Source of the DNA: Myxococcota bacterium | GTDB lineage: Bacteria > Myxococcota_A > UBA9160 > UBA4427 | Assembly: GCA_965250285.1 (NCBI GenBank) | Contig: OZ252299.1 | Location: forward strand, 5,664,001 to 5,728,000 | Length of the DNA stretch: 64,000 nucleotides | Direction: 5' to 3' | Shown: piece by piece, positions 1 through 64,000 of the stretch | Layout: each line of letters begins with the position of its first letter | How positions within the stretch are numbered: the stretch's first letter is position 1 | Notes under the pieces: model-generated | What the model saw: only the letters and a program-made list of their open reading frames with translations | Database searches by the model: none | Told to the model about the DNA's origin: nothing | Translations under genes and position numbers: made by a program

Positions 1-4
1 CGAC

Positions 5-991
5 ATGACGAGCGTGCACGACCTGCGGACCCCGGCGCTGTTGCTCGATGTGCCGGCCTTCGAGCACAACCTGCGCACGATGGCCGACGCACTGCCGGGC
101 TCACGCATGCGTCCGCACGTGAAGGCCCACAAGTGTACGGCGCTCGCGAAGCGCCAGTTCGAAGCGGGGCACCGGGCCTTCTGCGCGGCGGTCCCGCGTG
201 AGATCGAAGGACTCGCCGCGGCCGGGCTTGGTGAAGACCTGCTGCTCGCCAACGAAACCCTCGATACCAAGCGACTGGGCGCGCTCGATGCGCGCGTGAC
301 GATCGCCGTCGACTCGCCCGAGACGATCGCGGCCGTTGCCGAAGGCGGTCTGCGCGAAGTCTTGATCGACGTCAACGTCGGCCTGCCGCGTTGCGGCTGT
401 CGGCCGGAGGATGCGGGGCGCCTCGCCGACGCGGCGCGAAAGCGGGGCCTCGAGGTGCGCGGTGTGATGGGGTACGAGGGGCACATCGTGGGCCTGGCCG
501 AGCGCGACAAGCGCGAGGCCGGCTGCAAGAAGAGCATGGAGCTGCTCGCTTCGGCCCACGCCGACGTCGGGGGCGAGATCGTTTCGGCCGGCGGCACCGG
601 AACGTTCGACTTGAACGATGTGGCCACTGAAATTCAAGCAGGTTCGTACGTGCTGATGGATACGGCGTACTCGAAGCTCGGGCTCCCGTTTCGCCCGGCG
701 CTGCAGCTCCTGGCCACCGTCGTTTCGGTGTCGGCCGACTGGGCGGTGGCCGACACGGGCCTCAAGTCGCTCGGGATGGACCACGGCAACCCCGAGATCG
801 AGCATGGCCGCGTGCTGTTCTGCTCGGACGAGCACGTCACGTTCGTCCCCGAGACGCCGGTCTGCGTCGGCGACAAGCTGCGGGTGGCGCCCGCCCACTG
901 CGACCCGACGGCGGCGTACCACGAGCGCTACGCGCTCGTCGAGGGCGAGCAGGTGGTCGATTCGTGGGGGATCGACCTGCGGGGCTGGTAG
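5..991 (+). CDS. PLP-dependent fold-type III enzyme, DSD1/D-threonine aldolase family
   Basis: RPHVKAHK PLP-lysine motif, GVMGYEGH, SAGGTGT, EIQAGSY and C-terminal SDEH/PAHCDP, typical of D-TA/DSD enzymes. Confidence 0.85.
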   Translation: MTSVHDLRTPALLLDVPAFEHNLRTMADALPGSRMRPHVKAHKCTALAKRQFEAGHRAFCAAVPREIEGLAAAGLGEDLLLANETLDTKRLGALDARVTIAVDSPETIAAVAEGGLREVLIDVNVGLPRCGCRPEDAGRLADAARKRGLEVRGVMGYEGHIVGLAERDKREAGCKKSMELLASAHADVGGEIVSAGGTGTFDLNDVATEIQAGSYVLMDTAYSKLGLPFRPALQLLATVVSVSADWAVADTGLKSLGMDHGNPEIEHGRVLFCSDEHVTFVPETPVCVGDKLRVAPAHCDPTAAYHERYALVEGEQVVDSWGIDLRGW

Positions 992-1152
992 GCGAGGGCG
1001 AGCGGGCCGCGAGACGAGGCAGCGCCGTGCCCGATCGGCGGGCAGGGCAGAGCCGGGGCTCCGCGCGCCCGCGGCGAGGATCGGCTGAATTCAGCGATAT
1101 ACTGCAGGTCCCGGCCCATCTGACTGGCATGTGGCTTGCTTGAGTAGACCGA

Positions 1153-2661
1153 ATGCCTCCCCCGCCTCCGGATACGTCCTCAGACTCGGATCGCGCCGAA
1201 GCCCTGGGCTACCGCGGTCTCCCGAATCACTTCGACGGCCTCGTCGACGAACACGGCGAGGTGCGCGCCGCGTCGAAGATGCTCGACCGGGCCCTCAAGG
1301 AGCTGGGCGTCGAGGGGCTCGAGGAGGTGCAGCGAAACGCCGAGCTGTCGCTCCTGAACCAGGGCATCACGTTCACCGTCTACGCCGACGATCGCGGCAC
1401 CGAGAAGATCTTTCCCGTCGACGTGATCCCGCGCATCGTCACGGCGAAGCGTTGGGCGCACATCGAGGCGGGGCTGCAGCAGCGGCTGCGCGCCCTGAAC
1501 ATGTTCCTTCGCGATCTCTACGGCGAGCAGCGCATTCTGCGCGATGGCGTCGTGCCCACCGATCTGGTGGTCAACTCACAGCACTTCTGTCGCTCGATCG
1601 TCGGGTCGAAGATCCCGGGTGACGTCTTCATTCACGTCTCGGGCACCGACCTGATCCTGGACGAAACGGGCAACCCGCTCGTGCTCGAGGACAACCTGCG
1701 CGTGCCGTCGGGTGTCTCGTACGTGCTCGAGAATCGGATCGTGATGTCGCGGGTGCTCCCCGAGCTCTTGCAGAGCTACCGGGTTCGGCAGGTCGATCAG
1801 TATCCCCAGATGCTGCTCTCGGCGCTGCGGTCGCTGGCGCCCGATCCCCAGGCCGAGATCGCCGTGCTCACCCCGGGCATCTACAACTCGGCCTACTTCG
1901 AGCACTCGTTCCTCGCCGCACAGATGGGCGTGCAGCTGGTCGAGGGGCGCGATCTCGTCGTCGACGACGACGTGCTCTACATGAAGACGACGTCGGGCAT
2001 GCGTCGCATCGACGTGCTGTATCGCCGCGTCGACGACGCCTTTCTCGACCCGATCGCGTTCCGGCCCGACAGCGTGCTCGGTGTGCCGGGCCTGATGAGC
2101 GCGTACCGCGCCGGCAACGTCGTGCTGGCGAACGCGCCGGGGGCCGGCGTCGTCGACGACAAGGCGATGTATGCCTACGTGCCGCGAGCGATCCGCTACT
2201 ACCTCGAAGAAGAGCCGATTCTCGATCAGGTACCGACGTACCTGTGCCGCGAGTCCGACGGCCTCGCCTACGTGCTCGATCATCTCGAAGAGCTCGTGCT
2301 CAAGCCCACCGATGGGTCGGGTGGATACGGCCTGCTCGTCGGCACGGCGGCGACGAAGGACGAGCTCGCCGAGGCGCGGGCGGCGATCCGAGAAGAGCCC
2401 GAGCACTTCATTGCTCAGCCGATCCAGAAGCTCTCGACCCTGCCGACGCTCGTGGGTGAGGGCTCGCGTGAGGTCGCGCCGCGCCACGTCGATCTGCGCC
2501 CGTTCTCGGTCTGCAGCGCCCGCGAGCGCGTGGACGTACTGCCTGGCGGGCTGACGCGCGTCGCCCTGCGTGAGGGGAGCCTGATCGTCAACTCGTCGCA
2601 GGGTGGGGGCAGTAAGGATACCTGGGTGCTCTACGACGATGGGGAGTCGACCCATGCTTAG
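1153..2661 (+). CDS. Circularly permuted type 2 ATP-grasp protein
   Basis: QGITFTVY, LEDNLRVPSGVSY, TPGIYNSAYFEHSFLA, VDLRPF, PGGLTRVAL, VNSSQGGGSKDTWV. Confidence 0.93.
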   Translation: MPPPPPDTSSDSDRAEALGYRGLPNHFDGLVDEHGEVRAASKMLDRALKELGVEGLEEVQRNAELSLLNQGITFTVYADDRGTEKIFPVDVIPRIVTAKRWAHIEAGLQQRLRALNMFLRDLYGEQRILRDGVVPTDLVVNSQHFCRSIVGSKIPGDVFIHVSGTDLILDETGNPLVLEDNLRVPSGVSYVLENRIVMSRVLPELLQSYRVRQVDQYPQMLLSALRSLAPDPQAEIAVLTPGIYNSAYFEHSFLAAQMGVQLVEGRDLVVDDDVLYMKTTSGMRRIDVLYRRVDDAFLDPIAFRPDSVLGVPGLMSAYRAGNVVLANAPGAGVVDDKAMYAYVPRAIRYYLEEEPILDQVPTYLCRESDGLAYVLDHLEELVLKPTDGSGGYGLLVGTAATKDELAEARAAIREEPEHFIAQPIQKLSTLPTLVGEGSREVAPRHVDLRPFSVCSARERVDVLPGGLTRVALREGSLIVNSSQGGGSKDTWVLYDDGESTHA

Positions 2662-3694
2662 TCGCATTGCGCGTGGCCTCTACGGCCTCGGCCGTGAAGT
2701 CGAGCGCGCACAGAACGTGATTCGCGTGCTCGAAGTCAACCACAAGATGAACCTCGAACGCGCCGCGGTCGACGAGGCCAACGTCTGGAGCGCCATCGCC
2801 GACGCGTTCGGTTGTTGCGAGGACCAGCCCGACGAGCGCAGTCTCTATGACTGTCTCGTGCTGTCGGACGATCACGACTACTCGGTGCGCCGCTGCATTC
2901 ACAGCGCGCGCGACGAGGGTCGGTCGATGCGCGACCACATCAGCGAGGAGATGTGGCTCCACTTGAATCGGACGTGGCTCGACCTGGCCGATCTCAGCTT
3001 CACCCGCGTGCTGCGGATGGGGCGCTCCGAGTTCAACCGGCAGATCGAGGTGTTCTGCGACGCCTTCCACGGGCTGGCCGACGACACGATGATTCGCGGC
3101 GAGTCGTGGGCGTTCCTGCGGTCGGGCAAGCTGTTCGAGCGCGCGCTGCTCATCTGCCGGATCCTCGAGATCAAGCGGAAGTCGCTGGCGTTGGCTACCA
3201 CGACGGTCGGCGACCCGCTCGAGGTGCATCAGTGGCAGGCGCTGCTGCGTTCGCTGTCGGGCTACGAGCCCTACCGTCGGGCGTACGACGCGCGGATCAT
3301 TCCGCACCGGGTACTCGAGTTCGTGTTGCAGCGCGCCGACTTTCCAAGGTCGCTGGCGTGCACGCTCTACGGTCTGCAGTCGACGCTCGGTGAGATGAAC
3401 GGCGCCAACGCGCGGCAGACCCACGTCGCGGTCGATCTCGACCGTCTCATCAAGCAGGTCGGCGCGATCGACACCGACGAGATCGTCCGCTCGGGCAGCT
3501 TCGAGCACGAGCTGCACTGGATCGAAGAGCGCCTGGTCGCTCTCATTGCCGACTTCGAGATGGGCTACTTCACGAGCTCGCGACCGGCGTCGGAGCCGAT
3601 TACGGCCGCACCGGGGGCCGCGCTGGTGCCACAGCAGCAGCAACAGCAGCAGCGGCCCCGACAGATGCGTTTCGCCGGGAGGACTGCACAGTGA
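2654..3694 (+). CDS. Alpha-E domain protein with C-terminal poly-Gln tract
   Basis: MLSR..LY.LGR.VERA and second ERA motif, IS.EMW, FPRS; ATG at 2654 overlaps the upstream stop. Confidence 0.88.
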   Translation: MLSRIARGLYGLGREVERAQNVIRVLEVNHKMNLERAAVDEANVWSAIADAFGCCEDQPDERSLYDCLVLSDDHDYSVRRCIHSARDEGRSMRDHISEEMWLHLNRTWLDLADLSFTRVLRMGRSEFNRQIEVFCDAFHGLADDTMIRGESWAFLRSGKLFERALLICRILEIKRKSLALATTTVGDPLEVHQWQALLRSLSGYEPYRRAYDARIIPHRVLEFVLQRADFPRSLACTLYGLQSTLGEMNGANARQTHVAVDLDRLIKQVGAIDTDEIVRSGSFEHELHWIEERLVALIADFEMGYFTSSRPASEPITAAPGAALVPQQQQQQQRPRQMRFAGRTAQ

Positions 3695-4566
3695 AGCCGT
3701 GGGATGCGAAGGGCATGGCGATGCTGCTCGTGACCCACGAGACGCGGCTCGCCTATGCCGAGCCCGTCGTCGAGGCGCACACCGAGATTCGCAAGACGCC
3801 GATCGATACGGGGCTGCAGCGGGTGGTGACCCACAAGGTCGACGTGTGGCCCCCCGCCAACGTCAAGTGGTATCGCGACTACTTCGACAGCTGGGTGCAC
3901 TACTTCAATCTGCTCGAGCCGCACTCGGAGCTGATGATCCGGGCCGAGGCCGTGGTCGAGACGGCCGATGCCGTCTGCTGCGGTCCGCAGCGAACCTTCG
4001 ACGACCGGCCCTGGCAGGCTCGCTTCGCCGAGTTCCTGCACTGGTCGCCTTCGGTGCCGCCCCTCGACGAGTACAATTCGATCGACAACCCGGTGCAGAG
4101 CGACCTCGGACCCGACGAGTTCCTCGATGCCTTGCGCGAGCTCGGCGCGATCTTCCAGGCCAAGTTCCGCTACGACCCCGAAGCGACCGACGTGAACTCG
4201 AGCCCGAAGGCGCTCTTCGAAGCCGGGGGGGGTGTCTGCCAGGATCTCGCCCACGCGATGATCGGGGTGCTGCGCACGCACGGCGTCGCATCGCGCTACG
4301 TCAGCGGGTACGTCTACGACCCGCTCGGCGATGATGAAGGCGATCACGTGCAGGGCGCTGCGGCGAGCCATGCGTGGGTGCAGGCCTGGCACCCCGAGCT
4401 GGGCTGGGTGGGGATCGACCCGACCAACCACAAGCTCGTCGACTGGCAGTACATCCGCGTCGCCGCCGGTCGCGACTACACTGACGTGCAGCCGCTGCGC
4501 GGCGTGTTCGTCGGCGCCGAAGAGCAGACGCTGAGCGTCGAGGTGAGCGTCCGTCGCATCGGGTAG
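3691..4566 (+). CDS. Transglutaminase-like protein (Bact_transglu_N + core)
   Basis: GVCQDLAH (Cys), RYVSGY, SHAW (His), DPTN (Asp), GRDY.DV.P..G; true start may be 3715 or 3721. Confidence 0.92.
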   Translation: MKPWDAKGMAMLLVTHETRLAYAEPVVEAHTEIRKTPIDTGLQRVVTHKVDVWPPANVKWYRDYFDSWVHYFNLLEPHSELMIRAEAVVETADAVCCGPQRTFDDRPWQARFAEFLHWSPSVPPLDEYNSIDNPVQSDLGPDEFLDALRELGAIFQAKFRYDPEATDVNSSPKALFEAGGGVCQDLAHAMIGVLRTHGVASRYVSGYVYDPLGDDEGDHVQGAAASHAWVQAWHPELGWVGIDPTNHKLVDWQYIRVAAGRDYTDVQPLRGVFVGAEEQTLSVEVSVRRIG

Positions 4567-4852
4567 CGACACGCGGTGTGCGCTCGGCTCGCGGGCCGAG
4601 GCAGTCGCCCCCGCTCTAGACCGTCCCGACGGCTCCACATGTCAATCGATGGGTCTCAGTCGACCCATTCGGCCCGCCCAATCGACACGCGCAGGCGATC
4701 TTGCTTGCCGATCCGCTCGGCCGATGATCCAATGACGATCGTCGCGATTCGCGTTCGCCTCGGTGCTGCGCGGATGAATCGATTGGGGTCGCGAGCACGA
4801 GACATCGGCGAGCGCCGAGCCGCGATGCTCTTCCGATCGGAGGAGGCAGGCC

Positions 4853-5290
4853 ATGAGGACCCGCGAGATCGTGTGGATCGTCGGCATTGCGGCGGCGCTC
4901 GGCGCAGTCGCGATCACGGCTTCCGTGGCAGGGACTGTCAACGACGTGGATGGAGACGGCGTCCCCGACGCGTACGACAACTGTGTGTTGGAGCCGAATG
5001 GGCCTTTGGCGGGCAAGTGTCGACTTCAGCAGGATGGCGACGAAGACGGCTTTGGGAACGCGTGCGATGCCGACTTCAACAACGACGGGGCGTGGGGCAT
5101 CGACGATATCTCGTACATGCTTGCGGAGATTGGGAGCACCGAGCCGCAGCTCGATTTGAACTGCGATGGAGCTGCAGGGGTCGACGATCTGTCCCGCATG
5201 CTGGAGAACCTCGGTGCCGTGCCCGGTCCATCGGGCCTGCCCTGCCAGGATTCGAATGCGTCCGGTTTGGGGACCTGCCCGCCGTACTGA
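4853..5290 (+). CDS. Small secreted Ca-binding protein, thrombospondin type-3/dockerin-like repeats
   Basis: GGAGG RBS, signal peptide, DVDGDGVPDAYDNC, DGDEDGFGNACDADFNNDG, DLNCDG. Confidence 0.75.
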   Translation: MRTREIVWIVGIAAALGAVAITASVAGTVNDVDGDGVPDAYDNCVLEPNGPLAGKCRLQQDGDEDGFGNACDADFNNDGAWGIDDISYMLAEIGSTEPQLDLNCDGAAGVDDLSRMLENLGAVPGPSGLPCQDSNASGLGTCPPY

Positions 5291-5371
5291 GCGAGAACGC
5301 CGCGACAGCACTTCGGGCACTGCCCCGTCGCCCTGTGGTGTATGCTGATCCTCTCATCGGAGGCGATCGTC

Positions 5372-6526
5372 ATGCCGGCTTCCTCCCCCCTGGCCGACGG
5401 CGAAACGCTGCTCTTCGTCGGCACCTGCAAGGGCATCTTCTTTCTGCGTTCGAGCGATGCGCGCGCGAGCTTCAAGCTCGAGGGGCCGCACTTTCTCGGC
5501 CACCTCGCGTATCACGTCGTGCTCGATCCCCGCGATGGCCGCACCCTGCTCGCGGCGACGAAGACGGGCCATCTCGGCCCGGCGATCTTCCGCAGTGAAG
5601 ATCTCGGTCGGACGTGGCAAGAGGTCGCCCAGCCGCCTGCCTTCCCGAAAGTGCCCGACGGCGAGACGGGCCGGGTCGTTGATCACGCATTCTGGCTGCA
5701 GCCCTCGACCGCCGCCGAGCCCGGGGTCTGGTACGCCGGCACGTCGCCCCCCGCGCTGTTTCGAAGTGAGGACGCCGGGCGATCGTGGCACCCGGTGGCC
5801 GGCTTCAACGATCACCCCAAGTGGGGCGACTGGACGGAGGAGGGGGCCGACGGCACACCCGATGGATCGATCCTGCACTCGATCACCGTCGACCCCCGCG
5901 ACTCGGCGCATCTCTACGTCGGCTGCTCGGGCGGAGGCGTCTTCGAGAGCACGGATGCGGGCGCGGCGTGGCATCCCCTGAACGCGGGCTGCGAGGCGAA
6001 CTTCAACCCCGACCCGAATCCCGAGTACGGCCACGACCCCCACTGCCTGCGCGTGCATCCGGCGAAGCCCGACGTGCTCTGGCAGCAGAACCACTGCGGC
6101 ATCTACCGCATGGATCGAAACGAAGGGGTGTGGGAGCGCATTGGCAACGCGATGCCCCCGGATGTCGGCGACATCGGGTTCCCGATCGAGCTGCACCCGC
6201 GCGACCCCGATACGGCGTGGGTCTATCCGATGGACGGCTCGGACGTGTGGCCGCGGACGTGCCCGGGCGGCCGGCCGGCGGTGTATCGCACGCGCGATCG
6301 CGGGCAGAGCTGGCAACGCCTCGACGCCGGCCTGCCGCCCGAGCACGCCTGGCTGACGGTGCTGCGGCAGGCGATGGCGGTCGACGATCACGACCCGACC
6401 GGGGTCTACTTCGGGACGACGACGGGCGAGATCTTCGCCAGCGCCGACGAGGGCGAGTCGTGGCGCTCGATCGCGCGTCATCTGCCGCACGTGTTCAGCG
6501 TCGAAGTCGCGAGGGCGCCGGCGTGA
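5372..6526 (+). CDS. BNR/Asp-box repeat beta-propeller (glycosyl hydrolase/sialidase-like)
   Basis: Repeated S.D.G.(T/S)W boxes (RSEDLGRTW, RSEDAGRSW, STDAGAAW, TRDRGQSW, SADEGESW); GGAGG at 5359. Confidence 0.85.
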   Translation: MPASSPLADGETLLFVGTCKGIFFLRSSDARASFKLEGPHFLGHLAYHVVLDPRDGRTLLAATKTGHLGPAIFRSEDLGRTWQEVAQPPAFPKVPDGETGRVVDHAFWLQPSTAAEPGVWYAGTSPPALFRSEDAGRSWHPVAGFNDHPKWGDWTEEGADGTPDGSILHSITVDPRDSAHLYVGCSGGGVFESTDAGAAWHPLNAGCEANFNPDPNPEYGHDPHCLRVHPAKPDVLWQQNHCGIYRMDRNEGVWERIGNAMPPDVGDIGFPIELHPRDPDTAWVYPMDGSDVWPRTCPGGRPAVYRTRDRGQSWQRLDAGLPPEHAWLTVLRQAMAVDDHDPTGVYFGTTTGEIFASADEGESWRSIARHLPHVFSVEVARAPA

Positions 6527-6780
6527 GGGTGCGCATCCCGACGCCGCTGCAGTCGTACACCGAGGGCGTCGAGGTCGACGCCGACGGGGGGACGGTGGCC
6601 GAGCTGCTCGCCGACCTCGATCGGCGCTATCCCGGCATCCGCCACCGCATGATCGACGAGCAGGACGGGATCCGTCCGCACATGCGCATCTTCGTGAACC
6701 GCGAGCGCGTCGTATCGATCGAGTCGGTGCTCGAGCTCGGCGACGAGATTCAGATTCTGCAGGCGCTGTCGGGGGGGTAG
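6523..6780 (+). CDS. MoaD/ThiS family ubiquitin-like sulfur carrier
   Basis: GTG overlaps upstream stop; VRIPTPL...TVAELLADLD..YPG...IFVN...ALSGG-stop (C-terminal GG); 3' part of ORF 5785..6780. Confidence 0.9.
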   Translation: MRVRIPTPLQSYTEGVEVDADGGTVAELLADLDRRYPGIRHRMIDEQDGIRPHMRIFVNRERVVSIESVLELGDEIQILQALSGG

Positions 6781-6907
6781 GGCGAGTGTGGCGCGCCATG
6801 CGTCGGAACCGACGCATCCGAATGCCACGCATCGACGCGATGACGTGCGACACTGTAGGAGCCGACGCCGGCCGCCGAGCCACGGCCCGCGCGAGGAGGC
6901 CCGCCCG

Positions 6908-7582
6908 ATGCGTTCGCAGCTCTTCCGTTTCTGGCTCGTCGTGATCGCGATGCTCATGGTCTCGCCCGCGGCGAGTGCGATCTCTCTGAGGATGATTCCG
7001 ACCAGCGGCGATCCGACGTGGCTGATCCCGGGCGAATCGTTCACCGTCGCGCTCGTGCTCGATACCGAGGGGACGATCGGCATCGAATCCTTCTCGGTGG
7101 GACTGACGTTCGATCCCGAGGTCATCACCTACAACGTCGGCGAGTCGGATCTGACGGACTGGGTGCTCTACACATGGAACGGGGGCAAGACGCCGACGTG
7201 GCTCGAGCCGACGCACGAGCCTCCGTTGTACTCGCCCACGGCGCTGTACCCGATGTACGCCCAGCTCAATCTGGCGTTCATCGAACCGAACCTGAGATCG
7301 ACCGACGTGGCAGGGGACGGGATCGTGCTCGGTCACCTGAGATTCGATCAGCGCCCGAACCAGATGGGCGAGGTCTCACCGCTCTTACTCGGCTTCTTCG
7401 GCGGGGGAACGCACTTCCTGGTCGATGGTGCGGACGTGTCCGACGAGGTGAGTCTCAACGAGTTCTTCGTGCTCATTGCGCCCGAGCCCGGCACCGCACT
7501 GCTCGTGGGCGCCGGGCTCTTCGGTCTGGGCGCCGCGGCGCGGCGGCGATCGAAGCGGCCCGGGCGACCACCCGCGCCCTAG
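6908..7582 (+). CDS. PEP-CTERM sorting-domain surface protein (cohesin-like beta domain)
   Basis: GAGGAGG RBS, signal peptide (..SPAASA), C-terminal APEPGTALLVGAGLFGLGAAARRR. Confidence 0.85.
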   Translation: MRSQLFRFWLVVIAMLMVSPAASAISLRMIPTSGDPTWLIPGESFTVALVLDTEGTIGIESFSVGLTFDPEVITYNVGESDLTDWVLYTWNGGKTPTWLEPTHEPPLYSPTALYPMYAQLNLAFIEPNLRSTDVAGDGIVLGHLRFDQRPNQMGEVSPLLLGFFGGGTHFLVDGADVSDEVSLNEFFVLIAPEPGTALLVGAGLFGLGAAARRRSKRPGRPPAP

Positions 7583-7896
7583 CGCTCGGGCACCTCGATG
7601 CGCGGCTTCTCGTCGTTTCGGCGATAGAGGATCACCGTGTGGCCGACGAGGCCGCACAGCTCGGCGCGGCCCATCCGGGCCAGCTCGGCCGCAGCGGCCT
7701 TCTTGTCGTCGGGCCGGTGCAGCTTGACTTTCACGAGCTCGTGGTGCTCGAGCGCATCGTCGAGTGCGCGGCCGACCGCATCGGAGAGGCCGCCATCGCC
7801 CACCGAGACGACGGGCTTCAGCCCGTGCGCGAGCTTGCGCAGGTGCTTGCGCTGATAGCCGGCGAGCGTGCCGGGGTTCGGGGCTGAGTCGGTCAT
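7579..7896 (-). CDS. yhbY: YhbY/CRM-domain RNA-binding protein
   Basis: RKHLRKLAHGLKPVVSVG..G, LEHHELVKVK, VGHTVILYR. Confidence 0.92.
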   Translation of the reverse strand: MTDSAPNPGTLAGYQRKHLRKLAHGLKPVVSVGDGGLSDAVGRALDDALEHHELVKVKLHRPDDKKAAAAELARMGRAELCGLVGHTVILYRRNDEKPRIEVPER

Positions 7897-8097
7897 GGGG
7901 GGTCTCCGCAGCCGGGGCGGGGCGAGCAGGGCGGGCCTCGGCGAGCGCGGCAGGGTAGCGGGGCCGGCCCCGACCTGCCCCGCCGTCGGCTGCGATGGGA
8001 GCGGAATTTCGCAGCGTGAGGTGAAGGGGGCATCCGCTCGGCGAGGTGCGGGTCTTGCTCAGGGCGCCCCTTCGAGGTGCCGATAACGGGCGGCATC

Positions 8098-9885
8098 ATG
8101 GCCAACAAGACTCCCGTACCGCTCCTGGGTCGGCTCGCGATCCAGCTCAAGCTCGTGTCGAAGGAACAGCTCGGCTCGGCGCTGCAGAATGCCTCCGGCA
8201 CCGGCGGCAAGCTCGGCGACGTGATGGTCGAGATGGGCCTCATCAACCGCGCGCAGCTGCAGAAGCTCGAGCAGGTGCAGAAGGACGTCATCGCCAAGCA
8301 CCGCGCGAAGAAGGCGGCCGAAGCGGGCGCCGCGGCGCAGGCCGCACCGCCGGCTGCGCCCAAGCCCGATCCGGTCCACGCGGCCGCGGCGCAGGCGACG
8401 CAAGACGCGGCCCCCATGACCGGCGAGCAGGTGCTCGAGCTGAGCGAGCCCACCGGCAGCTCGGGCCTCGAACTCGGCGAGCCCGGCGGTGGTGGCGGCG
8501 ACGGTTCGGGTCTCGACATCGCGGGGCCCGGTCAGCAGAGTGGATCGGGCCTCGAACTCGCCGGCCCGGGCGAAGCGACGGGCGGGTCGGGTCTCGAGCT
8601 CGACGCCCCTGCAGGCGCCGCATCGAGTGCATCCGAGTGGGGCGATGACTCGCTCGAGCTCGGGGGGCCGGCCGCCCCTGTGGCCGAGCCCGCCGCCGCG
8701 CCTGCGGCGCCGACGCCGCAAGCGGCGCCCGCGGCCCCCAGTGCACCCCAGGCCCCGGCGCCGAGCGGCCCGCGCCTCGAGATCGAAGGCGATCCCGGGC
8801 TCGAGCTGAACCTGCCCGTCCCCGACGACGCCCATCGCCAGAAGCTCCAGCAGGTGCTGCAGGCCGGTGTTCAGGCGGGTGCGAGCGACGTCCACATTCA
8901 CGCCAACGGCCGGATCCTCTGGCGCGTGAACGGTGAGCTGACGAGCCCCGACGAGAGCGTGCTCGACCCGGCGTCGAGCGAGGCGCTGGTCTCGGCCGCG
9001 CTGACGGCCAGCGAGCAGCAGACCATCATGCGCTCGGGCGAGATCGACTACTGCCTCGAGCTGCCGGGCATCGGCCGCTTCCGCGCGAACAGCTACCGCC
9101 AGCAGCGCGGCTTCGACTCGGTGTACCGCGTGGTGTCGGCCGAGCCGCCGACCCTCGAGTCGCTCGGGCTGCCCGCAGATCTGAAGCGCTTCACGACGTA
9201 TCACCAGGGCATGGTGCTCATCACGGGCCCTGCGGGTTGCGGGAAGTCGGCCACGATGGCGGCGCTCGTGAATCTGATCAACGAAGAGCGCGAAGAGCAC
9301 ATCCTCTGCATCGAAGACCCGATCGAGATTCTGCACCCGAGCAAGAAGTGCCTGGTGAACCAGCGCCACGCGGGCCAGCACACCGCGAGCTTCGCGCGCG
9401 CCCTGCGCGGTGCGCTTCGTGAGGATCCCGATGTGATCGTCATCGGTGAGCTGCGCGACCTCGAGACGATCTCGCTCGCGATGACCGCCGCCGAGACCGG
9501 TCACTTCGTGCTCGCCACGCTGCATACGAACAACGCGGTGCGTACGATCAACCGCATGATCGGCGCCTTCCCCGCGAACGAGCAGGGGCAGATCCGCACG
9601 ATGCTGAGCGAGAGCCTGCGGGCCGTCATCTCGCAGCGCCTCGTGCCCCGGGCCGATGGCCAGGGCCGCGTGCCCGCTCTCGAGCTGCTCGTGCTCAACA
9701 AGGCGATCGCCAACCTCGTCCGCGACGAGAAGACGGTGCAGATCCGCTCTTCGATCCAGACGGGCAAGGCGCACGGCATGTACCTGCTCGAGCAGAGCCT
9801 CGACGAGCTCGCGAAGCAGAAGGTGATCACGCGTGAGACGGCGCTCAAGTTCGCCGAAGACGAGAAGCTCATCACCGGGTCCTGA
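8098..9885 (+). CDS. PilT/PilU family type IV pilus ATPase with MshEN-like N-terminus and low-complexity linker
   Basis: GASDVHI, RFRAN, Walker A GPAGCGKS, IEDPIE, ALREDPDVIVIGELRD, AETGH, TLHT, AIANLVRD. Confidence 0.88.
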   Translation: MANKTPVPLLGRLAIQLKLVSKEQLGSALQNASGTGGKLGDVMVEMGLINRAQLQKLEQVQKDVIAKHRAKKAAEAGAAAQAAPPAAPKPDPVHAAAAQATQDAAPMTGEQVLELSEPTGSSGLELGEPGGGGGDGSGLDIAGPGQQSGSGLELAGPGEATGGSGLELDAPAGAASSASEWGDDSLELGGPAAPVAEPAAAPAAPTPQAAPAAPSAPQAPAPSGPRLEIEGDPGLELNLPVPDDAHRQKLQQVLQAGVQAGASDVHIHANGRILWRVNGELTSPDESVLDPASSEALVSAALTASEQQTIMRSGEIDYCLELPGIGRFRANSYRQQRGFDSVYRVVSAEPPTLESLGLPADLKRFTTYHQGMVLITGPAGCGKSATMAALVNLINEEREEHILCIEDPIEILHPSKKCLVNQRHAGQHTASFARALRGALREDPDVIVIGELRDLETISLAMTAAETGHFVLATLHTNNAVRTINRMIGAFPANEQGQIRTMLSESLRAVISQRLVPRADGQGRVPALELLVLNKAIANLVRDEKTVQIRSSIQTGKAHGMYLLEQSLDELAKQKVITRETALKFAEDEKLITGS

Positions 9886-9940
9886 TGCCCGAAGCTCCAC
9901 CCCCATTCGGGCCGCGGAGCCCGCGAACGAGAGGCGAACC

Positions 9941-11008
9941 TTGGCCGAGATCGACAAGCTCCTGGTGCACTTGAAGGAGAACGGTGGCTCCGATCTCCAC
10001 CTGGTGGCCGGGCTCGAGCCGCGCATGCGCGGCAAGGGCCGGATCGGCGTGATCGATGGCTGGGGTGTGCTCGACGACGAGCGCCTCCGCGACCTGCTCC
10101 GCGAGATCACCACGACGAAGACATGGACCGAGTACGACTCGACCGGCGATCTCGACTTCGCGTACGGGCTCGAGGGCGTCGCGCGCTTTCGTGCGAACTA
10201 CTTCGTGCAGAATGGCGGCGCGGCGGCGGTGTTTCGGATCATTCCCGAAGAGATCATCTCGCTCGAGGATCTGAAGCTGCCCCAGGCCATTCACAGCCTC
10301 GCCGATCTGCACGAGGGGCTCGTGCTCGTCACCGGCCCGACGGGCTCCGGTAAGTCGACGACGCTGGCGGCCATCATCGACCGCATCAACAAGACGTACT
10401 CGAAGCACATCGTGACGATCGAAGACCCGGTCGAGTTCGTGCACCAGAACCGCAACTGCACGTTCTCGCATCGAGAGGTCGGTCTGCACACCGAGGGCTT
10501 CTCGCCCGCGCTTCGCTCGGCGATCCGCCAGGACGCCGACGTCGTGCTCGTCGGTGAGATGCGCGAGATGGAGACGATCTCGCTCGCGATCACCGCGGCC
10601 GAGATGGGCATGCTCGTGTTCGGCACGCTCCACACCAACAACGCCGCCAAGACGGTCGACCGCATCATCGATGCGTTCCCCGCCGACGAGCAGAACATGG
10701 TGCGGCTCTCGCTCTCCGAGTCGCTCGCGGCCATCGTGTCGCAGCTGCTCGTGCCGACCGCCGACGGCAAGGGTCGCGTCGCCGCCAACGAGATCCTGCT
10801 GCGTACCCAGGGTCTGCCCAACGTGATTCGCGAGGGCAACAACCAGATGCTCTATTCGATCATCCAGTCGGGGAAATCGGAGGGCATGCAGGCGATGGAC
10901 GACGTGCTCTTCGAGTACGTCAAGGACGGCAAGATCAGCGGTCACGACGCCTTCATGAAGGCGACGGAGAAGCAGCGCTTCGAGAACTTCGTCGAAGAGG
11001 TCGCTTAG
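9941..11008 (+). CDS. pilT: Type IV pilus twitching-motility ATPase PilT family
   Basis: TTG start after GAGG; GSDLHL, GPTGSGKSTT, TIEDPVE, VGEMR, GTLHT, NVIRE. Confidence 0.88.
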   Translation: MAEIDKLLVHLKENGGSDLHLVAGLEPRMRGKGRIGVIDGWGVLDDERLRDLLREITTTKTWTEYDSTGDLDFAYGLEGVARFRANYFVQNGGAAAVFRIIPEEIISLEDLKLPQAIHSLADLHEGLVLVTGPTGSGKSTTLAAIIDRINKTYSKHIVTIEDPVEFVHQNRNCTFSHREVGLHTEGFSPALRSAIRQDADVVLVGEMREMETISLAITAAEMGMLVFGTLHTNNAAKTVDRIIDAFPADEQNMVRLSLSESLAAIVSQLLVPTADGKGRVAANEILLRTQGLPNVIREGNNQMLYSIIQSGKSEGMQAMDDVLFEYVKDGKISGHDAFMKATEKQRFENFVEEVA

Positions 11009-11215
11009 GCCCCGCTTCGCCCGCGCCTGCGTCCGCGCGTCCGCGACGACTGCCTCGTCACCGAACAATCTCCTCGTTCGCTCGGCCCGACCCGCTTCGG
11101 GCCTTGGCAACCGGGCCCCCACCGCGCCACACTGGGGTGCCGCGGCGTGATCCGCCGCGCGGTTCATCCTGTCTCGGGTGTCCCGGTTCGGACCAGCGAG
11201 GTCAGCGAACAAGGC

Positions 11216-12379
11216 ATGCTGCGTCGTCTCGTGGTGATCCCGATCGCGCTGCTCTTCGCAGGCATCATCGTGGGGCTCCACTACTACCTCGCTCGGCGGC
11301 TGGTCGTCGCGCCGCAGTGGCCCGAGCCGGTCGAGTCGCTGCTGCTCGGGCTCGTGGTCGTGCTGGCCGCGCTGCTCTTCGTCGGCCCGATCGCCGAGCG
11401 CTTCCTGACCCCCGACCAGGCGAAGTGGATCGTCTGGCCGTCCGCACTCTGGATGGGCGTGGGGTGGTTGGTGCTGGTCGGGCTCGTGTTCACCGACGCC
11501 TTGATCGGGCTGCTGGGGCTCTTCGGATCCGCCGAGATGCTGCCGGTGGCCGCTCGAGTGCGTGCATTCGTCCTGCTGCTCGTGGTCGGACCGGCCACGA
11601 TCTCGGCCGTGAAGTCGGCGACGTCGAAGCCCTTCGTTCATCAGGTGCGCGTCGGCCTCGATCGCTGGCCCGACGGCGTGCGTCCGCTGCGAGTGGTGCA
11701 GATCACCGACATTCACATCGGCGTGCTGCTCGGGCGCGACTTCGCGCAGTGGCTCACCGACGAGGTCAACCGTCTTCAGCCCGACGTCATCGCGGTGACC
11801 GGCGACCTGGTCGATGGCACCGTCGAGCATCTGCGCGAACGCGTCGCGCCCTTCGCCGATCTGGCCGCTCCCCTCGGTGTCTACTTCGTGACGGGCAACC
11901 ACGATCACTACTCGGGCGGCCGCGACTGGGTCGCCGAGATCGAGCGGCTCGGGCTGACGCCTCTGCGCAATCGACACGTCGTGCTCGACGTCGACGGGCG
12001 TGAGGTCGTGCTGGCGGGCGTCGACGATCATCGCGGCGGCTACGTGCCCGGTGATGGCGGGGAAGACCTCGACGCGGCGCTCGCAGGCACGCACGACGAC
12101 CGGCCCGTCATTCTGCTCGCGCACGACCCGACGACCTTCAAGGCCGCGAAGGAGCACCACGTCGACCTGCAGATCTCGGGGCACACCCACGGCGGTCAGA
12201 TCTGGCCCTTCCACTATCTCGTCCGACTCGCGCAGCCCTGGGTCGCGGGGCTGCACCAGGAGAACGGCAGCACGATCTGGGTGAGTCGGGGGACGGGGTT
12301 CTGGGGGCCGCCGATGCGGCTCGGCGCGCCGGCCGAGATCACCAACCTCTCGATCGGCTCGCCGCTGTCGAACTTCTGA
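11216..12379 (+). CDS. Membrane-anchored calcineurin-like metallophosphoesterase (YkuE/YaeI-like)
   Basis: N-terminal TM helices; DIH, GDLVD, GNHD, LLAH, SGHTHGGQ motifs. Confidence 0.9.
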   Translation: MLRRLVVIPIALLFAGIIVGLHYYLARRLVVAPQWPEPVESLLLGLVVVLAALLFVGPIAERFLTPDQAKWIVWPSALWMGVGWLVLVGLVFTDALIGLLGLFGSAEMLPVAARVRAFVLLLVVGPATISAVKSATSKPFVHQVRVGLDRWPDGVRPLRVVQITDIHIGVLLGRDFAQWLTDEVNRLQPDVIAVTGDLVDGTVEHLRERVAPFADLAAPLGVYFVTGNHDHYSGGRDWVAEIERLGLTPLRNRHVVLDVDGREVVLAGVDDHRGGYVPGDGGEDLDAALAGTHDDRPVILLAHDPTTFKAAKEHHVDLQISGHTHGGQIWPFHYLVRLAQPWVAGLHQENGSTIWVSRGTGFWGPPMRLGAPAEITNLSIGSPLSNF

Positions 12380-12447
12380 GCGCGGCGCGAGCCGGCAGCG
12401 CATCGGTCAGGCGCGAGCCGGGTGCTCGATTCGCCTTCCGGCTTCCT

Positions 12448-14226
12448 CTACGTGCGATCCGAAGGGCTCGCGGCGGCGAGGCGGACGGTGAAGCATGCGC
12501 CGCCCTGCGGGTTCGGCGCGTAGACCAGCTCGCCGCCGTGGCCGCGCACGATCTCGTGCGAGATTGAGAGGCCGAGCCCGGTGCCGTCGCCCACCTCTTT
12601 CGTCGTGTAGAACGGGTCGAAGATGCGATCGCGGATCGACTCGGGCACGCCCGCGCCGTCATCGATGACGCTCACTTCGGCGCTGTCGCCGTGCTGCAGA
12701 CTCTCGATGACGATGTGCCCCTGGCCGTCGACGGCCTGCAGCGCGTTCGTCAGCAGATTGACGAACACCTGGGTCATCTGGTCGGGTGAGACGTGCGCCC
12801 GACAGTCGTGGCCGAAGCGGCGTTCGAGGCGGACGCCCGGGCCGATCTCGGGAGACGCGAGTCGAACCACGCGCTCGAGCAGCTGATTCAGGTTCGTCTG
12901 GAGCCGGCCGCCGGGCCCCGCGTGCGACAGCTCTCGCACGTCGCGGACGATCGCCGCGGCCCGGTCGATGCCCTCGACCGACTCGCTGATGAGATCTTCG
13001 CCGTCCTTCAGCACCTCTTCGAGCGAGGCGCCGTTCTCACTCGCCGCCAGGCACGCATCGAGCGTCTGCCAGTGCTCCCGCAGCACACCGAGGTTCGTGC
13101 GGACGAACGAGATGGGGTTGTTGATCTCGTGCGCGATGCCCGCGGCCATCTGGCCGACGGCGGCGAGTCGACCCGATGTCACCAGTCGGGTCTTGAGCGA
13201 CTTGACCTCACGCACGTCGCGCAATACCACGACCCGGCCGAGCGGCGCGCCGCGCTCATCGCGCACGGTCGAGATCGAGAGCGAGACCGGCTGCGAGTGT
13301 CCCGACAGGTCGAGCAGCTCGCACTCGACGCCCAGCCGATCCTCGGGCGCGCCGAGATCGAAGCCGGAGAGGTGCTCGCCGAGCGGGCGCCCGACGAGCC
13401 CTCGATGATCGTCGCCGAGCAGGTGGGCCAGGCTCTCGTTTGCGAGCACCACGTGGCCGTCGAGATCGACGAAGGCGACGCCCTCGTTCAGCGCGTGGAG
13501 GATGTGCTCCGAGATCAGCGCGGGCGTGGCCGTGATGTGCGAACCGTTCGAGCCCGAGATCGTCCAGAGCGAAGTCAGCGCGATCAGGCCGAAGCCAGCG
13601 GGTGCGAGGCGGGGTGTCTCGAAACCGAGCGCCGGCAGAACCACGTCGGACAGACCGGCGACGACGACCATCAGAATCACGCTGATGAGCAGAACGCGCC
13701 CCTTCGGTCGCCCGCGTCGGCTGAAGTCGGGCGAGTCGGCGAGCGCGCGTGAGAGCGTGACGTACGCCAACACCGCGCAGCCGAAGAGATAGACGACGCT
13801 CACTGCGAAGAGCGGGCCGTGGGCCGCCTGAGCTCCGAAGCGCGTCTGCTCGACGCCCGAGAAGACGCCGCCCGTGAACAGCTGCCCCACGAACAGTGCG
13901 CCGCCGACGGCGTACATCGCACGCCCGATGCGGCGAGCTCGCACGTGGGGCCGCAGTGCGAGTTCGAAGCAGGTCGCGATGGCCACGGGCCCGATGGCAA
14001 TCAGGGTGAGCCCCGATCCGTAGAGCGCGAACGCGTCGATGCGCTCACTGCTGCTCACGCGATAGACGAAGGCGAGGCCCGTATAGATCGCGAACAGCGC
14101 CATGATCCCACGCGTGTACGCGTTGCGTCGCCGATCGTCCGGGCTCACCGGGCCGCTCCACACCGACAGGCAGTAGGCCATGCAGAGCACGCACGAGAAC
14201 AGCGGAATCAGGGCGTACGGGTCCAT
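12448..14226 (-). CDS. Membrane sensor histidine kinase (7TM + PAS + HisKA + HATPase)
   Basis: About 7 hydrophobic helices, PAS-like region, AHEINNP H-box, NLLTNA, DDGAG, FYTTK, GTGLGL. Confidence 0.9.
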   Translation of the reverse strand: MDPYALIPLFSCVLCMAYCLSVWSGPVSPDDRRRNAYTRGIMALFAIYTGLAFVYRVSSSERIDAFALYGSGLTLIAIGPVAIATCFELALRPHVRARRIGRAMYAVGGALFVGQLFTGGVFSGVEQTRFGAQAAHGPLFAVSVVYLFGCAVLAYVTLSRALADSPDFSRRGRPKGRVLLISVILMVVVAGLSDVVLPALGFETPRLAPAGFGLIALTSLWTISGSNGSHITATPALISEHILHALNEGVAFVDLDGHVVLANESLAHLLGDDHRGLVGRPLGEHLSGFDLGAPEDRLGVECELLDLSGHSQPVSLSISTVRDERGAPLGRVVVLRDVREVKSLKTRLVTSGRLAAVGQMAAGIAHEINNPISFVRTNLGVLREHWQTLDACLAASENGASLEEVLKDGEDLISESVEGIDRAAAIVRDVRELSHAGPGGRLQTNLNQLLERVVRLASPEIGPGVRLERRFGHDCRAHVSPDQMTQVFVNLLTNALQAVDGQGHIVIESLQHGDSAEVSVIDDGAGVPESIRDRIFDPFYTTKEVGDGTGLGLSISHEIVRGHGGELVYAPNPQGGACFTVRLAAASPSDRT

Positions 14227-14479
14227 TCGGACGAGATCTCCCGGTCTGTGGATCGGCCGCTCGAAGCACAGCCTTGAACCGGCGGCGGTGGCTCCCACGG
14301 GGGTCGCGCCGATGCCTTCGACTCGCGGATCGGTCACACTCCCGGCCCCGACCCCATGTCCGTTGGACCCATCTCTCCCAGTGCCGGCTCCGTTTGCGGC
14401 AGCACGTGCGCTGGCCCGAGAGAATTCAAGCGCCAGCCGAGCCGAGCTCGAGTGATCCAGAGGAAGGAAAGAGGAAGCG

Positions 14480-15715
14480 ATGATCGAATGGAGTGAGCAG
14501 CACGAGATGATGCGCGATGCGGTCCGCAAGTTCGTCGAGGCCGAGATCGTGCCGAACGTCGAAGAGCTCGAGCACGGCGACATGCCGCCCTACGACGTCC
14601 TGCGCAAGCTCTACGCGACCTTCGGGATGGACGAGATGGCCGGTGCGCGCTTCGACAAGCAGATCGCGGCCGAAGAAGCGGCCGCGGCGAAGGGTGAGCC
14701 CGTCGAGAAGAAGGAGCGCAAGCGGGGTGGCGGCGGGGACGGCGCCGCGATGAGCCTGATCCCGATCATCGAGCTATGTCGGTTCTGCCCGGGCATGGTG
14801 ACGGCACTCGGTGTGTCGATGGGCCTCACGGGCGGCGCGATCATGAGCAAGGGCACGCTCGAGCAGAAGAAGCGCTGGGGTCGAGATGTGCTCACGATGA
14901 AGAAGATCGGCTCGTGGGCGATCACCGAGCCCGGCTCGGGCAGCGACGCCTTCGGCAGCATGCGCGCGACCGCGCGCCGCGACGGTGACGGCTACGTGCT
15001 GAATGGCAACAAGACCTTCATCACGAATGGCCCCTACGCCGACACCATCGTCTTCATCTGCAAGCTCGAAGAAGCGGGTGTCGACCCGAAGGACCGCAAG
15101 GTGCTGACGTTCGTGCTCGACAGCGGGATGGAGGGCCTCGAGCAAAGCAAGCCGATGCGCAAGATGGGCATGCACAGCTCGCCCACCGGCGAGCTCTTTC
15201 TGCAGGACGTGAAGGTCGGCCGAGATCGCCTGCTCGGCGGCAGCGAAGACAAGAGCAAGGGCCGGGAGGGGGCGAAGGACACGTTCTCGACCGAGCGCGC
15301 GGGCGTGGCAGCGATGGCCCTCGGCATCATCGAGCGCTGCCTCGAGCTGTCGCTCAAGTACGCGAAGGAGCGCGTGCAGTTCGGCAAGCCGATCGGCGAG
15401 TTCCAGCTGATTCAGGACAAGCTCGCACGCATGGAGGTCGCGCGGCTCAACGTGCAGAACCTGGTGTTTCGCGTGATCGAATCGGCCGAGGTCGGGAGCG
15501 GGCTGACGTTCGCCGAAGCGTCGGCGATGAAGCTCTACTCGGCCCGGGCCGCGATGGAAGTCGCCCTCGAGGCGGTGCAGATCTACGGCGGCAACGGCTA
15601 CATGAGTGAGTATCAGGTCGAGCAGCTGGCGCGGGACGCCAAGGTGCTTCAGATCTATGCCGGCACCGACGAGATTCAGATCAGCGCGATCGCGCGCGAT
15701 CTGCTCTCTCAGTAG
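14480..15715 (+). CDS. Acyl-CoA dehydrogenase
   Basis: AITEPGSGSD, LNGNKTFITNG, RVQFGKPI, GGNGYM, IYAGT.EIQ; purine-rich RBS. Confidence 0.95.
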   Translation: MIEWSEQHEMMRDAVRKFVEAEIVPNVEELEHGDMPPYDVLRKLYATFGMDEMAGARFDKQIAAEEAAAAKGEPVEKKERKRGGGGDGAAMSLIPIIELCRFCPGMVTALGVSMGLTGGAIMSKGTLEQKKRWGRDVLTMKKIGSWAITEPGSGSDAFGSMRATARRDGDGYVLNGNKTFITNGPYADTIVFICKLEEAGVDPKDRKVLTFVLDSGMEGLEQSKPMRKMGMHSSPTGELFLQDVKVGRDRLLGGSEDKSKGREGAKDTFSTERAGVAAMALGIIERCLELSLKYAKERVQFGKPIGEFQLIQDKLARMEVARLNVQNLVFRVIESAEVGSGLTFAEASAMKLYSARAAMEVALEAVQIYGGNGYMSEYQVEQLARDAKVLQIYAGTDEIQISAIARDLLSQ

Positions 15716-15724
15716 CCGCCGCGC

Positions 15725-16447
15725 ATGGCCGAGATCGATCGCCTCATCGAGATCATGGCGCGGCTGCGCGATCCCGATGACGGGTGTCCGTGGGACGTCG
15801 AGCAGACCTTCGAGACGATCGCGCCGTACACCATCGAAGAGGCCTACGAAGTCGCCCACGCCATCGAGCGGCGCGACCTCGACGATTTGCGCGAAGAGCT
15901 CGGTGATCTGCTGCTTCAGGTCGTCTACCACGCCCGCATGGCCGAGGAGCAGGGCGCCTTCGCGTTCGACGACGTCGCGACCGCCGTCAGCGACAAGTTG
16001 GTTTGGCGGCACCCGCACGTGTTCGGAGATGCGCAGAGCGGCGGGGACGAGCGTCGCTGGGAAGAGCTCAAGGCCGCGGAGCGCGCCGAGAAGCAGGCTC
16101 GGGCCCGCGCGCGTGGGCAGGCGGATGATCCGCTGGCCGACATCCCGCGCGCTCAGCCGGCGTTGATGCGGTCGAGCAAGCTCGTCGGGCGCGCCTCCAG
16201 CGAGACGGGCGACGACTGTCAGGGCGAGGCCGAGAGCGCGGCGCGGCGCCTCGTCGAGTCGCATCTCGACGCGCTCGGCGAGGGCGTCGAGGTCGAAGCG
16301 CGAGATTCTAGTGCCCTCGGAGCCATTCTACTCGCATGCGTGCGGGTTGCGCGTGCACGGGGTCTCGATGCCGAGGTGTTGCTCCGCGAGGCCAACGCCG
16401 GGCTCGAAGCGCGGATCCGCGAGCGAATCCGTCACCCGAAACCCTGA
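15725..16447 (+). CDS. mazG: MazG nucleoside triphosphate pyrophosphohydrolase (second domain degenerate)
   Basis: LRDPDDGCPWD.EQT, EEAYEV, EELGDLL.QV, RHPHVF; C-terminal domain lacks EE..E/GD motifs. Confidence 0.88.
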   Translation: MAEIDRLIEIMARLRDPDDGCPWDVEQTFETIAPYTIEEAYEVAHAIERRDLDDLREELGDLLLQVVYHARMAEEQGAFAFDDVATAVSDKLVWRHPHVFGDAQSGGDERRWEELKAAERAEKQARARARGQADDPLADIPRAQPALMRSSKLVGRASSETGDDCQGEAESAARRLVESHLDALGEGVEVEARDSSALGAILLACVRVARARGLDAEVLLREANAGLEARIRERIRHPKP

Positions 16448-16521
16448 TCGGGCACCCGCCTCGTCAAGTGCGTGGCGTCACGCGCCGATGAGAACGAAGA
16501 GACGTTCTCGTCGGGAGGTGG

Positions 16522-16968
16522 ATGCGCTCGCCATGGGGCCGCGCGCCCACCCTCCGCTCGCCCGAGAAGCGCATGTTCGTCAGCGACGCCCATCTCTTCG
16601 TGCCGCGCGAGATCCGTTGGACGCCGATCATGGCGCTGCGGTACACCGCGTCGCGCAAGCGCAAGTCGCTGATGCGCCGTCTGAAACGAGACATCCGAAT
16701 GGTGCTGCCCGCGTTGGCGCTGGCCTGCACCTTTGCGGTCACGCTCGCGACGACCGAGCTGGCGATCATCGTCGTGCCCACGGGCGCCGAGCAGAGCCCC
16801 GGCGTGGTCCAGGTTCAGGAGACCATGGCGCGGCTGCTCGCGCCGGCTGAGCCCGAGGCCGCACCGGCACATGCCGAGCGTCGGTCGAACGAAGACGAGC
16901 GAGAGCGCGGGCCGGTGGCGGCGGACGTGCCGCGCCATGCCCGAGCCAGCGTGGCGATGCTGCACTGA
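16522..16968 (+). CDS. Hypothetical single-TM protein
   Basis: Basic stretch followed by one hydrophobic segment, host-like codon usage, fills the gap between mazG and FKBP; start uncertain. Confidence 0.5.
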   Translation: MRSPWGRAPTLRSPEKRMFVSDAHLFVPREIRWTPIMALRYTASRKRKSLMRRLKRDIRMVLPALALACTFAVTLATTELAIIVVPTGAEQSPGVVQVQETMARLLAPAEPEAAPAHAERRSNEDERERGPVAADVPRHARASVAMLH

Positions 16969-17001
16969 TCGCCGGCCCGAGCGCTCTTCTGGGTGCGCGG
17001 G

Positions 17002-17706
17002 CTACTCGACGATCTCGATCAGTTCGACCTCGAAGGTCAGCACCGAGCCACCCTTGATGCCCCGGTTGCCTCGGTCGCCGTAGGCGATCTCGGGCGGGCA
17101 GATCAGCGTCGCCTTCCCGCCTTCCTTCATCATGCCGACCCCTTCGGTCCAGCAGGCGATGACGCGGTTCAGAGGAAACTCGGCCGGCGTGCCGCGCTGC
17201 ACCGAGCTGTCGAACACCGTGCCGTCCCGGAGCGTGCCGTGGTAGTGCACCTTGACGGTGTCCGTCGCGCCCGGTGACTTGCCGTTGCCCGGCTCGATCT
17301 CGGTGAAGATCAGGCCCGAGGGCATCACCTTCGCGCCCTTCGACTTGCCGGCCTTCTCGAGGAAGGCGGTCCCCGCCGCCTTTTCCTTTTCGAGCGCCTG
17401 GCCAGCGCGGTCTTCCGCGAGCGTGCGCAGCTTCGGATCGAAGGTCGCTGCGTCGAGCTCCATGGCTTCGCCCGCGAGACCCGCCTCCACGCCTTCGATC
17501 ACGAGATCCTGCTCGGCCGGCGTCAACATGAAGCTGTCGAGGTTCTTGCTCATCACGACGCCCAGGTAGTAGAGCGTCTTCTCGTCGTCGTTCTTGGGCT
17601 CGGCGAGCGTCAGGCCCGGGATCGCGATGGCCACGAGCAGCGCGAGGCCGAGCGCGAGCTTTGCGGCGCGGCGGGTGAGGGGCTGCGCGAAGGAGGGGCG
17701 GGTCAT
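17002..17706 (-). CDS. FKBP-type peptidyl-prolyl isomerase (FkpA/Mip-like)
   Basis: Signal peptide, FKBP_N, VHYHGTLRDGTVFDSS, VIACWTEG, AYG, LTFEVEL. Confidence 0.95.
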   Translation of the reverse strand: MTRPSFAQPLTRRAAKLALGLALLVAIAIPGLTLAEPKNDDEKTLYYLGVVMSKNLDSFMLTPAEQDLVIEGVEAGLAGEAMELDAATFDPKLRTLAEDRAGQALEKEKAAGTAFLEKAGKSKGAKVMPSGLIFTEIEPGNGKSPGATDTVKVHYHGTLRDGTVFDSSVQRGTPAEFPLNRVIACWTEGVGMMKEGGKATLICPPEIAYGDRGNRGIKGGSVLTFEVELIEIVE

Positions 17707-17936
17707 TCTCGGGTCTCCAGACTTCGGTGAGTGAAACTCGGATCGTCGAACCCTCGGCACGGCGAGGGCCGCAGAGCATACCCCAGGCGGGGTCTCCGGG
17801 ATCAAGTGGATTCGGCGTGAACCGCAGAGCCGAGCGCACGCTCGACCAAGCCGGGCGAGCTGCGGTGTGTGCCGCGGATCACGCCCTGGCGTGCCGCACC
17901 GGAGGCCCGTGCGACACGGTTGCTAGGCTCGAAGCC

Positions 17937-19070
17937 ATGTCGGCCTCTTCGGGTGTGGACCGCGATGCGTGGCTCGATGCAGTGGGCATCGTCGGTGCGC
18001 CCCTGCTTCAGCTGCTCGCCGACTTCGAGGCCGTCGCGCGTCATCTGCATCCGCCGGCGATCGCGGCGCTGCGGGAGCGGCTCACCCCGGACGTCGAAGC
18101 CCTGGCGGTGGCCGTCGACGCCTTCGCGGCGCTCTCGGTGCCCGAGGGCTTCGAAGGTCTCGCGGCCTGCCTGCGCGATGCGAGCGACGCTGCCCTCGAT
18201 GCGGGGCGAAGCTTCACCGACACCGGCGCGCCACACGATGCGATCGGGCGCGTCCTGGGCGCGATGCGGCGCCACGCCGAAGCGCAGGCGCTGCTGTTTC
18301 CGCTCGCCGATGTGTTGCCGCCCGTCCATCGATTCTTCCTCGAGCCGCCCGTGCGGGAGACTCTTCCTCTGCCGGCGCCCGTGGAGCGCGCCAATGCGGC
18401 CCCGGATGACGGTTCGGGTGTGGGACTCTTCCGCGCTGCGAACGGTTCCGATGAGCGAGGGGGTTTCAGCCTCTTCGTGCCCCCGCCGGTGGGCACCGCG
18501 CCGCGGCCGCTCGTCGTCGCCCTGCACGGCGGCAGCGGGCATGGCGCCGAGTTCATCTGGACCTGGCTGCGTGAGGCACGTTCACGCGGCTTTCTCTTGC
18601 TCGCACCGACCTCGTTGCGCACCACCTGGTCGCTCAGCGCCGAAGACGAGGACGGTCCCAACCTCTTGCGACAGCTCGAGTGGGTGACGCGCCGCTGGTC
18701 GATCGACCCCGATCGCCTGCTGCTCACCGGGCTCTCGGATGGCGCGACGTACACGCTGCTTCACGGTCTCGGCGACGGCACGCCCTGGAGCGCGCTGGCG
18801 CCGGTCTCGGGCGTCTTCCATCCGTTCAACTTCGTCAACGGCAACGTCGAGCGCGCACGCGGCCGTCGGATCCATCTCGTGCACGGCGCGCTCGACTGGA
18901 TGTTCCCGGTGGCGACGGCGCGCGAAGCGGCCACGGTGCTCGAAGAGGCCGGGGCCGATCTCGTCTATCGCGAGATCGACGACCTCTCGCATGCGTATCC
19001 GCGCGAAGAGAACGCGCACATCCTCGACTGGTTCGATCCGTCGCTGGCGCTCGAGCGTCCCGGCGACTGA
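17937..19070 (+). CDS. Alpha/beta hydrolase (phospholipase/carboxylesterase-like)
   Basis: LHGGSG, GLSDG nucleophile elbow, HGALD, SHAYP. Confidence 0.85.
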   Translation: MSASSGVDRDAWLDAVGIVGAPLLQLLADFEAVARHLHPPAIAALRERLTPDVEALAVAVDAFAALSVPEGFEGLAACLRDASDAALDAGRSFTDTGAPHDAIGRVLGAMRRHAEAQALLFPLADVLPPVHRFFLEPPVRETLPLPAPVERANAAPDDGSGVGLFRAANGSDERGGFSLFVPPPVGTAPRPLVVALHGGSGHGAEFIWTWLREARSRGFLLLAPTSLRTTWSLSAEDEDGPNLLRQLEWVTRRWSIDPDRLLLTGLSDGATYTLLHGLGDGTPWSALAPVSGVFHPFNFVNGNVERARGRRIHLVHGALDWMFPVATAREAATVLEEAGADLVYREIDDLSHAYPREENAHILDWFDPSLALERPGD

Positions 19071-19080
19071 CCTGCGCATT

Positions 19081-19156
19081 CGCTCGAGGCGTCGCCTTTC
19101 GACGCTTGATCAGCGCTGACGCTCGAAGCGTCGCCTTTCGACGCTTGATCAGCGCT
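19081..19156. repeat. Tandem 39-bp-period repeat, each unit containing a hairpin, overlapping the uvrA stop
   Basis: cgctcga(g/a)gcgtcgcctttcgacgcttgatcagcgct at 19081 and 19120; stem aagcgtcg-ccttt-cgacgctt; between convergent genes. Confidence 0.9.
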
Positions 19157-21986
19157 TGCGGCGACGCGCGACGAGCGGCTTGAGATAGCGGCCGGTGTGG
19201 GTGCCCTTCATGCGGGCCACCTGCTCGGGCGTGCCGGTCGCGACGATGCGTCCGCCATCTGGACCGCCGTCGGGACCGAGGTCGATCACCCAGTCGGCCG
19301 TCTTGATCACGTCGAGGTTGTGCTCGATCACGACGATCGTGTTGCCCGCTTCGACGAGCTCGTTCAGCACGGCGAGCAGCTTGCGCACGTCTTCGAAGTG
19401 CAGGCCGGTCGTCGGCTCGTCGAGGATGTACAGCGTGCGACCGGTGGCGCGCTTCGCGAGCTCGCGCGCGAGCTTGATGCGCTGAGCCTCGCCCCCCGAG
19501 AGCGTGGGCGAGGGCTGGCCGAGGTGCACGTAGTCGAGGCCGACGCGCTCGAGCAGGCGCAAGGGGCCTGCGATCTTCGGGTGGCTCTCGAACAGTTCGA
19601 GAGCCTCACGGACGGTCATCTCGAGCACGTCGGCGATCGAGTGGCCCTTGTACTGGATCGCGAGCGTGGCCTCGTTGAAGCGTCGCCCTTCGCACTCCTC
19701 GCACTTGACGAACACGTCGGCGAGAAAGTGCATCTCGATCTTGCGCACGCCGTCGCCCTCGCAGGCCTCGCAGCGACCGCCCTTCACGTTGAACGAGAAG
19801 CGGCCGGGCTTGTACCCGGCCACGCGCGCATCGGGCAACAGCGCGAAGAAGCTGCGGATCTCGTCGAACACCTTGATGTAGGTGGCGGGATTGCTGCGCG
19901 GCGTGCGGCCGATGGGCTTCTGATCGATGTCGATCACTTTGTCGAGCTGCCCGACGCCCGCGAGCCGCTTGTGGGCGCCCACTCGCTGGGTGCTCTCGGC
20001 GATGAGCTCCTTCGCCACGGCGGGGTAGACGATGTCGTTCACGAGCGTCGACTTGCCGGCACCCGAGACGCCCGTGACCGCCGTCAGGACGCCGAGCGGG
20101 ATCTCGATGTCGACGTTCTTCAGGTTGTTCTCGGTGGCGCCCTGCACCTTGAGTGCGCCGGTCGACGTGCGGCGCTCGCCGGGCACCTCGATCTCGCGTC
20201 GCCCCGACAGATACTGGCCCGTGAGGCTCTGCTTGCTGCGCTCGAGCTGCTTGGGCGTGCCATCGAAGACGATGTGGCCGCCCTGGATGCCGGCGCCCGG
20301 TCCGAAGTCGATCACGTGATCGGCGGCTCGAATCGTCTCTTCGTCGTGTTCGACGACGACGACCGTGTTGCCGATGTCACGCATGCGCTCGAGGGTCTCG
20401 AGCAATCGCTGGTTGTCGCGCTGGTGAAGGCCGATCGACGGTTCATCGAGGATGTAGATCACGCCGGTGAGCTCGCTGCCCACCTGACTCGCGAGTCGAA
20501 TTCGCTGGCTCTCGCCGCCCGAGAGCGTCGGGCCGGCGCGGTCGAGTGAGAGGTAGCCCAGACCGACGGCGCCGAGGAAGTCGAGGCGCGAGCGAATCTC
20601 CTTGAGCACCTCGGTGGCGATCTTGCGCGCCGCCCCCGTGAGCTTGAGACCGCCAAAGAAGCCGCGGGCGTCCTCGACGGTCATGGCCGACACGTCGACG
20701 AGGCTCTTCGATCCGATCAAGACCGAGGCGCTCTCGGTGCGCATCCGGCTGCCGCCGCAGGTGCTGCACTTCGTGTTCGCGATGAACTGCGAGTACCAGC
20801 GCTTCATCGACTCGCTCTTCGTATCCTTGAAGCGCCGCATCAGCCGGGGGATCACGCCCTCCCAACTCATGTCGAACTCACCGCGGCCGCTGCGGTTCTT
20901 CCAGCCGATCTTGAACTTTCGCTCACCCGACCCGAAGAGCAGCATGTCGCGCTTCGACTTCGGGATCTTCGACCACGCCTTGTGGGGATCGATCTTGAGC
21001 TGCTCGAGGATCTGCCGGCGCATACTCGCGCCCCAGCCCGTCTTCTCGCTGGTGTTCTCGCCCCAAGGCTTGACCGCGCCCGACTCGATCGACAGTGCGG
21101 CGTCGGGCACGATCAGCTCGGGGTCGAACTCGAAGCGCGTGCCCAGGCCGTTGCAGTCGGGGCACATGCCCTGGGGCGAGTTGAACGAAAATGCCTGGGG
21201 CGTGAGCTCGGGAAACGAGATCCCACAGTGGGTGCAGGCCGCGGCCTCGGTGAACGTCTGGTCTTCACCGTCGATGTGCGCGAGCAGGCTGCCCTTGCCG
21301 ATGCGCAGCGCGGTCTCGACCGACTCGGTGAGCCGTCGGCCGATGCCCGTGCGCACGACGATGCGATCGATCACGGCCTCGACGGTGTGCTTCTTGCGCT
21401 TGTCGAGCGCCTCGACGTCTTCGATCTCAACGATGTCGCCGTCGATGCGCAGCCGCACGTGTCCGGCGTGCCGCGCGTCGGCCAGCAACTCGCGGTGCTC
21501 GCCCTTGCGATTGACGAGCAGCGGCGCGAGCAGGATCACGCGCGTGCCGTCGCCGTTGCCCTGGAGCGTCTTGGCGATCTGCTGAGCGGTCTGCGCCTGC
21601 ACCTTGCGGCCACACTGATGACAGTGCTGCACGCCGACCCGCGCGTAGAGTACGCGCAGGTAGTCGGCGATCTCGGTGATGGTGCCGACGGTCGACCGTG
21701 GGTTGTTCGACGCGGTCTTCTGCTCGATCGAGATCGTGGGCGACAGGCCGCGAATCGTGTCGTAGCGCGGCTTCTCCATCTGGCCGAGGAACTGGCGGGC
21801 GTAGGCCGACAGGCTCTCGACGTAGCGGCGTTGCCCCTCGGCGTAGAGGGTGTCGAAGGCGAGCGACGATTTGCCCGAGCCCGAGACCCCGCACAGCACG
21901 ACGAGCTTCTTCTTGGGGATCTTCACTTCGACGTCGGCGAGGTTGTGCTCGCGGGCGCCCTTGATGTGGATGTGATCGAGCTCCAT
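19149..21986 (-). CDS. uvrA: Excinuclease ABC subunit A
   Basis: [21 protein letters not shown], zinc fingers, two LSGGE signatures, LDEP Walker B motifs. Confidence 0.98.
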
Positions 21987-22204
21987 GGCATCGAGAGTAG
22001 CGAGGGCGTCAAGGGGCGGGGCGCTCGTCGGCCGTCTGGTGACACGCCCGGGCAGTGGACCGACGCGGTCGTGTGCATCGACGTCGGGCCATCGGCGGCC
22101 CGATCTCGACGGGGCGCGCACGTCACCCCCGGAGGCGGGCCGGGATCTCCTATGCTCCGACTCCGCCCATCCGTCACCCGCTGCCGCCGAGGGAGACCGA
22201 ACCA

Positions 22205-23458
22205 TTGGACGAGATCCAGCGCTGGATCGCCGAGATTCTGAGCCCGCTCGCCGCGCAGCTGGGGCCGATCTCCCTGCTGCTCGTGGCTTCGGCGGTCGTC
22301 TACCTCGCGACCCGCATCTGGCTGGTGCGCGCGGTGCGTCGCCTGACGCGCATGACCTCGACGACCTGGGACGACGCGCTCGTCGAGCAGAGGGTCTTCC
22401 TGCGGCTCGCGCACGTCGCGCCCGCCTGGGTCATCTACTACTGGCTCCCGACCATCGACAACCTGCCCGAGGAGTTCGTCGCCCTCGTCGAGCGGTTCAT
22501 GGTCGCCGCGATGGTCGTCATCGTGATCACGACGATTTCAGCGCTCCTCGACGTCACCAACGAGATCTATAGCCGAAACCCCGAGTACCGAAGGCGCCCG
22601 ATCAAGGGCTACGTCCAGCTCGCGAACATCTTCCTCTACGCGCTGGCGGCGATCTCGGTCGTCTCGATCCTGCTGAACAAGTCGCCGCTGGTCTTCATCT
22701 CGGGCATCGGTGCGATGACCGCGGTGCTGCTGCTGATCTTCAAGGACACGATCCTCTCGCTCGTGGCCAGCGTGCAGATCGCGACCAACGACATGATCCA
22801 CGTGGGCGACTGGGTCGAGATGCCGCAGTGCGGTGCCGACGGGGACGTCATCGACATCGCCCTGCACACCGTCAAGATCCAGAACTGGGACAAGACGATC
22901 ACGACCGTCCCTACCCACCGATTCATCGAGGAGGGGTTCAAGAACTGGCGGGGCATGTCGAAATCGGGCGGGCGCCGCATCAAGCGCGCCGTGCAGATCG
23001 ACATCTCGTCGATCCGATTCCTCGAGAAGGACGAGATCGATCGATTCGAGAAGTGGTCGCAGCTGCGCGACTACATCGCCGAGAAGAAGCGCGAGCTGGC
23101 CGAGCACAACGCGGACCTCGAGGACGGGGGCACCCCGAAGGCCGATCTGCGGCTGCTCACCAACGTCGGCACGTTCCGCGCCTACGTCTTCAACTTTCTG
23201 AAGCACCACCCCAAGATTCACGATCACGGCTTCACGCTGATCGTCCGCCAGCTGGAGCCCGGCGCCCAGGGCCTGCCGATCGAGCTGTATTGCTTCAGCA
23301 ACGATCAGGACTGGGAGCGCTACGAAGGCATCCAGAGCGACATCTTCGACCACATCCTGGCGATCCTGCCCGAGTTCGGGCTGCGCGCCTACCAGGCCCC
23401 GACCGGGGCCGACTTCGCCGCGCTCGCCGGCCGTATGGGAGGCGCCGGGCATGGCTGA
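22205..23458 (+). CDS. Small-conductance mechanosensitive channel (MscS family, YbdG/MscM-like)
   Basis: TTG start after GGGAGA; FKDTILSLVAS, GDWVEMP..GADGDV, VKIQNWDKT, NWRGM..SGGRRIKR. Confidence 0.92.
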   Translation: MDEIQRWIAEILSPLAAQLGPISLLLVASAVVYLATRIWLVRAVRRLTRMTSTTWDDALVEQRVFLRLAHVAPAWVIYYWLPTIDNLPEEFVALVERFMVAAMVVIVITTISALLDVTNEIYSRNPEYRRRPIKGYVQLANIFLYALAAISVVSILLNKSPLVFISGIGAMTAVLLLIFKDTILSLVASVQIATNDMIHVGDWVEMPQCGADGDVIDIALHTVKIQNWDKTITTVPTHRFIEEGFKNWRGMSKSGGRRIKRAVQIDISSIRFLEKDEIDRFEKWSQLRDYIAEKKRELAEHNADLEDGGTPKADLRLLTNVGTFRAYVFNFLKHHPKIHDHGFTLIVRQLEPGAQGLPIELYCFSNDQDWERYEGIQSDIFDHILAILPEFGLRAYQAPTGADFAALAGRMGGAGHG

Positions 23459-24194
23459 GCTCGACCTCACGGGCAAGGTGGCCGTCGTGACCGGCGCCAG
23501 CCGCGGCATCGGCGCCGATCTGGCCCGGCGATTCCACGCGCGCGGTCTCTCCCTCGGCGTCTGCGCGCGCTCGCAGCCGGTGCTCGAGGACAACGATCAC
23601 GTGGTCTCGCGCTCGGTCGACGTCACTGACGAGACGGCCTTCACACGTTTCGCCGAAGAGGTGGCCGCGCGCTTCGGCGCCATCGACCTGTGGGTGAACA
23701 ACGCGGGCGTGCTCGCGCCGATCAAACCCCTGCGCGACATCGACGCCGCGGCCTTTCGTGCGCATGTCGACGTCAACCTGACCGGCGTCTTCATCGGCGC
23801 ACGGCTCTACGCCCAGCACGTCCGTTCGCGCGCGGGGGGCGGTGTGCTGATCAACGTCTCGTCGGGCGCTGCGGTGAATCCGTACGAAGGCTGGGGACCG
23901 TACTGCGCGGGCAAGGCCAGCCTCGAGATGCTGACCCGGGTGCTCGCCATGGAGGAGCGCGCCGCCGGGCTGCGCGCCCACGCGGTCGCGCCCGGCGTCG
24001 TCGACACCGACATGCAGACGCAGATTCGGGAGAGCACGCAGGCGAACTTTCCGCGCGTCGAGCGCTTTCGGCAGCGCAAGCGCGAGGGCGCGTTCAACAC
24101 CGGGCGCTACGTCGCCGACGAGCTGCTCGCGATCGCGTTCGACCCGGCCCGGGAAACCGACGACGTCCCGCTGCGGCTCGAGGACGAGTACTGA
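23451..24194 (+). CDS. Short-chain dehydrogenase/reductase
   Basis: TGASRGIG, NNAG, YCAGK, PGVVDT.MQ. Confidence 0.9.
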   Translation: MAELDLTGKVAVVTGASRGIGADLARRFHARGLSLGVCARSQPVLEDNDHVVSRSVDVTDETAFTRFAEEVAARFGAIDLWVNNAGVLAPIKPLRDIDAAAFRAHVDVNLTGVFIGARLYAQHVRSRAGGGVLINVSSGAAVNPYEGWGPYCAGKASLEMLTRVLAMEERAAGLRAHAVAPGVVDTDMQTQIRESTQANFPRVERFRQRKREGAFNTGRYVADELLAIAFDPARETDDVPLRLEDEY

Positions 24195-24409
24195 CGCGCG
24201 GTCGTTCGGTGCTCGATTCGAGCGCCGCCCCATGGATCGGGCTCGAAACGAAGACGCGCCCCACGGGAAGCCCGGGGGCGCGTTCTCGAATGGTCGGACC
24301 GGGCGGCGGCTTCGGTGAGGCGCCTGCGGCGTGCTTCGCCGGTCCGGCCGCCGATGCCCCTGGGCCCACCGGCCCGATCAGCCGGAGGCGCGAGGGCTTC
24401 GGTGCTGGC

Positions 24410-24598
24410 TCACGGCACGTCGCGGTCGAGTACGGTCTTGCGTCCGTCGCTGCGCGCGCTCTCGATGGCCTCGTTGCACATCGTTCGGATGCGATCGGAC
24501 AGCGCGCCGAGCACCGACGCGGACGTCTTCATGTCGCCCTGCTCCTTGATGTACGCCTTCACCTTCGATGCGACCACGATCACTTCTGAATCGGCCAT
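24410..24598 (-). CDS. Bacterial histone-fold protein (Bd0055-like), 62 aa
   Basis: MADSEVIVVASKVKAYIKEQGDMKTSASVLGALSDRIRTMCNEAIESARSDGRKTVLDRDVP; G-rich RBS upstream; RKTVxxxD histone clamp; 3' part of ORF 24410..24862. Confidence 0.88.
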   Translation of the reverse strand: MADSEVIVVASKVKAYIKEQGDMKTSASVLGALSDRIRTMCNEAIESARSDGRKTVLDRDVP

Positions 24599-24929
24599 TC
24601 GGTCGAACCCCCCTATCGTGTTCGATCGGGCTCGCACCCGATCGGCTGACCAGACCAGGGATCGCGCCCCGGCCGGGTGACGCCTCAGCGAACGCGCAGG
24701 CTCGCACCGGCGATCCTGCGCGTGCGCGGCACGGCCGTGCAGATCACGGCCCGCCCGCCCCCGCTCCAGACCCGTCTCGCACCCGCCTCTTCGCTTTGGC
24801 CGCTCGCAGGCCGCTTGGAGACCAGGAGATCGAGGCCCTGCTGGAGCGGGCTCTCGTCCCATGAGAATGCACTAGATCGCCCGAAACGCAATCGAGAAGG
24901 GTTTCACGGTGACACGAGAGTGCGGCAGA

Positions 24930-26207
24930 ATGGGGCAGATGCCCCACGATCAAGTCGAGAATCATCGGGTCGGAGACGCATCGGCGTCGGTCACGCTCTG
25001 CGGCGCGACGGTGTGGGACGGCGTCGGCGACCGGCCCACCCCCGAACCCCGCCGGGTGCGGGTCGAGCAGGGCCGCATCGCGGCCGTCGAGGCCGAGTCG
25101 CACGCGCCCGGCGGAGCGAGCCCGGGCGACGGCGAGACCGTCGACCTCGGTGGCTTGTTTCTGATGCCCGGGCTGATCGACGCGCACGTGCATCTGGGCC
25201 TCGACCCGACGATCCGCACTCCCGACGAACAGCTCGCGGTCGCCGAAACCGACCGACGGCTGCGCGCGATCGGTCGCGCGCGGGCGATGGCCGAGGCCGG
25301 CATCACCACGGCGCGCGATCTCGGCGGCGGCGACTACCTCGAGCTCGACCTGCGCGACGGCATCGCCGAAGGACGCGTCGTCGGCCCGCGCGTGCTGTGC
25401 GCCGGACAGCCGCTCACGCGACCCGACGGACACTGTCACTTCTGGGGCGGTGGCGCGGCCACACCCGAACAGGCCCGCACGGTGGTCGCCCGCCAGCTCG
25501 ACCGCGGTGTCGACTGGGTCAAGGTGATGGCGACGGGCGGTGTATTCACGAAGGGCACGAGTGTGCGCGATACCCAGTTCGATGCCGACGAACTCACGGC
25601 GGTCTGCGCTCAGGCCAAAGCCGCCGGCCGCTCGGTGGCGGCGCACTGCCATGGCACGGCGGGCATCCGCAATGCGGCGGTGGGCGGCGTGCGCACCATC
25701 GAACACTGCTCGTTCGTCGGCGACCAGGGCTTTGGCAGCGATCTCGACGCCGACGTCGTCGCCGAGATCGCGCGGGCGGGCGCGATCGTGTCGCCGACGA
25801 TGAACCTCGGTTGGGGACGTCGTCTCACCGACGCCGACGGTCGCGCGACCGACTTCTTCACGCGGATGTCCGCGGCCATGCGGGCCCTGCGCCAGGCCGG
25901 CGTGCCGCTGATCGCTTCGACGGACGCAGGGATCCCCGGTGTCGCCCACCACCGGCTGGCCGAGGGGCTGCTCGCCTTTCAGCGCTACGCGGCGTTCACA
26001 CCGGTCGAGCTGCTTCGAACGGCGACCAGCGGTGCCGCCGACGCGCTCGGGCTCGGCCGAGCAACGGGGCGGATCGCGCCCGGGCTTGCGGCCGACTGCA
26101 TCGCGGTGCGACGCGACCCAACGGTCGACCCGACGACGCTGCTCGATCCGGTCTTCGTCATGACGCGCGGGCGCATCGTGAAGCAGGCGACGCCGCAGGC
26201 GGCATGA
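24930..26207 (+). CDS. Amidohydrolase family metallo-hydrolase (Xaa-Pro dipeptidase-like)
   Basis: PGLIDAHVH, GITTARD, KVMATGG, AHCHG, IEH, STDAG, GRIAPGLAAD. Confidence 0.9.
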   Translation: MGQMPHDQVENHRVGDASASVTLCGATVWDGVGDRPTPEPRRVRVEQGRIAAVEAESHAPGGASPGDGETVDLGGLFLMPGLIDAHVHLGLDPTIRTPDEQLAVAETDRRLRAIGRARAMAEAGITTARDLGGGDYLELDLRDGIAEGRVVGPRVLCAGQPLTRPDGHCHFWGGGAATPEQARTVVARQLDRGVDWVKVMATGGVFTKGTSVRDTQFDADELTAVCAQAKAAGRSVAAHCHGTAGIRNAAVGGVRTIEHCSFVGDQGFGSDLDADVVAEIARAGAIVSPTMNLGWGRRLTDADGRATDFFTRMSAAMRALRQAGVPLIASTDAGIPGVAHHRLAEGLLAFQRYAAFTPVELLRTATSGAADALGLGRATGRIAPGLAADCIAVRRDPTVDPTTLLDPVFVMTRGRIVKQATPQAA

Positions 26208-26316
26208 CGCGCACGGCGCGGGCCGGGCGCCGCTCGGGCGCGCGCGCTCGGCGAGCCCGTGCAGGCGCCCGAATCACCCCTGAACGGATGCGCCGCGCAG
26301 GGCAGGCGCCGGCGAT

Positions 26317-26814
26317 TCAGCGCGCAGCCGCCGCGTGGGCGCCCCGCTCGATGTAGCGCCGCACGGGCAGCGCCAGGTCGGCCAGGTCGATCTGGTCGCG
26401 CCGGCGGAACCCGGCCCAGGCGATCTCCCGTTCGTCGGCGCGCGGCACCACGCGTTCGGCCTGATCGAGGGCCACGTCGAAGAAGTGCACGTGGTCGCGC
26501 CGGCCGAGGTACTCGACCTCGAACGCGTCCACGGGCACGAAGCGCGTCGCATCGAGATCGAGCCCGACCTCCTCGCGGGTTTCGCGACGAGCGGCCGCCT
26601 GGGGCGACTCGCCGCGGCCGATGCCGCCGCCGGGTAGAGTCAGGCCGCCCTTGTACGTATTGGTCACGAAGAGCCAGGCCTCGTTGGGTGAGCCGGCGTC
26701 GCGACGGATCACGGCGTAGGCGCCCGAGACGCTGGGGCGCGTCACGCGCCAGAACACGTGGGCGAAGGGGAAGGCGAGTCGCAGCGCCGATCGGTGGAGC
26801 AGGGCGGGGATCAC
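26317..26814 (-). CDS. NUDIX hydrolase
   Basis: Nudix box GGIGRGESPQAAARRETREEVG. Confidence 0.88.
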   Translation of the reverse strand: MIPALLHRSALRLAFPFAHVFWRVTRPSVSGAYAVIRRDAGSPNEAWLFVTNTYKGGLTLPGGGIGRGESPQAAARRETREEVGLDLDATRFVPVDAFEVEYLGRRDHVHFFDVALDQAERVVPRADEREIAWAGFRRRDQIDLADLALPVRRYIERGAHAAAAR

Positions 26815-26909
26815 GCGTGTCGCCCCCCTTGGTGCAGCTGTCGCTCGCGCTGCGTCGGGTGGTCGCTCATCGCCGCGCAGGTCGGCCGCGTTCGGCGCGG
26901 ACCGCTGGC

Positions 26910-27587
26910 TCAGCCGAACGCGGACATCGAGGCGAGCCGCTGCGTCACGAACGCGTCGATGGAATCACGGACGGCGTCGGACGTCGAGTCGAAGACGAGC
27001 CCGGCGCCTTCGCCGGTCCGCCCGACGCAGGATGCGCGCGCGTGCACGGGCTCGCTGCCGGGCAGGGCGAACTCGACGTTGATCTTCGTGCCCGGCTCGA
27101 TGCGCTCGTCGTCCCGCACATGGCAGCCGTGGATCGAGAGCGAGTCGAGCTGGGCGACGAATCGCTCACCGCCGTGGGCGATGCGCGCGACCAGCTCGGT
27201 CGGCACCCGCGGCGCGCCGCGCGGGGTCGACTCGAGGGCGCGCTGCAGCATGGGGTAGAGCAGGGAGAGCCGAACCGGGCGGAGCAGCTGGCCGACGATG
27301 CGCGGGTCGTCCTTGGGGCGCGGCTCGGCGCCCGTGACAACCACGATGGGCGTGTCGGGGTCGACGCTCGGCGGCGGAAGCCGCTCGAGGTGTCGATCGC
27401 CGACGAGCCGGATGCTCGGATCGAACGTCGGATCGTCGAAGCGGCCGACGAACGCAGCCTGAACGACGTCGTAGCCGAGGCCACCGAGGGCGGCGCGGGT
27501 CAGCCGGCTGAAGCTCTGCGGATCGACGTAGCTGGCGATGATTCCGCGTTCGGCGGTACGGTCGTCGTTGATCATGTCCGTTCTCAT
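26910..27587 (-). CDS. PilZ domain protein with degenerate receiver-like N-terminus
   Basis: RGAPR (RxxxR), SLSIHG, GAGLVF; start uncertain. Confidence 0.75.
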   Translation of the reverse strand: MRTDMINDDRTAERGIIASYVDPQSFSRLTRAALGGLGYDVVQAAFVGRFDDPTFDPSIRLVGDRHLERLPPPSVDPDTPIVVVTGAEPRPKDDPRIVGQLLRPVRLSLLYPMLQRALESTPRGAPRVPTELVARIAHGGERFVAQLDSLSIHGCHVRDDERIEPGTKINVEFALPGSEPVHARASCVGRTGEGAGLVFDSTSDAVRDSIDAFVTQRLASMSAFG

Positions 27588-27704
27588 CGGCCGGTTGCGG
27601 TCGAGCTTGACCTGCTTGCCGGTGCATTCCACGAATCTCGCTGGCCTTGCGAATATCGAGCAGGTGATCGAGGGCTTTTGCCCACGAGTCAGGAGGCGAA
27701 CGTC

Positions 27705-28658
27705 GTGAGTTCCGAAGCCGGGCCCGGGGCCGGACGCTGCGCCCCGTCGAGCACCGGTCCCGCTCATCCGGGCACGATGCTCGCTGCGCTGCTCGCCTGG
27801 CTCGATGCACGGAGTCGCGGCGACGCGATCCATCTGCGCCTCGAAGACCTCGACCCCGATCGCTGCAAGCCCGAGTACGCCGACCATCTTCTCGAAGCCT
27901 TCGCGTGGATGGGTCTCGAGTTCGATGGGGTGCGGCGGCAGAGCGAGTCGGCCCCGCTGCACGAGGCGGCCCTCGACCGGCTGGCGGCGATGGGGCGGCT
28001 CTACCCGTGCCGCTGCTCACGTTCAGAGCTGCGCCGCTCGGCCGACCGCGCCGCCGACGGCAGCTTCATCTATCCCGGCACGTGTCGCGGGCGGGCTCTG
28101 CCGACCCTCGAGTCGGGCGGCTGGCGCAGCGTCGACGAGCCGCTTCGTGTCGCGCTGCCGCCGGGCCGAATCGAGCCGGTCGATGAAGGCGGCCGTGATC
28201 TCGCCGCCGACCCGAGTGTCGGGTACGGCGATCCGATCGTGCGGCGACGCGACGGGGCCGTGGCCTACCAGCTCGCCGGGGTCGTCGACGACGCGGCGCT
28301 CGGGGTGACGCGCGTCGTCCGGGGGCACGACCTCGCTGCGAGCACGGCGACGCAGTGCGCGATCGCGTCGCTCCTCGATCTCGAGTGGCCGGTCTATCGA
28401 CACCATCTGCTGTTGCTCGAGCCGCACGGCGGCAAGCTCGCCAAGCTGCACGGCTCGGTCGGCTTCGACGCCGTGCGCGCGCACATGGACGGCGAGACCC
28501 TCGTCGGTCTGCTCGCCCACGCGCTCGGTCTGCTCGACCGCGCCGAGCCGGTGACGCCCGTATCTCTCGTCGATGCCTTCGACTGGGCGCGCGTGCGTCG
28601 CGAAGACCGCGCTGCAGTCTGGGATGCCGAGCGCGGGGTGCTCTCGTTCGGGGCCTAG
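27705..28658 (+). CDS. gluQ: Glutamyl-Q tRNA(Asp) synthetase-like (truncated GluRS catalytic domain)
   Basis: RCAPSSTGPAHPG, LRLEDLD, YPCRCSR..YPGTC, RRRDG..AYQLA.VVDD, VRG.DL, KLAK; no anticodon-binding domain. Confidence 0.8.
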   Translation: MSSEAGPGAGRCAPSSTGPAHPGTMLAALLAWLDARSRGDAIHLRLEDLDPDRCKPEYADHLLEAFAWMGLEFDGVRRQSESAPLHEAALDRLAAMGRLYPCRCSRSELRRSADRAADGSFIYPGTCRGRALPTLESGGWRSVDEPLRVALPPGRIEPVDEGGRDLAADPSVGYGDPIVRRRDGAVAYQLAGVVDDAALGVTRVVRGHDLAASTATQCAIASLLDLEWPVYRHHLLLLEPHGGKLAKLHGSVGFDAVRAHMDGETLVGLLAHALGLLDRAEPVTPVSLVDAFDWARVRREDRAAVWDAERGVLSFGA

Positions 28659-28685
28659 CGCGCGTCGTGCGGGCCCCGTGGCACC

Positions 28686-29039
28686 TCAGAGATAGCCGGT
28701 GACGTGTCCGCCGACGGCGAACGTCGCGCTCACCGCCCAGAGAACGATGACCGACCAACCGGCTGCGCCGAGGCGGCCATTGTTGCGGCGCGCGCGCACG
28801 ACCCACTCGGTCGTCATCATGGCCAGCAGGACCATCGCGATGATCGCGGTCGGTTTTCGATCGCGCACGGCGAGCAGCAGGCCCCAACCGATCATCGCCG
28901 ACAGGCCGATGAGGACGGACAGGACGGTCGGGCGCAGGCCCTCGTCTTCGACGACGGGCCGGAAGTAGCGTTCGAGCTTGCTCTCTTGAGCGTCGGCCGG
29001 GGGATCGCCAATCGGTTCGCTTCGATTCGGATCGTTCAT
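28686..29039 (-). CDS. Hypothetical membrane protein (3 TM)
   Basis: Three hydrophobic segments, host-like codon usage. Confidence 0.65.
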   Translation of the reverse strand: MNDPNRSEPIGDPPADAQESKLERYFRPVVEDEGLRPTVLSVLIGLSAMIGWGLLLAVRDRKPTAIIAMVLLAMMTTEWVVRARRNNGRLGAAGWSVIVLWAVSATFAVGGHVTGYL

Positions 29040-29152
29040 GGGCGAGGGGGGACTCCCGATGGGCGCAGGTCACATGATCGCGCACGCGGGGCCTGCCTGC
29101 GACGCAACGGAACGCACGTGAATCTGGACAACGAGTCGCGTGGGCGAAGCGC

Positions 29153-29977
29153 TCAGGCGTCGGGCGGTGCACCGCCGACCAGGATCGGAAACTGTCGATC
29201 CGGCGCGTCGCAGACCTCGCCCGGGCCTTCGGAGCCATCGGGAGGGAGCACGCGCGCGCCATCGGGGGCGTACTGCACGATGTACGCCTTTCGGACACCG
29301 TCCGTGAGGTTCGGACCCGTCGCGTGCGGTGTCAGCGACGAGAAGACGACGATGCCGCCCTTGCGAACCGGGGCGGCGACCGACCGCTGCGCGTCGTCGT
29401 CGACGCAGACGAACCCGAGCGGCCCGAGCTCATGGGCCAGCGTGCCGCGCCGGTGCAGCCCGGGCATGACATGGGGGCAGCCGTTGTCTTCGTCGGCGTC
29501 GGTGAGGGCGACCCAGCACGTCAGGTACTGCTGGGGCTCGACGTACGTGTAGCCGTTGTCCTGATGCCACGGGAAGGGCTCGCGTGCGCCCGGCTTCTTG
29601 TACACCGCTTGATCCCAGTACAGGCGGACATCCGGCCCGATCAGGTCGTGGGCGAGTTCGCGAAACACCGGGCCCGAGACGAAGCTGCGCAGCAGCGGCG
29701 ACTTCGCCACGAGATGGGTGCTGAACGTGATCTCACCCGAGCGGGCGATGAAGAGGCGTCCCTCTTTCTGGGTCTTCAGAAATGCCTCGACCTTCTCTTC
29801 CCACGGATCGATCTCGGCGGTCACCGCGTCGATCTCGCTCGCGTCGAAGGCGTCCTCGAGCACGAAGTAGCCGTGCTCGGTCCAGCTGCGGGCCTGCGCG
29901 TCGGTGATGCGTCGATAGGGCGCCACCGGCGCGTGCCACTCGAACGATGCGTTGCGGGGATGCGGGGTCGGCTGCAT
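29153..29977 (-). CDS. Phytanoyl-CoA dioxygenase (PhyH) family Fe(II)/2OG oxygenase
   Basis: GY..L, KKPG..FPWHQD, WVALTDA..NGC, PHATGPN..R. Confidence 0.9.
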   Translation of the reverse strand: MQPTPHPRNASFEWHAPVAPYRRITDAQARSWTEHGYFVLEDAFDASEIDAVTAEIDPWEEKVEAFLKTQKEGRLFIARSGEITFSTHLVAKSPLLRSFVSGPVFRELAHDLIGPDVRLYWDQAVYKKPGAREPFPWHQDNGYTYVEPQQYLTCWVALTDADEDNGCPHVMPGLHRRGTLAHELGPLGFVCVDDDAQRSVAAPVRKGGIVVFSSLTPHATGPNLTDGVRKAYIVQYAPDGARVLPPDGSEGPGEVCDAPDRQFPILVGGAPPDA

Positions 29978-30145
29978 GACGCAGCCGATGGTAGGCCGCC
30001 GCCCTCGCCGAGGCCCGCGCGCGATCGGCCTGCGCATGGGCTGCCGCGGCGTTGCGCGTCATGCGCGACCGGCGGGTCGGCCGCGCGACGCCTGGCTGTG
30101 TGACTCAAGGCACTCGAGCGCGATTCCGATGCGCTGACGTGAACG

Positions 30146-31009
30146 ATGTCGTTCCCCAGCGAGGACGCTCCGCCCATGTCCGAACACGGCGCGCTCAGCG
30201 AGAAGGACGTCGTGGCCCGCATCAATCGGTACTCCGGCCTGCGCTCGGTCGAGCGCGCGCTGAGTCCGTCGGTGCGCCGTCGTCTGCCGCTGGCCCAGGC
30301 GGGCCAACGTCACGACGTGCTGGTTCGGCTCCAGCGTCTGCTCGACGCCGTGCTGTCGAAGGGCGCCCGCACCGAGGGGGCCGTCGATCTCGAGGCCCTG
30401 TACGCGGTCGATGCCGAGCTCACGGCGCTGGGCGAGCACCTGGCCGCGACGCTGCGCCGAACGACGCTCGCCCAGTTTCGCGCCACGCTCCCCGACGTGG
30501 TGCAGGCCCACCGCGGCGACGCGGTCGCGCTGCTCGACTTCTGGCTCGAGGAGATGCGGCTCGACGAAGATCCGCTTCACCTCGTCGACTATCTGATCAC
30601 GCTGCTCTCGACCGACGAGGTCGATGGGCAGTTCACGGTCGTGACCGACCCGGCCGCGGTGAGCGAAGGCGTTCACCGGGCCGTCGAAGACCATCGGGCC
30701 GACGCTGCACCCCCCGAGGCCAAGCGCGCCCAGGACGTGGCCTCGACGTTACGAGCGGCGTCGATCGACGTGCTGCACGCCGAAGAACTCGAGACGATCG
30801 TGACCGAGATGCGCGCGCTGAAGTCGGATGCGGCGAGCGTCTACTTCGACGTCGACGTGCTGCGAAGCGCCGTGCAGTACAACGCGACGGTCAAGAACCG
30901 CTTCGTCGCGTTGCTCGAGATCGACCGTGCGCACGACGTCGCGGTCGAGCGCACGCTCGAGGCGCTGCGCGCCCTCGACGGCCCGCTCGAAGATCCCGCC
31001 ACCGACTGA
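30146..31009 (+). CDS. Hypothetical all-helical protein
   Basis: 287-aa ORF with host codon usage and protein-like composition; no recognised motif. Confidence 0.7.
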   Translation: MSFPSEDAPPMSEHGALSEKDVVARINRYSGLRSVERALSPSVRRRLPLAQAGQRHDVLVRLQRLLDAVLSKGARTEGAVDLEALYAVDAELTALGEHLAATLRRTTLAQFRATLPDVVQAHRGDAVALLDFWLEEMRLDEDPLHLVDYLITLLSTDEVDGQFTVVTDPAAVSEGVHRAVEDHRADAAPPEAKRAQDVASTLRAASIDVLHAEELETIVTEMRALKSDAASVYFDVDVLRSAVQYNATVKNRFVALLEIDRAHDVAVERTLEALRALDGPLEDPATD

Positions 31010-31142
31010 AGAACCGCGCGCAGCTGCCGTCGATTCGCAACCCGGGCCCACGAACGCAAACGCGCCGACCGACCCGAAGGTCGATCGGCGCGTTCTTGGC
31101 GCTCGCAATCGGTTCGCCGCCCAGATCAGGGCAGCCGCGACC

Positions 31143-32594
<1,452 letters not shown>

Positions 32595-32702
32595 GGGATG
32601 CTCCTCGTGGACGCCCCGGCTCGGCGGAGCGCGTCGTTCGTTGGGGATGGGTGGGGGCCGTTCGAAGTGGGTGGCGTCGAGGCCTCCGCGTACGCCGAGA
32701 CC

Positions 32703-32724
32703 TTTATCCGTTTATGCGGATAAA
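32703..32724. promoter_or_regulatory. Palindromic operator TTTATCCG-N6-CGGATAAA upstream of ahcY
   Basis: Perfect 8-bp inverted arms, AT-rich in a 70% GC background, immediately downstream of the predicted -10. Confidence 0.75.
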
Positions 32725-32753
32725 CGAATACAAAGGATGAGCGGCGAGGTCAA
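32725..32753 (-). promoter_or_regulatory. Sigma70-like promoter of ahcY
   Basis: Minus strand TTGACC-N17-TATTCG. Confidence 0.65.
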
Positions 32754-32863
32754 CCCCTGGACGGCATTCCGCCCCCCGTATCCCCTTGGGGGGGGGTAGG
32801 GAGAGGGCATCGGAGGGATTCTCGGGATCCGGGCCCGGCCGCAGGCCCGGGCGCGGAGCGCGC

Positions 32864-33550
32864 TCAGATCAGCAGCCAGACGAGCAGCGCGCCGAAGACC
32901 GCGACGATGGCACCGGCGCCGATGGTGATGCGTCGCGCAAGCGTGTGCAGCGCGTCGGCGGTCTCTTCCTGGTTCGCCCGCATCACCGCGAGCTGGGCTC
33001 GCACCTCTTCGAGCCCCATCTGCTCCTCGAGCTCCCAGAGCCGAGTCAGATTGTGCTCGAACTCCTCGAGCCGTTCGTGCAGCGCTTTCTGCTCGCGCTC
33101 GAAGCGGCGCGTGAGGTGGTCGATGCGCTCGATGGCCGGCTTCAGCAGGTCTTTGGGGATCTCGACGCTCGGCGGCGGCGGCGCCGGCTCGGCCTGCGGA
33201 CGCACCATCGAGAGTCGCTTCCAGAACGGGCGGCGCTTGCCCTCCTCGACCGGGGCGGCCGGGTCGGGGCGCACGGCCGGTGTGGCGAGCGGCGCCGCCT
33301 TCGGCCGGGCTTCGTTCACGTCTTGCGGCGGCGACGGATCCGTGGCCCACTCCTCGCTCGCCGCCTCGACGATGGGGTCGAGTCGGCGACGCTCGGGGTT
33401 CGAGGTCGGCGCCTCGCTTCGTGGGTCGGCTGAGGGTTCGGTCCCGGTGTTGGATGCATCGGCCTTCGCGTCATCGGCGGCTTCGGGCCGGGGGCGCGCG
33501 TACCGGGACAGAGCCGGTACGGGCAGCGCCTCCGAGGGCTCCGAAACCTC
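32864..33550 (-). CDS. Hypothetical tail-anchored protein (Pro/Ala-rich linker, coiled coil, C-terminal TM)
   Basis: 3' part of ORF 32864..34843; heptad-rich region then ITIGAGAIVAVFGALLVWLLI-stop; start not resolved. Confidence 0.6.
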   Translation of the reverse strand, partial: EVSEPSEALPVPALSRYARPRPEAADDAKADASNTGTEPSADPRSEAPTSNPERRRLDPIVEAASEEWATDPSPPQDVNEARPKAAPLATPAVRPDPAAPVEEGKRRPFWKRLSMVRPQAEPAPPPPSVEIPKDLLKPAIERIDHLTRRFEREQKALHERLEEFEHNLTRLWELEEQMGLEEVRAQLAVMRANQEETADALHTLARRITIGAGAIVAVFGALLVWLLI

Positions 33551-33676
33551 GAATCGTGAAGCGTTGTCAGTGGGTTGCGCCAACGGGGGGCTCCTGGGCT
33601 GCGTCGAGGCTAGCCCGAATGATTCGACCGCGCCCCGCCGCGAACCGCTGGCCTTTGCGGCCTTTCGACGAACCAC

Positions 33677-34426
33677 ATGGAGATGAACATGGAGAGACGG
33701 CTCGCCCTCGAGGGCTGCTTCAACTTTCGTGATCTGGGGGGCTATCCCACCGCTGACGGGCAGAGGATCGCCTGGCGTCGACTGTTTCGCAGCGACGGCC
33801 TGCACGCCCTCACGCCCGGCGATGTCGAGCTGTTGCTCGGAGACGCGGTCGGGCTGTCGGACGTGATCGACCTGCGCTCGACCGCCGAGCTCGAGAGCGA
33901 GGGGCGGGGGCCGCTCGAGGCCACCCCGACCTCGTTCCACCACACGCCGCTCTTCGACGGCGCCGCGAGCGCGGGAAGGAGCATGGCGGCCGACATGAGT
34001 CTCGCCGAGCGCTACTTCGGATTGCTCGAGATCGCGATGGATCCGATCGCACGCATCGTCGGTGTGGTCGCCGATGCCGAGGGCGCGTCGGTCTATCACT
34101 GTGCGGCGGGCAAGGATCGCACTGGCGTGATCTCGGCCGTGCTGCTCGGTCTGCTCGGCGTCGCCGACGAGGTGGTCGTCGCCGACTATGCGCTCACGCG
34201 CGAGAACCTCGATGCGATCCTCGACCGGTTGAGCTCGCTCGAGGGCTACAAGGACATGCTCGACACGCTGCCGCCCGACACCCACCACGCCCACCCCGAG
34301 ACGATGGCCGAGCTGATCGAGCGTGTGGGCGATCGTTGGGGCGGGTTCGAGGGCTACGTGCGCGAGGCGGGCGTCGATGCGACGACACTCGAGAAGCTGC
34401 GCGCCCGGGTGCTCGAAGCGGCCTGA
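33677..34426 (+). CDS. Tyrosine-protein phosphatase (Y_phosphatase3 family)
   Basis: NFRDLGG, LFRS, IDLRS..E, HCAAGKDRTG, DY.LT. Confidence 0.92.
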   Translation: MEMNMERRLALEGCFNFRDLGGYPTADGQRIAWRRLFRSDGLHALTPGDVELLLGDAVGLSDVIDLRSTAELESEGRGPLEATPTSFHHTPLFDGAASAGRSMAADMSLAERYFGLLEIAMDPIARIVGVVADAEGASVYHCAAGKDRTGVISAVLLGLLGVADEVVVADYALTRENLDAILDRLSSLEGYKDMLDTLPPDTHHAHPETMAELIERVGDRWGGFEGYVREAGVDATTLEKLRARVLEAA

Positions 34427-34550
34427 GCGTCGATCCGGTCGGTCGTTCCGCCCCGATTCACCGTGCTCGCTGCGGGTGATCGCGGCGGTGAACCGACTAT
34501 GATTGACGCCCTTTTGCAGACCTCCACATTTCGAAACGAAGGACCCCCAC

Positions 34551-35321
34551 ATGGAAATCGAAGGCGCATCGGCCGTCGTCACCGGCGGTGCATCGGGCAT
34601 CGGCGAAGCCAGCGCGCGACGCCTCTCGGTGCTGGGCGCAAAGCCCGTCATCGCAGACCTCAACGAAGAGAAGGGCAAGGCGATCGCCGACGAGCTCGGC
34701 GGCACGTTCGTGAAGTGCGACGTGACGCAGACCGACCAGAACCAGGCGGCCGTCGACGCGGCCCTCGAGCTGGGTCCGCTGCGCGCCGTGGTGAACGCGG
34801 CGGGCATCGGCAACGCGAACCGCACGGTGAACCGCGAAGGCAACCCCTTCCCCCTCGATCAGTATGAGTTCGTGATCAAGGTCAACCTGATCGGCACCTT
34901 CGACATGACGCGCCTCGCCGCTGCGGCGATGTCGAAGCAGGAGCCGGTCGACGCCGACGGGCAGCGCGGCGCCATCGTCAACATCGCAAGCGTCGCGGCG
35001 TTCGACGGCCAGATCGGCCAGGCCGCCTACTCGTCGTCGAAGGGCGGCGTGGTCGGCATGACGCTGCCGGTCGCACGCGACCTCTCGGCGCTCGGGATCC
35101 GCCTCAACTGCATCGCCCCCGGTCTGATCGACACCCCGATCTACGGCTCGGGCGAGGGCAGCGACGCGTTCAAGGCGAACCTCGGCCGCAACGTGCTCTT
35201 CCCCAAGCGGCTGGGCGTGTCGACCGAGCTGGCTTCGATGGTCGGCGAGCTGATCGTCAACGATTACATGAACGCCGAGGTCATCCGCGTAGATGGCGGC
35301 ATTCGGATGCCCCCGAAGTAG
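34551..35321 (+). CDS. SDR, 3-hydroxyacyl-CoA dehydrogenase type II (HSD10-like)
   Basis: TGGASGIG, ASVAAFDGQIGQAAYSSSKGG, MTLPVARDL, IRVDGGIRM. Confidence 0.92.
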   Translation: MEIEGASAVVTGGASGIGEASARRLSVLGAKPVIADLNEEKGKAIADELGGTFVKCDVTQTDQNQAAVDAALELGPLRAVVNAAGIGNANRTVNREGNPFPLDQYEFVIKVNLIGTFDMTRLAAAAMSKQEPVDADGQRGAIVNIASVAAFDGQIGQAAYSSSKGGVVGMTLPVARDLSALGIRLNCIAPGLIDTPIYGSGEGSDAFKANLGRNVLFPKRLGVSTELASMVGELIVNDYMNAEVIRVDGGIRMPPK

Positions 35322-35325
35322 AGAT

Positions 35326-35416
35326 CCAAGCCGTTGGAGCAGACAGCGCTTTGCGCTGCAGCTCAACGGCTTGGCGGCCGCAAGCGGAGCTTGCGGCCTT
35401 CGCGTTCTTGCGAGGG
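35326..35416. other. Three consecutive stem-loops in an intergenic region
   Basis: ccaagccgtt..aacggcttgg (35326-35374), ggccgcaagc-gga-gcttgcggcc (35376-35398), ccttcgcg..tgcgaggg. Confidence 0.7.
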
Positions 35417-35445
35417 GTGCCTTTTGGGGATGGGAGTGAGTTGGG

Positions 35446-36198
35446 ATGGCAGATGAAGTCTTGATCGAGGATCGGGGGCGGGTTCGGGTGATCACGCTCA
35501 ACCGGCCCGAGGCGAAGAACTCGGTGAACAATGCGCTGGGTGAGGCGCTCGTCGCCGCGATCGAAGAGCTCGACTCGAACGAGGGGTTGACCGCGGGTGT
35601 GCTCACCGGTGCGGGGGGTGGCTTCAGCGCGGGGATGGATCTCAAGGCGTTCGCGAAGGAGGGGCCGCCGGCCTCGTTCGGCAAGTTTCTTCGCGCGGGG
35701 GCTCAGAAGCCGCTGATCGCGGCGGTCGAGGGCTTCGCGCTCGCTGGGGGGCTCGAGATCGCTCTGAGTTGTGACCTGATCGTGGCCGCGAAGGGTGTGA
35801 AGCTCGGCATTCCCGAGGTGAACAAGGGGCTCTTTGCGGCGGGCGGCGGGCTGTTCCGTCTGCCGGCCCGCGTCGGTTACGGCAAGGCGATGGAGATGGC
35901 ACTGACGTCGGATCCGATCCTCGCCGAAGAGGCGGCCGAGATCGGGCTCGTCGCACGGCTCGCCGAGCAGGGCGAGGCGGCGAACGTCGCGATCGAGCTG
36001 GCCGAGCGGATCGCCAAGAACGCGCCGTTGGCCGTTGCGGCGAGCAAGCAGGTGATCCGCGATACGCAGGGGCTCACCGAAGACGAAGCATGGAAGATGC
36101 AGGGACCGCTCCAGGGCAAGGTCTTCACCAGCGAAGACGCGAAGGAAGGCCCCCGCGCCTTCGCCGAGAAGCGCGAGCCGAACTGGTCGGGCCGCTAG
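35446..36198 (+). CDS. Crotonase/enoyl-CoA hydratase
   Basis: LNRPEAKN, FSAGMDL, KPLIAAVEG.ALAGG.E, GIPEV, EGPRAFAEKR. Confidence 0.94.
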   Translation: MADEVLIEDRGRVRVITLNRPEAKNSVNNALGEALVAAIEELDSNEGLTAGVLTGAGGGFSAGMDLKAFAKEGPPASFGKFLRAGAQKPLIAAVEGFALAGGLEIALSCDLIVAAKGVKLGIPEVNKGLFAAGGGLFRLPARVGYGKAMEMALTSDPILAEEAAEIGLVARLAEQGEAANVAIELAERIAKNAPLAVAASKQVIRDTQGLTEDEAWKMQGPLQGKVFTSEDAKEGPRAFAEKREPNWSGR

Positions 36199-36324
36199 GC
36201 TCGAGAGCGATTCATCCCGCGCCCGGGGCGACGGCCCCGCGGCGCCGGCTTGTCATGGTCCGCTTGTCGGCTTTCCGCGGCGCGGGCGGATCGCCGTCTG
36301 CGTGTCTGCTTCGCGCGGCGAGCC

Positions 36325-37272
36325 TCAGGCGTCGGGCAACACCGACCCGAGCTCGTCGGGGCCGAACTCGTAGGCGCGGCCGCAGAACTCGCACTTCACC
36401 TCCTGTGTGACGCCGTCGCGCACCATCTCACGAAGCTCTTCGCGACCGAGCAGCTGCAGGGAGCGGTGCGCGCGCTTGCGCGTGCAGGGGCAGTAGAAGA
36501 TCGGCGCCTCCTGGTGCCGCTCGCGGCCGCCGACCCCGTCGAGCAGCAGGTCGAGCAGGTCGTGGGCCTCGATCCCGGCCTGGACGAGGCGCGAGAGCGG
36601 CGGCACGTTGCGCACGTTCCGCTCGATGAGCGCGACCTCCTCGGGGTCGGCGTCGGGCAGCTGCTGCACCAGGAACCCGGCGCTCGAGACGACGTGCGCA
36701 CCCGCCCCGATGAAGACGCCCAGGCCCATGGCAGACGGCGTCTGTTCGCTCTCGGCGAGGTAGAGCGTGAGGTCGCCCGCGATCTCGCCCGACGTGAGCG
36801 GCACGGTGCCCGAGTAGGGCTGACCGACCCCGGGGCGATGCCGGATCACCGAGATCGAGCCGAGCCCGATCGCACGGGCCACATCGGGCTGGCCATTGCC
36901 GAGCCGGAGATCGGACGCCGGATTGCTGACGGTGCCGCGCACGCGTCCCTGAGCATCCGAGATCGCCACGATCTGCCCGAGCTCGCCTTGCCCGCGGATC
37001 TGTACCTGCACCTGCTCGTCTTGTCGCAAGTCGTCGGCGTCGATGCGTTCGTCTTCCCCCGGCGACACCGCCAGCAGCACCGTGCCCATCAGGGCGCGGC
37101 CGAGCGCGTCGGCGGCGGTGCCGGCCATCGGGCGCCGATCGAGGGCCGCCTCGAGCAGCGGCCCGCCGAGGAGCGCGCGCACGGCGACGCCTCCTCCGGC
37201 AGACAGGGTCCGGACGAGCACACCGGGCCGGGCATCGGTCGGCGCGTCGAAGGTCGGGTCGGTTTCGGTCAA
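36325..37272 (-). CDS. hslO: Hsp33 redox-regulated chaperone
   Basis: ALGRAL, G.G.LG, SGEIAGD..YL..SEQ.PS, GF.VQ.LP, CxC (CPC) and CxxC (CEFC) zinc motif; TTG start inferred. Confidence 0.92.
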   Translation of the reverse strand: MTETDPTFDAPTDARPGVLVRTLSAGGGVAVRALLGGPLLEAALDRRPMAGTAADALGRALMGTVLLAVSPGEDERIDADDLRQDEQVQVQIRGQGELGQIVAISDAQGRVRGTVSNPASDLRLGNGQPDVARAIGLGSISVIRHRPGVGQPYSGTVPLTSGEIAGDLTLYLAESEQTPSAMGLGVFIGAGAHVVSSAGFLVQQLPDADPEEVALIERNVRNVPPLSRLVQAGIEAHDLLDLLLDGVGGRERHQEAPIFYCPCTRKRAHRSLQLLGREELREMVRDGVTQEVKCEFCGRAYEFGPDELGSVLPDA

Positions 37273-37473
37273 GGTCGGGCCAGAGGGTCGGGGTGGGTCG
37301 GGATCGGACGCACGCGCGGGTCGCCCGCGTGTCGAGCGGGCAGGAGCATAGCGGGCCGCGCGTTTCGCCCCTTGTTCGGCTCGCCCCGAAGGCGCAGGAT
37401 CGGGTGGTGGCGCGCGTCGAGGCGTGCCGGGGCGTCTCTTCCGGGGCGGCGCCCCGCACAGGGGGAGACGAAC

Positions 37474-38847
37474 ATGGAGCCTGCGCGGCTCGTCTTCTGC
37501 GGCGATCTCCACCTCGGCAAGCGGCCGAGCGCGCTGCCCGCTGCGCTCGGCGATCACGGACTGTCACCGCGTGACCTCGGCCCCGCCGCCGTCTGGCGTG
37601 CCACGGTCGAGCACGCGCTCGAAGAACGCGCCCACGCCGTCGTGCTCGCCGGGGATGTCGTCGACCGACCCGATGACCGCTTCGAAGCGGGTCGCGTGCT
37701 CGAATCGGGCATCGCGCGTCTGGTCGAAGCCGGGATCCCGGTGCTCGCGGTCGTCGGCAACCATGACGTCGATGCGCTGCCGCGGGTCGCGAACGCCATC
37801 CCCGACTTTCGCCTCATCGGTCGAGGCGGGCAGTGGGAGTCGGTCACGATCGAGCGCGCGGGGGTCGTGCCCTGCCGGCTCGTCGGCTGGTCGTTCCCGA
37901 GCGCCATCGTCGATCGCAGCCCGCTCGCCTCGTTCGACGCGGGATCAGCGGCGCGCGACGTCGCTTCGATCGGCGTCCTGCACTGCGACCTCGACGCGGC
38001 CGGCAGTCCGTATGCGCCCGTGCGTCGCAGCGAGCTGATCGACGCCGGGCTCGATGCCTGGATGCTCGGTCACGTGCACAAGCCGGCCGCGCTCGATAGG
38101 GAGCCGCTCGGCTATCTCGGTTCGATGGTCGGGCTCGACGCGGGTGAGCCCGGTGTACGCGGCCCCTGGCTCGTCGAAGTCGAGGGGCCCGGGCGCGTGC
38201 GCGCGCGCCACGTGCCGCTCGCGCCGGTGCGCTACGAGACGATCGACTGCTCGCTCGACGGTCTGCTCGAGGGCGACCGCGCCGACGTCGAAGACGAGTT
38301 CGCCGCGCGGATCGACGCATCGCTCGCCGCGCTCCACCAGCAGCTCGACCGGGGGGCGATGCTCGGTCGCGGCCGAGCGCGGGTCGTCGTCGCTCGGGTC
38401 CGCGTGCGGGGCAAGGAGCGCCATCGCGCTGCCGTTCGGCGCATGCTCTTCGACCCGCGCTTCGAGGGGCCCCGGCCGATCGAACAGACACTCTTCGTCG
38501 TCGAGAAGATCGTCGAGCCGGTCGTGCCCGACCTCGATCTCGACGCGCTCGCCGAGCGCGCCGACGCGCCGGGTCTGCTCGCGCGTCGGCTCGTGCAGCT
38601 GCGTGACGGCGACGCGGCGATCCGCCCCGTCGTCGAGCGAGCGCGAATCGCGTTCGAGGTCGTCGCGAACGAGTCGCGCTTCCAACCGCTCGAGCCGCCG
38701 CCCTGGCACCGTGACGCGCCGGCGAGCGCAGCGGGGGTCGAGGGAGAGCGCGTCGAGGCGATCCTGCTGCGCGCCGGGACGCGCGAGCTCGAAGGGCTGC
38801 TCGGCCAGGAGGCCACGCGCGACGCGTCGCCGGAGGCTGCACCGTGA
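37474..38847 (+). CDS. SbcD/Mre11-like DNA repair exonuclease (YhaO-like)
   Basis: GDLHLG, AGDVVD, GNHD, LH, LGHVH metallophosphoesterase motifs; GGAGA RBS. Confidence 0.88.
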   Translation: MEPARLVFCGDLHLGKRPSALPAALGDHGLSPRDLGPAAVWRATVEHALEERAHAVVLAGDVVDRPDDRFEAGRVLESGIARLVEAGIPVLAVVGNHDVDALPRVANAIPDFRLIGRGGQWESVTIERAGVVPCRLVGWSFPSAIVDRSPLASFDAGSAARDVASIGVLHCDLDAAGSPYAPVRRSELIDAGLDAWMLGHVHKPAALDREPLGYLGSMVGLDAGEPGVRGPWLVEVEGPGRVRARHVPLAPVRYETIDCSLDGLLEGDRADVEDEFAARIDASLAALHQQLDRGAMLGRGRARVVVARVRVRGKERHRAAVRRMLFDPRFEGPRPIEQTLFVVEKIVEPVVPDLDLDALAERADAPGLLARRLVQLRDGDAAIRPVVERARIAFEVVANESRFQPLEPPPWHRDAPASAAGVEGERVEAILLRAGTRELEGLLGQEATRDASPEAAP

Positions 38848-41800
38848 AGCTCGTCTCCGTCTGGGTCCGGCGGGCGCCCGGTCTCGACAAGGGCGTCGAG
38901 GAGCGACGCTTCACGTCGGGTCTGAACGTCGTGTTCGGCCCGAACGAATCGGGCAAGAGCACGCTCGCGCGCGCGATTCAGGACACGCTCTGGCCGGCGA
39001 AGAAGCGCCCGGCCCGAATCGTCGACGTCGAGACGCGATGGGAGCACGAGGGGGCGCAGTGGACCGCGCGTCACGACGGCGTGACGACCTGGGCACGTGA
39101 GGGCGAGGTCGGGCCAGCGCCGACGATCCCGGGCGCCGAGTACCGCGCGGCCTACCGGCTGCATCTGCGCGACCTGATCGCCGGAGAGGGCGAGAGCGAC
39201 GATGTGTTCGCGCGGCGCATTCGGTCGACGCTCGATGGGGGCTTCGACCTGAGCCCGCGCGCCCAGTCGACGCCGCGTCGCAGTCGCCGGCACGGGCGCA
39301 GCGACGGCCAGGCCCTTCGAGATGCCCAGCGCCAGCGAAGCGTGCTCGAAGGCGAGCGACAGAGTCTCGCGCGATCGGTCGAAGGACTCGGCGCGCGCGA
39401 AGCCGAGCAGTCGGCCGCGGAGGCCGAGCGGAACGATGCGGCGGCGCTGGCGAACGTACAGAGCTGGCACGACGCGCGGCGCGAGTGGCGAGAAGCCGAC
39501 GAGTGGCTGCGCGCGGACGACACGCCCGAGTCGTTCGGCGGCGAGGCCTTGCGCGAGCTCGACCGGGTCGAGACGGCGATCGCGAACGAGACGCGCGCGC
39601 TCGCCGACCTCGACGCCGAGATCGATGCTGCGCAGTCACGACTCGTGTCGACCGGGCTCGAAGGGCGGGTGCCTTCGTCGGCCGAGCTCGAGGCCTGGGC
39701 CGAATCGAGTCTCCGCGCGGTCGCGCAATCGCGCGAGCTCGAGCGGCTTCGGCGCGAAGAAGAGGGGGCGGCCGCGCGGGCGCGACAGGCGGCCGCCGAT
39801 GCCGGTGTGATCGAGGTGTCGCCTCCGCTGTTCGCCCCGTCACGGGAGGAGACGGCCCAGCTGGCGCAGTGGCTCGACGGCCGCGAGCGCCTGGCGGCCG
39901 AGCAGCGTGACCTCGATGCGAGGCTGCGCAATCAGGTCGAGCAGCGGGCCCGCGCCGCGTTCGACGATCCCTTCGAGGGGGTGGAGGACGACGCGCTCGT
40001 GCAGGCGCGCGGGCTCGTCGTCGCGTACCTGCGAGCGAACGGGGCACGCGGCAGCGCATGGCTCGGTCTGGTGGCGGCGCCGGTGGCCGTGCTGCCGATG
40101 TTCTCGGCGCGCTGGCCCGAGCTGCCGCCCTGGGCCTTGCCGGTGGCGATCGGCGTGGGCGCCGTCGTCGGCGTCGGGTTGACCGATTGGATCGTTCGGC
40201 GTCACGCATTTCGTGCGCTGCGTCGCGAGCTCGCGGCGCTCGGAGTCGAGTCGGAGGTGGCCGCTGCCGCCGAGCTGCTCGATGCACTCGACGACACGGT
40301 GCGGGCACGGCGCTCGCTGGCCGAAGCCGAGTCGACGCATCGCGCACTCGTCGCCCAGGCCGATGCGCTCGGCGAACGCGCCGCGGCCCTCGAGCCGGTG
40401 CGCGCCGACCTGGTCGCGCGACTCGATCTCGCGACCGACGTCGACGATCTGACCCTCGTCGAGGCCGCGCGCCGCTTCGCCGAGTTGCGGCTGGCGCAAC
40501 AGGCCTGGGCCGAGGCGAAGGGCGAACGCGAGGCGACCGAGACCGAGCGCGACGAAGGGGTCATGGCGCTTCGGTCGGCGCTGGCCCCCTGGCTGCGGGG
40601 TGAAGCGCCGAGCCTCGAAGCGCAGGCCGACGAGCGCGACGCCGATGCGCTCGCCGCCGCGCTGGCCGATCTGCGTGCGCGCATCACCGATGCGAAGGCG
40701 GCCAGCGCCGCGCTCGCCGGAGCCGAGCGGCAGCGGTCCCTCGCCGTCGAGCGTCGCGCGGGCGTGCGCCGCGAGCGCGATGCGCTGATCGGTGGGCTCG
40801 GCGTCGAGTCGCTCGACGCCGTGCAGGTGCGTGCGCGCGTCGCCGCCTGGGAGGAGCGCTGGCCCGTGCGCGTGCGGCGTCAGCAGACGCGCAGCGACGC
40901 GGCGGCGCGCATGAACGGGCTCGAGGCGGCGCTCGGCGAACGGCGGGGGCTCCTCGAACTCGATCTGGAGGAGGTGCGCCGCCGACGCGAGGCCGCCGAG
41001 GCGGCGGCCGCGCGCGTCGCCGAGATCGCCCGGACCATCGGCGAGGTGCGGGGGGCGGCGCAGGCCGCCGAGCACAGCCACGATCTCGAGGCCGCGTCGG
41101 CGGCGGTCGACGCCGCGACCGAGGCGCTCGCTGCGCGGCGTCGCGAGGTGATCGATGACGTCGCCGCGCGCTTCATGCTCGAGGAGGTGAGCGCCGACAT
41201 CGACCGCGATCAGCGGCCCGAGGTGCTTCAGCGCGCCGCCGATCTCTTCGAGCGCTTCACCGGTCACCGGTATGCGCTGCATGTCGACGACGACGATGCC
41301 GGGGGCGCCCGCTTCATGGCGATCGATCACGGGTCGGGGCGCGCGAAGCCGCTCGCCGAGCTCTCCGACGGCACGCGCATGCAGCTGCTGCTCGCAGCGC
41401 GGCTGGCCTTCGTGCACGAAGGCGAGGCGCTCGTGCATCCGCCGCTGATCCTCGACGAAGCGCTCTCGTCGAGCGACGCGGAGCGCATGCGTCAGGTGAC
41501 CGATGCGCTCGCGCAGGAGGTCGAGCGCGGTCGTCAGGTCTTCTACATGACGAACGACGCGGGCGACGTCGCCATTTGGCGCGCCGCGTGCGAGCGCGCC
41601 GGGCTCCCCGCGCCGAACGTCATTCGTCTCGACGCGCCGGCGTCGGCCGAGCAGGATTCGGTCTGGCATGCGCTGCCCGAGCCGATCGAGCGCGCCCCCG
41701 TGCCCGCGCCCGGCGGCCTCAATGCATCGCAGTACGCAGCACGGCTGCGGGTGCCGCCGCCCGACGCCTGGGCGCCGATCGGCGAGATCCATCTCTTTCA

Positions 41801-42380
41801 CCTGCTGATGGACGATCTCGAGACCCTGCACCGGCTGCTCGAAGAGGCCCGGGTGGATCGACTCGGTCGCTTCGAGGCGCTCGCCCGCAGCGGCGCGATC
41901 GAAGGGCTCTTCGGCGCCGGGCTCGTCGAGCGCGTCGAGACCCGTTCGCGCATCGCCGAGCGCTTTCTCGCCGCCTGGCGGGTCGGCCGCGGCCAGCGCC
42001 TGCGGCGCGGCGACCTGCAGGGCTGCGACGTGCTGAGCGACGACTTCAAGGATCGGTTCACCTCGCTTGCCGAAGACGACGACGTGGCGGGCGACGCCAC
42101 GATCTTGATGGCGCGCATCGTCGAGAACCGCGACGAGCGCGTGAAGCGCTTTCGCAGAGACAAGCGCGACGAGTTCGAAGCCTGGCTGATCGAGCGGGGC
42201 TACCTGGTCGAAGAGTCCGTCCTCGACGACGACGCGATCGCGCATGAGGTCGTGGCGCAGGTGGGCGACGTGATCGTCGGCCCCGGTGACGACGGCGTGC
42301 AAACGCGCATCGCCGATACCCATGCGCTGGTGCGGGCCTGGCTCGACGTGATGCATCACGTCGGAGGGAGCGAAGCATGA
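38844..42380 (+). CDS. SMC/Rad50-like ABC ATPase (YhaN-like) with central hydrophobic hairpin and C-terminal extension
   Basis: Walker A GPNESGKST, long coiled coils, signature LSDGTR, Walker B LILDEA; translationally coupled to the nuclease. Confidence 0.85.
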   Translation: MKLVSVWVRRAPGLDKGVEERRFTSGLNVVFGPNESGKSTLARAIQDTLWPAKKRPARIVDVETRWEHEGAQWTARHDGVTTWAREGEVGPAPTIPGAEYRAAYRLHLRDLIAGEGESDDVFARRIRSTLDGGFDLSPRAQSTPRRSRRHGRSDGQALRDAQRQRSVLEGERQSLARSVEGLGAREAEQSAAEAERNDAAALANVQSWHDARREWREADEWLRADDTPESFGGEALRELDRVETAIANETRALADLDAEIDAAQSRLVSTGLEGRVPSSAELEAWAESSLRAVAQSRELERLRREEEGAAARARQAAADAGVIEVSPPLFAPSREETAQLAQWLDGRERLAAEQRDLDARLRNQVEQRARAAFDDPFEGVEDDALVQARGLVVAYLRANGARGSAWLGLVAAPVAVLPMFSARWPELPPWALPVAIGVGAVVGVGLTDWIVRRHAFRALRRELAALGVESEVAAAAELLDALDDTVRARRSLAEAESTHRALVAQADALGERAAALEPVRADLVARLDLATDVDDLTLVEAARRFAELRLAQQAWAEAKGEREATETERDEGVMALRSALAPWLRGEAPSLEAQADERDADALAAALADLRARITDAKAASAALAGAERQRSLAVERRAGVRRERDALIGGLGVESLDAVQVRARVAAWEERWPVRVRRQQTRSDAAARMNGLEAALGERRGLLELDLEEVRRRREAAEAAAARVAEIARTIGEVRGAAQAAEHSHDLEAASAAVDAATEALAARRREVIDDVAARFMLEEVSADIDRDQRPEVLQRAADLFERFTGHRYALHVDDDDAGGARFMAIDHGSGRAKPLAELSDGTRMQLLLAARLAFVHEGEALVHPPLILDEALSSSDAERMRQVTDALAQEVERGRQVFYMTNDAGDVAIWRAACERAGLPAPNVIRLDAPASAEQDSVWHALPEPIERAPVPAPGGLNASQYAARLRVPPPDAWAPIGEIHLFHLLMDDLETLHRLLEEARVDRLGRFEALARSGAIEGLFGAGLVERVETRSRIAERFLAAWRVGRGQRLRRGDLQGCDVLSDDFKDRFTSLAEDDDVAGDATILMARIVENRDERVKRFRRDKRDEFEAWLIERGYLVEESVLDDDAIAHEVVAQVGDVIVGPGDDGVQTRIADTHALVRAWLDVMHHVGGSEA

Positions 42381-43117
42381 AACTCAGGCAAGCCGTCTTC
42401 GCCGCGGCCGAGATGGAGCCGCTGCGCGCAAACCTCTACGATCTGTTCGGCCTCGATGACGCCTACGTCGACCCGAACGTCGCCTACTTCGGCCTGACCA
42501 ACATCGTGATGTCGCTCGGGGACACCTTCCTCGAGGTCGTCGTTCCGGAGAAGGAGGGGACGACGGCCGGTCGTTTGCTCGACCGGCGCGGTTCGCCGTG
42601 CGGCTACATGCTGATCTTTCAGGTCGACGACTTCGCGACGACGTCGACCCGCCTGAGTGATCTCGACCTGCGCAAGGTGTGGGAGCACGAGGGCGCCGAG
42701 GCGAGCGCGTGTCATATCCACCCGAAGGACGTGGGCGGTGCCATCGTCTCGTTCGACGAGATGCGTCCACCGGGTGAGTGGATCTGGGGCGGACCCGCAT
42801 GGCGCACGCACCGCGCGGCCGACGTCCGGCGGGTGCTCGGCGCGACGCTCTCGGCCGCCGACCCGGCTGCGCTCGCCGCGCGTTGGGCCGAGGTGCTCGG
42901 TCGCCCCGCCGTCGAGGCCGAAGGCCGTCGGCGCATCGCGCTCGACGAGGGCACATTCGTCGAGTTCGTCGCCGGCAAGGATCCCGCCGGCATCTGTGGC
43001 TACACCTTCGAAGCCGACGATCCAGCGCTGCTCGTCGAGCGTGCGGCGAAGCTCGGGCTGGGGGAAGGCGAGGCGAAGGTCGGCGACGTGGCGCTGTCGT
43101 TCGTGCCACCCGCCTAG
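42377..43117 (+). CDS. VOC/glyoxalase-like protein
   Basis: LRQ, DP.V..FGL.N, FLEVV.P, AGR.L.RRG..GYM, HPKD.GG, W.WGGP.W. Confidence 0.8.
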   Translation: MKLRQAVFAAAEMEPLRANLYDLFGLDDAYVDPNVAYFGLTNIVMSLGDTFLEVVVPEKEGTTAGRLLDRRGSPCGYMLIFQVDDFATTSTRLSDLDLRKVWEHEGAEASACHIHPKDVGGAIVSFDEMRPPGEWIWGGPAWRTHRAADVRRVLGATLSAADPAALAARWAEVLGRPAVEAEGRRRIALDEGTFVEFVAGKDPAGICGYTFEADDPALLVERAAKLGLGEGEAKVGDVALSFVPPA

Positions 43118-43650
43118 GGCTCGGGCTGCCAGGTCTCGATCGTGAAGGCGTGGGCGTGCCGGTCGTCGGCTTCGTGCCGTTCGGCCTCGACGCGCTCCCA
43201 GCCGGGCGGTGCGCCGTCGCAGAACGCATCGAAGCGCACATCTCCCTCGACATCGGCGTGAACCCGCGTGACGTAGGCGACCGAGGCACGGCGCAGCGAC
43301 GCTTCGTAGAGGGCGGCGCCGCCGATCACGAAGACGACGTCGTCCCCCGCAGCTTCGGCGGGCGGATGCGCGGCGGCGAGCTCGATGGCCGAGTCGAGAT
43401 CGTGCGCGACCAGCGCACCGGGGGCAGCGTAGTCGCGCTGTCGGGTCAGCACGACGTGTGTGCGCTTCGGCAGCGGCTTGGGGAAGGTCTCCCAGGTCGC
43501 GCGTCCCATGACCATCGCGTGGCCGGTCGTCGTCTGCTTGAAGAAGCGCTGGTCGTCGGGCAGTCGCCACGGGATGCGGTCGCCGTCGCCGATCACGCCG
43601 TTCTCGGAGACCGCGACGATGAGCGCGATGCGAGGCATCGATCCGGCCAT
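43114..43650 (-). CDS. folA: Dihydrofolate reductase
   Basis: IVAVSENGVIG, IPWRLP.D..FFK, MGR.TW, PLPKR, IGGA.LY, EGD. Confidence 0.95.
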   Translation of the reverse strand: MAGSMPRIALIVAVSENGVIGDGDRIPWRLPDDQRFFKQTTTGHAMVMGRATWETFPKPLPKRTHVVLTRQRDYAAPGALVAHDLDSAIELAAAHPPAEAAGDDVVFVIGGAALYEASLRRASVAYVTRVHADVEGDVRFDAFCDGAPPGWERVEAERHEADDRHAHAFTIETWQPEP

Positions 43651-43669
43651 GGCGCAGGCTCGCCCGCGC

Positions 43670-44464
43670 TCAGACCGCGATCGGCGCCGCGATGCGGGGA
43701 TGCGGGTCGTAGCCTTCGATCACGAAGTGCTCGTACTCGAAGTCGAAGACGCTCTTCACCGTAGGGTCGAGCCGAACGGTCGGCAACGGGCGCGGTTCGC
43801 GCGTGAGCTGCGTCTTCACCTGCTCGACGTGGTTCGAGTAGATGTGGGCGTCGCCGATCGAGATCACGAGATCGCCCGGCTCGAGCTGGGTCTGCTGGGC
43901 GATCATCATCGTGAGCAGCGCGTACGACGCGATGTTGAAGGGCAGGCCGAGAAAGAGGTCGCAGCTTCGCTGGTACATGCTGCACGAGAGCCGACCGTTC
44001 GTGACGTTGAACTGGAACATCATGTGGCACGGGGGCAGCTTCATATTCGGTACTTCGGCCACGTTCCAGGCCGACACGATGTGGCGTCGTGAGTCGGGAT
44101 CGGTGCGAATCTGCTCGATCACGTCGGTCAGCTGGTCGACGTGCTCACCTCCCGGGGTGGGCCAGCTGCGCCACTGCGAGCCGTAGACGGGGCCGAGCTC
44201 GCCGTCTTCGTCCGCCCACTCGTCCCAGATCGACACGCCGTTGTCCTGCAGGTAGCGGACGTTCGTGTCGCCGGCCACGAACCACAGGAGCTCGTGGATC
44301 ACGCTCTTCATGTGGATGCGCTTGGTCGTGACGAGGGGGAACCCCTGGGTGAGATCGAATCGCAGCTGCGCGCCGAACAAGCTGCGCGTGCCGGTGCCGG
44401 TGCGGTCCGCCTTGTCGACGCCCTCTTCGAGCACCTTTTGCAACAAGTCGAGATAGCTACGCAT
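43670..44464 (-). CDS. thyA: Thymidylate synthase
   Basis: [48 protein letters not shown]. Confidence 0.98.
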
Positions 44465-44604
44465 ACGCCCCCCAGCGCCAGAAGCTCGGCACGCCGGGCA
44501 ACGAGCCCAGCCGTCTGGGCAGGGTAGCAGCAGCGGCGCCGGTGAGGCGCCGGAATCACGGGGTGGGCCGTTCGGGCCGGCCCGCATGCGCCGGGGGATT
44601 CGGC

Positions 44605-44928
44605 TCAGTGCTGGCCGAGCGGGTCGGCGAACACGTAGCGGGCGGGCTTCACCACCATCGAGTTGAACGGCTTGCCGATGTCGCCGGGCCGGCTCACCAG
44701 CGTGAGCGGCGTAACCGGCGCCAGGAAGAGCGCCGTGCCGGCGAACATGCTGACGAGTCCGACCGGGCGGAGGAAGAGCAGATCGAAGGTGATGGGCGAG
44801 GTGCTCTCGGCGCCCGGATCCGTGTGCACGTCGCGTTCGAAGCCGTCGGCGTAGGTCGCGGAGACCCCGAGCAGCGTGACGACGACCGTGGTCGCGAGAG
44901 CGCGGCGGGCGATGCGGATGAGCTTCAT
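44605..44928 (-). CDS. Small exported/membrane protein
   Basis: Signal peptide, D...RP.G...GTALF..P, V.KPARY.F..PLG motif seen in small proteobacterial membrane proteins. Confidence 0.7.
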
Positions 44929-45112
44929 GACGATCCCTTCCTCGAGCGTCACGCCGCTCGGCCGAGCCCCTCGGCTCGTCGATCCGGCGAGACGTCCGCG
45001 TCATCGGAGCCCCGCGCGGGCGACTTGAGGCTCGTTCGGGGGGATCCGGGGCGGCATCGAGCCCGTCTCGATTTCGGGACGCCGGCCGGCCGCGGGGGCC
45101 GCGCGTGCGCGC

Positions 45113-46831
45113 TCAGCGAGTCTCGTCGGTCTCGAGGAAGAAGTTGAAATCCTCGCTCTCCTCGCCGTGGAGCAGGTCGTAGGCGTGGGCCGGGCTCTTC
45201 GCCTGAAAGAGATCCTCCTGGATGTCGGGGTCGATGCCGACGGTGCGTGCAAGCGTGGCGAGCACCTGGAGGTGGCGGTCCCGCTCTTCGGGGGCGGTCC
45301 CGAGCAGCACCACGCAGTGGACGGGCTGGCCGTCGGGCGTGTCGAAGGGCAGCCCCTCCCGCGAGAGCGCCATCACGCCCGTCATCGCGAGGCCCGGCGG
45401 CAGGATGCCGTGGGGCACCGAGAGACCGCCGCCGAGGCACGTCGAGGCCTGGGCCTCGCGGTCGAGCACGCTCTTCAGCAGGTCGTCCCGCGAGATCGAC
45501 TTGAGACCGTGCCGTCGGATCATCAGATCGACGAGCTTCTCGATCGCCTGCTCCTTCGACTCGGCGCGGAACCCGGTGACGATGTGCTCCTCCTGCAAGA
45601 AGTCGATCAGCCGCAAGCGGTCGCGGTCGATCTCTCCCGCGCGCTTGAGCGCTCGCCGCGTGAGCACGGGGCCGATGATCTCGTTCAGGGTCACCACGCT
45701 CAGCACGATGTCGGTGAAGAGCCCGGCCATGTCGGCGTAGGCCGGGTCGCGCTGGATCACGAGCACGAGCCCGACGGCGACGCCGGCCTGGGGCACCAAC
45801 GCCAGACCCAGGTTGCGACGCACGCGATCGGTGGCCTGGGCGATGCGCATGGCGAGGTCGGCGGCGAGCCACTTGCCGCCCATGCGCGCGACGAAGTAGA
45901 GCCCGGCGAGCGTGCCCACGGTGCCGATGTGCGAGACGTCGAGGTGCATGCCCGCGAGCGTGAAGAAGACGGCGAGGATCACGGGCTCGAAGTCGGCGAA
46001 GACCGAGTCGACGAGATGGCTGCGGGTCTGCGTGACGTTCGTCTGCACGACGCCGAGCACGAGGCACGAGAGCATCGGCGAGACGTCGAGGGCGTTGGCC
46101 AGGCCCGACGTGAGCACGAGCGCGAGCACGGCCCCGGTGGCGACGCGCTCGGGGCGGTGGGTCAGCCGGCAGACCTGATCGAGCGCGAGGGCCGCGAGCG
46201 AGCCGAGCAGCAGCGGGAGGCCGAGCTCACCGACGGCCGTCCAGGGGGCACCGGCGCGCAGGTCGGGGTCGGCGCCGGGCAGCCACGAGAGGCCAATCAC
46301 CCGCGCGATCTCGAACAGCGCGATGCACGCCATGTTGTTGAGCGCGACGGCCGCGATCAGCGTCTTCACGAAGACGCCCTTCGCGCGGCACTCGCGGACG
46401 ACGGCGACGATGGTGGCGGGCGCCGTTGCGACGGCCACGGTGCCGAGCAGCAGGGCGAGGGTCGGCGGCGCGCCGCCGATCCAAGTGAGCGTGGCGAATA
46501 CGACCAGCGGCGTGACGAGCGACTCGAAGAGCAGCAGCGCGCCGAGGCGGCGTCCGGCATTGCGCAAGCGATCGAGGTTCAGGTGGGCGCCGACGGTGAC
46601 GGCGATCAGTCCGAGGGCGAGATCGGTGAGCGGCGCGAGCGAGTCGATCGCTTCTTCGCCGACGAGGTCGAGGCCCGCGCGACCGAGCGCGACGCCGACG
46701 AGGATCTGGCCGGTGATGCCCGGCAGGCCGAGGCGGTGCGCGAGCGATCCCGCACCGATCCCGGCGAGGATCACGCACGCCAGCAGGAGCAGCGGCCCCC
46801 CCTGCTGCAGGAGCGTCGACACGGCTTCCAT
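45113..46831 (-). CDS. CPA2-type cation:proton antiporter fused to a PTS EIIA (Ntr/Fru-type) domain
   Basis: About 12 TM helices (ATAPA, FFTLAG, PQAGVAVGL, EIIGP) then REAQASTCLGGGLSVPHG, F..PDG.PV, HL..LA. Confidence 0.88.
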   Translation of the reverse strand: MEAVSTLLQQGGPLLLLACVILAGIGAGSLAHRLGLPGITGQILVGVALGRAGLDLVGEEAIDSLAPLTDLALGLIAVTVGAHLNLDRLRNAGRRLGALLLFESLVTPLVVFATLTWIGGAPPTLALLLGTVAVATAPATIVAVVRECRAKGVFVKTLIAAVALNNMACIALFEIARVIGLSWLPGADPDLRAGAPWTAVGELGLPLLLGSLAALALDQVCRLTHRPERVATGAVLALVLTSGLANALDVSPMLSCLVLGVVQTNVTQTRSHLVDSVFADFEPVILAVFFTLAGMHLDVSHIGTVGTLAGLYFVARMGGKWLAADLAMRIAQATDRVRRNLGLALVPQAGVAVGLVLVIQRDPAYADMAGLFTDIVLSVVTLNEIIGPVLTRRALKRAGEIDRDRLRLIDFLQEEHIVTGFRAESKEQAIEKLVDLMIRRHGLKSISRDDLLKSVLDREAQASTCLGGGLSVPHGILPPGLAMTGVMALSREGLPFDTPDGQPVHCVVLLGTAPEERDRHLQVLATLARTVGIDPDIQEDLFQAKSPAHAYDLLHGEESEDFNFFLETDETR

Positions 46832-46945
46832 GAGGCGAGGCTAGCAGGGCGAAGCGCTGCGCCCGTCGTGTCTTCCGTGTCGGGCGGGCGTGCTCAGCGC
46901 CGGGTCCGCCCATCGCGGAGCCCGGGCCGGGCGATGGATCGGGGA

Positions 46946-48142
46946 TCAGCCCGGGAAGAGGTTGCGCGCGATCTCGACCCCGCCGACCACGCTGCCGAGG
47001 ATGCTGCCGAGCGACACCGCGATGAATGCCGTGAGGATCTTGAGCAGCCGGTTGCGCAGCCAACCCTTCCACTCGAGGGCATCGTTGCCGACGTCGCGAA
47101 ACTCGGAGACGCGGGGCGGCTGAACCCACAGCTGAACGAACGCCGCGACATAGCCCGCGCCGATGACGGGCGTCAGGCTCGTGAAGGGCGCAGAGACGGC
47201 GGCCGCCACGATGGTGATCGGGTGCGCCAGCGCGATCAACGCGCCGATGCCGGCCGGCACGGCGTTCGCGACGAACCAATAGAGCGCGTTGTCGCCGGCT
47301 TCGCCGGCGCCCTGGGTTGCGCCGATGTACGCGATCGAGCCCACGATGAAGGCGGGGATCGCCCAGCCCACCCACTTCCACACGCTCGAGACGGGCGGAA
47401 TCTCCTCGATCGCCGCGAGGTCGACGGGCTCGCCGCTCTCGATCGCGCGGGTCATACCCGCGACGTGCCCCGCGCCGACGACGGCGACGACGCGTTCGCC
47501 CGACGACTCGACGATCTTCTCGGCGAGGTAGGCGTCGCGTTCGTCGATGAGCACTTGCTTGAGCTCGGGCAACGACTCGCCGAGCTCGGCCATGAGCTCG
47601 CTCAGCACGTCCTGCTCGCGGATGCGCTCGAGCTCTTCTTCGGAGAGCTCGGGGCTCTCGAACGCACTCGCGAGCAGACCCGAGAGCGCCTGCAGCTTGC
47701 GCCAGAGACCGAGGCCCGCCCACGCCCGGCGCAGCGTGATGCGGATGTCGCGATCGCAGAGGGCGACGGGGATCTCGAGCGCCTCGGCGGTGCGCGCCGC
47801 CTCGAGCAGTTCGCTGCCCGGCGTCACCCCGAGCTTGAGACCGAGCCGGCGCTGATAGGCCGAGAGCATGAGGTTCACGATCAGCGTCGTGAGCTGCTGG
47901 TTGCGGATGATCTCGCGCAGATCCTGCGCTTCGAACTGCTTGGCTTCGCTCAGTGCTTGATAGCGCCGCTCGTCGAGCTCGATGCAGACCGTATCGGGGC
48001 GCTCCTGCTCGATCACGCGCCGCACCAGATCGACCGAGGTCTGCGAGATGTGCGCCGTCCCGACGAGGATGAAGGTGCGGCCGTCGCGCTCGAGGATGCG
48101 GACGTCGCTCGGGTAGGGCTCTGCTTCTGCGCCGGCGCTCAA
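46946..48142 (-). CDS. TraB/GumN family protein (pheromone-shutdown TraB-like)
   Basis: LVGTAHIS, PD.VCIELD..R, PGSE, DRDI..T, ERD, VVGAGH, C-terminal TM region; TTG start inferred. Confidence 0.9.
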   Translation of the reverse strand: MSAGAEAEPYPSDVRILERDGRTFILVGTAHISQTSVDLVRRVIEQERPDTVCIELDERRYQALSEAKQFEAQDLREIIRNQQLTTLIVNLMLSAYQRRLGLKLGVTPGSELLEAARTAEALEIPVALCDRDIRITLRRAWAGLGLWRKLQALSGLLASAFESPELSEEELERIREQDVLSELMAELGESLPELKQVLIDERDAYLAEKIVESSGERVVAVVGAGHVAGMTRAIESGEPVDLAAIEEIPPVSSVWKWVGWAIPAFIVGSIAYIGATQGAGEAGDNALYWFVANAVPAGIGALIALAHPITIVAAAVSAPFTSLTPVIGAGYVAAFVQLWVQPPRVSEFRDVGNDALEWKGWLRNRLLKILTAFIAVSLGSILGSVVGGVEIARNLFPG

Positions 48143-48188
48143 AGGGTCGGACCTCTCTGGGGATCGGAAGGCGCCCCAAGTTCGCATA

Positions 48189-48343
48189 ATCGGTCGATTC
48201 GTGCCGAAGCCGAAGCGCGATCGGGCCGGGATTTCGGTCGAAGCGAGGACGCCCCAGCGCGCCCATATCGGTCGATTCGTGCCGAAGCCGAAGTGCGATC
48301 GGGCCGGGATTTCGGTCGCAGGCGGGACACCCCAGCGCGCCCA
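48189..48343. repeat. Tandem 78-bp direct repeat (2 copies), intergenic
   Basis: atcggtcgattcgtgccgaagccgaag(c/t)gcgatcgggccgggatttcggtcg...ccccagcgcgccca at 48189 and 48267. Confidence 0.92.
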
Positions 48344-48365
48344 CCCGAGGGCGACGCGCGAACGC

Positions 48366-48977
48366 TCAGCTCGCGGTGCTGGCGGCGGGCGTCGATGTGC
48401 GCGCGCGCCGCCGCGTCGGCCAGAAGCGCGCGGCGAGCAGCACGACGACGAGGCCCGCGAACACGAGCGGCTGCACGACGTCGGCCTTCACGAGCCAGTA
48501 GTAGTGGGCGACGGCCGCGACGGCCGCGACCCAGACCAGGCGATGCAGTACGCGCCAGCGCGCCCCGAGCCGGCGCATCCAGGCCCGGGTCGAGGTGATC
48601 GCCAGCGGCAGCATGGCGAGCAGTCCGGTCGCCCCGAGCCAGACGAACGGGCGCTTGCTCAGGTCTTCCTGGATCGAGGGCCAGTGCAGCCCCTGATCGA
48701 GTACGGCCCACGTGAGCATGTGGAGCACGGCGTAGGCGAACGCGAGCAGGCCGAGCGTGCGGCGCTGGGGCGCGAGGCGCGACCAGCCGGTCACGCGTCG
48801 AAGCGGCGTGATCGCGAGGGTGACGACCAGCAGACGAAGCGCCCACTCGCCGGTCACGTGCGTGATGTCTTCGATCGGATTGGCCGAGAGCTTGCCGAGC
48901 ACGGCCCCGACGCCCACGCCGACGAGCGGCAGCAGCCCGATGGCGGTGACGATCAGGGTGTCGCGGCGCGTCTTCAT
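48366..48977 (-). CDS. msrQ: Protein-methionine-sulfoxide reductase heme-binding subunit
   Basis: TG.WAL, LAITPLR, RR.LGL.AF.YA.LH, LAITS, W..LHRL, H. Confidence 0.93.
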   Translation of the reverse strand: MKTRRDTLIVTAIGLLPLVGVGVGAVLGKLSANPIEDITHVTGEWALRLLVVTLAITPLRRVTGWSRLAPQRRTLGLLAFAYAVLHMLTWAVLDQGLHWPSIQEDLSKRPFVWLGATGLLAMLPLAITSTRAWMRRLGARWRVLHRLVWVAAVAAVAHYYWLVKADVVQPLVFAGLVVVLLAARFWPTRRRARTSTPAASTAS

Positions 48978-48985
48978 CGGTCGCT

Positions 48986-49079
48986 CCTCAGACGTTGCGG
49001 CTCAGATCCGAACCGGCCGTGCATCACGCGGCGGCCGTGAGTCGGATCGATCGTGCCTCAGTAGTTGCGGCTCAGATCC
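48986..49079. repeat. 24-bp duplication of the msrP 3' end flanking a hairpin
   Basis: cctcagacgttgcggctcagatcc (48986) vs cctcagtagttgcggctcagatcc (49056). Confidence 0.85.
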
Positions 49080-50035
49080 ATGCCCTTGTAGAGCGAGGCG
49101 ACCTGGTCGCCGTAGCCGTTGAAGGGCAGCGTCGGGCGCTTGAAGAACTCGCCGATGCGGCGCTCGCGCGACTGGCTCCAGCGCGGGTGGTCGACGTCGG
49201 GGTTCACATTCGCGTAGAAGCCGTACTCGCGCGGGTTCTCGGCGCTCCAGCTCGTGTAGGGCATCTCCTTCTGGAGCCGGATCTTCACGATCGACTTGAT
49301 CGACTTGAAGCCGTACTTCCAGGGCACCACCAGGCGAATGGGCGCGCCGTTCTGGCCGGGCAGCACCTCGCCGTACATGCCCACCGCGAGCAGCGACAGC
49401 GGATTCATCGCTTCGTCCATGCGCAGGCCTTCGCGATAGGGCCACTGCAACACGCGTCGCCGCTGGCCTGGCAGCTGCTCCGGGTCATAGAGCGTCTCGA
49501 AAGCCACGTACTTCGCATCGCTCGTCGGCTCGAAACGCTCGAGCACCTTGCCGAGCGGCACGCCGACCCACGGGATCACCATCGACCACGCCTCGACGCA
49601 GCGCAGTCGGTAGATGCGCTCCTCGAGGTCGTAGGGGCGAATCAGGTCTTCGATGCCGATGCTGCCGGGCTTCGCGACCGCCCCCTCGATGGCGACGTTC
49701 CAGGGGCGGGTCTTCAGCGAACCGGCGTTGCGCGCCGGGTCGTCCTTGCCCGTGCCGAGCTCGTAGAAGTTGTTGTAGCTGGTCGCGTCGTCGATCGGCG
49801 TGATCTCGTCGTCGGCACCGAGGGGCGCGAGCTTCTTCGAGTTCGGCTGCACGTTGTCGAGCGGGCCGCTCGCGGGCAGCATGGCCGCCTGCGCAGCGCC
49901 CGGCGCGCCGAGGGAGCCCGCGAGCGCGGCCGCCCCCAGCCCGAGTGTGCCGCCGATGAATGAGCGGCGATCGAGGTAGTGGCGGCGGTCGGTCACGTCG
50001 CGTTCCGCGACGTCGGGGGCCGATCGAATCAGCAA
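49058..50035 (-). CDS. msrP: Protein-methionine-sulfoxide reductase catalytic subunit (Mo, Tat-exported)
   Basis: RRSFI Tat motif, [48 protein letters not shown]. Confidence 0.97.
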
Positions 50036-50149
50036 GGGCGTCCTCCGTTCTCCCGAGCCCGTGCGGCGCGTGTGCCAGGCCGGGATCGAGAGTACGCGAT
50101 CCGTGCGATTCGGTTACACCGCGGGGGCGAGCCGATCTGGACGAACCGC

Positions 50150-50989
50150 TCAGCGGGCGGGCGTGTCCAGATATCGCTCGGCGAGCCAGCCGAGGGCCGG
50201 GTGCGGCGACTCTGCGCAGCGCGCAAGGCGGGTGTGCAGCGTGGCGAGATCGACCGCGTCGAAGTCGACCTCGCCGCCGATGCGCATGCGAATGCCGTCG
50301 AAATGGCGACGCAGGGCGTCGTCGAAGTGCGCGTCGAATTGCGGCCGCACGACGACGTAGCGGAACCCCCGGCGTCCCAGTGTGCGGCACAGGCTGCGAA
50401 TGCGACGCAGCATGCGCGCGCTCGGCACGCCTTCGCCGCGGGTCGCCTGGGCGGCGAGCTGCCGGCACCCCTCGAGATCGCCCCAGCCCGTCGGCGGATC
50501 GGGCAGGACGTGGGCGCAGGCCGACGCGCCGTGCGCGAGCTCGGCACCCCGGATCTCGATGAACACCGGTCGGTCACCGCCGCGATCGATGCGCACGAGT
50601 GGCGTCGGGGGCGTGCCTGCGTCGAGCGAATCGGAGGGGTGCACCCAGCCGCGCCGCACGGGCTCGCCCGGTGCACCCACGCTCGAGAGCAGGCCGCCGA
50701 TCGCATCGGGGCCGACCACCGCGATCAGGTTGCACGCGATTCCCCACGCCGAACCGAGCCGGCTGACCGCGGCCGGCTTGCCGACCTCGCCGAGCGGGCG
50801 GTCGGGATGGCGGCCGAGCCGCTCGCGTTCGTCTTCGCCGAGCGGCACGCACAGCGCGTCGTCGGCGTCGCTGAGGTGGTCGCCCGAGACGTCGAGCGCG
50901 AGACCGTGGCGGGTCGCCCAGCGGCGCTCGCGGGCGAGGATCGACTCGAGCGCGCGGGGCGCGATGTCGCGAAGCATCGGCATCGGCAT
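50150..50989 (-). CDS. Hypothetical protein, possibly a degenerate PD-(D/E)xK (PGN_0703-like) nuclease fold
   Basis: GKP...LGSAWGIACN, PP.PLV.ID, VFIEIR..E, C-terminal WLAERYL; recalled family pattern. Confidence 0.5.
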   Translation of the reverse strand: MPMPMLRDIAPRALESILARERRWATRHGLALDVSGDHLSDADDALCVPLGEDERERLGRHPDRPLGEVGKPAAVSRLGSAWGIACNLIAVVGPDAIGGLLSSVGAPGEPVRRGWVHPSDSLDAGTPPTPLVRIDRGGDRPVFIEIRGAELAHGASACAHVLPDPPTGWGDLEGCRQLAAQATRGEGVPSARMLRRIRSLCRTLGRRGFRYVVVRPQFDAHFDDALRRHFDGIRMRIGGEVDFDAVDLATLHTRLARCAESPHPALGWLAERYLDTPAR

Positions 50990-51105
50990 TCGGTTCCTGC
51001 GGCAGCGTTCCGCGGTGGCGCGAACGGCGCGCGTCCCCCGTTCATCGGTCGGACTCCCCGACCAGTTGAGACCCTCGGGCTGCGGCGCGCGAGAACGTGC
51101 GGGGC

Positions 51106-51873
51106 TCAGTCGCTGGGGAGGCAGATCTGCAGGTAGAGCAAGCCAGGCAGACCGAGCGGCCCGCGCCCGCGTTCGTCGAGCCACTGCGACTCGACGAGGT
51201 CGCCGGCCCGCGCCTCGACCCGGGCCCGCGCATCGGGGGTGGCTCGGACGGCGTGCGTGCGGTCGAGCCGGCGGCCGCCGTGTAGCGTCAGGCTGTGATC
51301 GACCTGCGCTTCGAAGCGGCGGGCGAGCATCTCGAGCGCATCGCGCCGCGCGCTCGCCGTGCGTCGCTGCGCACTCAGATCGACGCCCGCGACGCCGAGG
51401 GCGCAGTCGCGCCGCCGGGGGAGGGGCCTCGGCCAGATCGGCCGCACGCCGGGTGAGCGCCGCGCCCGCGCAGGCGGCGCCGCCTTGGGGCCACACGCGA
51501 CGACGTCGATGCGACCCTCGCCGTGCCGCCTGAGTGCGGCGATGTAGACCCCGCGCAGCACGCCGCTCACGCGTTCAGTGGCGACCTCTCGCATCTGCGC
51601 GTCGCGCCAGGCGATCTCGCTCGTCACCTCGGTCGGGCCCTGCTCGGCCGCCAGCGCAGCGAACGCGGCATCGCGCGCTTCGCGCAGGCTCGTCGCCTCG
51701 CGCAGCGCCGGCCCGCCGATGCCGAGCGCGCACCCCGGTGGCACGTCGAGGGCGCCCGGATCGGCGACCGCCGCGGTCGGCTCGAGCGAACCGAGCAGGG
51801 CGGCGACTCCGAGCACGCAAAGCACGTGCGTGACCGGAGCCGCGCGCCGGCTGCGCCCGGGGCTTCGGCTCAC
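51106..51873 (-). CDS. Secreted protein with two LPP20-like domains
   Basis: Hydrophobic leader; two CALG(I/V)..A...AR.DA...LA units; GTG overlaps the upstream stop. Confidence 0.55.
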   Translation of the reverse strand: MSRSPGRSRRAAPVTHVLCVLGVAALLGSLEPTAAVADPGALDVPPGCALGIGGPALREATSLREARDAAFAALAAEQGPTEVTSEIAWRDAQMREVATERVSGVLRGVYIAALRRHGEGRIDVVACGPKAAPPARARRSPGVRPIWPRPLPRRRDCALGVAGVDLSAQRRTASARRDALEMLARRFEAQVDHSLTLHGGRRLDRTHAVRATPDARARVEARAGDLVESQWLDERGRGPLGLPGLLYLQICLPSD

Positions 51874-52652
51874 TCGACGCTCGAGGTGCGCGGCGCGCCG
51901 TCGTCCCACTCGCTTCGCTGCGATGGCGCGGGGCGATCGTCGCGCGGCGGGTCGGCGGCGTCGCGCGGTGCGCGTTCGGCCTGCATCGGGGCCACACCGG
52001 TCTCCTCATCGAGCTCGCGGAACGCGGCGTCGGCCCGCTCGCGGACCGCCGTCCGGATCGACTCGGACAGGTTCGTCATGCCGCTGATCGAGTCGTTGAA
52101 GCGCTCGACGTCGAGGGCGACCAGCGTGTAGAGCGTGCCGTTGTTCGAGATCCACGTGTCCTGCAGCGCCGTGCCCGAGAGCGTCATCGACGTGATCTGC
52201 TTGCTGACGTCATCGATCGTCTGCTCGTCGGCGGCGGCGATGCCGAACTCGTCGCCGCCGGTCGTCGTCGATGAGTAGTCCTTCAGCATGGCGCGCACCT
52301 TGGTCTGCAGGCTCCGTGCGATCTCGGCGCGCGCCCGGCCCATGGCCGCCGTCCGCGCGAGCGCGGCGTTGCGCGTGCCCGCCACGGCACCGACGCCGCA
52401 GATGCGCGCGCCGTCGTCGTCTCCCCAATACGCCGCGCAGCCTCGGCTCACCCACTCGGGCGCGCCGTCGAGCTCGTCGGCCATGGCGGCGCCGGGGGGC
52501 GGTCGGTGCTTGCACGCGGCCGTCAATGCGACGGCTCCGGCGATCATCCAGACGAGCGCGACGCTCGATCGGGCTCGACGCCGCCGGGCGGCGCCTTCGC
52601 CCCCGCACGTCGGCGGCCGCTCTGCGGCGCCTCCATCGGGCTTGATGCGCAT
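51870..52652 (-). CDS. LPP20 family lipoprotein
   Basis: GAGGAG RBS; lipobox LTAAC; APEWV, CGVG, A..RARAEIAR.L, TLSG..W, LY.LV. Confidence 0.8.
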   Translation of the reverse strand: MRIKPDGGAAERPPTCGGEGAARRRRARSSVALVWMIAGAVALTAACKHRPPPGAAMADELDGAPEWVSRGCAAYWGDDDGARICGVGAVAGTRNAALARTAAMGRARAEIARSLQTKVRAMLKDYSSTTTGGDEFGIAAADEQTIDDVSKQITSMTLSGTALQDTWISNNGTLYTLVALDVERFNDSISGMTNLSESIRTAVRERADAAFRELDEETGVAPMQAERAPRDAADPPRDDRPAPSQRSEWDDGAPRTSSVE

Positions 52653-52900
52653 TGTCTCTACTCCTCGCTGCCCCGGGGCTCGCACGCGAGTCGTGCGGGG
52701 CGGGCTCGTCCCCGGCGGCTCCGCCCGGCCTCTGCAGGGGGATCGCGCTCGGGGTGCGTTCTTGGGTGCGGGCCGGGCTCCGGTCAGGCGTTCCGCCACC
52801 GGCCTGCGTGTGGAACCCCGCCCGCGCAGCCGGGCCCTCCCTGCCACGACGACGGCCCCGGGTGAGACGGGCGGGCGCGCGGCGCGAGGAGGAGCCAGGC

Positions 52901-54499
52901 ATGTGGACAAGGGCGGCGGGGACGGATCGGGCGCGGCGGCACCGGGGGGTGGTCGTCGCGGTGGTGCTCTTCGTCGCGAGCATGCTCCCGACCGTCGCCG
53001 CCGCTTCGCCCGACTGGGTCGACTCGGGTGGGCGGGCCAAGCGCTACCCCGCCGAGCGCTACGTCACCGGCTATGGCCAGGCGCGGGGGCGGGACGCCGA
53101 GGTGCGCGCGCGTCAGGCGGCGATGGCGTCGCTCGCGCAGGCGATCAGCGTGCGGGTCGAGTTCGAGCTCGAAGACGATCGCCGAGAAGACGACGGCCGC
53201 TACGACGAGAGCGTCGCAACGCTGACGCGGACGTCGTCCCAGCTCGAGCTGCAGGACGTGCGCTTCGAGATTCACCGCGACTCGCGCCGTGTCCATGCGC
53301 TGGCGGTCGTCGAGCGCGAGCGGGCCACCGCGCGGCGCCGCAGCCTGCGCGACCGCGCGCTGGTGCGCGCCGAGGCCTGTCTCGCCGACGCCGAGCTCGC
53401 GCGCGAGACGGGCGACGAAGCGGGCGCCGAGCGTCGGCTCGGTCGCTGTCGCGCGGCGCACGCCGAGGCGCTTCGACACGATGCGGTGTCGGTCGCGCTG
53501 GGCGCGGGGGGCGACGGGTCGGAGGCACCGGCGCGGCTCGAACGCATCGTGCGCGACCTCGAGCGCGCGGAGCGAGCCCGGGCCGATGCGCCGGCTTCGA
53601 GCGTCGGGGAGGCCGCCGATCGTCTCGCTGCTCAGCTCGTCGCCCAGGGGTTCGCGCGGCCGCGTCGCCTCGACGTCGCCGCGCTCGCCGACTCGTCGAC
53701 CGATCTACCGAGCCCTTTCGGCCAGGTCATGGCCACCGAGGTCGAACGCGCGCTGGCGCGGGCCTGGAACGAGCCGATGTCGCTGCCCGACGATCCGCGC
53801 CGCATCGGCATCGAAGGCTCGCATCTCGAGACCGGCGAGGTGGTGCGGCTGACGGTCATCGCGCGAGAGTTCGGCACCGGGACGCTGCTTGCGAGCGCGG
53901 CCACGCCCCTCGAACGCGGCGCCGTGCCCGACGGCGTCGCCTTGCGACCCGGGAACTGGAAGCCCGCCCTCGCGAAGCGGGATCGACTCGCCCACTCGGT
54001 CGCGCCACCGCCGAAGCCGTCGAAGCGCGCCGCGCGCGCGCTGCGCGTCGAGCTGTGGACCGACCGCGGGCGCGATCGCGTGAGCTACACCGAAGGCGAG
54101 GCGATTCGGGTCTTTCTGCGCGTCAACGGCCCGGCCTGGGTGCGACTCGTCTACGTGCTGCCGAACGGCCTCACAGTGCCCATCGAAGAATCGTTCCACG
54201 TCGAGGCACAGCGTGCGCACAGCGCCATCGCGTACCCCGGAAGGCTCGAGGTCGTGCCGCCCTTCGGCGTCGAGATGCTCCACGCCGCTGCGTTCGAGCA
54301 GAAGCCACCGCCGCTTGCGACACGCCTCGTCGAGGTGTCGGGCGAGCGCTACGAGGTGATCGACGACGGCGTCGACGCGCTGGTGCGCGCTCGGGGGGTG
54401 CAGGTGCGGCGAGGTGAGGCGGTGGCGGAAGACGTCGTGACGATCACGACGCTCGACGCGGCCGGGGCTGACGAGCTGAGGCCGCGCGACGCGCGCTGA
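52901..54499 (+). CDS. Secreted LPP20 + FlgO-like + DUF4384 multidomain protein
   Basis: GGAGGAG RBS; signal peptide; PDWV..YP..RYVTGYG; C-terminal LWTDRG..Y.EGE.IRVFLRVN.P, V.PPFG.E.L. Confidence 0.7.
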   Translation: MWTRAAGTDRARRHRGVVVAVVLFVASMLPTVAAASPDWVDSGGRAKRYPAERYVTGYGQARGRDAEVRARQAAMASLAQAISVRVEFELEDDRREDDGRYDESVATLTRTSSQLELQDVRFEIHRDSRRVHALAVVERERATARRRSLRDRALVRAEACLADAELARETGDEAGAERRLGRCRAAHAEALRHDAVSVALGAGGDGSEAPARLERIVRDLERAERARADAPASSVGEAADRLAAQLVAQGFARPRRLDVAALADSSTDLPSPFGQVMATEVERALARAWNEPMSLPDDPRRIGIEGSHLETGEVVRLTVIAREFGTGTLLASAATPLERGAVPDGVALRPGNWKPALAKRDRLAHSVAPPPKPSKRAARALRVELWTDRGRDRVSYTEGEAIRVFLRVNGPAWVRLVYVLPNGLTVPIEESFHVEAQRAHSAIAYPGRLEVVPPFGVEMLHAAAFEQKPPPLATRLVEVSGERYEVIDDGVDALVRARGVQVRRGEAVAEDVVTITTLDAAGADELRPRDAR

Positions 54500-54610
54500 G
54501 TCGGGTGCGGGTCGGCGGCCGCGCTGATTTCGGACCGCCCCGATCGGTGACGCGCCGGCGCCGGCTTCGAACCGCCCCGATCGGCGGCGCGCCGGCAGGC
54601 TGCGCCGACG

Positions 54611-55888
54611 TCAGGTCGCCGCCGCCTCGACCGCGATCAGCTCCGAAACGACGAGCCCGGCTTCGTCGTCGCCGTCGCTCACGTCGACCCGCTGCATCAC
54701 CTGCGTGATCTCTCGGGCCAGACCGTCGGTCAGGTTCAGGAAGCGCAGGAAGATGCCGTCGGGGCCATCATCGCGATCGACCACGGCCTCGACGAGCACG
54801 GGCTCACTGCGCGGGCCGGCGTGGAGCGCGAGCTTGACCTTGAATCCGAGGCCGAGCTCGGGGTGGCTATCGACCCGCATGCCGCCGGTGGAGATGTCGC
54901 GGCCGAGAAAGACGCGCGCGGCCTCGTCGACCAGCGCGACGACTCGGCTCTCGTAGTTCACGCGATCGGCGCCGCGGCGCTCGTTCGGTGCGGGCTCAGC
55001 GACCGCCGCCGGCGCTGCCGGGCCAACGACCGATGCGACCTTGGGAGCGGTCTTCGCGCGAGCGGGCGCCGGTCGCGCCGGGCGCTCGGCGACCGGCGAA
55101 GATTCGGCGACGTTGTTCATCACGCGCGAGACGCCGGCCACCTGGTGGCGCACCTGCACGGGACCTCGTCGGTGCAGATCGACGAATCGCTTGACGTGCT
55201 CGGCTGCCTTCTTGCTCATCTCGTCGAAGCGGATGCCGACGATCGTGCCGTCTTCGTCGCCGTCCTGGATGCGGACGGCCGTGCCGTTCACGCGCAGCAT
55301 GCCGGCCTTCGTGAGCTCTCGGCCGATCGCGAGGCGCAGTTTCGTGCCCTTCTCGACCGGTTGATCGGTGAGGATGCGGGCGCCCTTCTGCGAGATCTCG
55401 GCGAGCGTGGCCGGCTTGGCGAAGAGGCCGGTGCGCACGCGAATCTCGGCGCCAATGCTGACGCGTTCGCGCTTGCGCCGTTCGGGGCCGTTGTAGACCG
55501 CGTGCAGGAGCAGCAGCCGCAGCGCCATCGGATGCACGGGTCGATTCACGACGTAGTCGATGCGCAGACGCTGCATCTGACTGCGCAGCGTCTTCGAAGC
55601 CTGGTCGGCGATGGCGACGAGCGTCGGGCGCGGGCCGCCTGGCTGACTGAACTCGAGCAGCCGCTTGGGCGTCGCGATCACGGTGCGCCACTGGGCCTTC
55701 GCCTCGGCCGGCCGGAGCGCGCCGACGCGCTCCCGGATCGGGATCCCGAACGCGTCGAGCTGGGAGCGTAGATCGCGCAGCTCTCCGTCGTGCAGCAGCA
55801 GGATCAACGGGTCTTCGGTCGAGTGGGCCAAGTTCGGATGTTCCGCGACGGTGATGCGCCGCCCCGGCGGCGGCGTGGGTTGGGTCAC
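54611..55888 (-). CDS. Tandem PilZ-domain protein with degenerate receiver-like N-terminus
   Basis: ERRKRER/EISQKG and ERRGADR/DISTGG c-di-GMP motif pairs; start inferred. Confidence 0.85.
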   Translation of the reverse strand: MTQPTPPPGRRITVAEHPNLAHSTEDPLILLLHDGELRDLRSQLDAFGIPIRERVGALRPAEAKAQWRTVIATPKRLLEFSQPGGPRPTLVAIADQASKTLRSQMQRLRIDYVVNRPVHPMALRLLLLHAVYNGPERRKRERVSIGAEIRVRTGLFAKPATLAEISQKGARILTDQPVEKGTKLRLAIGRELTKAGMLRVNGTAVRIQDGDEDGTIVGIRFDEMSKKAAEHVKRFVDLHRRGPVQVRHQVAGVSRVMNNVAESSPVAERPARPAPARAKTAPKVASVVGPAAPAAVAEPAPNERRGADRVNYESRVVALVDEAARVFLGRDISTGGMRVDSHPELGLGFKVKLALHAGPRSEPVLVEAVVDRDDGPDGIFLRFLNLTDGLAREITQVMQRVDVSDGDDEAGLVVSELIAVEAAAT

Positions 55889-56049
55889 CCTCTCAATCGT
55901 CCGCCGGTGCCTCACGCTGAAGGGCTTCGCCGACACCGCAGGGTGCCGAGGGGGCGCGTTCCAATTGCAGTGCGAGTGCAAAGGTTCCAGCGCCCGGCCA
56001 CGCGCCCGAAGCGGCACACCGGTCCGCGATCGGTAGAGTCCCGTTCACG

Positions 56050-56538
56050 ATGGCAGACCGAGACGGCACCGGGCGTGGAAGACCGCCGAGCGACGGCGAT
56101 GCGGGCGGGGATCTCGACGTCGGCTTCGGTGTGTCGATCCCGGCCCGCGAGCTGTCGGTTCGCGTCAGCCGATCGAGCGGGCCCGGGGGGCAGCGCACCA
56201 ACAAGGTCGCCACCCGGGTCAGCCTTCTGTGGGATGTCCGCCGCAGCGTTGCCCTCGATGACGCTCGCCGGGCGCGCGTGCTCGAGCGACTGGCCTCGCG
56301 GCTGACCGCGCGAGGTGAGCTCGTCGTGCACGCCCAGGCCAGCCGCGAGCAGACGCGCAACCGCGCCGAGGCGCGGCGCCGGCTCGCGGCGATCGTGCGT
56401 GAAGCGCTGACGCCACCCGGCCCGCCGCGTCGCGCGACCAAGCCGACGCGGGGCTCGGTCGAGCGACGCCTCGGTGAGAAGCGGCGCCGCGGCGAGACCA
56501 AGCGGGGACGCCGTCCCACGTCGCGCGACGACGACTGA
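56050..56538 (+). CDS. arfB: Alternative ribosome rescue peptidyl-tRNA hydrolase ArfB
   Basis: RSSGPGGQ.TNK, REQ.RN, basic tail R.TKPT.GS..RRL..KR. Confidence 0.93.
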   Translation: MADRDGTGRGRPPSDGDAGGDLDVGFGVSIPARELSVRVSRSSGPGGQRTNKVATRVSLLWDVRRSVALDDARRARVLERLASRLTARGELVVHAQASREQTRNRAEARRRLAAIVREALTPPGPPRRATKPTRGSVERRLGEKRRRGETKRGRRPTSRDDD

Positions 56539-57239
56539 GCCGATCGCCACGGGTGTACGCGCACGCGCCGTCACGGCCCCGACCGAAGGGCGTTCCATCG
56601 CTCGGCGACACGGCTCGCCCTTCGACGTGACAGGGCGATGCGAAGAGTCACGTCACCGTCTGGTGTTGGACTCTGGTCTGGATCGAGGTCCATGGGTGGA
56701 TCGACGTCTCGGCGCCCCCGAACGGGTGCGGCTCGACCCATGCGAAAGCTCCGTGGCATCGATCGAAACCCTTGGTTCGAGCCACTCGAAAACCGGTCCG
56801 TTTGTGAAACCGACACCGCATGTGACCGAGCACGGTGTCGCCTTTTCGCTCTAAATCACGCGATTCACGTGGGAATCGAGTGCGAAGGCGCTATATCACA
56901 AGGCGGGTTGGAGAGGGATGCTCGCGATGACCGCCCCTTGTTAAGCACACCGATTTTCAAGATCCTGCGGGTCTCGTTATCGGAACAACGGGTCGGGCCC
57001 ACCAGATCCCTTGCTTCAGCCGCCAACGGAATCGGGCTCCATGCCCTCGGGCATGCGCGGCAGGTCGATCGAGCCGAACCGGGGAGGTCGTGCCGAACGC
57101 TCGTGCGGACGGGTCGCAGGGCACCACCTGCGACCATCGCCCCCGCACGCGGACGAGCATCGGCATCACGTCCCCGGGCCAACACATCGCCATGTGGCTG
57201 GACATGCTCTCTCGACGGGTCCGAATTGACGGAGACGCA

Positions 57240-57476
57240 ATGGCAGCACGAAAGAGTTCGAAGAAGACGGCAAAGAAGAAGGGGACCTGGGGAGGCCGGC
57301 GCCCGGGCGCGGGTCGCCCGAAGGGCTCCGGCAAGGGCCCGTCACCCGATTCGCGGCGAAACCGGGTGGCGGTGATGCTCACGGACATCGAGCTGAAGTC
57401 CTTGCGCAGCCAGGCGAAGAAGAAGGGGCTTCCGGTCTCGACCGTGGCCTACGAGTACATCGCCCGGTCCCTCTAG
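57240..57476 (+). CDS. Small basic DNA-binding protein (Lys-rich tail + GRP/AT-hook-like motif + ribbon-helix-helix), 78 aa
   Basis: GGAGA RBS; MAARKSSKKTAKKK-WGGRRPGAGRPKGSG-RVAVMLTDIELKSLRSQAKKKGLPVSTVAYEYI. Confidence 0.75.
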   Translation: MAARKSSKKTAKKKGTWGGRRPGAGRPKGSGKGPSPDSRRNRVAVMLTDIELKSLRSQAKKKGLPVSTVAYEYIARSL

Positions 57477-57589
57477 TCCGAGTAGTCCGAGCACCTCGAG
57501 GACGAAGGCAAGGGATGCATCGAGGCCCGGTTCGCGTGCGCGGAGCACGCGGGCCGGGCGCTTCTGCATTCGAGGCACGCGAAGCCGGT

Positions 57590-58372
57590 TCAGCTGCCCT
57601 CGGCTGATTGGGGCAGCAGTGCATCCACGCGCTCGACGAGTCGCTGCATGTCGTCGCGCACCCGCTGTCCGCGGATGTGCGGGATGATCTCGACGCGCCG
57701 CCAGTACGGATAACACTCGCGGTTTCGCTCGGGGCAGCTCGCCGGCGGGCGGGCGTACGACGAAGACGAGATCAGCCCGAGCCGCTGCATGTCGTCACGG
57801 TCGCTCTTCGAGAGCGCCCACTCACTCGACAGGTAGATCATCACGCCGAGCGGTCGCTGATGCGATCCGACGAGGTTGGTCACATACGGGTCGCGTCGGG
57901 CGCGCGGGTCGGCGTGGCCGCGCAGCTCGATCGCTTCGACGTTCTGCCAGACGGCGTCGCGCTGGCGCAGTGATCGGAGCAACAGCGAGACCGCCAGCTG
58001 CACCTTGCGCATGCCCTCTTCGTTCAGCTGAGCGCTCGTTGGATCGTCGAAGAGCCGGTCGCCGAACGTGATCGCGCCCGTCTCGCAGCTGGGCGACAAA
58101 CCCTCGGCCTGCAGCTCGACGTTCTCGCAGATCTCTCGAAGCGTGTCCCGCCACGCGAGGGCGAGGGACGACCGCGCATCGAGCTCGGCGCGGATGCGCG
58201 GGGACGGGTCGGGGGCCGGCTCGACCGGGGCCTGGACCGGTGCGTCTCGATCCACCGCAGCCACCAGCAGCAGGATGCCGGCCACGGCCGCGCCGATGTA
58301 GGCGATCGCGACGAAGACGTCGCCGGCGGGGCTGGTCTCGCGGCCGCCGAACGCCGAGTGCCGGCGCGCCAC
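57590..58372 (-). CDS. ZorB/MotB-like protein (TM with Asp + OmpA-like peptidoglycan-binding domain)
   Basis: GDVFVAIAYIG TM, LF..SA.L..G, IELRGHAD, NLVGS.QR, RRVEI. Confidence 0.75.
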   Translation of the reverse strand: MARRHSAFGGRETSPAGDVFVAIAYIGAAVAGILLLVAAVDRDAPVQAPVEPAPDPSPRIRAELDARSSLALAWRDTLREICENVELQAEGLSPSCETGAITFGDRLFDDPTSAQLNEEGMRKVQLAVSLLLRSLRQRDAVWQNVEAIELRGHADPRARRDPYVTNLVGSHQRPLGVMIYLSSEWALSKSDRDDMQRLGLISSSSYARPPASCPERNRECYPYWRRVEIIPHIRGQRVRDDMQRLVERVDALLPQSAEGS

Positions 58373-58375
58373 GGC

Positions 58376-60835
58376 TCAGCGCTCCTGCTCTTCTTCGGCC
58401 GGGGTTTCGTCCTCCGCCCCCGCGTCGCTCGGCGTCGAGTCTGCGTCGGCGCTGCCGGGTCGGCCCCCGAGCAGGCCGGCGAGGCTCAGCTCCTCGGCCT
58501 TCTCCTCGAGGGTCGCGTCCGGGGCGAGGTCGGTCGCAAGCGGGCGGGGCGGTCCGACGTCGGCCGGGTCCCCCTGCGCGCCGTCGCGGCGGGCATACGG
58601 ATCGGGCCCCAGCTCACGACCGGCGAACGATGCGCGACCGGTCGTCGCATTGGCGAGGTCGCTCGACGTCTGGCGCAGAAAGTCGTAGCCGCTGGCCCGG
58701 GGCGCCGAGACCGGTGGCCAGCTCGGGCCGCTCCCGCGCTCGTCGCCGCTCGTCGCGCTGGGCGCCGGCGCGCGGTCGATGCGGAAGCCGGGCGAAGTCT
58801 GGCTCGCGGCCGGGTCGGGCGAGCTCGAGGCCGGGTGTCCTCCCTCGGTCGGAGGCGGACCGGGATTGGAGCTCGGGGCTGCGGTGCCCTGCCGAAGCGC
58901 TTCGCGGCTCATCTGCGGGGCGGGGGTCTGGCTCGTCGCCGCTTCGGACGTACTCGAGGGAGCCGTCGGGGCGCCGCCGGGGTCGGAAGGCGGCGCGCCC
59001 TGGGCCTCGACTGCGAGCGGTCCGCTCGTCGCGGGGTTCGGCCAGCCGAAGGGGCCCCGGCCCGCGCGGGGGTCGAGCGACGCGCTCGCCTGCTCGATGG
59101 TCGCCAGCGCCTCGGCCGTGTTGTTGAGCTTTCGGGAGAGATCCGCCGTCGAGGCTCGGAACTTGCGGCCCTCTTCGCGCAGATCGCCGCGCAGGGCGTC
59201 CATCGTCTTGTCCATGCCGAGCGCGTGATCGCCGAAGTTCGCGAGCGCGCGCGCGACGTCGGACGTGCGCTCGTCGAGCTGGGTGAGCGACGAGCGCACG
59301 GGCTTCATGGCCTGGGTCATCCACTCGCCGAGGCCCGTGATCTCGGATCGCGCGCGTTCGAGCGCGCTGTGCAGCTCGCGCGCCGTACCCTCGGCCGAGC
59401 GCATGGGCTGGCTCATGCGTTCGATGGTGTCGTTGCTCTCGGTGATCGTCTCGCGCAGGCGTCCGACGGTCTGGCCGAGCGCGTCGTCGACGGCACGGAG
59501 CGACTTGGTCAGGTTCTCGCCCAGGCCGGTGGACAGCGCTTCGAGCGTCGCGCGGATCTCGCCGAGGCTGACCTCGACGAAGTCGCGCTGCTCGCCGACG
59601 GCCGCGGCGGCCTGCTGCAGCGAGGCGCGGACGTCTTCGGCCGACTGGGCCACGACGACGTGGGTCGAGTCGATGCGCTCGGCCGTCGAGTCGAGACTCA
59701 CCCCGGTTTCGCGCAGGCTCGAGAGCACGGGCTGGAAGTCGACGACGGTCTGCCGGAACGACCCCGAGGCGGCGTCGACGGTGGCCGCCGCGGCATCGAG
59801 GGTCTGGGTCACGCGTGCGTGTGCTTCGCTCTGATCGGCCATCTGATTGAACGCCGCCGCGAGGCCGCCGGTGACTGAATCCTGGTGCTCGGTGGCGCGC
59901 TCGAGCGCGCCCTGGAGGGCGCCCATGTGATCGTCGACGCCCTGTCGCACCTGCAGCGCGAGGTCGCGGATCACGCTCTGTACGCCGGCGCGTTGCTCGT
60001 CGCTGACGAGCGTGGCGGCGTTGGCCGTCGAGCGCTCGATGCGCTGCAGACCCCGGTCGATCCGCTCGGTCAGGTCGGTGGTGAACCGCGTCAGCTCGCT
60101 GCCGAGCGCGACCAGCGACTCGTGCTGTGCGCGCTGGCCGAATGCGGTGAGCTCCGAACTCGAAACGAGCGGGAAGCAGCGCTGGACGCTGCGGTCGAGG
60201 ACCGATGCGGCGCCATCGAAGGCGCCGTCGATCATTCGGCCCGCGATGCCGGCCACGATCGACAGGCCGATCCCCCAGAGCGAGGCCCGCAGCGACAGTC
60301 CGACCTGGGCGACCAGACGGGCGGTATCGATCGGATCGGCTGCGTCGCCGGGGTCGAATGCCTCGCTGCCGAGCGCGAGGCCGAGCCCGACGAAGGTGCC
60401 GAGCAGGCCGATCGCGAGGAAGAGCGACGGGATCGCGGGCAGGAGCGAGCGCCGCGCTCCCATCGGGAGCAGCGGGTGCTCTTCGAGGACGTCGAGGAAG
60501 CGCACGGGCGACCGTTCGTCGGCGCCGTCCGTCAGGGCCGCGCGCCAGCGTTGGATGAACAGGGCCCACTCACTCTCGAGCGACGACTCGGCGAATGTGG
60601 ACATCACCTCGTTGCGCTGCGAGGGCGTCGGCTGGTCGCGGTCACCGGCGGCGAGAGAGACGGCGCGGCTCAGCGAGAGCACCCGCCACAGACGGATCAA
60701 CAACGGGACGTAGACGAACGCCACAGCCAGCAAGAAGGCCACGAGCACGAGCCCGATGGCCATCTGGCTGGTCGGATCGGGCGACCACAAGAGGTCGAAC
60801 AACCCGATCGAAGCGTTGGGGGCATACGAATTCAA
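58376..60835 (-). CDS. ZorA-like protein (MotA/ExbB-type TM region + long helical cytoplasmic tail + disordered C-terminus)
   Basis: TM1, periplasmic loop, IPSLFLAIGLLGTFVGL, ASLWGIGLSI, about 400 aa heptad-like tail; 3 nt from the MotB-like gene. Confidence 0.75.
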   Translation of the reverse strand: MNSYAPNASIGLFDLLWSPDPTSQMAIGLVLVAFLLAVAFVYVPLLIRLWRVLSLSRAVSLAAGDRDQPTPSQRNEVMSTFAESSLESEWALFIQRWRAALTDGADERSPVRFLDVLEEHPLLPMGARRSLLPAIPSLFLAIGLLGTFVGLGLALGSEAFDPGDAADPIDTARLVAQVGLSLRASLWGIGLSIVAGIAGRMIDGAFDGAASVLDRSVQRCFPLVSSSELTAFGQRAQHESLVALGSELTRFTTDLTERIDRGLQRIERSTANAATLVSDEQRAGVQSVIRDLALQVRQGVDDHMGALQGALERATEHQDSVTGGLAAAFNQMADQSEAHARVTQTLDAAAATVDAASGSFRQTVVDFQPVLSSLRETGVSLDSTAERIDSTHVVVAQSAEDVRASLQQAAAAVGEQRDFVEVSLGEIRATLEALSTGLGENLTKSLRAVDDALGQTVGRLRETITESNDTIERMSQPMRSAEGTARELHSALERARSEITGLGEWMTQAMKPVRSSLTQLDERTSDVARALANFGDHALGMDKTMDALRGDLREEGRKFRASTADLSRKLNNTAEALATIEQASASLDPRAGRGPFGWPNPATSGPLAVEAQGAPPSDPGGAPTAPSSTSEAATSQTPAPQMSREALRQGTAAPSSNPGPPPTEGGHPASSSPDPAASQTSPGFRIDRAPAPSATSGDERGSGPSWPPVSAPRASGYDFLRQTSSDLANATTGRASFAGRELGPDPYARRDGAQGDPADVGPPRPLATDLAPDATLEEKAEELSLAGLLGGRPGSADADSTPSDAGAEDETPAEEEQER

Positions 60836-60987
60836 GACAGGGGGGCCTCACTGCGGGGCCCCGATCCTGTGACCCAGGACACCGACCGGCGTGAGTCTAT
60901 CAGTGATGGCTGATATCTGAAGGGAATTCTCGTGGGCTTATGCCCACGAATCACCCTTGGGGATCACAAAATCCCCTCGAGCGCCGC

Positions 60988-63900
<2,913 letters not shown>

Positions 63901-64000
63901 GGGATCCGGGGGCTCGCGACCCGGTGCGCGAGCGGCACGCGCGCTCGCACGACGGGTCGACCTGGATCGGGCGAGCGCCGACGGCATGGTGGAGGGGTCG

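Follow-up and report, generated by a model that had tools for sequence, protein, structure and literature searches.

A predicted bacterial-dimer histone accompanies an FtF histone in a Myxococcota genome without detectable HU

Placing a small histone in the biology of its host requires both an assignment to a subfamily and a census of the other nucleoid proteins in the lineage. Our analysis of a 62-codon gene from a Myxococcota bacterium indicates, by alignment and residue comparison, that its product is a bacterial-dimer alpha3 histone, one more member of a class described in 2023-2024. The histone class, including its occurrence in this phylum, is already known, and what is new is the setting, a class of bacteria in which nearly all genomes searched lack HU and which carries two or three histone types. 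It is the face-to-face (FtF) histone, encoded by a second gene, and not the gene under study, that tracks the absence of HU. The window, the whole stretch of 64,000 nucleotides that was analysed, spans positions 5,664,001-5,728,000 of a source genome assembled as a single contig (6.25 Mb, 68.6% GC, 95.4% complete), and "family", "order", "class" and "phylum" in our counts are those of this genome. Features are collected in the table below.

Features of the histone locus (window coordinates) and related genes elsewhere in the source genome
Feature	Position	Strand	Remarks
UvrA-like protein (presumed)	19149-21986	-	
MscS channel	22205-23458	+	
Short-chain dehydrogenase (SDR)	23451-24194	+	convergent neighbour; Pfam adh_short
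Histone gene, 62 aa, alpha3, predicted bacterial-dimer (HBb/Bd0055) type	24410-24598	-	ATG 24598, stop TGA 24412-24410
Open upstream extension, 88 codons	24599-24862	-	outside the protein; likely 5′ untranslated leader
Ribosome-binding site AGGGGGG	24608-24614	-	read in the sequence; orthologues have purine-rich tracts at the same place
Promoter-like element TTGCGT-N16-CATTCT	24864-24891	-	family-conserved candidate pointing to the histone gene, 265 nt 5′ of its ATG
Amidohydrolase	24909-26207	+	divergent neighbour; start uncertain, 24909-24939; Pfam Amidohydro_1
NUDIX hydrolase	26317-26814	-	
PilZ-domain protein	26910-27632	-	
Glutamyl-tRNA-synthetase catalytic-domain protein	27777-28658	+	
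FtF histone, 70 aa, basic N-terminal tail	genome 5118605-5118817 (G000:C1; L283:4606-4818)	+	FtF signature
Lysine-rich ORF, 93 aa	G000:C1:1256558-1256839 (L284:4059-4340)	+	no Pfam match

The histone codons form the 3′ end of a 150-aa open reading frame on the minus strand (24410-24862), and five kinds of evidence lead us to prefer the start at 24598. An ATG lies within three codons of the equivalent position at all 25 family loci compared, and five of the 25 have an in-frame stop no more than three codons 5′ of the short start; ATG 24862 is ACG in a same-genus genome, with the stretch 24599-24862 rich in indels between the two; an ab initio gene caller trained on the source genome chose 24598; and substitutions relative to 24 orthologues fall mostly at the third codon position (0.15/0.10/0.46 for positions 1/2/3). 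The 150-aa reading from 24862 is ruled out by the ACG, the indels and the orthologue stops, and the promoter-like element, if it is a promoter, gives a further reason against that start, since it ends 1 nt before ATG 24862. The gene is shown to be under purifying selection. Exact translation and a G-rich tract 9 nt 5′ of the ATG agree with the original prediction, made from the letters alone, that the last 62 codons of the frame are a gene with its own ribosome-binding site, and the intergenic space that it noted on both sides measures 215 nt to the SDR gene and about 310 nt to the amidohydrolase gene. Its warning that such a gene is easily missed or mis-started was well placed: the protein reaches 16.7 bits against Pfam PF00808, where the cut-off is 21.4, and 24.3 bits against NCBIfam NF043032, where it is 50, and so falls short of both thresholds.

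An Rfam scan at the locus returned no family (best E 0.83), and neither a terminator-like site nor a consensus sigma-70 site was called there. One RNA run, which contained a small share of the sequence words, assembled at a depth of 4-6 into a contig of 153 nt spanning 24783-24935 and, in the histone gene, a piece of 58 nt with seven differences; these pieces are no evidence of transcription of the histone gene. Its codon-usage score lies at the 89th percentile among 5,170 predicted genes, a rank on which we do not rely because bias is weak in this genome and the gene has 61 codons. At one of its conserved positions the promoter-like element (CATTCT) deviates from the sigma-70 consensus, and a standard sigma-70 scan did not call it. 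Its generalized form, TTGC[AG][CT]-N16/17-CATNCT, occurs upstream on the sense strand at 22 of 25 family loci, and at none of the 25 on the antisense strand or downstream. Shuffled sequences give an expectation of 0.01, an optimistic figure since the pattern was derived from those very loci, and the source genome holds seven matches in all.

Homologues of the amidohydrolase, the glutamyl-tRNA-synthetase-like protein and the SDR lie within 4 kb of the histone at 45, 44 and 38 of 50 loci, respectively, many of them from close kin. For the SDR and amidohydrolase genes this is conserved gene order, and a functional link to the histone is putative at most. The order of the UvrA-like, MscS, NUDIX, PilZ and glutamyl-tRNA-synthetase-like neighbours is partly kept across the family. 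A mobile origin of the histone gene was considered and rejected because the gene order is stable.

In a phmmer search of the PDB, the HBb/Bd0055 chains 8CMP and 8FVX (E 1.2e-14 and 1.4e-14) were the best matches by eight orders of magnitude, followed by HLp (E 7.6e-7) and HTkC (E 1e-4); further structures of HBb/Bd0055 are 9EZZ, 9F0E and 8FW7. The window histone aligns to HBb over residues 4-61 without gaps, with 31 of 58 residues identical (53%), and its chain stops two residues past the clamp aspartate. The predicted Bd0055-type identity was thereby confirmed and narrowed to the bacterial-dimer alpha3 subfamily, and the short alpha2 helix and RKTVxxxD clamp that had been predicted are both matched in the HBb alignment. 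The short alpha2 and truncated alpha3, judged by sequence alone, fit this type, and the D-x-R-K-T-x4-D clamp is kept. Hu et al. list the ten residues with most DNA contacts in simulations of HBb (10.1101/2023.02.26.530074). Eight of them are identical in the window histone, the exceptions being T8 to A10 and N22 to K24, and none of the ten positions varies, or varies more than slightly, among 107 aligned homologues (out of 120 listed). Of the clamp residues and alpha1 lysines, R53, T55, D60, K12 and K14 are found in 107/107, K54 in 106/107 and K18 in 104/107.

Schwab et al. (PMC11390915) define bacterial dimers as close to HBb and devoid of the FtF residue pair R48/N52; Myxococcota_A is among the host lineages that they name. 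The FtF tetramer residues are missing from the window histone, which has S47 and D51 opposite HLp R49 and N53, and the full FtF motif, R-x3-N-x-R-x-T-x4-D, occurs at 0/25 loci of its family. The full-length alpha2/alpha3 and the tetramer histidine of archaeal HMf-type histones are absent as well, with S50 opposite Bd0055 A48 at the position of that histidine and HMf-type matches only at E 0.06-0.9. In a tree of 70 histone domains and 60 columns, in which the bootstrap was unsettled and HBb itself was left out, window-type histones group with dimer and ZZ histones, and the branch to the FtF histones has support of 100/97; 28 of the 32 ZZ rows fall in a separate supported branch, and a grouping of the short form with spirochaete short histones is neither supported nor rejected (p-AU 0.39). 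A search of cluster representatives gave 554 relatives at E up to 0.001, with two-domain relatives ranking top. Taken together, the HBb match, the contact residues, the missing FtF residues and the tree argue for membership in the known subfamily, and the protein is predicted to be a dimer. The monomer model was of low confidence (pLDDT 63.9, pTM 0.38); Foldseek found no match with it, and a wide structural search with the same weak model returned generic helical matches (best Z 5.6), with histone-fold chains at Z 4.3-4.7. The net charge is 0 (10 basic and 10 acidic residues) and stays between -2 and +2 in 25 orthologues, and residues K13 and K18 of HBb are replaced, so that affinity for DNA may be weaker than that of HBb.

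The original prediction had proposed a survey of related genomes, and in ours the stand-alone form, at 70% identity or more, is present in 58 of 61 family genomes, all at least 80% complete. A weaker match (40-60% identity) occurs in 47/61, and three genomes (80-89% complete) have the weaker match only, profile search included. All 19 weaker-band loci that were fetched, nine from the family and ten from other families, carry a ZZ-type Cys/His motif. In other families of the order 13 of 16 genomes have a match, of which two look stand-alone and one is confirmed; most of these families, which also lack HU, are missing the stand-alone form. No ZZ histone was found in the source genome (best E 0.59 with a ZZ-domain profile), and the window histone has no Cys/His domain. 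Family genome G041 has two stand-alone dimer-histone copies (C135:36350-36526 and 253333-253506), and order genome G136 has a single frame that encodes two tandem histone domains (C87:5585-5968). Eight records titled Spirochaetaceae (L026, L027, L035, L055, L057, L060, L061, L066) hold a histone 72-92% identical to the window histone; these records likely belong to this lineage under a wrong title, since the contig stretch of L026 is that of the same-genus genome G001.

A broad profile of 197 histone domains finds exactly two histone genes in the source genome. The FtF gene was first seen in a list of small predicted proteins, having been overlooked because PF00808 and the window-histone profiles, which miss it, are narrow; its discovery overturned the reading of this genome as having a single histone, and the broad profile confirmed it. 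With both histone genes below the Pfam cut-offs, the lineage falls into an annotation blind spot. Tailed FtF histones of Myxococcota have been described before (PMC11390915). The FtF motif is present in 45/45 FtF loci fetched, with R56, N60, R62, T64 and D69 invariant in 59 homologues, and the FtF profile finds HTkC (9F2C) as its best PDB match (E 5.9e-6); the structural model is weak (pLDDT 66.4), with HTkC as the top Foldseek row at E 1.8. A near-consensus sigma-70-like motif lies 125 nt 5′ of the gene, and TTGACN-N16/17-TAnnnT occurs in most of the loci shown. The FtF histone is found in 59/61 family genomes, and both short histones together in 56/61; the two proteins are about 25% identical over 52 residues and their genes are unlinked. 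The 93-aa ORF (52% lysine, KKA/KKK repeats, strong ribosome-binding site) has an N-terminus that resembles the FtF tail, and we take it to resemble histone-H1-like proteins. Two more predicted proteins have long lysine/alanine repeats (G000:C1:1699320-1700246, plus strand, and 4072665-4073222, minus strand). As a separate observation on this genome, the translations at G000:C1:1203980-1209636 were identified by reading as the main ribosomal-protein cluster, which presumably lacks L3, L24 and S14, with L24-like and S14-like genes, as we take them to be, at 6234099 and 5397920.

HU-family genes are reported from 92.8% of bacterial genomes (PMC10627809). Our search for nucleoid proteins covered HU/IHF and histones. 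The two PF00216 proteins of the source genome score above the NCBIfam cut-offs for IHF-alpha and IHF-beta, and neither 27 HU-type queries from other genomes (E < 0.01) nor a divergent HU query matched anything beyond these two loci. The enterobacterial HU model NF007945 misses the divergent HU type, and the surveys were rerun with PF00216 and the divergent query. PF00216 matches number two in 52 of the 61 family genomes, one in four and three in five; no family genome exceeds 76 bits against an HU model, compared with 85-116 for the strongest HU-type proteins elsewhere. Of 51 loci read in the family and the order, 49 encode IHF, and the other two are the divergent HU-like genes of genome G033; matches beyond these 51 were assigned by score band only. 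The five extra matches in the family divide into two fragments of IHF, one HU-like fragment that is interrupted, one HU-like stretch with a deletion inside it, and a divergent HU-like ORF from a contig of 1 kb. Degraded HU-like pieces in family-typical neighbourhoods (L242, G048:C185:3553-3735; L243, G041:C157:480-590) may be decayed or foreign HU genes. We found no intact classical HU in the 61 family genomes, two of which show neither an HU nor an FtF gene.

An even phylum sample of 121 genomes at least 90% complete, 23 in the class and 98 outside it, places these counts in context. Within the class, 21/23 genomes have two PF00216 matches; a single genome has three, each of them IHF, and another, G033, carries two divergent HU-like genes in addition (C87:91569-91898 and C635:16785-17111; L163 and L164; 81% identical to each other). 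The FtF histone is present in 22/23, the same 22 that have no HU-like match, the exception being G033. Strong matches to the HU type of G033 occur in 19 genomes from other classes, the GC content of its HU contigs agrees with its other loci, and its FtF absence could be an assembly gap, given that the assembly has 820 contigs. Three genomes of its family were available, the third of which (74% complete) showed neither HU nor FtF histone, and the swap could not be replicated there. Among further genomes of the order, 8/10 have the FtF histone, and the two misses are 74% and 78% complete. Outside the class, 90/98 genomes have at least three PF00216 matches, 1/98 matches the FtF query and 8/98 match the window histone; an HU-type protein is confirmed by sequence or strong match in 40/98, and extra PF00216 matches can be IHF duplicates. 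Seven of the eight outside genomes that match the window histone keep HU-like genes. Five of the eight outside genomes with no more than two PF00216 matches were read: two have only IHF-alpha and IHF-beta and no detected histone, one has IHF-alpha only and two have HU-like proteins. The two without HU or a match to either histone query (G091 and G128; L261, L262, L266, L267) belong to another class and may use some other nucleoid protein.

The loss of HU in the class was probably one event, and no statistical test applies to the class pattern because the class is one lineage with possibly one loss. Most HU-less families of the order are without the stand-alone form, which weakens the reading that the window histone replaces HU and argues that this gene is not what allowed HU to be lost. 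The main organiser is more plausibly the FtF histone, given its tracking of HU absence and the near-consensus sigma-70 motif at most loci shown, and the window histone is likely an added DNA bender. The suggestion in the original prediction that this lineage may use a histone-based nucleoid gains from the lack of any HU found, the second histone and the H1-like protein; HU absence is tracked best by FtF, not by the window histone, and the suggestion stays conjectural.

Comparison with characterized systems sharpens these distinctions. Likeness to HBb/Bd0055 extends from the identity without gaps, the short alpha2, the alpha3 length, the clamp, eight of ten contacts and the lack of FtF residues to the occurrence as a stand-alone gene; the window histone differs in K24 and A10, which are fixed in the family, in its neutral charge and in its end two residues past the clamp aspartate. 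Besides HBb, B. bacteriovorus has another histone and HU (PMC12701072), with no FtF histone reported, whereas the source genome has an FtF histone and no detectable HU. HLp (Leptospira perolatii, 9QT0-9QT2; PMC12701072) and HTkC (9F2C; PMC11390915) share the alpha3 superfamily with the window histone, which lacks their R and N tetramer residues; the FtF histone of the source genome is a separate gene outside the window. Leptospira, with one FtF histone, is said to encode no canonical nucleoid proteins (PMC12701072), and the single histone reported there contrasts with two or three types in the source family. ZZ histones (e.g. D0LYE7; PMC11390915) have a dimer-like C-terminal domain, 40-60% identical to the window histone, and differ in having a zinc finger. 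HBb is described as a DNA bender in the manner of HU/IHF proteins (PMC11390915), and by extension from HBb the window histone may resemble HU (PF00216) in working mode, with an unrelated fold. In HTkC, the change R45A, with loss of that arginine, turns an FtF histone into an HBb-like bender (10.64898/2025.12.06.692711).

We propose that the window histone probably acts as a homodimer of the HBb kind, binding the DNA backbone irrespective of sequence and bending it. Two subunits would pair head to tail, as in HBb, and contact backbone phosphates through alpha1 (S11, K12, K14, K18) and the L1-L2 loops (K24, T25, S26, K54, T55, R59), producing a bend over roughly 35 bp with no wrapping. The distribution data would fit a division of labour: the FtF histone, present across the class, would be the main wrapper, and the window histone, a family-level addition, would contribute HU-like flexible bending and might be regulated separately. 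Whether HBb itself binds as a filament or by bending is disputed (PMC11390915, PMC10627809, 10.1101/2023.02.26.530074). Hocher et al. crystallised Bd0055 end-on on straight DNA and tied this arrangement to the missing tetramer residues and an N-terminal contact (PMC10627809), both of which are kept here, and the window histone could accordingly be imagined to coat straight DNA as a nucleohistone filament, protecting rather than bending it. Later structures together with tethered-particle, topology and circularisation assays of HBb point to bending and no MNase protection (10.1101/2023.02.26.530074), and we regard a filament as improbable.

A reading that competes more closely with an HBb-like bender, possible yet still rather unlikely in our estimation, is that the window histone is a minor or conditional DNA-binding factor, used in stress, dormancy or a life-cycle stage, while FtF, IHF and the H1-like protein organise the bulk nucleoid. 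Its neutral charge, a promoter-like motif off the sigma-70 consensus (CATTCT) compared with a near-consensus one at the FtF gene, and the dispensability of the stand-alone form in most families of the order speak for such a role; its retention in 58/61 genomes of the family, with identity of at least 70% and unvarying DNA-contact residues, and the rank of its closest studied relative, HBb, among the most abundant nucleoid proteins (PMC11390915, PMC10627809), speak against it. Pairing with the FtF or a ZZ histone, in heterodimers or mixed oligomers, would accord with the co-occurrence of both short histones in 56/61 family genomes and with their shared short alpha3 pattern at about 25% identity over 52 residues. 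Against such partners, the genes are unlinked and their promoter motifs differ, FtF occurs without a window-type histone in most other families, the source genome has no ZZ histone, and the alpha3 histones studied to date are homo-oligomers (10.1101/2023.02.26.530074, PMC12701072); we judge mixed assemblies very unlikely. Finally, the neutral charge could reflect a histone fold that no longer binds DNA and has taken on another role, as Hocher et al. note for some histone folds (PMC10627809), but what stays invariant across 107 homologues is the set of residues with which HBb contacts DNA, and we give this idea hardly any credence.

Whether bacterial histones cooperate with or substitute for HU-type proteins has been stated as an open question (PMC12701072), and our literature search, with subscription papers mostly outside it, found no report of HU loss in this lineage or of a dimer and an FtF histone paired. 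As a tentative scenario, somewhat short of an even chance, the whole class may have swapped HU for histones: FtF would wrap DNA in all its members, the family would have gained a bender of HBb type, in many cases a ZZ histone as well, and in this genome an H1-like lysine-rich protein, and G033 would have regained HU and lost FtF.

If a division of labour between bender and wrapper is correct, these bacteria would have a multi-histone chromatin. Both experimentally studied types of bacterial histone, the bending dimer and the wrapping tetramer, are found together in 56 of the 61 genomes of the family. Because the two types co-occur where no intact classical HU was found, the family offers a second lineage, beside Leptospira, for the idea that histones substitute for HU, and in the source lineage histones may do HU's job.

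Follow-up and report, generated by a model that had tools for sequence, protein, structure and literature searches.

What is a ZorA/ZorB-like gene pair doing beside a housekeeping gene, with no Zorya effector around it? In the window (the whole 64,000-nucleotide stretch analyzed here), the initial annotation described this pair as an orphan ion motor, being either an effector-less or trans-acting Zorya variant or a domesticated ZorAB core. The pair and the lack of effectors were recovered in our analysis, while the ion motor did not hold.

The gene pair and its closest relatives

ORF A (58376..60835, minus strand, TTG start) encodes a ZorA-derived protein of 819 aa, with three hydrophobic segments (residues 29-47, 138-156 and 180-198) and the motifs GLLGTFVGL and ASLWG, as had been described. 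The PADLOC ZorA1 model matches it with E 1.8e-15, and ZorA chains are the top five Foldseek matches of its structure model; the NCBIfam ZorA match has 67.5 bits, under the cut-off of 190. Homologues labelled "MlaD" or "methyl-accepting chemotaxis protein", as well as SMC and apolipoprotein matches, were taken as coiled-coil noise. The three TM segments are followed by a membrane-proximal cytoplasmic domain, a long helical tail (residues 226-585 in the structure model; 59081..60160, minus strand) and a disordered C-terminal extension rich in Pro, Ser, Thr and acidic residues (residues 587-819, pLDDT < 50; 58379..59077, minus strand). The tail had been annotated as helical and very long; about 360 residues are indeed helical, but about 230 more are disordered.

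ORF B (57590..58372, minus strand) begins 3 nt past the stop of A and encodes a ZorB-derived protein of 260 aa, also as annotated, with one TM (residues 19-37) and an OmpA/MotB-type periplasmic fold containing an OmpA-like predicted peptidoglycan-binding domain. It is matched by the PADLOC ZorB1 model (E 1.6e-8), and its best Foldseek matches are ZorB structures (8vvn_B, 8qyd_F and 8vvi). Residues H153, Y163, S170, R226 and E228 and the cysteines C82/96/213/220 are found in 120 of 120 family proteins, and R173 in 117 of 120. The predicted peptidoglycan-binding residues are thus nearly invariant, supporting a putative wall anchor.

The flanking genes are those named in the annotation. Upstream of A lies a gene (60988..63900, minus strand) that we take to be gcvP, glycine dehydrogenase, from its sequence. 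A usually follows gcvP in the family genomes, and a synteny check across relatives located this conserved neighbor at 19 of the 26 family loci for which the fetched stretch included upstream sequence. On the other side, a gene for a 78-aa basic protein (57240..57476, plus strand) is convergent with B; the product is AT-hook-like and ribbon-helix-helix-like by inspection, has no Pfam match, and has a homologue at 10 of 17 fetched relative loci. Codon usage of A and B is host-like, as had been noted: among 3349 called genes they fall at the 48th and 32nd percentile. A promoter and terminator scan of the locus gave no signal above chance.

The references for type I Zorya are the systems of E. coli (PDB 8QYD) and Shewanella sp. 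ANA-3 (PDB 8VVN), as described in PMC11946911 and PMC11890865. The pair shares with them the adjacent A-B gene order and the layout of both proteins. In A, three TM segments lead into a membrane-proximal cytoplasmic domain and then a long helical tail; in B, a single TM is joined to an OmpA-like domain that has the Y/N/R peptidoglycan residues and four Cys. E. coli ZorB is reported to carry two disulfides. The best sequence and fold matches are also ZorA and ZorB. However, the catalytic Asp is absent, the Thr/Ser filter is eroded in most family members, and there is no linked zorC (EH signature) or zorD (SNF2 helicase-nuclease). The locus also differs in lying by gcvP with apparent vertical inheritance, in the disordered extension with its conserved motifs and in the dispensable B. 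Unlike in Zorya types II and III, zorE and zorF/zorG were not found among the locus neighbors.

The annotation had left room for a grouping with MotAB, ExbBD or TolQR; in both sequence and fold comparison, A and B are nearer to ZorA and ZorB. These 5:2 ion motors share the transmembrane fold, appearing as lower-ranked fold matches, but they have no such tail, and their described members need the TM Asp according to PMC11946911. A complex prediction with 4 x A(14-214) and 2 x B(8-70) gave a score of 0.00, with an uncertain partner fold and a setup unlike the calibration, and carries no weight either way.

The ion path

Protein B had been annotated as keeping the TM Asp, which proved mistaken. 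The acid in question, Asp18 (58319..58321, minus strand), is juxtamembrane and sits two residues ahead of a conserved Trp position (W-2) in the family and control alignments. The catalytic position is occupied by Tyr25 (TAC, 58298..58300, minus strand), where the sister ZorB of locus L059 has GAC. This register was set by direct alignment to the L059 and E. coli ZorBs, and Asp26 of the latter aligns to Tyr25, not to Asp18. Asp or Glu occurs at the catalytic site in 0 of 119 family ZorBs with a TM, whereas Asp is found in 67 of 68 canonical control ZorBs. Over TM positions 20-38 there is no D or E in any of the 119 homologues.

The filter residues are less uniform. Among 87 aligned homologues, the position of Thr147 in TM2 of A (60395..60397, minus strand) holds Ala in 59, and that of Ser185 in TM3 (60281..60283, minus strand) holds Ser in 38, Thr in 22 and Ala in 20. 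Both residues are retained in 15 of 86 family A proteins, against 5 of 5 canonical ZorAs of the phylum and L059. We sought a compensating acid column in TM2 and TM3 in the family alignment of A and found none.

The relevance of these positions comes from experiments in E. coli reported in PMC11946911, where ZorB D26N abolishes defence and the combined T147A/S184A changes abolish Zorya; the same paper calls the TM Asp universally conserved and essential in 5:2 ion motors. Judging from the sequences, the pair likely conducts no ions and does not rotate. A separate observation is that A of the source genome itself retains both filter residues, contrary to an ion-path loss.

It could be argued that the complex is still ion-driven, with Asp18, on the same helix face and seven residues cytoplasm-ward, or another group serving as the ion site. 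Position 18 is indeed D or E in 97 of 120 family B proteins, the structure model extends the B helix to residue 15, and the source genome keeps T147 and S185. However, an equivalent acid is present in 56 of 68 canonical ZorBs besides their catalytic Asp, 23 of 120 family proteins have no acid at this position, most A proteins have an eroded filter, and B can vanish entirely. We consider this reading highly improbable.

Partner searches, distribution and descent

Zor models had no match among the window neighbors or among 90 neighbor representatives of family loci. In the one-contig source genome, the ZorC, ZorE and ZorF models had no match, and the matches of the ZorD model cover a generic SNF2 core only. 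One SNF2 protein (C1:2187378-2190341) was rejected as a trans ZorD; it is unlinked and matches in the helicase core only, and the model behind it also matches in 12 of 14 control genomes. A ZorD N-terminal profile search had no match. ZorC was found in 2 of 61 genomes, neither carrying the pair, and the genomes that do carry it yielded no ZorC, whether linked or unlinked. A genome-wide search of 5 genomes with one ZorE and one ZorF model gave no match; the ZorF control gave none either.

These results bear on whether the pair still acts against phages, as a sensor, decoy or scaffold without ion flow and with an effector elsewhere in the genome. The Zorya ancestry is clear, one genome (G005) combines an A without B with a separate canonical Zorya, and in another (G009) the gene directly upstream of A encodes a DEAD-box-type helicase. 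Against this stand the near absence of ZorC, the 90 neighbor representatives without a Zor match, the locus itself, which is a stable housekeeping region and host-like in codon use, and, in E. coli, the failure of motor-dead ZorB to recruit ZorD, as reported in PMC11946911. We regard continued defence as very unlikely. The annotated option of an effector-less or trans-acting defence motor is unlikely in its own right, since D26N abolishes defence in E. coli (as given in PMC11946911), and here the Asp is absent family-wide, the filter is degenerate and B is missing in 8 genomes. The other option, a domesticated ZorAB core, fits the lack of ZorC in pair-carrying genomes.

The A gene was found in 25 of 36 genomes of the same family and was not found in the other 11; outside the family, none of 24 genomes of the order has it. 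Tree distances of A and gcvP are correlated (rho 0.65, Mantel p 0.0005, n=17), although 2 of 9 supported A splits clash with the gcvP tree. A thus broadly tracks the gcvP tree, which suggests vertical inheritance. A is under purifying selection, its within-genus dN/dS being 0.10-0.46. The trees come from quick searches, with SH-aLRT of 90-92. No relative was confirmed among viral contigs.

Of the Asp-bearing relatives for which the locus could be inspected, L059 is the nearest (OZ254080.1, titled a Pseudomonadales MAG); it is an intact zorA-zorB-zorC-zorD island with a NERD-helicase. Its A and B match the family profiles with E 2e-125 and 9e-66; A is 33% identical to its ZorA over 577 aligned residues, and B about 35%. 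Unlike the family, L059 retains the Asp, Thr and Ser and has zorC, zorD and the NERD-helicase, in a stretch of lower GC (0.53-0.58 versus 0.62-0.65), and its ZorA stops at 607 aa without the disordered extension. It belongs to a four-Cys "GGDxWASYSDL" ZorB subfamily known otherwise from proteins, not loci (P0275, P0283, P0291 and P0294), whose members are the nearest Asp-bearing relatives and group with the family at SH-aLRT 99-100. In a tree built without the TM, the B proteins that lack the Asp group as a single clade (SH-aLRT 91) nested among Asp-bearing ZorBs. A metagenome scan with the L059 ZorB alone gave no match, while alignment A6 recovered 14 loci, 13 of them matching the family profile; none of the 14 has ZorC or ZorD, and no second intact sister locus was found among them.

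In 8 genomes of the family, unrelated genes come directly after an intact A ORF and no B was found anywhere in the genome; the state is seen in two of three members of one genus, and a weak B match in G035 (E 6.8e-4) was left out of the counts. In these lineages A is shortened, fast-evolving and on long branches, with cross-genus dN/dS of 0.59 and 0.77 at dS near saturation. In G032, A is a collapsed remnant.

The pair could be regarded as a long-lived vestige of a captured Zorya lost stepwise (effectors, Asp, filter, B and then A), with nothing more holding it than its position in the gcvP transcript or weak selection against misfolding of a membrane protein, a reading that we consider quite unlikely. 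It is favored by the long B-less branches, the G032 remnant, the genomes in which B or A was not found and a dN/dS 2-3 times that of gcvP. On the other hand, the reading frames are intact over at least 15 genera at 31-73% identity, the dN/dS of the tail is 0.17, and motifs lacking in the intact sister ZorA are conserved inside a poorly conserved extension.

The cytoplasmic tail and a possible scaffold role

The most conserved part of A is not the membrane region but residues 216-400 (column conservation 0.71 versus 0.60 for the TM region). Fully extended, with 1.5 A for each residue, the helical tail would measure about 54 nm; its periodicity is weak, about 3.5. It is 29% identical to that of the L059 ZorA, and as much of the conservation is common to this intact sister, it may reflect folding and not a new function. 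The disordered extension, about 180-230 aa long, begins about where the L059 ZorA stops in the pairwise alignment. Two motifs stand out in the homologue alignment: GPDPYAR (58589..58609, minus strand), with GPDP[YF]xR present in 67 of 82 full-length A homologues, and L-[SA]-G-L-L near the C-terminus (58469..58483, minus strand), present in 62 of 82; all 8 A proteins from B-less genomes have a looser form of it. Both are absent from the intact sister ZorA.

Since the catalytic Asp and the partner genes are absent, yet the pair is kept at one chromosomal spot throughout a family of uncultured, Myxococcota-type bacteria, a motor-less scaffold is likely, rather than phage defence. We give about an even chance to the fuller proposal that the core of a captured type I Zorya, with effectors and ion path lost, is now a static inner-membrane scaffold or landmark. 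A mobile zorABCD island would have been captured once by the ancestor of the family and lost its effectors, followed by a single loss of the catalytic Asp, for which the change to Tyr needs one base. The Thr/Ser filter would then erode, the motif-bearing disordered tail would be gained, and B, the axle subunit, would subsequently be lost repeatedly. A may still form a ZorA-type pentamer with a helical bundle of roughly 50 nm into the cytoplasm, while the B dimer, where present, would pin the ring to peptidoglycan via its intact OmpA-like site. Cytoplasmic clients could dock on this bundle and on the terminal motifs (GPDPYxR and LSGLL), in the manner of the acidic tails of FimV/HubP.

FimV/HubP polar landmarks, whose conserved cytoplasmic end positions client proteins as described in PMC12918733, likewise combine a peptidoglycan-binding periplasmic part, a membrane span and a long acidic cytoplasmic region. 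The analogy is functional only: they are one chain with LysM and TPR, unlike the OmpA-like B and ZorA-type rod found here, and neither A nor B has a LysM or C-terminal FimV/TPR Pfam match; homology to FimV/HubP was neither found nor expected.

As candidate clients, guessed from the neighborhood, we suggest the PilZ and FHA-cyclase signalling proteins that are often encoded close by. A two-PilZ-domain protein (54611..55888, minus strand; Pfam PilZ E 5e-19) is a recurrent downstream neighbor, its cluster being found at 9 of 18 loci, and FHA-FHA-cyclase genes also recur downstream. The FHA-cyclase was rejected as an obligate partner, since only 16 of the 36 family genomes have it, the source genome is not among them, and it also occurs in some A-negative genomes, as was a downstream lipoprotein as a dedicated third subunit, its family being order-wide (40 of 61 genomes) and unlinked here. 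These neighbors do not strictly co-occur with the pair, which argues against a scaffold with such clients. The failure to find A in 11 of 36 genomes, the remnant and the fast evolution of B-less A are observations that also run contrary to a scaffold.

The same neighbors could suit an ion-independent envelope sensor, in which B feels peptidoglycan distance or strain and the signal passes down the A rod in a chemoreceptor-like way to c-di-GMP, cyclase or FHA signalling proteins. We consider this sensor unlikely. PMC11946911 proposes that ZorAB senses envelope perturbation and likens part of the ZorA tail to a chemoreceptor signalling unit; the predicted peptidoglycan-binding residues of B are intact, and PilZ and FHA-FHA-cyclase genes recur downstream. 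However, A with its terminal motif persists in 8 genomes without B, making the sensor half dispensable, and the FHA-cyclase was not found in the source genome.

The chance is similarly balanced that the static scaffold is an exapted "pseudo-motor", the ZorA rod having become a housekeeping cell-organising scaffold of a whole bacterial family. If so, an Asp-less family under purifying selection would amount to a naturally motor-dead form, comparable among motors to a pseudo-enzyme, and an immune machine would have turned to a cellular job by steps traceable in living genomes: intact sister island, Asp-less pair, A-only state and decayed remnant. This series would make it testable whether ZorA assembly needs ZorB or ion flow, and whether the ZorA tail has a role apart from ZorC/D recruitment. 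ZorA/ZorB profile matches in a core genome would then not necessarily mean a defence system.

Nothing points to a specific motility role, which the annotation had also considered. The source genome encodes a TolQRA-TolB-type cluster of its own and lacks FlhA; a flagellar link was rejected, with FlhA in 8 of 26 A-positive and 3 of 11 A-negative genomes, as was one to type IV pili, for which PilT is uninformative, being present in 61 of 61 genomes.

The ZorA- and ZorB-related genes and their surroundings

Both genes lie on the minus strand. The ZorA-derived gene (A, 58376-60835) encodes 819 aa with three hydrophobic segments, and the ZorB-derived gene (B, 57590-58372), beginning 3 nt past A, encodes 260 aa with one. 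They are flanked by gcvP and a gene for a 78-aa basic protein, and each occurs once in the 6.25 Mb one-contig genome, with codon usage at the 48th (A) and 32nd (B) percentile among 3349 called genes. AlphaFold predicts residues 226-585 of A (76-row alignment, mean pLDDT 67.8) to be helical and 587-819 to be disordered; for B (15 rows, pLDDT 84) it predicts a TM together with a long helix and an OmpA-like domain. The initial annotation had placed the proteins in the ZorA and ZorB families, and this assignment holds. The top library matches of A are ZorA (PADLOC, E 1.8e-15; PDB 8qyk, E 1.5e-5) and those of B are ZorB, while Foldseek ranks 1-5 are ZorA chains for A, with ExbB/TolQ lower, and ranks 1-4 are ZorB chains for B, with MotB lower. 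A scores 67.5 bits against the NCBIfam ZorA model (cut-off 190), and ZorA clusters were also retrieved by the Atlas feature search (query homologue P0155, score 0.95).

According to the accessible parts of PMC11946911 and PMC11890865, ZorAB works with soluble effectors in Zorya types I-III, and the Asp and the Ser/Thr ring are common to these types. The pair is real and Zorya-derived, yet it is outside Zorya as judged by the Asp and by the effectors. Clustering of the genes up to 5 kb from A or B at 39 loci gave 103 representatives. Of these, 97 (all but those of A and B and four fragments) were scanned with PADLOC, together with ZorA and ZorB of L059, a locus with intact type I zorABCD. No Zor model matched any of the 90 neighbour representatives of family loci, in agreement with the absence of Zorya effector genes proposed earlier. 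Genome-wide, only 2 of 61 genomes, G005 and G042, are matched by the EH-signature family, and the same two by a seven-sequence ZorC alignment that included their own ZorCs. Both lack the pair; in G005 a B-less A and a separate canonical Zorya lie on different contigs. Matches of ZorD models are restricted to the SNF2 core of one unlinked protein. Searching 5 genomes with a single ZorE and a single ZorF model gave no match, the latter being a weak negative because the ZorF control gave none either. An 855-aa DEAD-box-type helicase encoded on the same strand just upstream of a B-less A (L093:5909-8476, genome G009) and an exonuclease/endonuclease/phosphatase-family gene near A in genome G010 count against a wholly effector-free picture, each at a single locus. 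We regard residual defence as quite improbable.

Canonical or near-canonical Zorya-type loci were observed in other Myxococcota-type genomes (L039:6397-13991 in G005; L038:6283-13698 in G042; L084-L088). In L083 and L087 the ZorB has the Asp, and PADLOC recognises no effector in the genes tested.

The ion site

B had been described as keeping the TM Asp, which proved to be a misreading: the acid concerned, D18, is a second one, two residues ahead of the Trp, and the catalytic position is occupied by Tyr25. When E. coli ZorB (FWISYAD26L) is aligned to the family motif (W/V)(W/F)AxxAY/V, Tyr25 falls on Asp26, and an identical register is obtained by profile-profile alignment and by direct alignment with the L059 ZorB. 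From 120 listed of 241 B homologues, one lacks the N-terminus and the remaining 119 are all free of D and E in the TM; at the catalytic site these listed proteins carry V (55), Y (35), A (13), G (5) or minor others. In a control set of 68 homologues of one canonical Myxococcota ZorB, the consensus is (D/E)YWxSYSDLMAGLL and the site holds Asp in 67, with 1 gap. The second acid is found in 56 of the 68 controls and in 97 of the 120 family proteins listed. In these family proteins the residues predicted to bind peptidoglycan and four Cys vary little or not at all.

Across the family, the ion filter (Thr147 and Ser185 in the window's A) is mostly eroded as well. Thr is replaced by Ala in 59 of 87 A homologues, and both residues are kept in 15 of 86 family A proteins, against 5 of 5 canonical ZorA; the window's A retains both. 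No compensating acid column was found in TM2 or TM3 of the A homologues. In E. coli, defence is abolished by ZorB D26N and likewise by ZorA T147A/S184A, as reported in the accessible text of PMC11946911. Since the TM Asp is absent, the filter eroded, no acid compensates and the E. coli mutants are defence-dead, the A/B complex is, judging from these sequences, probably unable to conduct ions. Outside the family, the distant ZorB/MotB-like proteins P0319, P0374 and P0403 seemingly lack the TM Asp, with Asn at or near the site, and are possibly independent motor-dead lineages.

Inheritance, loss of B and origin

Searches of 36 same-family genomes found A in 25 and B in 16; A was found in none of 24 other genomes of the order. 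Among 301 genomes sampled across the phylum, strong matches are confined to this family. Seven weak B matches lie outside it, six examined as TM-bearing or Zor-linked proteins, with the TM Asp directly visible in five and ZorC- or ZorD-like genes beside four; that of genome G155 is an unrelated OmpA-domain protein. Of 26 loci with upstream sequence, 19 have gcvP within the fetched stretch. The A tree groups mostly by genus, its distances follow those of the gcvP tree (rho 0.65, Mantel p 0.0005, n = 17), and the two trees have four supported splits in common, with 2 of 9 A splits in conflict. Crude NG86 dN/dS between G000 and G001, two genomes with the pair, is 0.17 for the A tail, 0.27 for its membrane part and 0.51 for its extension, with 0.24 for B and 0.09 for gcvP. 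The remaining within-genus pairs give 0.10-0.46 (A) and 0.12-0.36 (B).

In nine genomes A is present with no B match. In eight, contiguous DNA with a lipoprotein, glyoxalase-like or unrelated gene follows the stop of A; in the ninth, G004, the contig terminates within A. As these genomes are 82-95% complete, the locus evidence for B loss outweighs the genome-wide negative. One genus has one member with B and two without, and one B-less genus falls among B-bearing genera in the gcvP tree with modest support. B is dispensable, and it appears to have been lost separately at least twice, probably more often. Rotation by A/B is unlikely, since there is no ion site and the axle (B) is dispensable; a working motor, to which the intact filter of the window's A could be referred, is the least probable reading of all.

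The B-less A ORFs are intact in 8 of 8 cases (462-719 aa) and retain the terminal S[GAD]LL-type motif. These stand-alone genes (L095:8923-10782, L097:8721-10292, L098:9328-10737, L099:8754-10142, L091, L092, L093 and L094) show further erosion of the TM2/TM3 motifs and retention of the membrane-proximal domain. Two cross-genus B-less pairs have dN/dS of 0.59 and 0.77, with dS near saturation. Decay happens too, as the collapsed locus of genome G032 demonstrates (L027:9300-10620), where A has broken up into fragments with stops and B is missing its N-terminus and TM. We consider a vestige rather improbable as an explanation of the pair.

The nearest Asp-bearing relative seen with its locus is L059 (L059:6178-14287, OZ254080.1), a lower-GC stretch with zorA-zorB-zorC-zorD followed by a NERD-UvrD helicase. 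Its ZorD is recognised by PADLOC (E 5e-248), and its ZorC only by a profile built in this analysis (E 5e-16), PADLOC missing it at E 1e-8. The ZorB motif is GDAWASYSDL, of the four-Cys ZorB subfamily. L059 matches the family profiles at E 2e-125 (A) and 9e-66 (B) and forms a clade with the family (SH-aLRT 99-100). Both the A tree (90) and the full B tree (92) place it as sister to the family; in the TM-less B tree its position is unresolved at the base. Exhaustive searching with the profile yielded 24 clusters below E 1e-50, the next only at 1e-29; the Asp is visible in four of them and a complete TM missing in four or five. A 30-row tree was built without the TM from 18 of the 24 clusters plus L059, the query and 10 outgroups; in it, all 14 Asp-less rows fall into a single clade (SH-aLRT 91) nested among Asp-bearing rows. 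The catalytic-site codon is GAC in L059 versus TAC in the window's B. The L059 ZorA end, KRGIFPW, matches GRGPFGW of A, which runs ~220 residues further (family median ~180, 66 measured); full-length A proteins carry GPDP[YF]xR (67 of 82) and L[SA]GLL (62 of 82) in this extension. The direction from defence to housekeeping is likely, and only likely because the trees are quick searches with unstarred key-branch supports and one intact sister locus was seen. In the titles and abstract openings covered, we found no description of Asp-less or A-only ZorAB, and a survey of MotAB relatives omitted ZorAB in its accessible text (10.1101/2024.07.22.604496). The family is distinguished by having lost the Asp and B.

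Possible role and neighbouring genes

Selection maintains the membrane ring and the proximal tail (conservation 0.71), together with the terminal motifs and, in genomes that have B, its wall-binding site. In E. coli the tail drives ZorA assembly (PMC11946911, accessible text), so a pentameric rod could plausibly form even in the absence of a motor. Anchored to the wall and ending in an acidic, disordered stretch with motifs, such a rod would most simply act as a scaffold or landmark, for which FimV/HubP, as far as described in the accessible part of PMC12918733, would be a functional analogue. The window's genome has MglB-MglA and PilT/PilB and lacks FlhA, and PilZ and FHA-cyclase genes recur downstream of the pair; co-occurrence tests with FHA-cyclase, PilT, the lipoprotein and FlhA singled out no pathway. 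We give the scaffold about an even chance. An ion-independent sensor would share the wall-binding site and the PilZ and FHA-cyclase neighbours; it seems unlikely, if the best of the alternatives. Either function is deduced from the features of the proteins and their loci.

One lipoprotein, in which a Pro-rich linker is combined with a domain without Pfam match (L031:10433-11017; L106:9967-10509, i.e. G000 C1:5169966-5170508), directly follows B, or A if B-less, in 13 of 25 A-positive relatives; its family occurs in 40 of 61 genomes and is unlinked in the window's genome. An FHA-FHA protein (L020:10290-11738) has a C-terminal domain that is cyclase-like by inspection, with no Pfam match there; the FHA-FHA-cyclase gene is convergent with the operon at many loci and was not found in the window's genome. 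The 78-aa Lys/Arg-rich protein (57240-57476, plus strand) has no Pfam/NCBIfam match, appears AT-hook-like and RHH-like by inspection, and its gene is syntenic at 10 of 17 relative loci; it is possibly a nucleoid protein or regulator. The flanking housekeeping region includes the ribosome-rescue gene arfB (56050-56538, plus strand) and a pair at 48366-50035 (minus strand) that resembles msrP/msrQ. The genes at 51106-54499, for an LPP20-type lipoprotein, a DUF4384-like protein and a third protein that looks secreted, form a cluster that recurs near the locus in several relatives.
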